A stretch of 64,000 nt of DNA from NCBI GenBank assembly GCA_964035545.1, contig OZ037769.1, positions 3,141,729 through 3,205,728 of the forward strand. The letters run 5' to 3'. How positions within the stretch are numbered: the stretch's first letter is position 1; each line of letters begins with the position of its first letter. The notes below the pieces were generated by a model that did no database searches, was not told the DNA's origin, and saw only the letters and a program-made list of their open reading frames with translations. This stretch comes from Bugula neritina. Taxonomy: Eukaryota; Animalia; Bryozoa. Shown in pieces: positions 1-64,000 of this stretch. Both the position numbers and the translations under genes were made by a program.

Positions 1-1542
1 CTTTGCAAAAATATTCACATTAAAAATAATTGCATTCAAAGTTTTTTTTTAAAGCAATTTGCATATTTCAAATAAAATTTGGGTTTATAATGAAACGAAA
101 GTGTGGCCAGTTTATATTACTCGTTGTTTTTGCTGGGCGTATAATATTGTTGGGTTGAGTCTTGGTGTATAATATAATTAAAGGGAGGGAGTTTCTACGT
201 TCATAACACATAAAACTTATAGGTATTGGAAATGTATGCTTTAACCAAACTGCTACTAAATTTCCTAAGCTTACAAATGTTGATTTTTACTATATTGCAA
301 TGTTTTTTTAGGTGTAGTGAAAATTATTATTTAATTATAGACTCAATGCTTCCCATTTGGAGTTTAAAAGAACACTCATCAATTGCAGAATTTTCATAAA
401 AAGATAAAAACTTAGCTTTAAATTTTTGTAAGAAAGATGTAGAAATTTGTTTACAAAATTATTTTAAAATTATACATTTGGGTTAAAGTCCATTTCCATT
501 TCATGTTCATCGCATTACTTTAGGATTCAAAGTTCATTGTTTTGTCTGAGTGTTTGTCCATCAAATAAAATCACCGTGAACACCAAAAGACAACAATTTG
601 GAAAAAAATCAACTTTCACATTGTGTGCCAAACATATAAATGATTTATTATACACAGGCATATGGATACTTTTGATAAAAATAAACAAAAATTGGCACCA
701 CTTCAAAAATGTTTCTGTTCTATTATAGTGAATCATTATTGCAACAAAACAACCTCAATAACATACATAAACAAATATTTATGGCATTTGATTATTAGCA
801 CAATTATAACTAATATGTGAGTGGTTCACCATCTAAAGATAACTTCCATCAAATGATAGAGAACTATGATGGCCTGATAGCCAGCTCCGCTTACTGTTTA
901 CATAAATATTATGATACAATATCATGATTCAAACCATGTATACTAATTATTAACATAATGATATGGCCACTGTTTTATTTAAAGTACTAAACTCTAATGT
1001 CCCGAATTGGGTTGATAATTTCTTCTGCAAAAAAAACTTTCAAACTGCGAGATATAATTATATGTACCAAGCATTAGGTTTTAGCAACTGTCATTTTATT
1101 TTTGCACTCTTCATTGATGTAAGAAGCTTGCAAGTTCAACTATTCGTTTTATCTACCCTGCCAAGCATTTAAAGACAAAACTCCATTACTTTTTGCATAT
1201 TAACCCAAAAATTTTTTTTACAAAGTTTAACTAGAGCGAGCTTGCATAAAAATATCATAAGTGTGTGACATCAGCACCTTGGTCAGAAGCTTTTACTTAG
1301 TCTATTTATTCTTCGCTACCTGTCCAGCTATATCATATTTCTTTACATGTAATTACACAATTTATTTATTGGGAATGGACTTGTATACTGTAATAAGCTG
1401 ATGCATACCTATTGCTCGACATGCATTTTACACCCAAACCTCCCTCAACTTCTCATTGTATTCATTTTCTACTTTTTTTATTTAAAACATTTTAACATTC
1501 AGATATCAACTGCAGCAATATAGTCTGATCACGTAACTTTAG

Positions 1543-1823
1543 GTTGAGAGATGCAACTACATGCTCAAGTCTTTTGTGAAACTGGCACTAGAGGGCGCTG
1601 ATCATGACGACAGGACTTTAGCTCATCTCTTATCAAATCCGACGAATGATGGTGGTCAGTGGCAGATGCTGGTGAATCTGATAGAGAAGTATGGGCTGAT
1701 CCCTCTGTCTCAGTGGCCCAGTCCTGTACTGGCTGAGAACTCTTCTAGACTCAACACCATACTTAATAATCAGGTGAGTCACTCTCTTTCTATCTATATA
1801 TTCTATTCTATATCCAACTTGTG

Positions 1824-1878
<55 letters not shown>

Positions 1879-4800
1879 GTAACATAATATGATATAATAT
1901 AATATGATATTTATTGGCAGCTTTAACGAGACTTAATTGATTGACTAATGGGATGTGGCTGGGGTCAATGCCTTCACCCTGACAGACAGAATTTTGATGA
2001 AATACATGCGAAACCTTTCCTATCACTAAATGCAAACACCAGCCCTTTTAGTATCCATTATTTTCAGAAATGATGGATATATACCTTAAAATCAAAGTTT
2101 AATGTGAAACTGCAAGCCTGGAGCTGCTCCATAATAGATAGTCTTATTATGTGACCCTATTTATCTTTCCTTGAAGTTCACTTCACATTGTAGTACTATA
2201 CCATTTCTCAGCATTTTCATATACTGGTGCTGTTTGAGCTTTTTATATTTACTATAAAAACCGCTGGTTTCCCATAACTGCTGGAATTTATTACTAGCTA
2301 ATGCTTTGGTGTTTTGATTGATTGACTCACTTCTGAAAATTCTAGAAGCTTACAATAATTTCTTTGAAGTTGATACTATAACATTACGTTGGTAAAGAAA
2401 TAATACTTGCATTTTCAGCAAAATTCTTTGTGTATTCTGCATCTTCAGACAAAAACTGCTAGATCTGGAATTTCTTTCACACTGATGTTGACACTTTGAT
2501 TAGAAATTTATGAGCAGGATGTTGAATTAAGTGGCCATTAGGTATAGTCTCACCTTTTGACTGGAGCTGTCAGTGCTGGATGCATGTTTGGTCATTTGTC
2601 AACTCAAGTGCCTTAGAAAGTTCAACTCTGTTGACCAGTTTCCTGTGTTGAGCAGCTTCTATACGTTAGCTGGCCATTTTTTATTACTTGAAAATATGTT
2701 TCACTTTCAACCCCCCCCCCCCCCCAATACTCTTAGATGAGGATGGTAAAACACAATAGAGTGTTACAAGGCATTAATACCTTGATGGTAGAGAGAGTTC
2801 CAATTACGTGAGGCTAAGGATTGGGGGATAAAATAATGTTCCCCCCCCCCCTGTTAACTGTAAATGGTACGAATTATCTGAAGTAATGCATGTTTTGGGT
2901 AATAATTTCTTAATCCCATCCCATTTGCTTCTCGCAGCTGCGTACCAACTGTTCAATCTTAATGAGAATGGTGAAAGAAGGGAAGACGGCAAAGGAGCTA
3001 GACGATGCTGTGTGTACAATGATGTCTTCTGTAAGTATGCAACACAATGATCTCTAAACAGACAGCTACTAGGTACATTTTTCACATCAAGTTTGAGCAT
3101 GTATTTTTTAAAATGATGAAGAAGTTTTTCAGAACTGGTAAACACAGCAAGCTGGGTGATGAGATGAAAGCTGCATACCAGAGTAGGCTTGTTGACAGTG
3201 TTTATATTTGGATCACTATTAAAATGAGACTAAAGATATTTGAGTTGGTTTTATTGAGTGCAGGTGGACACTAGATGGGACGTAATCCATGCTAATAAAG
3301 CTCAGAGCTCAAAACATTGCCAACTTTTAAAGCTTTGGCTAAGTTTTATATTAGATAAAATTGGAAACATTGCCATATTAGCTGCCAGCTGAGGTTAACT
3401 GCAACTCAAGAGATAGTAAACATAAGTTTGTTATAATTATTTGGCAGGATACAATTATTTAATTGAATGTCCTAAAATATATATATATTATGGGATATAA
3501 TATATTATTGATTATTTGTTAGAAAATATATCATTTATTTGTTTATAGTATGCTAGTTTCAGTTCATTGATTTGTTTACATATTATTTTTAGGACAATTT
3601 AATTTAAAAAACACACATGTTTGGTGTAAAGCTCTGAAAGCTGTGATGAGTACCTTCAAGCAACTAAAAAAAAACAAAGTCTTTTAAATTTATATATATA
3701 GAATAATATTTTATTTCCCATAACTATAAGGTCACTGGTCCTTAACCATTATGTCTAGGAATGCCATGCAGTTTAACTTTTATAATTAATGGATGGTGAA
3801 GTGTCCGTAAACAGTCACATACTTTGTTGTGGGTGTAGTCCTATCTATCATGTCTGTGATACCAACAGGCTGATGAAAATTGGGTCACTGAGAGATTATA
3901 ATAATTTATTTTATTTCTCCAGTCAACATTCTTGCTATGTGCTGCTATCACGTTGTGAACATAAAGTGAAACCATTAAACAAGAAACAACTTTGTTTTTA
4001 AGTTCTGACTCTGTGGGAAATCTACTGAAGTAAACTTAGCATTATATTGCATTACTTTGTATATATAAGCTTATTTCATTGGAGTTATGTATTCTTTAAC
4101 CTGCACTGCACCCCTGCTGACCATAAAACAAGATATTAGATATTGCTAGTGATGCAAATGATAAAGTGTGTAGGCTGTATGGAGCCAGGGGGTGGAATAA
4201 ATTAAACCAATTGTTGTAAAAGGAGTAATTGTTCTATAGTGGCACTTGACACAGCAGCTCATATCCTGAAGGGAAGTGCAATCCAAGATCCTAATTGTTC
4301 TAATAAACCTGGTGATATGAATGTAAAACTATGGCAAACAGAGCCAGTGGTTTGCAAGTAGTTGGGGCTACTTTCCAGCATTTTCTGTCACTTACTGTTT
4401 CCCAGATTTCTGTCTTTTATGATACATTATTCTGTGGAGAAACAGAGCGGTCTGTTTCCACACTCTATTCAATTCTATGAATTGTTTGGTCGGAATTTTG
4501 TTTTCAAAAAATCAAAGCACCATTTGACTTTTGAAATCTTTCAAATATATTTTCAGTTTTACAAGGTGCTTGCTTGCACACTGCATGTGAAAATGACTTA
4601 TGAGGGGGGGGGAGGGCTGTGAATTTTTATAGTGGATGAACGACATTGCAAGAATGATTATGCTGGAGTGAGTTATATATTATGTTAATTTTTAGACGTC
4701 TGAAGCATAACTGCTATACAACGCATATATTTAGCACAGCAACCAGGCATTACATAAAAAAAATGCCAAGTAAATTATAGCTGTGCAGTTTTCCTCTATA

Positions 4801-7800
4801 TGTTTCAAGTTATTTTAGAAAAAAGAGCTATTAAAAAAAACTCTAGAATACCATAGTGTAAAAGATTAGTCTAAATGCTATTAATGCTTCAATCTGCAAT
4901 CATGCCCCAATAAAAAGGAAATGAAATATGATTTTTGAAAAAAAATATATTTGTTCTAAAACATAAAAACAAGCAAATGGGGTGCGTACTGCATTGTGCC
5001 TTAGTTTAGCTCTGTGTCTCAAGCTATCCCAGCCTCTCTAAGCCAGGTATGTGTTGCAGATCTTTGAAGTTATCAGTACCTGTCTTGGGTCACCACCACA
5101 ACTGGTTGAATTTGAGTATTATGATAAAGATAAGAATTATCATAAAGTGGGACCCATTACACCTCTACAGTTCTACCAGACCATGTTCAAGCCCCAGTTT
5201 GACCTTGAGAAACAGGTGAGTGTTGTAGAGTCTGTACTTTCTAACAGCAACTGTAGATTTGCTGGACTGAAAATGTTTCAAGTCTATTCAATCTATACTC
5301 ATTTATGCATATATTAACTTTATATGCGCATATATATGCTAGCCTCACGAGCACGCTATGGTCATTTCGGGCTCTTACAGTGTTACTTGCCACCCAAATT
5401 GTAGTTAATGCTTATAAATATATATATATTAGGGTATATCTGTAATGTAATTTATTTGTTTGATAAAATTGAAAGATAAATATTTTTCTAATTTTTTTTT
5501 TAATTATAAGGACACCGTTATTTGGTTACAATATTACCCTTCATTGAACATTATTTACCCAGTCGTATGTGTGTAGATGAGCTAGCGGAGTACATATATA
5601 TTTCTGGGGCCTTCCTATTTTGTTCTGCTACATATTTTATCATAATTATAAAAATTTATTGAAGTATTTTATATTCTGGAATTTTTATTTTGTCATTTTG
5701 TGACACTTTAAAATGACTGGAGTAGACTGTAACAGCATGGCATATATTGTCATCAGAGGAAATATTCTCCTCAGCTCTTTACTCACAATAAATCATAACA
5801 TCAGTTTTTTGTGAATAAATATGTGGTTAAAGTGAGAAATAAAAACTTTGAATGCACAGAACTGCTATTACTGATTGCCCAGGTATTGAAATATCTGTGT
5901 AGTTGAACATCTTCACTGCCAGCAACCATGCATGATGTGTGAGAGCCAAACCACTTCAAAGGAACTCTTCTTATGATTATCATTTTTAAATTTAAAGTTT
6001 TTTACAACTAATCTTGGCTGCATACTGTTTCATTTAAAGAATTTTAATCAATTTGAACAAAAAATCATTAAAACGATGGCAGAAAATGAAAACTGGGGTT
6101 TTTGTATTCTGTTGTAATGTATTCATGTCATTTTACCCCTTAGTAAGCAGGCTATCAACTGTGGTTCACTATATTAGGATTATAAATTATATAATTCTTA
6201 ACTATCAGTGATATTTGTGAGCAGTTACTCCTTTCATGACCTTCATCTGTATAAACATCTGTAAAAAACCTACCTAAATAGACTTCTCGCAAGGACCAAG
6301 CTAAAGTAGTTCCTGTGGCTCTTTGTAACACTTTTATCATTTCTAAGAAATATAGGGTAAGGGGGGGGATAAAATTTGAATAAATATTGCTTTAAATTAT
6401 TTAATTTATATATTTATATTTGTCTATAATGCTTTTTTAGAGTGGAAAAGTTAATTATTTTTGAATTTGATAATGGCTGAGTTAGTGAATTAAGTTTTTG
6501 ACACAAAAAGTATGCGGCTGTTATTTAGGTATTATCATTTTTATAAAAATTATAAACTTTACAGATTTTCCTTTTTGTTTTCTCCGATTTGATTACACAA
6601 ACATGTTTGTAAGACTACAATATTATAGTCAATTAGTCAATAGTCGGAATTTTTCTTTGGGAAAACTCTATAGACTTACAAATACATTTCTAGCAAGTAT
6701 TCTACTAGATTAAACTTGTAAAGCCTGAATACTGGTGCTTAGCTGGTGTCTGGTCAGGATTTATTTTCTAACATCTTCGGTTTCAGGCTTTTTGGTACAC
6801 AAATTACGTTCTACCAATTGGTGTTTTCCCTGCTTTGTCACATAGTCTCAAAGTACACAAAAATTTTTGGGGCCGAGAAAACGCACTTAATAAGTCTTTA
6901 GTTGTACCTAAAAATATGCCATAAGTGCTAAATACTCGCAGTTTATCAGCAACTAATGGAGTATATTCAGCTCAGCACTGTGTAATGGGAGAGGTATGCT
7001 CTTTGGCTTAATAATTTCACAGGCTATTTTTAGCTGTCCATTAATTTGATTGCAGACAGAAATGTATAATGACTACAGTTGAATGATTGCTTGCTTCATA
7101 AGATGAAACACTACCCAATACCTACAGTTGCACACCTAATCTGTGAGTTATCATTTCTCTCGCTGACACTATTTGTTTGTAAACTCAGGTGGTGCTGACC
7201 CACGACCCCAGGTCAACCAGTCCATACTATAAAACATACACAGTAGCCTACCTGAACAACATGGGAAACTGCAAACCTGTTACCTACCTCAACCTGCCCA
7301 TAGAGCAACTCAAAAAGTACACTAAAGACTCTATTGAAGCTGACAAGGTTTGTATTGCGAAACACCTGCAGGTACGCTGTGTAGGTGACAGATGAACCTA
7401 CACCTGCACCTACAATTTCTCCCATGTGAAAAACATGCAAAAACGGCTCACGCATTGGCGAATTTCCCATGTAAATTTTGTTATGATGAGCGTACACCTA
7501 TCACTTGCGCATGCATGTTGATAATTACAGTATAGCCAGCCGTGCATGTTTTAGGCTGTATGGTTTGGCTGTGATGTTGGGAAAGAGTTTTCTAACGAAG
7601 ATGCCACCCTAGTAACTGACCAGTGAGTGCTGCTGCAATGCTTATTCTATCTCCATATTGCGTTACTTTCTTGTAGTAGTTGAACTCTGCTTGTGAGAAT
7701 AGACCAGGAAAGTCTAAACCAGTCTTACTTTTTTGTTTTTAACCCTAAGATTCCCATTAACCTTTACTTCACAATATAGACTTGCCTGCATATCTGACAA

Positions 7801-9746
7801 GTATAATCATTTGTCCTTATACAAAGCACATCATTACTTCATACAGTGTGAGTAACAGATACAGCTGTTCAGAGTGAAATGATAAATATTTGATTCGAAC
7901 CACATCTGAGTATGTTACTTTTCTGTATTATTTAGATTCAATTACAAACTAGTTCTGGGCATCGACATCAGGGGGGCTGATAAAGCAACCCGTCTTTTGT
8001 ACAAAGATTCTGAGATGACCCACGCTATGGTCTTTACTGGAATGAATGTAGAGGTGAGTAACTGATATCTACTTCATAATATATTCATAGCTTACATGTT
8101 ATACACAAATTGTGTTATGTTATACTCTATATTCTATATTATACTGTTATACTATGTTATACTCTATATTATACTGTTATATTATGTTATACTCTATACT
8201 ATACTGTTATACTATGTTATACTCTATATTATACTGTTATACTATGTTATACTCTATATTATACTGTTATACTATGTTATACTCTATATTATACTGTTAT
8301 ACTATGTTATACTCTATATTATACTGTTATACTATGTTATACTCTATACTATACTGTTATACTATGTTATACTCTATACTATACTGTTATATTATGTTAT
8401 ACTCTATATTATACTGTTATACTATGTTATACTCTATACTATACTGTTATACTATGTTATACTCTATATTATACTGTTATACTATGTTATACTCTATATT
8501 ATACTGTTATACTATGTTATACTCTATATTATACTGTTATACTATGTTATACTCTATATTATACTGTTATATTATGTTATACTCTATATTATACTGTTAT
8601 ACTATGTTATACTCTATATTATACTGTTATATTATGTTATACTCTATATTATACTGTTATACTATGTTATACTCTATATTATACTGTTATACTATGTTAT
8701 ACTCTATATTATACTGTTATACTATGTTATACTCTATATTATACTGTTATATTATGTTATACTCTATATTATACTGTTATACTATGTTATACTCTATATT
8801 ATACTGTTATATTATACTGTACTATATTATGCTGTTATATTATACTGTGTATTATACTACACTATGCTGTTCGATTTCACATTCCCAGGAAAATGGAGAA
8901 GTCAGTAAATACCGAGTAGAAAACTCTTGGGGGGAGAATGGCGGGTCAAAGGGCAAAGGTATGAACACATCAATTCAATCTTGTATCAAAATAATCATAA
9001 TTATTTAATGTTTAGGATTAAACCATGAAAGTATCACCGTTAACTATGAAGGTGGCAGTTGGAGTAATTCTAGCTAGAAAATATAAATATATGTTGTTGG
9101 TAACTCTATTTCTTGTTATAGTAATCATGCTGTCAGTTTCTATGCGAATTCCACCTGTGAAGTGGCATTTTAATGCTTTAGAACTATACAATATTATAAT
9201 GTTTATTGTGCATCCAACATTATCTCTTCCTAATTATTCAATTTTGGAGTTATCTCTCTTTTTATATGGACAGGATCCCTTTATGAGCACACTGATGCCT
9301 TTTTCTGATCAGTCATTATTTAGGGGGGGGGGATAATTGCCTCTATACTCTAGTTTAATCACAACTTTGCTATGCAATACCTTGAATACAATTTTACATT
9401 TGTTGATTTCTGTTTATGATTTCAAGGTGTACAAGTGACATTATAATAAGTGAATACTAGTAATTTAATTGTGGTATTTTTACATTAGATATTAGCAGAT
9501 TCTTGCAGGTTGTTTGCCAGTATAACATGTTTATGATTGAGTGTCTACCTTGAAAGACATTCATGAGAAAATGCTGTGTTTACTCTTTTAGGCTATTTGA
9601 TGATGAATGACGCTTGGTTTGACGAATATGTGTATCTAGTAGTCATTGACCAATCATTGCTCAGTGAAGATATTATTGAGTGTCTAGTGCAGGAGCCCGT
9701 AGTTCTACCAGCATGGGACCCAATGGGAGCTTTGGCTATCAACTAA
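1543..9746 (+). CDS. BLMH: Bleomycin hydrolase (C1B cysteine aminopeptidase), 5'-partial. Exons 1543-1773, 2938-3030, 5060-5215, 7189-7347, 7555-7622, 7936-8053, 8889-8958, 9592-9746
   Basis: All introns are GT-AG and phase-compatible. Family motifs: DGGQWQMLVNLIEKYG, AVWFGCDVGK, MTHAMVFTG (catalytic His), RVENSWG (catalytic Asn), C-terminal LPAWDPMGALA. The catalytic-Cys exon was not found in 1-1542 and is presumably upstream of the window. Confidence 0.96.
1825..1876. repeat. (TA)n microsatellite in BLMH intron
   Basis: Pure TA run of about 25 units. Confidence 0.95.
8131..8810. repeat. 30-bp minisatellite (ACTCTATATTATACTGTTATACTATGTTAT), about 22-23 copies, in BLMH intron
   Basis: Near-perfect 30-nt period with two recurrent C/T variant sites. 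It explains the three spurious 269-298 aa ORFs. Confidence 0.97.
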
Positions 9747-10572
9747 ACTGCTAACTGCAGTTTAATATTTTCTTGTGCAGTCCAGATGATCAAAATTTAG
9801 TGGAAGCAGGTGAAACTTTGCTGTAAACTATCATGGCATGTTTGTGGTAGTGCACCAGTTCTCTGTGTGAAATGAATGCATGCTTTACAAATAGTATTAT
9901 TCCTTAAAGCTAATGGGCATCCAGAAGCTGTACCTTTACCTCTATTACTTTTGGCTTTTACCTATACATTATCTTTCATTTTAATTAATTTATATAGCTA
10001 CATAACTATACACACATTAAAATTTAATAGTTTTTAGAATATAGTTATATTATATAAAATTACACTTTAATATTAGATCAGGAGTTGTGCCCACATTACA
10101 GTTGGTTTTTCAGCGAGTGACCTATATACTTAAAAGGCTTTATAACAAAGTGTGCATTGAAACTGTATACTGTGCAACTGTGTTTATTAATACAATAAAA
10201 TAGTACTATTTTATTCAAATTCGACAAAAGACATTTATAACTAAATATTTGAAATGTGAAAAGCAATAAAAATGTCACAAGCATAAATAATGTCAGCTGT
10301 AAAAGAAAGCAACCCATGATAACATGTAGTTAGGTTAACTAAATAAAGTCCATACAAAACCTACAAACACTTCGAAAATTAAATATTACAAAACATATTA
10401 TATGATATATGCGGTAGTGAGTTTGTTCTAATACTTCAGATAGATGATCAAGATATATGCATATTATCTTTCAGAACAGAGTTATTAACTAAGGCGAAAC
10501 AGATCTCTTATAGACTAGAGAATACAGAGCGGTTATACATTTAACGACATAATAATAAAACATGATTTCTTT

Positions 10573-15832
<5,260 letters not shown>

Positions 15833-16869
15833 AACTGAATCTGATCTACAATCAATAAAAACTGAATAACTAGCAATATCTCAGTATATTTAAGTCATTG
15901 ACAAGAATAATGGTGAATCTTCATCTTTAATTATTTTGTTAATCCAATGGGTAGAAAGAAAGAGAGATTAAAAACATGATGATAACTGAAAAGGAATAGT
16001 GGCTAGAAATACCAAAAAAAACCGAAACTTAAACGGGACAAACCAGTGTTTCATTGCATCACAAATGCAAGTTTTTCCCAATTATTTACAGCCAGAAAAG
16101 ATAACCATAGACAGTTATATAGTCTATATATTATTACCATGTTTAGTGTAAAGTTATACAAATATACAAATACAACTCAAAACATGATTGTTTAAGCAAC
16201 TGCTATGGTCTATGTAGTTAGCCAGATATACCACAATATACTATAAACTTGAAGCACAATTTCAGCAAAATATTTCGTTGAATATGCAGAGAATTTGCTT
16301 AACTTGCTTACTAAAATATTGGCTGATTTGCTGATTAATTAATATTTGCTTTCAATAATCAGCAGTTTCAGAAAGTATTAAAAAATTGGAACCCAATTTC
16401 AGTTAAGTTATAAGCAAAATTTTAACAACACTGAATAGGTTCCTTATTTTAAATGTTAGTAGCTGACATTTACTTTCAGCTTGACAATTTAGTTTTACGG
16501 ACAAAAAATAAAATATGCAACCCTGGACTCAAACGTGCCCAGTGACTATCACTTAGACTTGAAGTTAGGGCTAATCACATTCACTACTACTACCAGTACT
16601 GGTACTTCTAGTATATTCATATTGAATATGATTATCAATATGAGTACTAGTATAAATAATAATTATCATGATGAGTTCATCATCAACCATCATGATTTAA
16701 ATCATCATTATTACTATGATTATTATTAATATTATGGTTATAGTTCCTTAGCTATTATTTATTTATTATCATCAAATGATTATCCTTAAAGTTAATGATG
16801 ATTATTATGGTAGCAAATTGAAATAACTAGTACTATTAGTATTACTATTAGTATTACACTTACAGTTAT

Positions 16870-17729
16870 AGGTAATACTAATACTGATTTGTCCACCTGT
16901 TCTAGAACTGTGCCATTTAGCACACTACGCGTTAAATGGCACAGTTCTAGAACAGGTGGACAAATCAACATACCTCGGAGTGACTCTACAGGCCAACCTG
17001 AAGTTTGATAATCATATCCGGAGCAAAATATTGCTAGCAAACAAACAACTGGGGATGATCAAAAGGGCTTTGCGCTGGGCACCCGAAAAAGTGAGACTCA
17101 TGGCTTACAAATCCCTATGCCTTCCTCACCTAGACTATGCTTCTGCTGTTTGGGACCCCTATACTACAAAAGAAATAAATTCCATCGAAGAGGTACAAAC
17201 ACGGGCAGTAAGAGCCATAGCTAACATCAAGGGTAGAAGAGGAGTGCGAGAAGCAAAAGAAAGACTGGAGCTGGCCGCCCTCGATGAAAGAAGAAGAACT
17301 CAACGGCTAAGACTCCTTATGAGGATACTCCAAAAGGAAGAATATCACCCAGCACTCTCTGCAGCGTATGACGAACTAATAAATACCCCGGAAAGTTTTA
17401 TCCAAACTAGGGCCCAAACACTAGGACAGCCAAGATCAGTCAGCACCAATAATAACTGCTATTATAACAGCTTCTTGCCACGAACAATCCGTGACCTTAA
17501 AGGGAACAATCCTTGCAAGACTAATTTACACACAGAATAATCTAAACATTGACAGGTTAACTTACCTGTACTAATAAACAATATTGCAACACACACTGCA
17601 ACCAATTTATGGACTATTGTATGCATTTTACTTTCTGACCAACCATAAACATATGAGGCATGCCGCTTCTGCTACCTAGTGGTCTAGCATGATCGTAATC
17701 TGGAGGTAACTGGAGGTAATACTAATACT
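16870..17729 (+). mobile_element. 5'-truncated non-LTR retrotransposon (CR1/L2-group-like ORF2 C-terminus) with 16-bp target-site duplication
   Basis: Open frame about 16923-17540: YALNGTVLEQVDKSTYLGVTL...HIRSKILLANKQLGMIKR...AYKSLCLPHLDYASAVWDPY...IEEVQTRAVR...SFLPRTIRD. Tandem 3' tail (CTGGAGGTAA)2 at 17700-17719. AGGTAATACTAATACT occurs at both 16870-16885 and 17714-17729. Confidence 0.92.
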
Positions 17730-18415
17730 AATAGTAATACTATTAGTATTACTATTGGTATTAGTATTTTAATTTAATTATACTATAGGTATAACCATAA
17801 CTATAAGTATAACTATAGTAATACTAATACTAATAGTCATAGTCATAGTGATACTGTGATAATCTATAAGTATAAGCCATTGTAGAATTAAAACATGTAC
17901 CCAGTAGTCAGTACTGGCCAAATTTGAAATACTGATACATTTTGAGAACCTGAATACTGAGTGTTACTGTTAGTACTACTTATTTATTGTTACTATAAAA
18001 ATTTAAACATAATTAATCATTAATGCCAATGGTGATGTTGATGTTATATCTTTATTATTAAATTTAATGATATTAATTCTAATTGAAAATAGTTCCGTGG
18101 TAGGAGAATCATTTCTGACAAAGGATTAAAGTTCACTCTGATTTCTTATAAGAGCCTTAGTTAGAGTCACCGAAATAAAACTAAGAGTTTTATTTTAAAG
18201 CTAGAGGTTGAGGCGGGCGTGTTTTATTCATACAAAAAATTCCGAACTATCATCAAAAGTAGGAGTAGATCTTATTCTAAATCGCTCGCAGCAGACATTC
18301 TATATAGTGTATTATGCTTGAAGCTGATAACAAATTATTTTGCATTTAGTATTACCTACAATTTTTTATTTAAATAGGAGGAACATGCAAGGTGATGGTA
18401 TATATTTTATACATG

Positions 18416-18449
18416 TGTATGTGTAAAAACTATAGTTTTTACACATACA
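18416..18449. repeat. Perfect 34-bp palindrome, intergenic
   Basis: TGTATGTGTAAAAACTA|TAGTTTTTACACATACA. Confidence 0.9.
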
Positions 18450-19006
18450 TTAAGTTTATATTTCACGATGACGGTAACCATTAATGGCTAACTAGCCAAC
18501 TTGTTATAATGACTTTATTGTATGAGTATAGTGATACTGAATTACTATTAGTGTTACTATACAGTGTATAATACTGTAAAATGTATAAATAAAAGAAAAT
18601 AAAAAGCAGTTTGGCAAGAGGTACAAAAGTACTAATAACCATAAATCTTCAGTGGATTACATCAATAAAAAACACAGGGAATCAAGTTTAGGAATAACCG
18701 ACTGACACAATAAAGACCAATCTACCCGCTAGCACTACTCAGTTACAACCTCACAAATAATTCAACACAACAAATAAAATAAGTTACACAATAAAATATA
18801 CTATAATATTCTAATATGGCACAACTTCATGTGCATTTATTTGAATGATTCAACCACAGATTAACATGGTTGAATGCTTTCTAGTGACCTAAACTCAATT
18901 ATGCTTGTATTATATATGTGTATACTAAATATTATATGCAATACAATGAATAATAAATAAAAATATAAGACTGAAATTCTGAGTAGTTTGTGCGCATGAA
19001 AGCTGA

Positions 19007-24539
<5,533 letters not shown>

Positions 24540-26367
24540 AGTGATGAGTTATTACAATCAGTGATGAGATTATCAGGTCCTACACTAGAATAAATCAAGA
24601 ATATGTATAGTAACAAATGCAGCACGTAATGTAAACCAAGTTATTAAACCAAGTTTAAAGCAAAGATAAAAAGAGCAAGAGTAAGAATAAGTAACAGAAA
24701 CAACTCCTCAACCCACGTCACAAAGTTGTTATGAAAACCTTGAGCTCCAATTTTACTAATGAGTAGGGAATCTTACTAAAATCTCCAACTTATAATAATG
24801 GTTAAATAATAATTATAATAGTAATAAGTAGGTATAATTAATAACTACTAAGTAGAAGTGTGTAACATCAAGTTTAACCATAAGTTCATGAGATAAATAT
24901 TGATTACGATAACCGTAATAATATTCACACTGATAATATATTTAAATTATCAATCAGCATATTTTACTGTAATATTTCAAGTTACATTAATAATCAAATT
25001 TGATGACTTTTAAAAATAATTAGACTCTCAGTTTAGCACTATGACGATTAATATTTCAGTAAGACCAACGTCTAATGCCAAGTATAACTATGACTACACG
25101 TTAGTGTATAAGTGACTCAGTTTCAGTTACATTTACAGTTAGACTTACTGTTAGTGTTAGTGCTACGCTTACAGCTACAGATTGACCGGTTTACAGCTAC
25201 TGTTAGTGCTACACTTAGCGCTTACTGTGAACTTACTTATTCACACCCATGCCTACTGTGACTGTTTGTGTTACTAATAGTATTAGTGATAACAGTTACA
25301 AAGCTATGCGTATTGTCACTGTTACTCAGTAAATGCGACTTACTCCACTGTTATTGTTAGTGCATTAAACCTAATAAATCAGTTAACTTAAACTAAAACT
25401 TAATTATAATCATAAAGTAAAACTAAAAGTAATAATCATAATCAGTGATAATGATAATTCTAATGGTAATCATAATGATTAATAATATTAATTATAATAC
25501 TAATGAACTAAAAGTAGTAATGGTTAGTAATAGTAATACTAATAGTAATACTATAACTATAAGTCTGATTAAGTGTAACTTTAAGTTTAAATTTACCTAA
25601 GTAAAAGTAAATATTAGTAATACTAATAGTAATACTGCAATAGTAATACTAAGTCTAATAGTAATAGTAATACTAATAGTAATAGTAATAATAATACTAA
25701 CAGTAATACCAATAGAATAGTATTTGAGTAATAGTAAATGTAATACAATAATAGTAATATGTACTAATATTTATACTAATAATTATAATAATAGATATAA
25801 TTATAGTTCTAGTAATAATCATAATGATCAAGTTCTACATGAACACGAAGTCATGAACTGAGTGATGAGGTGAGCCAGAGTGATGTATCAGTACTGCGTC
25901 TTTGTATAAAGTAGAGCTCTACCTTTAGTCATACTCATAATGATTATAATAATCGCAATAATTATAATAACACTATCAAGTATCATTACATTTAGTAGAA
26001 GTATTAAGTATACTAGGCAACGAGTGAGAGTTGCAATGATTATGAATCATGCGACCTAATAAAATTGAGTTATGTGTTTATACTGTACTTAGTTTTAGCG
26101 TATCAGATTTGTAGAAAAATATTTAACGAAGCGATTCCGTTTATTATCATTCGACTCGCTATAACCAAGTGTTAATTTTCAGATTTTCTTCAACTTTTAA
26201 TTTCAATTAAATGACTGGTTGAAGTTTAGATTAGTACACATAAATTAATTTGACGAATAGACACTATAAGTAAAAACATCATATATATATTTAAGTTATA
26301 TACAACATTTCATTTATTCGTGTTTCAGTTACGTATTCATATTCATATTCATATTGATATAGAAAAC

Positions 26368-27977
26368 ATGGAGTCTACGCGAAAGCAAACTCCTAGCGAA
26401 TTTTTAAAGCAAATCATAGGTCGGCCTGTTGTTGTTAAGCTTAATTCAGGGGTGGATTATAGAGGTAGGCATAAAAGTTATTCACCATTTAATTTACATT
26501 TTGTTATTATTATTTTCTCCAGCTATTGCATTTGCGGTTTCATGACAATGATCATGACATTGATTTTTGAATTCAATTTTCATTTTGAATGTTGAACTTG
26601 ATCATCATCATAATCATGCCTATCAGTATCACCTATGCCTAGCCTTATGGCTATAGCCTATACTAATACTAAGTCTAATATACTTACAGTGATACACCTA
26701 CTCTTACTGTCTTAGTCTAACACTTACATTGTACAGTGTCAGTATGAGTATGAGTGTGAGTTTATCTACTACTGTACTAGCAACACCAAGCAAAGTTAAA
26801 CTTAGTCATAATGATGGAGCTGGTTAGAAGTTATGTGCAATTAAGTCTAATTCCCAATTCGGACCAAGTCTAAAGCTGTCAAATTGGGCTCATAATTTGA
26901 AATAGATAGGATTTCATTGTCAATCTTACTCTGTGGTGCAGGCCATTGCTCTGTTCAGTAATTTTATAAATTGAATTAAAAATCAAAAGGATTATAATAG
27001 CATATGAGTACTTAGTTGCATTTTGTTGATACTCCTGCCAACTGTGTAGAAATAAGATTCTTCTATATTTACATATTTTTAAATTGTTGAGTTCTTTGGC
27101 CAAGATCTATATTTTTTTGTAGTTATCATGAGGAAACAGAGTGTAAACTTCAAAATTGAAATGTAAAATAACTATCTCGGTTTTCCCAACAAATTTAGGT
27201 CTATGCACCCGAGAATGTTTTTTTTACAAGAGTCAAGTCAGTTATAGAAAGTGAATTTTGTTAATAAGTCAAGACAAAAATAGTAAACATGCAGTGACAA
27301 TACCAACAATTTAAAACTATTGTCTTGCTACTTACAGGAGTGCTGGCCTGCCTTGATGGTTACATGAACATAGCCTTGGAACAATCTGAAGAGTATGTAA
27401 ATGGGCAGTTGAAGAATAAATATGGAGATGCTTTCATTCGTGGAAACAATGGTATTTATTTCACGTCGGCATTCCATAGAGTAGAGCATATATTAAGTTT
27501 CTCACTAAAATTATAAGTTAAATTTTGAAACTGTATGCCATTTCATTATGCTAACATATTTTATGTTGAGCAGTATTGTTCAATTTTTAATATAATGACG
27601 TACAGCTGGTTTAAAAGAGTCTGCCAATTCTTTTTGTAAGACAACTTGTTGGAGTTATGAATTATTTGTAATAGCACATAGTTTCCTACTTCAATCGATT
27701 TGCTGCGGAGTTCCTTTGCTGCTCTTGTGCATGTAGTGACCTTTTTGCTTATTTGGCTACCGAAGCTCTTTCTACAATTTATCAAATATTTACTGCCGCG
27801 CTTATGTGGTCATACCTTTTTCGAAAGCCAAATATACTGTCTACTCATTTAGACTAAGACTGAGACTAAGACTGATATTGCAGTATGTATGCTGACTTGA
27901 GCCAACTTATTTTATTATACTACATGTTATATTATCTTACAGTTTTGTACATAAGCACACAGAAGAGAAGAGGTTGA
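26368..27977 (+). CDS. LSM6: U6 snRNA-associated Sm-like protein LSm6, 81 aa. Exons 26368-26464, 27338-27451, 27943-27977
   Basis: MESTRKQTPSEFLKQIIGRPVVVKLNSGVDYRGVLACLDGYMNIALEQSEEYVNGQLKNKYGDAFIRGNNVLYISTQKRRG*, nearly identical to metazoan LSm6. Confidence 0.98.
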
Positions 27978-28819
27978 ATTACTCAAAGAAAAAGTGTTGA
28001 GAATGACAACACTGAGCTATGTAAATAATGCAGACGCACTTCAGAACTCACCCATCATCAATTTGAACTCTTTATTATAAATTTAGGCAAAATATATGTT
28101 TTTAATAAGAAATTTTGCACTGTTTATGCTTTCATTGTGACTTTGTTTAATCTGTAAAAGTTTTAGATTTATAGCTGTGAAAATATAAACATTGCTTTGT
28201 ATAAATTTCAGTTTTATTACATTTGATTTGATTGACATCTTAAACTGACTGAGAATAATTTTCAGTTTGAAAACTGACAAAAAATTAAAAATTAAGTATA
28301 CAAGTGTCGGAAATAAGTTCTTTTGTAGGCTATGAATGCAATAAAAAAGTTGTACAGGGTATTTTCCGTGTTTGGTAAATACTATAGAAAAGCATAGGTA
28401 ATGATTATTGAATATACTGATTAAATATATGCTGAAAGGTAATAAAGAACAATATAATATATATTATAATTTCTGAGTAATTCTAAAAGTTCCACAGTAT
28501 TCATATTCATTGCTCAAGCATAATAGTTGTCTCCTTTTTTGGGTCAAACGATAACTCGATGGCTAATGTAATAAGTTTATTGCTCGTACGACAGCGAGTC
28601 AATTTTAACACCATTTGGAATCTTTCTAGTAATTTTATATTCAAATGTCAAACTCAGTGTGAATGTCTGTGGTCTCCGTCAAATGATCATAAATTTAAAA
28701 TCTAAAATATACATTTAATTTCACCATTTTAACTATTATTGTTGAGCGTAGTACTAATTAAAGCTTCACTAGTTATTAATTCTTTATTTAAAATTTGTAG
28801 CACACTTGTAAGTTGTAGA

Positions 28820-28985
28820 CCTAGTACTAGTACTAGTAGTAGTAGTAGTACTACTACTACTACTAGTAGAGTAGTAGTAGTAGTGCTGGTACTACTAGTA
28901 CTAGTAGTACTACGTCTACTACTACTAGTAATAGTAGTAGTACGATAACTACTACTAGTAGTACAAGTACAAGTACTAACAGTAA
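28820..28985. repeat. Mixed (TAG)n/(TAC)n low-complexity tract
   Basis: Alternating self-complementary trinucleotide runs. A similar tract lies at 44865-45060. Confidence 0.85.
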
Positions 28986-29184
28986 CAGTTTGAGCTAGTT
29001 AACAGCTGATATTAATTTAACTAATGAATTTAATGTAAATTACTCTTGAGTCTTGGAGTTGGAGCTGGAATTGAAAACAAAATTAAAATAAAACTAAAAG
29101 TACAAGTGCAATCAAATAATTCATATTTATGATTTATTCATACATTTCAGAATTTTTGACTTATCATTATCAAGTTCAATTACC

Positions 29185-30590
29185 ATGGATTACGACTCTT
29201 TAACGGATGAAGAAATACGTGAAAAACTTGTGGATGCTGGGATACCTTGTGGTCCAATTATTGGTAAGATTCTAAAGTTGTTTTCCGTTTTGTCAACCTG
29301 GCATTGATTTCTCATTTAATTTGGTGTTTACACTATAAATTTAAACTGGTTTTAAATAGTGTGTGTGGTGACATGTTTAGAATAAATATAATAGATTATT
29401 TTAGTTTTAGTTTTAAATTTCCATTGTGATCTGTGCATAAAACTTCTTGCACTCCACTTTAGTTTTATTTTTTTTACTGCAATTTGAACGTCGATTTCAA
29501 TTTTTTTTGCAACTGTTTCTCGTTCCAATTTTTATTTGGAGGCTTCGTTTAAATATTCTAATTATTTTTTAACTCCTTCTCATGACCTCTGCTCTTTATA
29601 TGAAATGTAACAACACTGACTTCAATATAGGAATAAGTTAAGTTTGTAAATACTGTAGAGTCTACCCGCAAGGTTTACATACGGAAGTTGAAGCGACTTG
29701 CTGGAGAGATTCCTGACCTCAACGTTGAACCAGTGAATGGTACGGATGAAGATGCATCTGACGAGGAGCCACGCCCATCTCCAACTAGAATACCACGCCC
29801 TAAAACTGCAACTACTCGCACACCTCCATCTTCTGCCGGGTAAAATTGTACTAAAGAAATTTTTTTGGTTATATCTGTCATGCGAATAATTAATTTTTAT
29901 ATTTAATAATCATGTTTTAGTTTTGATGCCTAATGCAGTAAGCTATGGTCAGTAAGCCTATAGGTAATCATTTGTCCTAATAAAGAAACTCAAGTGAGCT
30001 TATGGTCACCATCCCTGTGAGAACCCCTGATGGAAAGGCTTTTTTAAGTGGGCTAAAGACTTTTTTTTATATATGTGGCACAGGTGCAATTATCACTGAA
30101 TGTCCAACATCACCAATGGCCTTTACTGGGAATCGAACCCATGACTCATGTTTATTCAGCTAGGGCTCTAACCCCTAGACCGCCGCTCTCCCTAATACCT
30201 GTACAAGGTTAATTTGGTTCTATTTCATGCTGGAATTATTGAATGTGTGCTTGATTATGTGATGTAGGCATCACAAAACATACTTGTTATTTCATAAGAT
30301 GCATAATATTGTTTTTAGTATAGTGGAACAGTAGGTGTTGGTCTGTAAATGTAGAATAGAATTTTAAGTATTTTCTCTGTTGCAGTGATGCTGGTGACGT
30401 GAGGCAAAGACGGGTTCAGCAGAAGAAGTTAGACGTTCCGATCTCCAAGACAATTGAGGCCCCATCTGACGGAGGGATTTGCGGTGGCCTTCTCATTAAA
30501 CTCGTCATCTTCTGTGTTCTCTGTATTATACTTGCTGTAGTTCTGGGGCTCACTGGTCAAATAGAGCCAATGAAACTCATCGCCGGTTGA
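29185..30590 (+). CDS. Small LEM-domain, tail-anchored inner nuclear membrane protein (emerin/LAP2beta-like), 154 aa. Exons 29185-29263, 29659-29839, 30386-30590
   Basis: N-terminal LEM motif LTDEEIREKLVDAGIPCGPIIESTRKVYIRKLKRL, a disordered P/T/S linker, basic VRQRR, and a C-terminal hydrophobic helix LLIKLVIFCVLCIILAVVLGL. Exon phases are consistent. Confidence 0.9.
29996..30193 (-). mobile_element. tRNA-derived SINE in LEM gene intron 2
   Basis: Head AGGGAGAGCGGCGGTCTAGGGGTTAGAGC (A-box-like) and B box GGTTCGATTCC. Colinear over about 200 nt with 56993-57197. Confidence 0.85.
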
Positions 30591-31364
30591 ATTATGCCAT
30601 ATTGTTTTTATTTGTATTATTTTGTTGCATTTTATGCATAAATCTTTTTTAGTAGCCTCATTCAGCTGTTTATTACATTATACACTCATTCGTACATAAC
30701 TTGTTCAGGTTTAAAACATGTTTACTCTGTTATACCATCAACTTTCCTATTTATAATTGTATTAAAAGCTTTTATTTTTCTCATCAACACTGTTTCACCG
30801 CAAGACATATACTCAACATTTTATTTGCTTTGATACTTTAGATAGTATAGACAATAAATTTTAAGGTTTTTGATTTACACCTGTTATATTTGATCAACCT
30901 TATGTACTGTTGATATTCATGGTTCTCTTATTTATCTTCTTTATCCAAAACTACATCCTTATTGATGCTATGAGGATAATTCGAATTTACAATGTTAGCG
31001 GCTTTGTAGAGCTCTGAGTTTTATTCCAGTGATCATATAATAATAGCAACAACGATAATGTAATCATAATTGATAAAAGCAATAATAATTGCGACTAATA
31101 TATATTATTATTATTTTCTTAAGTTCAATACGTAGGGGTAACTTGTTGAACTGCCAAAATTAAAATAAAAGTTGTCTAGAAGCCAGTTTGGCAAAGCTTA
31201 GGGAGTTGTTCCATTTTGGTGAGGTTTTAGTGAGAACACAGCGTCCGTCTTTTTTGCGAAAAGGCATTAGAATTTTGGTCACTGATCGGAAATATAAACT
31301 CGCGATATTGCACATGCGCGATCTCATGTTCCTTTTCATACTGTTGGACTGGACTCGAAGGCTG

Positions 31365-31405
31365 TAATAAATTGGCCTTCCATTTCATCCAGCTACATCT
31401 TTGCC
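31365..31405 (+). promoter_or_regulatory. Probable rpl41 core promoter: TATA-like TAATAAAT and a TCT/5'TOP-like initiator (C at about 31399)
   Basis: ATCTTTGCC lies about 55 nt before the rpl41 ATG, with an AT-rich box about 30 nt further upstream. This arrangement is typical of ribosomal protein genes, but the pyrimidine tract is short. Confidence 0.45.
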
Positions 31406-31454
31406 TGGCGGCTTGTTTCATCCATTATCTTGTTAAAGTTCAATCAAAGAAAGA

Positions 31455-32326
31455 ATGAGGGATAAGGTATGTGTTCTGTAACTTGTACGTTTTACTATTC
31501 CTTTTGATAAATCACAGTATGTTGGGCACTAGATGATATTTTAAAGTTACGGCTGCGATTGTTCAATAAAATTCAATGCAACTTAGTGTTCAATATCTAG
31601 TAGATATTAAACACTAAGATGCATTGAATTTTATTGAATAATCGTAGCCGCAGTCAACGTTAGCTTTGTATGTAGATAATCTACATACAAAGCTAAAGTT
31701 GACTGAAATAGTACAAAGCTTCGAAAGCAAACTGAAAACACCAAATAATTTTAAATTTAACAGATGTAAACGTGCACAGAAAACTTGGAATTGGTCATAA
31801 TTGTAATGCTATACTGAAATTAAAATGCCCTGGCATAAACGATCACCGCGATTAAATTTAATAGGAATACCCGTGAGCTTGAGCTATTGTAAGTGCTTCA
31901 GCTGACGAGTATGAATATAACTATAAAATAATATATCGGTGTTAAATAATATATCGGTGTTAAATAATTTCTCAATGGTAATTGCTAGCAGCATTATGTG
32001 TTTTCACTTTCAGGATAGTTAGTTGTGCCTCAAAGCAAGATAAACATTTAATCTTAAGTTTATAATTTTAGTGGAAGAAAAAGAGAGTACGCAGACTTAA
32101 ACGTAAAAGAAGGAAGATGAGAGCAAGGTACGTTGACTATTAAAATTTACCTGAATTATTTTGTGGCGTTTTAGTGTGCTCAGAGCAAACCCAAATGTAA
32201 GCTGGTTAGTTCAAGAAATAAGATTCCTTTTGTAAATGCCTAGTTCTAATCTACTTCTAGTTGAAACTTTTCAATCACTATTTGTTCAGTCTTGTAGGGA
32301 CTTCTTGTGTTTGTAGATCCAAGTAA
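31455..32326 (+). CDS. RPL41: Ribosomal protein eL41 (eS32), 25 aa. Exons 31455-31466, 32072-32127, 32317-32326
   Basis: Spliced product is MRDKWKKKRVRRLKRKRRKMRARSK*. Both introns are GT-AG; AATAAA at about 32422. Confidence 0.97.
31550..31705. repeat. Two abutting long inverted repeats (50-bp and 27-bp arms) in rpl41 intron 1
   Basis: 31550-31650 is centred on 31600 (4 mismatches, 2 of them G-U compatible). 31651-31705 is centred on 31678 (1 mismatch). Confidence 0.9.
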
Positions 32327-32959
32327 GCTGAGGAATAACTCAAGAATTGATGTACAAAAAGTAACACCACAACCTACATCAACAATTATGTTCTTTTCAA
32401 ATAAGGCACTTGTATTTGTAAAATAAATCCCTGTAAGATCCCAATCTCAATTATCTTTTTTGCTATTGTATAAATACTACACAATATGAACTTCGTTCAC
32501 AAATCCACAGCGTTTATGTTGGGTACCTGTCTGTTCCTGCAGATGACAAGCAATCAAGTTTTTGATAAGTCCGTGACTAGTTGGAAAATGGATCTGCATA
32601 GTCCCTGTACTGTTTTGTATATAAATTTATACTGATATGTTGAAACTCTCCTTGCTAGATGTATACTAGTGTGTATTTGGAATGGTTAACAAAAATAGCT
32701 ACATTATGTACATAGAATAGCAAGTGCATGCGCTGTTTGACAGGAGTTATAACATAAATACAAGAATATTGCATATGATGTTCATTGACTGGAGTAAAAA
32801 AAGTGATGCATGTCTAGCTTGAACTAGCTAATAAATTATTCATTACTTCTATGGCAAATATTAAAACCCAAAATGTTCAAGTTCATTACTTGTCAATGTG
32901 CACTCAAACAAGCATGATCTAAAATTAAAGCTGAAAAATCAAATTAATTTCGTGGTGCT

Positions 32960-35900
32960 TCATCGCGTGACATATGTGTAAGTTCTGTTTGGTTGATGTT
33001 TGTTGGAACCGGCAGCGCCTTCCTCTTCAAAACTGTTTTCTGCATCGAGAAAGTCCCATATTAGAATTGTGTCATCATGAGAACTGGACACGATTTGAAA
33101 CTGGTCAAACTGCAGACGAAATACTCGGCCAGAATGCTCCTATAAAAAAAATGGATACCATTTTGAACATGAAAACTGACATGATTGTGTTAGTTCCGAT
33201 AATTCGTCAAGAGTGCATGCGGACACCTACCACTAATGTTCGTAAGCATAGTGTACCAGTAGGAGATCTTGCATCTAAAGCTGCCTTGAGGTCCCACACC
33301 TTTATTTTGCTAAAAGAAGACGATTTTGGTTACAGATGGCATGTATTGGTAATTTACATGGTATTAGTTGTCCCCTCTTGGTTAAGTTTTGCTCATCGGT
33401 AACATACAATATTATATTATTATGGTGGCTAATAAAACGAGAATTTCAACACCCTTACCCATCATAGGCACCGCTGACTATTCTTTTGTTGTCGAACCTG
33501 ATGCATCTGACCAATTCTTCGTGACCTTCCAGAACTCTGAGGCATGTGCCAAACTCAATATCCCACAATCTAACCGAAACAGTTGTATTTTATTCAACAT
33601 TTTAATCCATACACTCAATTTCAAAACATGCACATTGAACTATACATCAATGTTTTTAAATAAACCATTTAGCTGTTGAAATTTACATTGCAAGTAAAAC
33701 AATGCACTGGAGTAAGTAACAAATGGGAGCATAACTACCAATTGCAACAGTTGAACACCAATAAGTAATAATGAATATTGTGTTATATATTAAGAGAGTA
33801 ATTACCGAATAGTGTTGTCACTGCTACCACTGACAACCAGGTTTCCATGATATTGTAAACAGGCAATACCTCTCTTATGGCCATTTAGTGTGCGCTTAAA
33901 TTCACATGATGATGTGTCCCATACCTGTTGAAACAAACAGAGTATAAAAAGAGCAACTGCAGTAGAATTAAGCTTCATACTTTGACATGATAGAATGGCA
34001 CTTACAAGTACCTGAGCTGTGTTGACATATCACTAATCGGCAACAATAATTACAGTGTCATGAGCAACTATATTCATCAATCATTGCAATGAATTCTTGT
34101 ATGTCAGCTATTTCTAAAATGAGCTTGCAATATAACAGGGAAACACAGAAGGTAATCATAGAAACAGCAAACCTACTAATGACAGAGCTAATGGTATAAC
34201 ATTCTGTATGGGAACTAACTGACCACACTGCTACTATTATGAAATATTTCAAGCAGGGATTACCTTACCTTAATAGTTCTGTCACCAGAAGCAGAGACAA
34301 TATATTTATCATCGAAATCAACAACATTCACAGCTGCTCTGTGACCCACTAGAACTCTCCTCAGGTTGATGTCAGTGGGTGAGAGCATGTCCCATACTGC
34401 TATCGATCTGTCCTACAGATACACATGCTAAACATAACTAATACATCACTCTATGGGACACTATTTAGAGTTGCTTACCCTTGAAAATAAACCAAATGGC
34501 TACGCAACTCGCAACTCTCAATTGTTGACCGATTACTTGATAATTTAAAATAATTGGAGTATAATTATAATGAGCTTACTTTTGAACAAGTGACCATTAT
34601 ACCATTCTCAAATCTGAGGTGAAGTACGGCCTCACAGTGGTGGATGAGTGTGTTAAGCAGGGTGCCATCATGTACACTCCATACTCTGTAGATTACACAA
34701 ACACTACATACTATTCCATGTTAGCATACGAGAACAATAGTAGAGTTCTTAAACAAACCATGTAAGACTAACAAGTAACGTATTAAAAATTACTTATAAT
34801 CATAAAATGAATATCTCACATATACATTAATATGTTATAATATAATACTATATGAACATGCTAATATATAATAATATATTATTCATACGCTACTAACATG
34901 TAATATATTAAGATACTATTACCACATAATAATATGTTCATATACTAGAATACCTGACTGTGGAATCACTTGACCCGGATATTATAATATTATCATCATA
35001 TTGGAGACAAAGAACAGATCCAGTATGTCCTGTCAGTGTGTGTTCACATTCCAGTGTCTTCCTATTCCACATCTGTAGCACAAACATGTGTGTTTCTACA
35101 TACATCATGTGTATATGTGTATGTTTATATAGTGTGTGTATACATCTTGTGTATACGTGTATGTTTATATTCTGTCTATACATCAAGTGTATACTATATG
35201 TTTCTATAGTGTTTCTATATGTATCATGTGTATACGTATATGTTTATATAGTGTGTATATACTTATATCTACATAACATAGTGTGTATCTACATAACTTA
35301 TACGTATGCTGTACAGTGTACATGATATATATTGTAGATATACATGCCTCACGTATATTAACATGTATGTACATGCAGATAATACATATGCTATATCTGT
35401 GATGCAATAATTGTGAAGATACAAATCTTAGATTAGGAAATGTACTCTTCAATTAAGAAACCAGAATTTAATTATATGATATGTTATGTTGAAGTGAGTT
35501 ATTCCAAGCAGGAATTTTTAATTATCTTACTCCATAATTGATATCCAACTCCCACATATAATATAGAATAATGACTTATCTTTAATATTTCTCATGTATA
35601 TATATAAATTAATCTGCAACTGTAGCTCATGCAGAAAGCCTTAAACTTTCCTTTCACCAGATTCATTGCTTTATGGTTTATGGAGACAGACAACTTTTTT
35701 GCAGACTTGAAAACCGGCCGTACCAACTAATCAGAACTCAACTTGAAGTAATCATTCAAAGAGAATTATCCGCCAGTCAGAAGTGATATGACAAAAGAAA
35801 AATGGACTCTATCTTATGGAAACGGAATCAATAAGGTGACTAAAACACCTAACAGAATAAATTATAGAAGGACAAAGGAACTGAAGTGGATAAGATCAGC

Positions 35901-38900
35901 ACAATGAACAAAAAGTGTAGAGGTGAGCTGAATAAAGGTGCACATGTGATGTGAGTGGCTGATATAGGAAGAACATGAGAGTGTATGCAGTAGTACTTTA
36001 CTACAGGGTGGCTCTTCAACTGACAGCGATTTGTATATAATTCACTGTGACTATAACTGTGACTACAACTGTGACTACAACTATACCTGTGATTAAAACT
36101 TAATTATTACTGCCACTTGTTCATGGATGGCAACATAAACAATATTTCCCGACACTAGAACCAACCTGACGGCACAGTGTGACACTAGAACCAACCTGAC
36201 GGGCACAGCGTGACACTAGAATGAAATAATTTCTGAATGTTTTGAGGCAATTCCGATTGACTGGTGATAACAGGAAGTTGATAAACGAATCTTGTCAAGT
36301 GTTTTGCCATTTACATTTCAATATAATAGATGACTGGCACAGCTCCAGGGTTATTCTACTAAAAGAAGGAGGGGGGGGGGTAAACCTAGCCTCAGGGTTA
36401 TTCTACTAGAGGAAGAGGAGGGGGGTAGACCTAGCCTCAGGGTTACTCTTTGACAACTACACCATCCATCATATACAGCTGGCAAACATTGATACTGCAG
36501 TTACCAGATTAAATCCATCACGACTAGAGTGACATAAAGACTTGCCAAAACCCACGGCTGTGGTTATAACTTAATAGTACAATGTGTAATAATAAAATAA
36601 TGTAAGAATATAATATACTACAATGTAAGTATAGAATATAATATAATGTATATAATATACTATAATGTATGTATATAATATACCATAATGTATGTATATA
36701 ATATAATATAAACATACTATAATATAAGAATATAATACAATATAATGCAATACCTTGATGGAGTTGTCCCTGAGACCACTGATTATTTTCTTATCGTCAT
36801 ACTGGAGGCAGTAAACCCCTTTACTCGTCTCACTACGACACACTATCTTCTCCAGTTTGTGTTTACCTGTCTTCCAGTTCGTATCAATACGCTACAGAAA
36901 TGTCACACTGTATCAATACGCTACAGTACGTATGTATGTATGCATGTATGTATGCATACATATATGCATGCATACATGCATGCATATATGTATGCATACA
37001 TGCATGCATATATGCATGCATGTATGTACATATGTTTGTAAGTAAGTAAGTAAGTAAACTTAAGTAAATATGTACACATGTTGGAGTGCATCTCATGAAG
37101 TAGATCAACAGTACAGAGTACTGAGATATCAACCACTTCCTTGATACACACACAGTACTAATCACCTACATCTCCCTAACAGTCAAGTGTGAGGATATTC
37201 AGATACCTGATATGCCAATAACTTAACTTTATTACTGGGTGGAGGATCAAAAACAGGATGAACTGTGCCAAGTGGTGACACCAATAGCTTTAAGTACACT
37301 TTAATAACTCTAGTTGATAGAATGCCACTAGACCTTGCAGGGATTTATAACAAGAGAGAGTTCTATATCTGCTATAATACTAGGGTAGATACATACACTT
37401 ACCTCTATATCTACTATAATACTGGGGTAGATATATATACTTACCTCTATATCTGCTATAATACTAGGGTAGAGATCTCTGTAATACTTGTCATCATGAC
37501 ACGCTGAAGACATCATGGATGTTGGCTTAAAGAGAGATTCCACCCTGAAAAATAACAGACAGACAATCTGTCAGCCATGATGAGGTCTCATACTACATAC
37601 GACCTTGAACTTCTTTACAAACATGGTTTCATAATGTCCCCTTTTATCTGAACTGAGTTTAGAGTTAATACCTTTAACTTTCATTGATATTTCAGGGATT
37701 AGCTGAGAATGCCAACGAAATAATGTGGCTATGCTTTGCATTTATTGTGAGTGAGATCTGGTAGTAGGGAGAGGGGGGGGGACAGTAGTGCTATTCTGGT
37801 AGATGAATAGGAAGGAAAGGCACACAGGCTAAGCTGATGTATGAAGCTCCTTCAACTAAGTGAGCAGCACTTCTACACACAAAGCTGTACCACAAATTGA
37901 TTTCATTAACAAATAAAAAACAAATACTTAAATACTATTTAGTGGACAGGAACAAAACCTGCATTGTTAATCTTTGTTGAGCTATCAGCTACCCAAACAG
38001 TTGAGCAGCTCTCCAATATCTAGCCCCCAGGGTGTGTGAATAGGGGTGGGGTCCCTAGAGAGCAGCCTCATTTGTTACAATAGCCCGTGACCTAGCACAG
38101 AGCATGTGCAGTAGTCGCATGAGACCAGCTGAGCTAGTATCAGATCATATGTGGAGATAGTAACCAGCCAGTATACCCCAAGCAGCTCCAGTATGCAGTT
38201 AAATTTTCAATCAAGATGATAAATACAGATAACTGGTAGTAGATCAACTATTAGGAAATACCATGTCATTGCCTTATCACTCTGTTACTAGAATGACTCA
38301 AGCTTAGCTAGTTGACTTTACAGCAATATCGGCAGCAGATTGAGTTAATTCCGGCTAAACTATTTAATGACTAACTTTTCACTCATGTAGAAGATGGACG
38401 TGTAATAGATTCTATAGCCCCAACTATCACCACCCCAGCCAGCATACCACGATGTCTGTCATAATTAGAACGTCAGCTGTCACTCTTAAACATCATTGGG
38501 GCCACAAGCCCAGCATTATTGTGCAGGAGCCATAGAGTAGCACTGCACTGGTTATGAATAATATATTGATATACTTGTATCCAGCAAATCAACTAACATT
38601 AATTCTGCAATTGTTTGAGATTTTCTCTATTTGAATGTTTCCAATAATTATTACCCGGACAGGACAAAGCGGAGATATGGTGAGAAAAGGCGAGAATAGA
38701 CGAGAAAACAATAATTACTATCCAATCAACCATACTTCGACCACCACTGGCCTGAGTGACAATGAAAAGTGGATATAATGGAAAGGAGATAGAGTTGAAG
38801 GTGAGACTGAAATAAAACACTTGGGCTGCGAGTCAGATATTCCCAGAATTCAACTGCTGATTGCATGCTACAGCTGAGTATTTAGACAACCAGAGTAGCA

Positions 38901-41709
38901 CTAATATTCTGATGTAGTTTACACCTGTACAACATCCCTACATTCCTGAAATACTTCCCCTTAACTGAATAGGCAGCCTAGCTTACAGGTGGGATATTAT
39001 GTAGCATATTGTAGACTGTATAGTAATGTATAATGTAGAGTAAGAAACTAACAAGGCACAGTTGCATACTGAGCAATCTAAAGTGAATGTTTAGCTTCTG
39101 TTCTAGAAGAGAATATTTAGCCTATGTTCCAGCAGTAAGTAAGGGACTTGACTTACCACCCCTTACGCTCAGCCAGCCCCCGCCACATCTCGTCTGTCCT
39201 CACCATGTGTTCGATCAGCTTCTTCCACAGCATTCCTTCACTCACTGTGCGCTGCCACTGCTTGCACACCATTTCGGCAGCACATAGAGACTTGGCATCC
39301 AAGTAGCCTAGAATCTTCTCTACCACATGGAACAACCCATGAGCTGAAATACACAACAATATGACAATATAACTTCTCTTTCTCACCCTTCCTTACCATA
39401 TCATCTGGTCAGAACACAGAACATACTTTGTTAATAAAGTGGGGGTTTGGAGTTAGAAAACTTAAATCAGCTGTGAGATTCTATTAATAACCCTGGATCC
39501 TAAGTTTTTACTGCATACACACAGTAATACCATTAGTACAACTTTCTGCACTGCATATTCTATGTAAGTGTAGTAGTGGAGAAATTTTAATAACCTAAGC
39601 TCTTTAATTTTCTTCAAAAATTTTGGCTTAGGGCTTTGTTGCATTTCCAATCTAGAACACAGGCTTTTCTTAATTTCTCCATTATTGCACCTACCTCAAG
39701 CATATTCAAACATGTAATAAAACTAAAGTGAAACTGAATTGGGATTTCATGGATAATTAACGAGGGGGGAAACTAGTAGGAAATTTCTAGTGCGAAGTTC
39801 TGAGCCTTATCAAAGTGAACAAGTGACAAGTATGGAGTAATATAAACCACAAATAAAAGGATATAAATGATGACTCATAGTTATAAATAGACCATAACTT
39901 TGCATTAGACTACGTGCAGATAACAAATGTTATACATGTACGACTCCAATAGTGAATAATTAACTAAAGTTACATCATACAGTATGATTATTCATACACA
40001 GGCTAGTAACCCCACTTGTACTAGTTTGCTACTAGTCTGGCATTTTCTGATAGCAGGCATCGTTTATGAGAAACAGCATTTTTCACATTTTAAGTGAAAC
40101 TTAGAACTCATCAACATGTAGACACTTCTACCACAAAATTTAATTAAGGAGCTTGGAATTTGACAGTTATGGCATCTACTTCATATTACACTATAACTCC
40201 AAGTACAAATGATGTGTTTTTAACTCCTTCAAAAAGTTTAATAAAAATTAGAAAAAATATGGGGTGTCACCCAAAAAGAGGTAATAATGGGGTTCATTTA
40301 TTCTCGAATAGTAAAGCTAGTGGAGGCCCAAAGTGGTCAGCAAATAGTCAGTTAATTCACACCCCCCCCCCCCCGAATGCTCTGGGATCAAACATATTTT
40401 CTAAATCAGGTTTTAACCTATTCCATAGAGCAGGTAGCTAACAGGTATAGAAAATATTTAGAAAATATTTTTGATCCCAGAGCATTCAGGGGGGGATGAT
40501 AGAGCAGGTAGCTAACAGGTAATGGCTGTACTATTATAGAGTCAACAAGATAACCGATCTTGTCCAATTCTAATATAAACTGGCTACCTGGGAGAGCTGT
40601 GATGAAATCTCTCTGTAACATGGGTTTAAGGAACTGGTTGACTTGGCCATGTTGATGATGGCACATGTGTTTAAGTAGACTGGTGACAAACTCGACCTGA
40701 GCCTCTTCGCTCCAGTGATCAAACAGCTTCATGCACTGTTCCTGCTGCCTCTCCAGCTCTTTGCTGTCTGTCAGAGACAGCTTGGATGACGCGTGACGAG
40801 AATTTATAGACGACACGTTTGCTGCCAAGTCAGCCTTCAACATAACAGGCATTGAATTATCACACAACAGCTACGGCTGAATGACAAGATTGAGATTATT
40901 TGTTGCTGCGGGCGTAAAGTGTTAATGATTGTACGAGAAACAGTCAGCATATAATTATTGGGCTCCTTTCTGGAAAGTACAGAATATTTATTATATTAGT
41001 AGAGTAGCAGAGTCACTCTTTGTCAGTCATTCATTATCGTACTAAAACCAGACCTAGTCACACTAGCAAGTAGCTACTACTTGAAATCACTCCAGTCACT
41101 TTGTTAGTATGACTCATCACAATTGAATCACTGAGAAACATGTGCTGCCTAATTAATAAACACACGAATATACAACATGACTAGCAGACTTGGCAGCTAG
41201 TATGAAGCTGTTTATAATGTAACTAACACAATCTGACTCATGAATTTACCAGGGTAACTTTTGGTAATATAGATGAATAATATTCAGCCCTTATGATGGA
41301 GAATAATATTATTATACCAATACTTCTCAGCATTCTATCAAATAGGCACACGCCTAGTAGAGCCATTTTAAATTAATTTACATACCCTGTGTCTTTCTTC
41401 TGCTATCCTTTTCTTTGTGGCATCATATATTGGTACACTAGTGCTGCCCGTAGATAATGGCTCTATACTCACAGGCATATCAGTATTCTGGGTATAGAAA
41501 AATAACTAAATGTAGAAAAGGCTCATAAAAAAGGTGGTGCAATACATGAGTATTCATTATATTAATAAAAATCCATGTTCTACAATATTTTACTGTGTAG
41601 TAAAGTGATATACCATTGCTGAGATTGGCATTATGTTTACTCCGTCTTCATCATCTGAGTTTATTGACCGACAGTCAAAGGCAACATCAGAGTCATTTTG
41701 AATATTCAT
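32960..41709 (-). CDS. FBXW11: beta-TrCP / FBXW11 / Slimb (D domain, F-box, 7 WD40), about 575 aa. Exons 41614-41709, 41386-41487, 40588-40834 (or 40870), 39157-39343, 37445-37544, 36754-36891, 34954-35072, 34580-34685, 34269-34412, 33806-33924, 33459-33569, 33231-33309, 32960-33139
   Basis: Motifs [109 protein letters not shown]-terminal RTYTYVTR*. The first two exons and the exon-3 acceptor are less certain. Confidence 0.96.
36151..36220. repeat. About 30-bp tandem repeat (GACACTAGAACCAACCTGACGGCACAGTGT) x2.3; a second ~46-bp duplication at 36347-36445
   Basis: Direct repeats visible in the beta-TrCP intron. Confidence 0.8.
36927..37056. repeat. (TATG)/(CATG)/(CATA) compound tetranucleotide microsatellite followed by (GTAA)5
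   Basis: Direct inspection. Confidence 0.9.
37362..37473 (-). repeat. 42-bp tandem repeat (x2.7) spanning a beta-TrCP exon end and splice donor
   Basis: Unit ATCTACCCTAGTATTATAGCAGATATAGAG|GTAAGTATATAT on the minus strand. Confidence 0.92.
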
Positions 41710-42114
41710 TTTTAAAAGTCACTGAATTTAGGAAACGCTTTTAGTTCCACCAGAAGATAACAGTTGTATTAGGATTTCTGTTCTAACCTGTCATGTAAAG
41801 GTAACCTAAAATTGCCAAAATAGTTATAAATAATATTATAAAAGATACTTATAGTAATAGTTATTCTCATACTTAGAATTACTGTTAGAGTTAGTCTCTC
41901 ACTCTGTCTTTATCTTGATCTTGTACTTGTAGTACTAGTTGAGACTAAAACTAAAAGCTTGAGCTGAAGGATTATGATTATTATCATTTTCATTGTGACA
42001 ATGATTATAACCATAATCCTTCATTGTGACAATGATTATGAATATCATTGAATGTGACTCATAGTCATAAGAGTAACTAACTTTAAGTGATAAGTCATAT
42101 TCACGGTCATAGTC

Positions 42115-42475
42115 ATACTATGACTATGAGTATGACCATCAGTATTATAGTCAGTATTACGATCAGGGTGAGAGTATAACTATGACTATCACTATCACAG
42201 TATGAGTATCAGTATGATGGTGAGTATGACTATGACTATGAGTATCACTATCAGAATATCAGTAAACTATGAGTATGACTATGACTATGAGTATCACTAT
42301 ATGAGTATCAGTACAGGTACTACTACGTCTACTAGTACTACACTCACACTGACACTCACAGTCGTGAGCCACAGTATGAGTATGAGTATCAGTATGACTA
42401 TGAGTATGACTATGAGTATCACTATCATAATCACTAATCAGTATGAGTATCAGCTGAGCATGAGCATGAGCATGT
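42115..42475. repeat. Degenerate hexamer array (TATGAG/TATGAC/TATCAC/TATCAG)n
   Basis: 6-nt period; produces the spurious MSMSIS-type ORF. Confidence 0.85.
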
Positions 42476-43060
42476 CAACTGTCTAGTTTAGTTCTGCTGG
42501 CAGTGACTTTATTTACTTTTACCTTAATTTATCTTTATCCGTACAACGCTTATGCAAATTTTTATGTGACTAAAAGAAGTTTAAAAGTAAAATAAACTCG
42601 AACTGTAGCCTATTTTCTAAGCTGTTCTATATGACCAGCTACAGCTGAAGTATTGATGATTCTTTGATTGCGGTTGCGAACGGGGTGATGCTGGAAAACC
42701 CTTCTAATGGCATAATTAAAATATCGCAATGTTATCGTGACAACTCAGTTGAAAACCGACTATTAGCCAGCCCACTCTATTCTCACAAAAATAAAATAGA
42801 GAGCGATCAACTCTATAAAATACCAATTACAACAAGCTCAATATATAGTCGTACTATTAATTTTAGTGCTCAAAGACTACCTTTACAATGCATGTAGCAG
42901 AAGCAATATATATAACAAAAAGAGAAAAATTCTTAAGATGTGGTTAAAACCAGCAACAAAATTTTTACCCTTAAAATGTTGCAGTTGTTGCTCTCTTCAC
43001 TTTTAAGAGTCAAATTAGATGTCCTACTATTGGCGCGACACTAGACTTTTTTGTCTCATT

Positions 43061-43189
43061 TCACTCTCACACACACACACACTCACACGCACGCACGCAC
43101 GCACGCACATGCACACGCACACACGGAGGTGCGCACACACAGGCATAAGCACACACACTCGCGCGCACACACACTCACGCACACACACT

Positions 43190-43228
<39 letters not shown>

Positions 43229-43235
43229 ACACACA

Positions 43236-43301
<66 letters not shown>

Positions 43302-43435
43302 CACGCACATGCACACGCACACACGGAGGTGCGCACACACAGGCACAAGCACACACACTCGCGCGCACACACACTCGCGCACACACACTCACGCACACAC
43401 ACTCGCGCACACACACTCGCGCACATGCACACACA
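43061..43435. repeat. Compound (CA)n/(CG) microsatellite with an internal ~80-bp block duplicated at 200-nt spacing
   Basis: CACGCACATGCACACGCACACACGGAGGTGCGC... occurs at 43102 and 43302. Confidence 0.95.
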
Positions 43436-44553
43436 ATTATTATTGTTATTATTTATTATGTAAAACATTTAAAGAGCTTTTGAAAGATGTAAATAATTCG
43501 TGCAAGTATATTATATGCTATACATTGATTGTATGTCTGTTTTTCATAAAAAAGGCTCTCATTTAGAAAAATTCCAATATTGGTTATCTGTTAATTTCTA
43601 AATAAAATATAATATAATTTGGTATATCTGCAATAAATTTGAATAAGGTAATTTTATAGTGAACAGACGTAGTTTCTTTTTGCATATAATTAATGTATAT
43701 ATGATACAAGTAGATATAATAAATATATGATCATGATCAAAAACAGCAATTTGTGAAAAACACATTTATATGCATGAAGGGCGGGCGAATTGGGTGTTTC
43801 TCGTGAAAGTTATGATTACATATTATATATATACCCAGCTAGTACATGCTCTTATCTTTTTAACTTTAATCATTTAAGCTTGTTTGCCGTTTTTAATTGA
43901 TATGTAAACTATAAAATGAGTTTAAACCATGTATTTTTGCTGTGAGGATAATATACTCCTATAAATTTAGATGGCTTGTTTTTAAACTACGCTATATGTT
44001 TTATGCAAGTTATTGCAATATATAAATTCAAGAAACAAATATACTTGTATTTAATCATGGAATTATATGGTTGAAATTTTACTCATCGGTTTCCTCCTTG
44101 AAACATATCATAATATTTCATGTTAACTCAGTGGTCTAGTGCTGGCAGTGCTAAATCTTTTGGGTAATTATATAGGTTTCTTCATTAAATATCCCCTGCT
44201 TTGCTAAGTAGTATAATTATTTCTATTTGAATATTATAATACATTATTATAATATATGTTTGTTTTGTGTTTTTATAATAGTATAATGATGATGATTCAT
44301 TTATAAATAGTATTATAGTATTATGTCATTGTCACGTTGCTGGTTTTTGAAAACAAAAGCTGAGGGGATAACTCTTTGCAAACACACATATTTACACCTG
44401 TGTAGAGGTAATATTTGTTCGCCACACGCATGCTTCAGAAGATCTCGTTTAGCAATCATTTGTATTTTCAGAATCAGTGTCGAACTAAAAATACAACTTC
44501 AAATTGTATTTAACAAATGCACAGAGTCTCAATTGGTAGTGGTCTGTGTCGAA

Positions 44554-47500
44554 ATGAGCAGCAAAACATCTACTTTAAGCATGGTTAAGAATGATGCAGT
44601 ATCAGATAAAGTTAAACAAGCAGACAGTCACACGCACACTCAATCTCATACTGATACTGATACGCCCAGTCCTACTGAGTCTGACACACAGGCTCACAAT
44701 GATAATAATGAAATTAAATTAAAGCTAAAAACTGCAGATGACAAACTTATAAAAAAGCGCGAAACGTCTAAAAAACTTAAGGAGGTGAGTCAATATTATC
44801 TGTATAAATCTTAAAACTAAAAGTAAAAACAAATTAGTTTTGCACTTGAACTTGAAGTTCAGTTACTAGTTCTAGTGTCTAGTACTGTAGTAGTGTAGCA
44901 GTACTACTCTAGTACTAGTAGTATTATTAGTAGTATTATTAGTAATCGTTATAGTGTTACTAGTACTAATAGTGGTAGTGTACTAATGCTACTACTACTA
45001 GTACTACTACTAGTATTACTGTACTAGTACTACTAGTAGTACTGTATTACTCTACTAGACCTAGTGTTAGGGCTAGTGTTCAGTTTTAGTTGAATCTAAA
45101 TTGAAATTGAGTTTTTTTGTAAATTATAATCAATAGAGCTAAACCAACATTCAAATAGTCAGCTATTAGTATTAACCTAGTGACCAACTCTAAATAAATA
45201 CTAAAATCGAAAGTGAAAAAAGAAAAACTAGCACATAATCACTTCATCATAATGATGATCATTTTATTATTGATATTAATATGTATATTCATATTGACTT
45301 TGAGATTCAGATTGACTACAGGTTTATACCTAATTTTATAGTTATAGTAATAGTTATACCCTAAAGGCAACTATTATTGTACCAAAACTATTACTAGTAC
45401 TAGAACTAAGTCTAACTCTAAGTTGAACTTGATGTCAAAGATTATAAAAAAATCAATGTCAATGTAAACATTAGGCTTACCACAAGTAGTACTACCAGGC
45501 AAATTTTATGCTAGACATGGAAATCTGTTGGTACTAAGGTCTGTAATGCTAGGCTAACTCGAACTGAGTTTTAGATTACCTGTGCTATTATAATAAATAT
45601 AATAATTATTAATATATGCAATAGTCATTATAACAGCACAGGCTCTCCTTTAGCTCAAGCTTTCAAATTGTTTGTTTCTATACTACAAGAATAGTCAAGA
45701 ACTTGGATTGACAAAGTTTATGTAACTTGAAACCACATTTAAAATTTAAATCATTGGATGAAAGGCTACTCATGTATTTCACTAATTAATCAGCATAGAA
45801 GGAAATTACTCTTTTTCAGGAAGTTAATGCTCATGGACTGTTAAAATGTTGCTTCCAAATCAAAATTTTATCTACCTTTAATTAACAATATAATTGCCAA
45901 CCAATTTGTGCCTAAGTTTATATTTTAAGCCACTTTACTGAAAAATGTAAATGCTCTCTACTTACTTCTTATATTTATTTACTATTACTGTATTATTCCG
46001 TTTGTTATAAAGAGAAACAAACATCTTTTCAGATGAGAACAAACTAAAAATTGGATCAAGGTACAACAACTCAAAATGTTGGTGCTTGTAACTCTTCAGC
46101 TTATCACTTAAAACCTTTTAATTTGATTTATGATTTTTTTTCTAGATGTAATTTAAATTTAATTAGTGAAATTTACAATCATCATGTACAAAAACTCAAT
46201 CTCCAAAATGATTGTGTGTGTGCCTATTTCAATTTTAATAGAGCTGATGGATGTTTTTTCAAACTCACTCACAATATCTCTGTTTTAGGGAGTTGTTTAT
46301 ATTGGACATATGCCTCAAGGCTTCGAGGAGAAGGAAGTGACCAAGTATTTTACTCAGTTTGGCCATGTTAAACGTTTGAAAATATCCAGATCTGTGAAAG
46401 TAGGTACTAGCAACTAACAGATATCCAAGGATAGAATGTTTTAGTACAATAAATAAATCAGTAATTTTGAATTGTGAATTACAAGAATTCTTTTGTTGAA
46501 GTACTTTTTAATATATCTTAAATAGATGTTGGTATTTCTGTTGGTAACTTGTTAAAAATTCATTTACTTAGTTGCCAAAAGCGTCTGTGACAATATATCT
46601 AATTTTTTCCAAGTATTTTATGAGAATTATCTTATTTTAGACTGGGAAAAGTAAAGGATATGCCTATATCCAATTTGTTGACAAAGATGTTGCCCAAATT
46701 GCTGCCGATGCTATGAACAACTATATCATGTTTCGGAAAAGCTTAAAAGGTTTGAATGGATTTTGTTATTTATTGGTTTATACTATATGTAATTGTATTG
46801 TCTATAATACAGTGACACCCAGCTCGTGCGTGTGTTGAGAGCAGTGTTTTATATGTTATACTTATGCAACTCCATTCTCAATTCGACTGGCTTGTTGCCT
46901 ATTCTGCAGTTAATAGAGCCACAGCTCTCAATAGTAATGGATTTTTCACACACTTTGCTTCCTATGTCACCTTGACACTTTGTGACAATATTATGAAATG
47001 TAATTTCAAATGAATCTCTATACGTCACCCGTATTTCATTTCAGCACATGTAGTGGAGCCAGAAAAAGTTCATCCCAAAATGTTCCAGGGATGTAACCGT
47101 AAGTTTATACCGAGAAAAAAGCCCGAAAAAGCGAGAAAAGCTTTAAACAAATGCACTCGGAACCAGAAAAACAGAAAGCAGAACACCCGTATGAAAAAGC
47201 TTGCTGCACTGGGCTATGAGGTATAATGTATTCTAATGGTAAACTCCAGTCTTTGTTTTTGAGTGACTAATATTTGAAGCAGAAGTTTATATCTTGTAAT
47301 AAATAATTTTCAATAACTTATATTTGTGTTAAATAATTGTGCTATATTTGGCCAATGCTTGCCTAGCACATTGGTGCTAATGCTACAATCCTGCTATGTT
47401 AATGCTGCAATCCTACTATGTTAATGCTACAGCCATGCTATGTTAATGCTACAGCCATGCTATTTTAATGTAATTTGATCTTGTATTGCCTAGTTTCCTG

Positions 47501-49175
47501 AAAGGAAGCCTTCTGAGAAGGTCCCCACTCCTAAAGTGTCAGCTGAACCGTCAACAGAAAAGTTGACAAAATCTCCTAAAGATGGGGCATCTGTGAAACC
47601 AAACAAAGCCAAGTCGCTTAAAACTGTGAAAAACTCGGCTAAGAATGCTAATGTAAGATTATATTATGTTGAATACCATTTATAATGACCACAGCTTGAA
47701 TTTCGTAGTGTACTGACTCCACAATGTATGCTGTAGTTCTATCCCGAGTGTTAATTCAAGATGCTTTTAACATAGACCAAGCCGTCTCTGTGAAATAAAT
47801 TTTGTGGATGTTAATTCTTCAGAAAACACCACCTGCTGCAGCAGTTGCCCAAAAGAGAGTCTCCATTTCCAGTTCTGTGCCAAAAATCATAAGGACCCCG
47901 GCTGAAACACTCTCTGAAGATGATGAGATTTCGTTTAAGACTCCCGAGGTTTCCCCTAAAGTGACGTATGTAACACTTTAAGTCATCATGTAATTAGCAG
48001 TTTCCTCATCGGTTGGCTTGGCTCCTGCCTTGCTACTGTAAATCTCAACTCTAACTCCTGAGCTATGTGGTATTGCAGTTGTAGACTTCACAAACCCCTT
48101 TTCTACTTCTTCTCTTGGGGACATATTTTCTCACAGTTTGAAAGGATTATATGATTTCTGTTGAAGTTATCTGCTCGTCATAACTGGGCTGTTGAGGCCA
48201 AAGTGTTGGTAAACCTTTTGCTTGTTGAATTCTGCAATATTCAGTGGCTTGTATCATTTTAGTGTAAAGAAGAAGTCTTCTGTCAAGAAAGTTTTCCCTA
48301 AAACCCCATTACCACCTGAGCCCTCTGCTGTGAAAACAACTCCCTTAAAGAATAAAAGGTTTGCTCTCTAACCAACTTATATACACACTGATATGTTAGT
48401 CTTATTGCAAGTCACGTGATATTTTACTTTTAGCCTGTTGGGTTTCTTTGAGTTTCTTCCCTGTACGTTTCTTTTAAGGGGATTTTTGCTTCATTCAAAA
48501 ACACATCTTATTCTGGATGGAATGAAGTTTGTAATTAAATTACAATGACTCTGTCCACCACGAGACAACTTGCTTTGCTTATCAAACTAAATTAAACTAT
48601 ATCTGGTTTGTAAACTAAATCAAGAATTACAAATTGCCAAGTCTGTCTCTCTGTGCTTTCAGCTTATGTTGGCTATCAGCTGCTTCTAGTTAATTTTTAA
48701 AATTACTTGAACCAAAGCGTTCAATTTATCTTTTCCTCCATTTCAATATTGACTATAATATGAAAACCCGCATTGTCCAAAACTAAATGTTATCAGGTTT
48801 TATTGTCTTCACGTGTCCTGAACATCTAACCTTTGCGAAACAGAAACTGTTGGCCTGACTATGTGAACCTATTCACAGTATGACTTATTGGATTTTTGGT
48901 TATTAAGTGTTCATCAGTTTTTTTTTTCATTTTGTGATTTTTGATTCTGACTTGTATTTGTTGTTTATAACAGCCCCAGCTCAGATCAAGTGGCCAGTAG
49001 CAAGAAGGCCAAGTTAGCTCATGTATCTGATGCCTCACCTATGCTAAAAGTAACCAAGCAAAGGGCTTCCATAGCTTCTACCAAACAGACTTTGAAAACA
49101 CCATCAAAGTCTCCTAAAATATCCCCCAGGGTTACTCGAAGTGTGCAAAAGAAAAGGCAGTCAATAATGAATTAA
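44554..49175 (+). CDS. NIFK: NIFK / Nop15-family nucleolar RRM protein, about 408 aa. Exons 44554-44784, 46289-46399, 46641-46749, 47045-47220, 47494-47652, 47823-47965, 48263-48358, 48974-49175
   Basis: RRM: GVVYIGHMPQGFEEKEVTKYFTQFGHVKRLKISRSVKTGKSKGYAYIQFVDKDVAQIAADAMNNYIMF, then PEKVHPKMF, KKLAALGYEFP and DDEISFKTP. All exon phases are compatible. The start codon could be 44554 or 44581. Confidence 0.9.
47378..47470. repeat. 22-bp minisatellite (TAATGCTACARYCMTGCTATGT-like) x4, intronic
   Basis: Direct inspection. Confidence 0.85.
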
Positions 49176-49595
49176 TGATTTCCAAATTGTTAATTCCCTG
49201 AGCATTTTTGGCTGAGAGCTTTTCAACTGCACTATAATTTTACATATATATATAAACATAATGTATTGTCATTGTATCAATAAAATACATGAGCTATTGC
49301 ACACATAATTTGGTCTCTTGTTTTAAGAATGACTAGATATTTTATTCTTTAGTAAAGCAGAATATTTTAATGACTTTTAGTTAGTACAAGCTTAGCTAAA
49401 AACAAGATTAGACAAGTGTGACTAGTAAAGCATAACAAAAAAATTAACATGAATGACTAGGATTGCAAAATTTTCAGCTTTTTAAACCTAATATATAGCC
49501 CATAGGGTTAGTAACTTATAATTGCGAAGTATCCGCATTAAAATATACCATGTTGCGCGAGAAGTGAAAAATTGATGTTTTCAATCAGGACTCCA

Positions 49596-50555
49596 TCACA
49601 AAACATATGGGATAATCATGTATCGCTTTGGGTAGTCTTCAAACTTTTGTTTGTACCATTTATGAGTTATGTGTATCATGAGCAGTTGATTTGTGCAAGT
49701 AAACAGCACAGGTCCCATCCAGAAGGCATAGCTCCTCATCGCCACCAGGCCCATGGCAATGTAGATCAATATTTCACAAACGAAATGTGGTGCGGAGAAA
49801 TATTCGAACAACCCACCGTATGGTATAGTGTGTTTAGTATGTAACACTGTCTTTCCTGTAGCGTCTTTTCTCAGCTGAGCTAAAATGACATGACTCTGGT
49901 GATGATGGTATGAGGCCCACAGAAAGATGGCTACTCCCAAAATTTTATGCCAATTCCCAAGTAAATTCTCTCCTAGAGATAAAAGTGAGACTCGGGTGTG
50001 CTGAGATTGGCAATTCAAAGTGGGGCCATCGGAGATGGCGCACAATTGTACTGTAGAATACAACATAAAACCCAGAAAGTAATGAAGCACGTTCATAGTT
50101 CCCTTTGAATATACGCTGATGGTTTGACACTCATAAATCCTTCTGGCATGTTGTATCAACATCATCATACAAATCATCATGACGGAATATTTATCTATGG
50201 TCGGTTTCTTTGCAGCATTTAAAAAGATATTATTTACAGTTCCCTTGCCTGGCACATCCACACCAAAAACAAAACATCCAACTGTTAGCAAAACCATAAA
50301 AACTGAAACACATATTCCAAAAATGTAGTAGTGCCTGAACCAAGATTTCGGTACTTCTATGAGTTTGACTAAATGGTTTTCAACTTTACCATTTCTGGTT
50401 TTCCCATACTGAAATAGTTCAAGTATCCACCTTGGAGGCGATATCCACTCAAACGTGGTTGGTATACCATAGAGCAACAGAAGGAGGTCACATGTCCAGT
50501 AGAGGTAGAGGATCCATTGAATATTAATAAGCTGAAGGCACACTTCAAAAACCAT
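49596..50555 (-). CDS. SRD5A3: Polyprenol (polyprenal) reductase, steroid 5-alpha-reductase 3 family, 319 aa, single coding exon
   Basis: Motifs FQYGKT, VPKSWFRHYY, HARRIYEC, MNVLHYFLGFMLY, SHVILAQLRK, HTIPYGGLFEYFSAPHFVCEILIY, THKWYKQKFEDYPKR..IIPYVL; multi-pass hydrophobic profile. The first ATG is at 50555; the ORF track starts at a TTG. Confidence 0.95.
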   Translation of the reverse strand: MVFEVCLQLINIQWILYLYWTCDLLLLLYGIPTTFEWISPPRWILELFQYGKTRNGKVENHLVKLIEVPKSWFRHYYIFGICVSVFMVLLTVGCFVFGVDVPGKGTVNNIFLNAAKKPTIDKYSVMMICMMMLIQHARRIYECQTISVYSKGTMNVLHYFLGFMLYSTVQLCAISDGPTLNCQSQHTRVSLLSLGENLLGNWHKILGVAIFLWASYHHHQSHVILAQLRKDATGKTVLHTKHTIPYGGLFEYFSAPHFVCEILIYIAMGLVAMRSYAFWMGPVLFTCTNQLLMIHITHKWYKQKFEDYPKRYMIIPYVL

Positions 50556-50920
50556 TATAATCAATATTTACTCCAGGTATTGTTACACACTTACTTCTAG
50601 CTTTATGATCACTACATATGTAATTGTATAGTGATATAGTCAAAATTAGCAAAGATTAGTCTACGATCACCATATCATTATAATTATTAATAAAACCAAT
50701 ATATAAACTTCGGTGTTTTTGTGGTGCTGCTGTAGATCAAATGTGATGCCCGTTACTTAACTTTGTAGCTGTTAGTGTTACTGTTAGTGTTACAGTTAGT
50801 TTTATAAATGCCGAGTTGTAAGTTTCGTACAGTAATAGTATGCTCCGTATTGTTGCTTAGCTGTAATAGTAGGAATTTATGTCACGCTTCAATGACTACC
50901 CAACCAATAAAACCGGTGTA

Positions 50921-51045
50921 GCACCTTCAACCCTCTTGCAAGTAACTGTAATCGCAAATGCAATATAGATAGCCAATACGAATAATCTGGCATGTGAATA
51001 AAATCGTCGTGCTAAAGGCCAAATTCCGGACACCGCCCCTTTAAA
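50921..51045. promoter_or_regulatory. Candidate bidirectional promoter (CCAAT boxes at about 50925 and 50973, GC box CCGCCCC at about 51033) between SRD5A3 and SLC25A39/40
   Basis: Motifs lie in a locally CpG-richer stretch between divergent genes. Inference only. Confidence 0.35.
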
Positions 51046-52881
51046 CTAACCCGCAATTAAACTACTGCAAATTAATTTAATACAATTTTGCGCTTTCTGA
51101 TAAAATAAAACTACAAGTATTTAATTTTAAATTGCTTTGTTTTTAAAGATAAGTTTACTGTAATTATAACATAACCACTATCTATCACAAAAGTTGAAGA
51201 GTTTACATGATTATTGTCATTCGGCAACAAAACCGATATATGCAACACTATTTAGCCTTTGCTCTTTAAACAATAAGAAAGACAAGGCTTAGAAAATGTG
51301 ACTCGATTGTTACAATAAACCCTCAAGATGATTTTGTTATCATCGGAGCTCTGTGCAAAATCCTTGCATAATCCACAGGCACATGGTGTGTATCAACTAT
51401 CAAGTTTGTAACATAATATTTCATTAATGTTTTAATTTGTGTAGGATTATACCGAATTTTATTAGTATTAATATTAGTATTAGTAAACCTTCAAGTTTGC
51501 CTTAGGCCTAGAAAATTGTTTTTCCAGTCATTTATTCTGTGTATATATTTTAATATCAATGTGTTGGATCCAAGTTTACGTTCTGTTCAATATCATTATC
51601 AATATGAATATGAATATCGATTGTGAAATAAAAACTAAAAGTAAAAGTAAATAGTAAAACTAAATGGCAAACTAAGGATTAAATTTAAAATTAACTCTAT
51701 CTCAATTACTACAACTTGAACCAATGACTAATCCAATAGTCATAGACGAGTATAGTAGTACTAGTAGTAGTAGTATCTGCAATATCTGCAAAGACTAGTG
51801 TCTACCACAACAGCTTCCTTCCCCGAACAATACGGGATTTGAGAATAAATATTCATGAATAATTAAAAAGTCAGTGATATGCTGATTCACTGCCTACCCA
51901 CTGTAACACACTGTTATAAACGAGGCATTTAACTTACACATTTTTGTGATATCTAAATGTTCTATCGACACAGAGTGAGTACAGAGTGAGTACTAGTAGT
52001 AAATAATTTATAACTATAAGTATAAGTATAACATTATGATTAACTATAAGTATAAATATAAGCATAAGGCTAAGCATTGCCATCACTTTTACTCGCCTCG
52101 TTTAACTTTTAAGTAAGAATTAAAATTACAATTATTTTATTAAAAATTAAATTTAACATAGCCACTTAATTATATAATTATCATTTTCAAACTCATTTTC
52201 AATGCCTCCAGCATCAACATGAAGTTGAACATGATCATCATCATGAAAAATAAATTTAAAATTAATGATTTTAGTTTTCGATATTTCTGCTGATACTTGG
52301 CACTTACAGTTACTGTTAGCTTCCGTGTTATGTTTATGCTATGAGTATGAGTTTAAGTATTGTATTTGTAACAGTAATAACTGATTTGGATTTTCAATTT
52401 TAAAACTTTTTTAATTTTTACAATGAATGACAATTGCATTGTCACTAGCGATTTTTATTTGTAGTTATTTTAACTTTTAGATGCTACTTTTTCTAAACTT
52501 GATATTTTCACTATAAGCAGAATTTATGTTGAAGTAAATTTCTAGTTTTTCATTATGCTTATGGTTGTTGCTACATCTAATTTTAACCTATATGTTACAC
52601 AATTACGCTTTTGTAGGTTGTGATATATGCATGGTAGACAATAAAGTGATATGTTGTATCTGCAGAGTTGTTGATGGATTGACTTGGTTACTCATTGGGT
52701 TTGGTTAGTAGCAGACAGTAGATCCAGTGACAGGGAGTAGTGACACTGTGACAGACATTCAGCTGTGGGATTTAAAGTTGCGATTTCCTGTTACTGGAGT
52801 ACTAAGTACAAATGACTGTGTTACTAGCTCGCCACACTGAGTTATACTGACACTTCTGTTGCTATTCTGGTCTTTCTGACA

Positions 52882-55800
52882 ATGAGTGAAGTTCTGCAGC
52901 AGATAATAGCGTCCTGCTCCGGTGCTCTAGTCACTTCTCTATTCAGTAAGTTCTATTAGGGAACAGGTTTCGACAATTTTTTATATTTTGGAGTTGTCTT
53001 CATTTAGAAACATGAAGCTACATAAACATGTCATGAGTTATTGATTGTCAAGCTTTGTCAAAAACATTATTGCAATATTTATCTTTGAAAAAATAACCCT
53101 ATTTACTATTTCAAAAGCACTGTTGGTGAAAGTTGTTTTTCCATACCTGCTTTTACTTCAAACTAATTGCTACTGAATTCAAAAACACATTGTTTTTAAT
53201 AATGCAATTATGTTGTATCAATATATATTATCAATACGTTATTACTGTGTACTTGATGGAAAATTTTATATTCCGGTTTAATTAAAATCCAATCAATGCA
53301 GATTGTGGGACATGTTGGTGTGTTTTAGCAAGTTTTCTAGTTTAGTATTGGAAAGCTCAGGCTACGATGAGTCATCCACTTTCATTCGCTTCATTTTAGT
53401 GACTCCATTAGATGTGGTGAAAATACGATTGCAGGCTCAAACCAAAGGTTTTGCCAAAGGAGAATGTTTTATTTACTGCAACGGTTTAATGGATCATGTG
53501 TGTACGTGCCTCAACGGGGACCCGGCTACCGCAGGTTCTCAGGCTAAACTGTGGAAGCGCGTCCCTCACCAACAGTTCACTGGCATGATGGTATTTTTGC
53601 TAATGTTTCTCATAGCTTTGTAGTGTGTGAACATATTATGCAGGAAACGCAATGGTCTAGAGGTTAGAACACTAGCCTAGTATCACATTTGCAGACCCCA
53701 ATAAGAAAACCATTTGTTCACTCTTGTGCTACTTTGAAAGGTATCAAACTGTCCTGCCAACATGTTGAGATGTGTAATCCTTAGTCACATACTTCCTACA
53801 ATTTTACAAATATAGAAACTTTAAACAAACCTGAAAGTAAATGTGTTAACCATGCTGTGGTTACTGGTACCGACCATTCCCATGGTTTATTTTGTATATT
53901 TCAATCTCTTTCTCTCTATATGCTTGTTATGCATATTTTTGAAAACATTTTTCCTCTTCACGTATTTCTTGTATGTCTATGTTGGGATGTTTATAACAAC
54001 GTATTTCACAGCTTCTAAAGTTGTATGTGACTTTTGCATGGTGGCTTTTAGGATGCATTTATAAAAATACCGAAAGTGGAAGGGGTGCGGACACTGTGGA
54101 GTGGACTCAACCCCACTTTGTAAGTCTACAATGTTTAAACATTCTGTTTGATTTTTGCAAATATTTTTTACATATTTCCTGTATCAAGACAACCCTCTCT
54201 ATAAGAACAAAATTGCATTTTTTATCTAGTAGTTGGCAATAACCCTTCTTCTTTACGTAAGTAAACTGGAGACTAACTGACCAATTCTGATACTCACAAT
54301 CACAATTCTGTTTTATTTCTAATCAACTTTCTTTTGGATTCCAAGATTAGTCATCGCGTTTTTTAAAATAATGATGCGAGAAAACAATATGATGGTTGGG
54401 TAGCACCGTTGTGTTGAAGGACTTTTTAGACTTATGCAGTAGTACTTCCACTACTCCACTTGCTTTTAATTTTTCAAGTAAGCTCTTGAAGGACACATTG
54501 CATTATATGTGTCTGCAACTCTGTTGTAGGGTTATGGCTGTGCCCAACACTGTAGTTTATTTCACCTCATATGATCAAGTGAAAAGGAGACTGGGTTTTG
54601 TCAATGGTGAGCAGAACTCTAAGTTGATCCCATTTATATCTGGAGCCACCGCCAGAGGTGAGAGATTTAGATCTAGTTGTGTTAATAAGTGTTGCCTATT
54701 ATATACAGACTAATTCGCACAACTCACTAGCTGTGAGTTGGGTGTACTTATCACTGTGTTAATAGGTATTGCGTATATACACTGTTGCTAGTACACACAA
54801 TTCACCATTGGTTATATCTTGCATGTAATAAGCTATTCTTTACTAATTTTTTAAAGAAATAATACACAAATTGTACTTCATAACAATCCCCAAGACTAAC
54901 TATAGCCATTTACTTCTTGTCTAAAAGCTAATATAGCTAGTAGTGAGCACAACTCCAGTGATTTCAAGTTTCCATTACTAATAAGTGATTGTATTGCTAT
55001 GCCTTCTGTAGCTGTAGCAATAACTGTGATATCACCCTTGGAGCTTATCAGGACCAAAATACAATCTGAGCAGATGACCTATCAGTAAGATATATAATCT
55101 AATAATATCTGCCTTTGGAATTGTTTTCTCTTGCCAGACTACAAGCCTTTTATAATATGTGTGTGTATAAATGTGATAATAAAATAACTTGTAAATATAT
55201 TTTGTTAAAATATTCATCAATAGGCAAACAAAAGAAGCAATTAAATATTCACTCAGGACAAGTGGCGTAGCGTCCTTGTGGAGGGGCTGGGGTCCTCTAA
55301 TGTGGAGAGATGTACCCTTTTCAGGTGAGATGCTGTTGTGTGGTTTTACTATTCAGTGTTGTAGAATGTCACTGATCTTATTATGGCATCATCAACTCTG
55401 TGTTCCACTTCTTGTTATTGTTTCATTGTAACATCATCACTGCATTTTTGAAAATTTAATAAATACAATTAGGAATAGGAAATACTAGCTTTAAAAACTA
55501 TGACAGTAACTCATTAAAAATGTTTTATAGGTTTTTCAGTTATTGTAATTGTAAATAAGTCCTTTATCATTGCTTTCTGGAAAGCTGTCAAAATATTTTT
55601 ACTGTTCTTCCAGCATTTGATATGCTTATTAGTATAAAATGTTTGGGAATTTTCTTTTCAATTCAGCATGTTTTCTATGAGCAAGCAACTCCGAATAGCA
55701 TGCTTTTTCTCTATTAAATTATAATTCGCAACAGACTGCTTTAGTTTGTGTTTTGTTCTATACTGACATACTTTTCTTTTCTAACTCGGTGCAGAGCTTA

Positions 55801-57736
55801 ACATTTCTGCTGATATACTTACTAATGTTTCTCAATAAACTCACAAGACTATTAGACAACATGCTGAACCTTTGCCTCTCTGTGATCATAATGAATACAA
55901 AGGGTGCTGTTGTATTTTGTCAGCTGTTTACTTCACTCTGTACGAGTCAATGAAGGGATACTCCATGTCCTATCACAACGTAGATAACATACCCACATGG
56001 GAGAGCTTCCTGTATGGGGGAATTGGGGGATCTGTAAGTCACTTACAATGTTACAGTATCACTACCAAGTTGTATTATTTAGTCACCAAATTTAACTCTT
56101 CGTTATTCAGTGTGAGTACTTAGTGTAACTCATCAGTATTAGTATTTAATGTAACTCTTAATATTTAGTCTGTTCAACCATCAGTCGCATAACATCACAA
56201 TCTTGGTTGATCGGAATGAATTGTCCGGGACATAATTAGGTGATCAACCTTTTTTAGAACAATATATTTTATTTGTCGAATGATAAATACAAATAACTGA
56301 TTTAGTAGCAAGTTTCAATGGCATCTTGTACAATACACTAACAAAGAGCTAGATAGAGCCCGCTGTGCATGGTTAGAGCTTTAAGTATACTGTTTTGTAG
56401 ATATGCGCAGCTCTAACACTTCCTTTTGATGTTGTAAAGACGCACAGACAGATTGAACTGGGCACACACGCAGTTGCAAGTATGTATAATGATAGTATAG
56501 CATAGTATCTCTTGCTCTTTCTCCCCCCCCCCCCCCATGATACTAGACTGGAGCGGTTTGTTATATGTGTTGATATAGTATGCTCAATCTCCACTTGGTT
56601 TAAACTGTTGCAAATCTATGTTATATATTTTCTTTTAATTTTTATTTTGATAGAAGATAATTAACATGGTTTAAACTTGTTTAACTTAGTTACAGCTGTA
56701 CTGTAAAGGCATTTATTTTGGTTAAACACTGTAGCATCCAGCGTGCGCATTCACTGGTACATAGAGAATAAAATTCTGTTTTCATGTTTTTGAAATAATT
56801 TAGTATTTTCTGTTATTTTTCTCTCAGGTCCAAGTAGAAATCAAACAACATTTGCAATGATATCTAAACTGTACAGAACACAGGGTCTAGCCTCTCTTTT
56901 CACAGGTTAGTTCTACTTGCACTATATACTGTGAATGTAATTCTTACAGGTATATATATAATGTAGTTTGAATTATGTTTTGATAGTAGAGCAGGGAGCA
57001 GCCTTGGTCTAGGGGTTAGAGCGTTTGCCTAGTAAACACAAGGTCATGGGTTTGAACCAAGACAAAGGCCATTGGTGATGTTAGGAGGAGCATTCAGTCA
57101 TAATTGCTCCTGTGCCTCATTTAAATAAGTCCTTAGCCCGCTTTAACAAAAACCCTTTCTATCAGGGGTTTCTCACAGGGATAGTGACTATAAACTTGCG
57201 TGCGTGAGTAGACACAAACCATTTCATTATTCAGGTGTGGGTATTTGCAGTAGCCCGATTTCTCTCCATAAAGCCAGTCTATTTCACAAGTTGACAAAGC
57301 TGTTGAATTAGTTTGAAGAGTGTTCCAGTTATCAATATGCTTTCATATCAGTTGGCATGCAGACCTAACCTGCTGTGTTATATCTGTTATATTCCGTCTA
57401 AAGTTAAGGGAGGACAGACAGAAAAATATTGTTTACAAGGCTCTATGGCACCATAGCGCTGCAGTTAGTCAAGTTGAACATGATTGGTTGACAGTCAATT
57501 TTGTTCCACAGACAATAGCAGTGTTCTGTCAAATACGTAGCTGTGATTTTACTGTCTCTAGAAAGCTGTGGAAATGTGTGTTTTTCAACTCACCTGTAGG
57601 GTTTTTGCTTGCAGGGTTAGGACCAAGACTATTAAAGGTAGCCCCAGCATGCGCCATCATGATCAGCTCCTATGAATACTGTAAGAGACTCTTCTCGGAA
57701 TATAATTTAGAAAAATCTTTGGATGAAAAGACTTGA
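52882..57736 (+). CDS. SLC25A40: Mitochondrial carrier SLC25A39/40 family (glutathione transporter; yeast Mtm1 family), 337 aa. Exons 52882-52945, 53400-53590, 54052-54119, 54530-54657, 55012-55084, 55224-55324, 55924-56033, 56401-56479, 56828-56905, 57615-57736
   Basis: Three carrier signatures ([30 protein letters not shown]). Family-specific [15 protein letters not shown] loop, RDVPFSA and [14 protein letters not shown]. The spliced ORF is intact. Confidence 0.96.
53642..53688 (+). mobile_element. Decayed SINE head fragment, same family as 29996-30193 and 56993-57197
   Basis: AGGAAACGCAATGGTCTAGAGGTTAGAACACTAGCCTAGTA matches the SINE 5' end. Confidence 0.5.
56993..57197 (+). mobile_element. 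tRNA-derived SINE in the last intron of SLC25A39/40
   Basis: TGGTCTAGGGGTTAGAGC...GGGTTTGAACC head. Shares AAAGGCCATTGGTGATGTT and ATCAGGGGTT(T)CTCACAGGGAT with the copy at 29996-30193. Confidence 0.85.
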
Positions 57737-58916
57737 ATTTAAGTATTTGAACTAGAATAAGTTCTATTTCTCATCCTGTGATTTTATGCTCTTCAGTTGG
57801 AATAATTATAAGAAGTACCATTACCATAAAATAATGATCAGGGCTTGGCAACTCTACCATCTAATAAATAAGTTTTAATCATAAGTTATTGAATGTTGAT
57901 TCTTAGTGATCTAAAAAGCATTCAGTAACCTTTTACTATGTCTGTATTTTACTGTTAGACTGGCCTAAAAATATTGACCAGGTGTTTTTATGTTAAATGA
58001 TTCTCTACTTTATATTTCACTATTATGTGAGCTTCCTAATAATAAGTGTCCTCTAAGGTGTTGCTATCTACATTTAATATAGCAATACCTTAGCAATAGA
58101 AATTATCTCCATGATGGTTTATGCCGATAACAACATTAGGCAATTAGAAACAGCTACAATTTCACTGTGTTCTAATATTAGATTACTGGTCATGTTTTTA
58201 TCAAACAATCACTTTTTTGACTGGAAACTAAAAAGTGGCAGAAAATGTGCTAATTTTGTTATAATAGTTATTTTCGCTGTTACTACAGATGTTGCATTTT
58301 ACAGATGATGAAATTGTTTATATTTTTAATAAAAATTCAATAAAAGCCGCTCAATTTTTTCAGACAAATGAACAGCTTTTACATTTTTTTAATTTCAGAA
58401 GTTTTATTGAATGTAAACATAAATAAAAATTATAACTTATAAATATTTCTAAAAATCTCACACTTGTATAAGTTTTGAACAAGGATTGATTTTGCGTTAG
58501 ACAGTAAAAATTATAGTTAGAAAAAAAATAGAAAATTATAAATAGCAACTTTGGTCATACATGATATAATGTTAAAACTATAAAAATTGGTTTAATATGC
58601 AACTTGGAAAGTAGCTAATAAAAGGTTTTCGAAATCAGCATGGTGAAAAGCAAGTTTGCAAAATTAGTACCCTACACATAGTACAGTATCAGTGTAAGGG
58701 TTGAATAAAATAAACATTATTTTCACACAAATGGCAGAAAAAATAAATAATGATAAGTTTGAGAAAGGATGTCGTAGGGAAACATTTTCCAATAACTGGT
58801 TTGAGAAGTGTAAAAATATTTCAATGAATTACTAATGATGAGTGCATAGTTCTATTGAGATCTCAGCCTTAGTGGTGAGTTGAATATTACTAATATATAG
58901 TTCTATTGAGATCAGC

Positions 58917-60022
58917 CTAGTTGCAGTCTGCCCAACATTCTCCGTATGTTAAACTAAACAGAGTGCCTGGTTCTACTGAGGCTCGTGGGGGTTCATCACC
59001 TGTACAGTCATGAGTTGGTGGTTTAACCAGGTTATATTCCACAGTATTACCAATGACATGGCGTGCATTGAGTAGGTAGCGATGATAGGGTGAGTCTTGA
59101 TCCATGAACATTAGCTGAACATGAAGAGGGGGGGCTTGATCTGCCTCCCCGCAGAAAGGTAATCTTCTGATCATAAAATATGCAGCCTCTGATTCATCCA
59201 CCACCTACAGAATAGCAAATATAACAGAATAGCAAATATCTTTGTAATGTAAATTGAATATCTTTACCTAGACCACTGTTATAGTCTGGCACAGATAGCC
59301 GTAAATTTCACATTACTATTCATAATTTTACTAAATAAGTTCACTAAGCTTACTAAGAATTGCATTGGACACTCAAATCTAAGCGAAGACCTGTTAATCA
59401 TCTACCCTCAGAAGGACTTTATTATGAAAGGATTTTATTAATTTTTTCAGTTTAAATTCTAAAATGAGAATATAAAATACCATGAATCTTACCTTAATGG
59501 ATAGTTTACCATTCTCTATCACCAGCCTCTCCACATCTCCTTGGGGTACTCTGTGCTCACACCTGTTTTTACCTGCAGCTTGTTTTCCAGCAAATCGTCT
59601 CCCCCTCTCAGTGATGAATGTTACGTAGGAACGTGCTTTAGCACTGTCAGCAGCCTTGGCCACCCAAAGTCTGTCTAAATATGTAATGTGTACTATTGTA
59701 GAATATATATATAATATGTACTATTGTAGAATATATATATATGATTTGTACTACTAATGCTCTCACTTTACGCTCAGCAATGACATTCAGTGATTGAACA
59801 CTCTAACCATGGTCACAAACTCAAGCTGCTAGCATTTTGCAAGACTAGTGACTCCTAGTTGACCCCTAGAGTCACTTGAGCACTCTGGCTTGAGTTTACA
59901 TAGCATTTAAATATGCTTTAGTAGAATCATAAGTTTCTACCATTGCTAAGGTGTTGACCATGGTTTACTGTTCTGTGCTGATGAGGGGACAAATTCCGAA
60001 ACAGCTGCTGTACACAGATTGA

Positions 60023-60099
<77 letters not shown>

Positions 60100-61495
60100 T
60101 ATTGTAGAATAGATATATTGAGAAAAGTAGAGTCTTCCAAGAAATATTTTTGTAATGTTAACTATGTTAATATTTTCATGCACTGTTTCTAGTAAGCGTG
60201 TACATGGATAGGGGGTTAAAACATGAACTACATCACAGTAATTAGTTCATAAAAGCAATTTTGTTAATTATTCACAAAATAGAAAGAATTCACACTGTTA
60301 GCATGCTTTTGTTATTTTAATCAAAATGGGTTAAATATGCAGGAAATTTAACAATAAATATAAGCTTAAAGCTATGAATATACTTGCTATTCAATTTTGT
60401 GCTTTCTCTGTAAATTTAAATACTCGTTTGAAATACAGGTATGCTATAGAGTATAATGGTTTTTTTTCACAGTAATATTTTATTTGGAAAGTCATTTATA
60501 TACTATATTGTTTAATTTCTATTATGCTAATAAACTAAAATTAATTTTATTAACAGTGCTAATGCTTTAATGTTTTCTAGTATTTAAACAAGTGCTTTGA
60601 AAAGTACTACAAACTCACTATTAGGGTGATTTCCACGCTTTCCATTGACAACTTTCCCATTTTTGGCACCCAAATATGCATTCACAGTCCCATAACTAAA
60701 CATCCTCACTGTGCAATCCACTTCCGGCTGCAACAGTTAAAAACATGTTTTATATAGATACACTCATACACACATAGATGGAAAATAATCTGGTAAAATA
60801 TAGTAGCATTGGTAGTTACTTTACTCTAGCAGATAAATGTTTTTCTGTTGTCGATTGGATATTTTACCTGCAAAGTCTAAAGTGTTTGGTGTTTAAGATA
60901 TGTGTGGGTATTTAAGTAAAAACCAACCTTTTGAATGTTTTGTTGTTGGAATTCCTTCATGATGTCCGAAGGTCTCTCTCCTGGGATCTCATCTCTCAAG
61001 CCAGTCAGTGCTGCACTTGTTACAGTCATTGTCAGCATCTGTACAATATGTATAGTTTTATTGTAGAATGAAATAACATAATTATATATATGCAGCATTA
61101 TAATATAATCTGTAAAATAAGGAAATACATGATCTTCTCACATTAATTTATTTATTAAATATTTTGAACAACTTTTTAGATTTAACATTGATAACTTTCA
61201 TAATTTCTCAGAATAATATTGATTTGTTTTGTGCACAATAGTTATTTAAGTGCGCAGAATAATTATTAAAAAAGAAAAAAATAATTTGCCTCTATATAAA
61301 CTGTATATATAAAATTGTCTTCATTAAAATGTTAAGTGGTTTTAAAATTTATGTGTATGTAGTTTACCTGTATGCAAGTTATAATATAACACTTATATAC
61401 TATGTTTACATGTGGGTTATTCATGATATTATTTATTAGCTACTATATATAACACTTACCAAAGCCACTCCAACAATAAACACTAATGATGTCAT
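58917..61495 (-). CDS. Uncharacterised secreted protein, 241 aa, putative beta-trefoil (IL-1/FGF-like). Exons 61460-61495, 60928-61038, 60619-60727, 59493-59674, 58917-59204
   Basis: Five exons with canonical splice sites and phases 0,0,1,0 splice into a 726-nt stop-free ORF. N-terminal hydrophobic leader MTSLVFIVGVALMLTMTVTSA; six cysteines. The gene model is well supported; the fold assignment is inference. Confidence 0.8.
60026..60097. repeat. (AT)n microsatellite
   Basis: Pure run of about 35 units. Confidence 0.95.
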
Positions 61496-62759
61496 TTTGT
61501 CAAAAATTATTTCAAGAACTAGTCTCTGTTACAAGTTGATGTGAACTGATTTGTAGTTGAAGAAAGAATGATTTTGGTTTGACTGAGTTGAACATTTTAT
61601 ACCATCAAGTTTTGAATACAAGTCATTTTGGCCTTTCCTTTGCAGGTTTTCACGTTGAGAATTCCCAACTTATTCATTTATCTGAGTAATTAATAGTAAC
61701 CACTGCTATATCTTTCACCCATTATACTATATATATAATTTGACTATACAAATGTACTAGTTGGAAATTCCCGTTGTGAACAAGTTAACTTGTTACATTG
61801 TGCAATAGGATGCAAGCTCTCTGTGGGTTAGTTAGCAGAATGGCGTGTATAGTTTGTATATTGAGTTTTATCACAAATTTCAAGAGATAAGATATTAAGG
61901 AAGTTCTTGGTCTCACCTTTGTTGGTTTTTTACCTGTACATGTAACTGTATGCAGTATGAGTAATATACCATATATAACTGGGTATTCTCATAATGTACT
62001 TTTTCAAGCAGTATAATGCTAGTTTCTCCAAGTACCACCAGTTTCTCTTTGTGCACGTTTTTAACTTGGAATTTTCACTTTGAACATTTGAATCTGTAAC
62101 TCCATGACATAGAGCTTTTCTTGTTTGTCAATCATTTTATTTATTTCCGTTCAAACAATAAAAGCAACTTTATTCAATCCAATACAAATACTGACAAAAT
62201 CAAGCATTGCAAACTTTAAAGCAAGCTAACACAAATTTTCTGGTTTGACCAAATTAGCTGGCTGCACAAATTATAAGGCTCTCTATTTCATATTGTATGT
62301 TGATTCTTGTGAACAAATTTTTAGTCCAGTCAAACTCTATTTTTATCTTCTTAGAATTATCAGATCTTTTCAGGAAGAAGAGTTTTCCTTAGAATTCTAT
62401 ATGGTAAAGAATTGATATCAGTATCAGCTAAAGTTCTTGTCAATAAGTTACAGAAAGAGTCAATTATATTTTAACCTCTGCTTTTAACTTGCAATAAAAA
62501 TTTATTCTGTGCAATAATGTGAATAAAGAATATAAGTGCACTACATTAAGCCACCTACTTAATGAAGACAGTTCTATGATCTGTAATCACTGCACACAGA
62601 AAGCATACATTATACACTATTATTGCGATAGTTTGGCTAGCAATAGTTCAGCTTGAATATCATTAGTAGTGTGGTCACGTGATTCGGGTATCGCTACTGA
62701 CTAATAGGGGAATTCCCATGCCTGTATTGACCAGGTAATAATACAATTAGTTATCTTTT

Positions 62760-63600
62760 TATTCCTGAGTATCCGATAGGCAATCCATGAAGGGACTTTA
62801 CCTTGAAGGTATTGCTTTGTAAACGAAGCTGTACTGTCTAACACGTGTACTCTGTCTCTCAACCTATAGATATACTCATTGTATGGGCTTTTACTATAAA
62901 GAATAGTGAGTTGGGAATTTCAACTTTGCACTCTACAGTCTACACATTTACACTAATGAAGATCTCAATGAGGAAATTGTCTAGCAGAAGTCACTCTTAG
63001 TCTAAGTATCTTCAAATATACAGCAGAGAAATTCCCCTAGACTCATCAGTAACTTCAATACATGCAGCTACCTCCATCAAATGTGGCTACGAGTTACTGC
63101 TGAATTATTGGTAAAACATACAGTTTCAGACACAGATGAGTTATAATAATATAAATAACTTTCAATAATAAATTGATACTGCTGTTCGTCAATGGGAATT
63201 CTGAGTTTGGCAAATCTGGGGTAAAATACCGTATCAAGATGTCCTGCTATATTCCAGTCAGTCATCCTTTCTATAGTATTATTTCCTCATACAAAATAAC
63301 AAGATGGGAGTTCCTCACGTTACCAAGTTTGCTGTTGGTTATGAGATACGTACAGTTTCAAAGTGCACTTGGTTTTAGAGCTTTTCTAGAGACTTTTTGC
63401 CTGTTTGTTGTATACTTTCTGCTTTTCGCAATCCTTTCCTCAATTTGTTCTCCATATTCACCGCATTCTAACCCATGGGTGTCTAACCTTTTCAGAACCC
63501 AGGCCACTAATAGGGAATATACTGGCGGCCACAGCCACATTGTAAACTTCAGCTTGGGCTGGAGGCCACAGTATCAGTATTCTTCATATTACTTTATCTC
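62760..63600 (-). mobile_element. Probable highly decayed RTE-like LINE ORF2 remnant
   Basis: Frameshifted fragments occur in the expected order: PPVYSLLVAWVLKR (cf. SPLLFNxxxDWVMR), FAKLRI, YNSSVSET, YLKILRL, RLRDRVHVLD...KQYLQGKV (cf. RLRWxGHVLR...LxGKV). Many stops; no clean splice model. Confidence 0.4.
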
Positions 63601-63719
63601 GGCTTTCTATGAACATTACGCAATGAAGTCCCAATAATTACTTCAGGTTGCATACTTTGTAGCAAGTATATAAATCATTTAAAAGGTGGCTTTTCACTCT
63701 AATTCATATATGTGTGCAT

Positions 63720-63742
63720 AGAGAGAGAGGGAGAGAGGGAGA

Positions 63743-63834
<92 letters not shown>

Positions 63835-63924
63835 AGGGGAGAGGAGGGGAGAGGGGGAGAGGGGGAGAGGGAGAGGAGGGAGAGAGGGGGAGAGGGAGAG
63901 AGGGAGAGAGGGGGGAGAGGGAGA

Positions 63925-63990
<66 letters not shown>

Positions 63991-64000
63991 AAGGGGGAGA
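63720..64000. repeat. (GA)n / G-rich polypurine tract running off the window end
   Basis: About 280 nt of purines only. Confidence 0.97.

Follow-up and report, generated by a model that had tools for sequence, protein, structure and literature searches.

The locus considered here raises the question of what kind of secreted protein a bryozoan would encode in a gene whose intron pattern recalls that of cytokines and growth factors. The gene, here called gene A, lies at positions 58917-61495 on the minus strand of a 64-kb stretch of Bugula neritina DNA (64,000 nucleotides of contig OZ037769.1, hereafter the window), and a sequence-only reading had taken its product for an unannotated, secreted beta-trefoil cytokine of the IL-1/FGF type. 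On balance, our analysis favours a functional five-exon gene of a bryozoan-only family, the product of which would be a secreted beta-trefoil serving as an extracellular binding module, likely a recognition or defence factor.

The gene model itself can be read directly from the DNA, and the five exons, the GT-AG junctions and the translations, giving 241 codons with six cysteines, are all as had been described (Table 1). All four introns are of the GT...AG type, with phases 0, 0, 1 and 0. One cysteine is encoded by exon 3, one by exon 4 and four by exon 5, and two of the latter four are invariant across seven aligned family copies; moreover, one cysteine close to the N-terminus and one close to the C-terminus co-occur in gene A, in its paralog B and in the homolog of Watersipora. 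The leader is signal-peptide-like by inspection, which supports the secreted character proposed earlier, and cleavage would probably follow the small residues T-S-A in exon 2. What had been called a pro-like segment, between leader and core, is indeed present, but it does not terminate in a dibasic site, and its final ~13 residues are also found in the Watersipora homolog and in copies on another contig, C3 (single tblastn alignments with E of 0.1-0.2, individually non-significant); this pre-core segment may therefore belong to the mature protein. The length and the donor of exon 1 are also kept in paralog B, and exon 2 is 98% identical between the two genes.

Table 1. Exons of gene A and sequence elements upstream of it, in window coordinates
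Feature	Position	Strand	Description
Exon 1	61460-61495	minus	12 codons; ATG and first 12 residues, hydrophobic signal-peptide-like leader; GTAAGT donor
Exon 2	60928-61038	minus	37 codons; remainder of leader and ~28-residue pre-core segment; phase-0 introns on either side
Exon 3	60619-60727	minus	109 nt, ending after the first base of a codon; start of core, predicted strands 1-3 (low-confidence assignment); phase-1 donor
Exon 4	59493-59674	minus	182 nt; predicted strands 4-7, variable Cys-bearing loop, invariant E-R-L-V; phase-0 donor
Exon 5	58917-59204	minus	95 codons and TAG stop; predicted strands 8-12
TATAAAA	61595-61601	minus	putative TATA box, about 100 nt upstream of ATG
Perfect Rel/NF-kappaB-type decamer (GGGRNWYYCC)	61763-61772	minus	about 270 nt upstream of ATG, in gene orientation
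One-mismatch kappaB-type copy	61657-61666		upstream of gene A
Palindromic kappaB-type site	62707-62717	.	about 1.2 kb upstream of gene A

Gene A belongs to a group of related genes within the same genome. Paralog B (L013) stands head-to-head with it at a distance of 5 kb, and exon 5 has matches at 11 other sites of the genome (E 4e-61 to 5e-3), or 12 when its own is counted, with at least 10 family copies beyond A and B. These are laid out as a trio on the contig of gene A (C5) and as an array on contig C3. The phase-0 acceptor is conserved among the family copies; in the C3 copies the exon-3 equivalent is flanked by an AG acceptor and a GT donor; and the splice contexts seen in paralog B, in the C3 copies and in a metagenome contig (L022) are compatible with the introns of gene A. 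The phase-1 intron stands two residues ahead of the conserved L/F-W. Exon 5 moreover contains the invariant motifs V-Q-L-M-like and P-G-x-L-F. Gene A shares significant last-exon homology, motifs and intron positions with these copies, and is in this sense a member of what may provisionally be called a bryozoan secreted trefoil-like family.

Outside this genome the family appears to be narrowly distributed. A profile search of 1.84 billion representative proteins returned 10 relatives, the named ones coming from Watersipora subatra and Bugula neritina, so far placing the family in cheilostome bryozoans and in unlabelled AT-rich metagenome contigs. The sole full-length public relative is an uncharacterized protein of W. 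subatra (P0007, 271 aa, gene on OY755159.1), and a word search with P0007 alone matched nothing besides P0007 itself. It resembles the gene A product in that a putative signal peptide and a pre-core segment precede the core, which is 35-43% identical to gene A in exons 4-5 and has the motifs E-R-L-V, V-Q-L-M and P-G-T-L-F; its three core introns (phases 0/1/0) have the same positions and phases as those of gene A, including the phase-0 acceptor before P-x-x-D-C and the phase-1 donor of the exon-3 equivalent. It differs in that a single exon encodes both the leader and a longer pre-core segment, where gene A uses two, and in having a shorter middle exon and four cysteines instead of six. In B. 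neritina a public protein, EB796_012109 (P0002, 102 aa, 91% identical), comes from a model that runs from exon 2 straight to an AG inside exon 5, leaving out exons 1, 3 and 4, and is a truncated mis-splice of the gene type to which gene A belongs. The earlier description of the gene as unannotated thus needs amending, as a public model does exist, but one lacking three of the five exons. Our literature search found no paper linking Bugula with beta-trefoil proteins.

The fold was tested on the core of the Watersipora homolog, standing in for the gene A product. Because MAFFT repeatedly misplaced fragments of exons 3 and 4 over the part corresponding to exon 5, the AF2 model was built from an alignment with rows for exons 4 and 5 only. 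The absence of aligned exon-3 fragments leaves strands 1-3, the initial third of the model, poorly modelled, with pLDDT below 50; across residues 63-190 pLDDT is 60-84, and pTM is 0.60. An earlier AF2 run, with an alignment covering the last third alone, had given a pLDDT of 45.8, VIA Z<=4.4 and an uninformative Foldseek result. Comparing the later model by VIA-align with 48,161 chains yielded 139 chains at Z>=5, the best 50 of which are all beta-trefoils (residues ~4-190, 104-144 aligned, rmsd 3.0-5.1, Z 6.9-8.6, where Z about 8 is a level that VIA-align grades as middling); a second VIA comparison gave 378 chains at Z>=5, the best 50 of which were again all beta-trefoils, at Z 7.8-8.7. About 44 of the best 50 Foldseek rows are trefoils as well, the first row being IL-18 (prob 0.97, E 0.056), and the ESM Atlas model and the language-model features of the Watersipora homolog have neighbours in the trefoil clan only. 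Profiles of exons 3, 4 and 5, compared with one another by hhalign, gave no signal of an internal three-fold sequence repeat. Judged from these models, the family most likely folds as a beta-trefoil, and the fold proposed earlier for gene A is probable. Since Z values of 7-8.7 are reached alike by lectins, fascin, FGFs and IL-1s, the trefoil is supported but the matches do not discriminate among its families; in fact lectins, fascin, designed trefoils and inhibitors score equal to or above FGF and IL-1.

The region upstream of gene A merits attention as well. Over the 106 nt immediately preceding the ATG, gene A and paralog B are 98% identical, and the promoter of B has the same perfect kappaB-type decamer at the same distance and the palindromic site mirrored. 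In the whole window six kappaB-type decamers occur versus 1.04 expected, four of them within 1.25 kb upstream of gene A. Among the family loci examined, such sites are common to the recently duplicated A/B pair only; the other family loci and the Watersipora locus, many of which may not include promoters, gave none. We regard the sites upstream of gene A as candidate regulatory sites, and as a lead only.

It is against this background that the strongest competing explanation should be weighed, namely that gene A represents a divergent, signal-peptide-bearing branch of the FGF/IL-1-type cytokines, sharing ancestry with them beyond the fold and acting as a receptor ligand in immunity or development. 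The core introns speak in its favour. The Watersipora model places the phase-1 intron between strands 3 and 4 (strand 3 being low-confidence) and the phase-0 intron between strands 7 and 8, which are the FGF-like places anticipated earlier, and, with the strand positions of FGF2 as reference, the canonical FGF of the same genome (C7:15494185-15495650) has matching phase-1/phase-0 introns (the acceptor of its middle exon being a deduced one), the phase-0 intron at the same structural place. A phase 1/0 pair by itself, however, would be expected a priori in about one case in seven. The likeness to FGF extends to a predicted single beta-trefoil domain of similar size, to secretion via a signal peptide, which is frequent in FGFs, and to three core exons with the phase-1 intron before strand 4 and the phase-0 intron before strand 8; FGF18 and FGF4 align to the Watersipora model at Z 7.5-7.6. 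Unlike FGFs, gene A exons 2-5 and full-length P0007 have no match to Pfam FGF (PF00167) at E<=10, although the same profile picks up individual exons of a true FGF in this genome (26.7 and 26.4 bits). The FGF signature, G-x-[LIM]-x-[STAGP]-x(6,7)-[DENA]-C-x-[FLM]-x-E in PROSITE-type notation, extends across strands 7-8, and the canonical FGF of this genome has it as G-D-L-Y-G-x6-D-C-E-F-H-E; at the exon 4/5 boundary of gene A we find G-K-L-S-I-K and then V-V-D-E-S-E-A-A-Y-F, without [DENA]-C-x-[FLM]-x-E, in agreement with the earlier remark that the core CxFxE cysteine is missing. The middle exon of the family measures 134-182 nt versus about 104 nt in FGF. The insertion of ~26 residues that had been claimed for gene A holds relative to FGF, but relative to its own family the variable loop of exon 4, which is longer in genes A and B, is extended by only about 8-15 residues. 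Finally, the family is phylum-restricted and tandemly expanding, unlike the conserved FGFs.

The comparison with the IL-1 superfamily leads to a similar picture. A phase 1/0 pair is what the sequence-only reading gives for the two central introns of IL-1 genes. A recent paper reports that the phasing of these introns is conserved among IL-1 family trefoils and that divergent invertebrate IL-1s, a few of them with signal peptides, are missed by sequence searches (Fontenla-Iglesias et al. 2026, PMC13736523). Members of that superfamily typically diverge so far that BLAST and HMMER miss them, which would fit gene A, as would the trefoil fold and the kappaB-type promoter sites seen in both; moreover IL-18, IL-38 and IL-33 align to the Watersipora model at Z 7.8-8.4. 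[quoted passage not shown] Gene A differs on each of these points: its strand 9 has L-H-V-Q-L-M-F in place of (F/L)ES, with Q-L-M invariant in the seven aligned copies, Pfam detects no PDZ domain in its exons or in P0007, and it combines a leader of the classical signal-peptide type, rare in IL-1s, with conserved disulfide-type cysteines. Pfam IL1 (PF00340) matched neither the exons nor P0007, and also matched nothing anywhere in the genome; in fact no Pfam family of any kind was found for exons 2-5 or P0007 at E<=10, and neither P0007 nor the family profile, the latter compared with all PDB sequences, produced more than chance matches in the PDB. The by-eye resemblances to IL-1beta and FGF2 on which the sequence-only reading relied thus gain no statistical support from Pfam or from the PDB profile search, and membership in the IL-1/FGF family is not borne out. 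We consider the cytokine explanation unlikely, and less likely again its more specific form, in which a lineage-specific, conventionally secreted, PDZ-less FGF/IL-1-type branch would have retained the ancestral 1/0 introns and expanded in tandem into an immune signalling family driven by Rel/NF-kappaB.

The preferred reading, a secreted binding module of a bryozoan-only family, finds an analogy in the trefoil lectins and inhibitors, for which ricin-B/CBM13-type proteins, botulinum HA33/HA17, SeviL, fungal cospin/cocaprin and Kunitz-STI were compared. In the structure comparisons they rank first or share first place (Z 7.7-8.5), and in the ESM Atlas they form the closest clusters; they are secreted proteins, frequently with disulfide bonds, and elsewhere they are lineage-specific and expanded. 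Unlike them, the gene A family has no Pfam match, including to Ricin-B (PF00652 / PF14200), no Kunitz signature and no recognisable sugar-binding residues; a triple QxW is absent from the family, the equivalents being one conserved x-L-W in strand 4 and x-Y/H-F and T-L-F in repeats 2 and 3. In the mechanism we propose, the product would enter the secretory pathway through its N-terminal signal peptide, and the part following the pre-core segment would form a single 12-stranded beta-trefoil of about 190 residues, presumably stabilised by disulfides, with its strands divided among exons 3 to 5 as in Table 1. This domain may then bind a carbohydrate or protein target outside the cell. By analogy, a lineage-specific recognition or defence factor appears most likely rather than a conserved growth factor, since the family has expanded in tandem, diverges fast and is confined to one phylum, and the promoters of A and B have kappaB-type sites; we infer that both genes may be inducible. 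The searches turned up neither a ligand nor an inhibitor signature, nor any lectin motif of the QxW-repeat kind, and this function is accordingly proposed from analogy and from the dynamics of the family.

It may also be asked whether gene A is functional at all, or is instead a young duplicate in decay or a chance assembly of open reading frames. The duplication of A and B is recent (dS about 0.07), so that an intact frame is weak evidence of selection, and the public annotation offers a truncated model only. However, A and B still agree in the length of each of the five exons, in reading frame and in all splice sites, and each has retained its stop; their exons are 96% identical overall (89-98% per exon) with zero indels, whereas their introns are 72-93% identical with many indels, amounting to hundreds of gapped columns. 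The substitutions, 11 synonymous and 15 non-synonymous (dN/dS 0.38), have damaged neither frame nor splicing. Such conservation in paralog B argues that the gene A model is more than a chance chain of reading frames. Moreover, the same exon structure encodes the full-length annotated Watersipora protein, and the exon-5 homologs keep the invariant cysteines and core residues across divergent copies; we therefore hold a non-functional gene A to be quite improbable. Least credible of all is a peptide-hormone or neuropeptide precursor cut at G-K-R and G-R-R, an alternative raised by the sequence-only reading from these Gly-preceded dibasic sites in exons 3 and 4 behind a signal peptide, since the sites are confined to A and B (the first being E-K-R in B), are both lacking in the C3 copies, gene C, contig L022 and Watersipora, and fall within predicted strands or loops of a globular all-beta domain, the conserved blocks of which are hydrophobic strand motifs and not cleavage-flanked peptides.

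Very little is known of immunity or signalling in bryozoans, whose genome annotations systematically get small secreted orphan proteins wrong; the public Bugula model of the gene A type, for instance, is without its entire core. The three genes on the contig of gene A and the array on another contig provide a set of candidates whose exon structure is defined, whose trefoil fold is probable and whose introns are placed as in FGF genes, with kappaB-type sites in the promoters of A and B, and this makes the question of a lectin-like effector versus a cytokine directly testable. The family is also a test case for the recent claim that IL-1-type trefoils are ancient, widespread and undetectable by sequence (PMC13736523). 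If the cytokine branch were to prove true, it would reveal a protostome cytokine system invisible to sequence searches.

Gene A, the five-exon minus-strand locus, stands as it had been read: the translations of all its pieces are as quoted, the junctions and phases were checked in the sequence, the four introns are all GT...AG with phases 0, 0, 1 and 0, and the spliced model comes to 241 codons. Of its six cysteines, four are encoded by exon 5, and exons 3 and 4 contribute one each. The signal-peptide-like leader, about the first 21 residues, can also be seen by eye, where an n-region lacking charge is followed by about 15 hydrophobic residues and a T-S-A site of small residues. Within intron 3 there is a long (TA)n microsatellite with short direct repeats on either side. 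Elsewhere in the window lies a 322-aa uninterrupted ORF, the C-terminal part of which matches Pfam Steroid_dh (3-oxo-5-alpha-steroid 4-dehydrogenase; E 1.6e-24).

Coordinates of gene A, its family copies and the other features described
Feature	Position	Strand	Remark
Window	G000:C5:3141729-3205728		
Gene A exon 1	window 61460-61495	minus	read from sequence
Gene A exon 2	window 60928-61038	minus	read from sequence
Gene A exon 3 (109 nt)	window 60619-60727	minus	read from sequence
Gene A exon 4 (182 nt)	window 59493-59674	minus	read from sequence
Gene A exon 5	window 58917-59204	minus	read from sequence
(TA)n microsatellite	window 60027-60098		gene A intron 3
Direct repeats	~59690-59740 and ~60095-60115		unit 'tactattgtagaatatatata'
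322-aa ORF	window 49596-50564	minus	
Gene B	L013:2810-5428 = G000:C5:3208538-3211156		just past window end
Gene B exon 5	10 kb from gene A exon 5	opposite	94% identical
Gene C exon 5	3.5 kb beyond gene B, C5		39% identical
Array, at least 9 exon-5 matches	C3 25.23-25.30 Mb		exon-5 search of genome
Canonical FGF	C7:15494185-15495650		Pfam PF00167
Canonical FGF exons	~4127-4257 and from 5481 of L023 (G000:C7:15490000-15497000)		read after the Pfam match

Genes A and B are head-to-head inverted duplicates with start codons about 5.3 kb apart. In a pairwise alignment of both genes, all five exons have the same lengths, without indels and at 89-98% identity, while the introns, at 72-93% identity, each contain between 8 and 296 gapped columns, and gene B keeps every splice site and a stop codon; this exon/intron contrast and the intact frames are as expected of a real exon model. 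The coding differences, 11 synonymous and 15 non-synonymous, give a dN/dS of 0.38, which by itself is weak evidence because the duplication is young. The last 106 nt upstream of the ATG are 98% identical between the two genes, above exon 1 (89%), and a TATAAAA stands about 100 nt upstream of the gene A ATG. In the whole 64 kb, the Rel/NF-kappaB consensus GGGRNWYYCC is matched six times where 1.04 matches would be expected, and none of 100 shuffles reached that number; four of the six belong to two separate sites in the 1.25 kb upstream of gene A, where a one-mismatch copy is also found. Both sites recur upstream of gene B at mirrored distances, and none was found in the other family loci examined, many of which may not reach as far as the promoter. 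Such sites may be taken as a lead for inducible expression, not as evidence of it.

Gene A was searched exon by exon, with single exons as queries, and no exon matched any Pfam family. With exon 5 as query, 12 places were matched in the genome, itself included. A profile of exon-5 translations (A1) matched only 10 of 1.84 billion representative proteins, the single full-length relative being P0007, a 271-aa 'uncharacterized protein' of the cheilostome bryozoan Watersipora subatra, which in a word search matches itself only. Another match, P0002 ('hypothetical protein EB796_012109 [Bugula neritina]', 102 aa), is 91% identical to gene A and is a truncated mis-model lacking the entire N-terminal two thirds of the core: exons 1, 3 and 4 are omitted, and exon 2 continues at an AG (after ...GTTCAG) that lies 30 codons inside exon 5. 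Most others are ORFs of 82-119 aa, about the size of exon 5, on short contigs from metagenome assemblies that carry no label; the contigs inspected are AT-rich (33-37% G+C) and eukaryote-like. Family members are contained in ENA metagenome contigs L015-L017, L020 and L022, where L022 has exons 3, 4 and 5 all recognisable and L020, seemingly nearest to the A/B type, has a frame shift inside its exon-4 equivalent. The weakest match, P0010, is a 355-aa tandem-repeat protein of unrelated appearance. In the protein collections searched, multi-exon eukaryotic genes are thinly represented, and the apparent restriction of the family to bryozoans is the present state of evidence rather than proof.

For the fold, the Watersipora homolog P0007 served as stand-in for the gene A product. 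Its ESM Atlas model is of low confidence (pTM 0.54), and the families nearest in structure to residues 79-271 are nearly all trefoils (RicinB_lectin_2, MIR, AbfB and CBM13; TM 0.57-0.62). Likewise, all its language-model neighbours with a Pfam family fall within the trefoil clan (CDtoxinA, RicinB_lectin_2, Inhibitor_I66, AbfB, FRG1 and Fascin), with neither FGF nor IL1 among them. A first AF2 model was poor (pLDDT 45.8), its alignment having depth in the last third only; the second, from an alignment (A8) with exon-4 and exon-5 rows correctly placed on P0007:79-271, has a mean pLDDT of 61 and pTM of 0.60, with residues 63-190 at pLDDT 60-84 and residues 1-62 below 50. Against 48,161 PDB representatives, VIA-align gave this model 139 chains at Z>=5, of which the best 50 are all beta-trefoils, covering model residues ~4-190 with 104-144 residues aligned at 3.0-5.1 A. 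Among those listed are fascin (Z 8.6), botulinum HA (8.5), Symfoil (8.3), CBM13 (8.1), a Coprinopsis inhibitor (8.0), IL-33 (7.8), SeviL (7.7), FGF18 (7.6), FGF4 (7.5), IL-1Ra (7.1) and IL-36gamma (6.9). Foldseek returned nothing at E<=0.001 for the same model; about 44 of its best 50 are trefoils, the first being IL-18 (E 0.056, prob 0.97), and when VIA re-scored its list, 378 chains reached Z>=5, the 50 listed all being trefoils, with IL-38 and IL-18 level with fascin, HA33 and designed Symfoils (Z 8.0-8.7). The family is thus very probably a beta-trefoil, as the sequence-only reading held, but its assignment to the IL-1/FGF type is not borne out by the model, where lectins, fascin and inhibitors score equally and no nearest trefoil family is singled out. 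In the MAFFT alignments, fragments of exon 3 (strands 1-2) consistently came to lie over strands 9-10 in exon 5, and the exon-4 end over strands 10-11; these misplacements may reflect the trefoil pseudo-threefold symmetry, though hhalign detected no significant three-fold repeat within the sequence.

At the sequence level, every test of FGF/IL-1 membership failed. Pfam FGF and IL1 have no match at E<=10 in the gene A exons or P0007, the family profile has none among all PDB sequences, and the FGF signature and a PDZ domain are absent, as are ricin-type QxW repeats. PMC13736523 describes an (F/L)ES motif marking strand 9 of IL-1 and IL-1anc; in the family an invariant V-Q-L-M-type strand stands in its place. 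Moreover, IL-1s are mostly without a signal peptide, whereas one is present here, as far as the leader read by eye can tell. On these results the family is a sequence orphan with a predicted trefoil fold.

What makes the locus most interesting is where its introns lie. In the Watersipora gene (on L014) the core is split over three exons, with a phase-0 intron immediately upstream of the P-x-x-D-C core start, a phase-1 intron 2 residues ahead of the conserved F/L-W and a phase-0 intron after the L-V-A-K motif, identical in position and phase to those of gene A; the contexts of the splice sites seen in gene B, the C3 copies and L022 are compatible. The two AF2 models of P0007 combined give 12 strands, strand 3 appearing in the first, low-confidence model only; on them strands 3 and 4 are separated by the phase-1 intron, and the phase-0 intron comes at the end of strand 7, ahead of strand 8. 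As a control, the canonical FGF of the same genome, which has the FGF signature and a long basic Ser/Lys-rich C-terminal tail, was found with Pfam and its exons then read. Its middle exon (~131 nt, against the usual 104 in FGFs) starts in phase 1, by an inferred acceptor, and ends in phase 0 directly after G-D-L-Y-G-S, and the last exon starts with the D-C-E-F-H-E portion of the signature, so that the phase-0 intron occupies the same structural place as in gene A. The FGF-like phase-1/phase-0 pair noted from the sequence therefore holds. The phasing of two central trefoil introns is conserved across IL-1 and invertebrate 'IL-1anc' genes, according to PMC13736523.

An FGF/IL-1-type cytokine role is unlikely, and is kept as a reading on account of how the introns lie and of the kappaB sites. 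The peptide precursor reading fares worse, since the G-K-R and G-R-R sites taken as its marks are confined within the family to genes A and B. The segment described as pro-like is present, but may be part of the mature protein, as it has no dibasic site at its end and its last ~13 residues are similar in Watersipora and the C3 copies (single tblastn alignments, E 0.1-0.2, individually non-significant). The Cys-bearing insertion noted for the middle exon was sized against FGFs; within the family the difference is smaller: this exon ranges from about 134 to 182 nt across the family, and its extra length in A and B gives a loop only ~8-15 residues longer than in other members, bearing an A/B-specific Cys.

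The best-supported reading is that the product would be a secreted, disulfide-stabilised trefoil, from a family that is young, confined to one phylum and expanding in tandem. Such dynamics are usual among effectors and unusual among conserved growth factors. Because the family dynamics are effector-like, a role in recognition or defence is favoured, and the chances seem about even that the product acts in this way outside the cell, as a carbohydrate- or protein-binding molecule.
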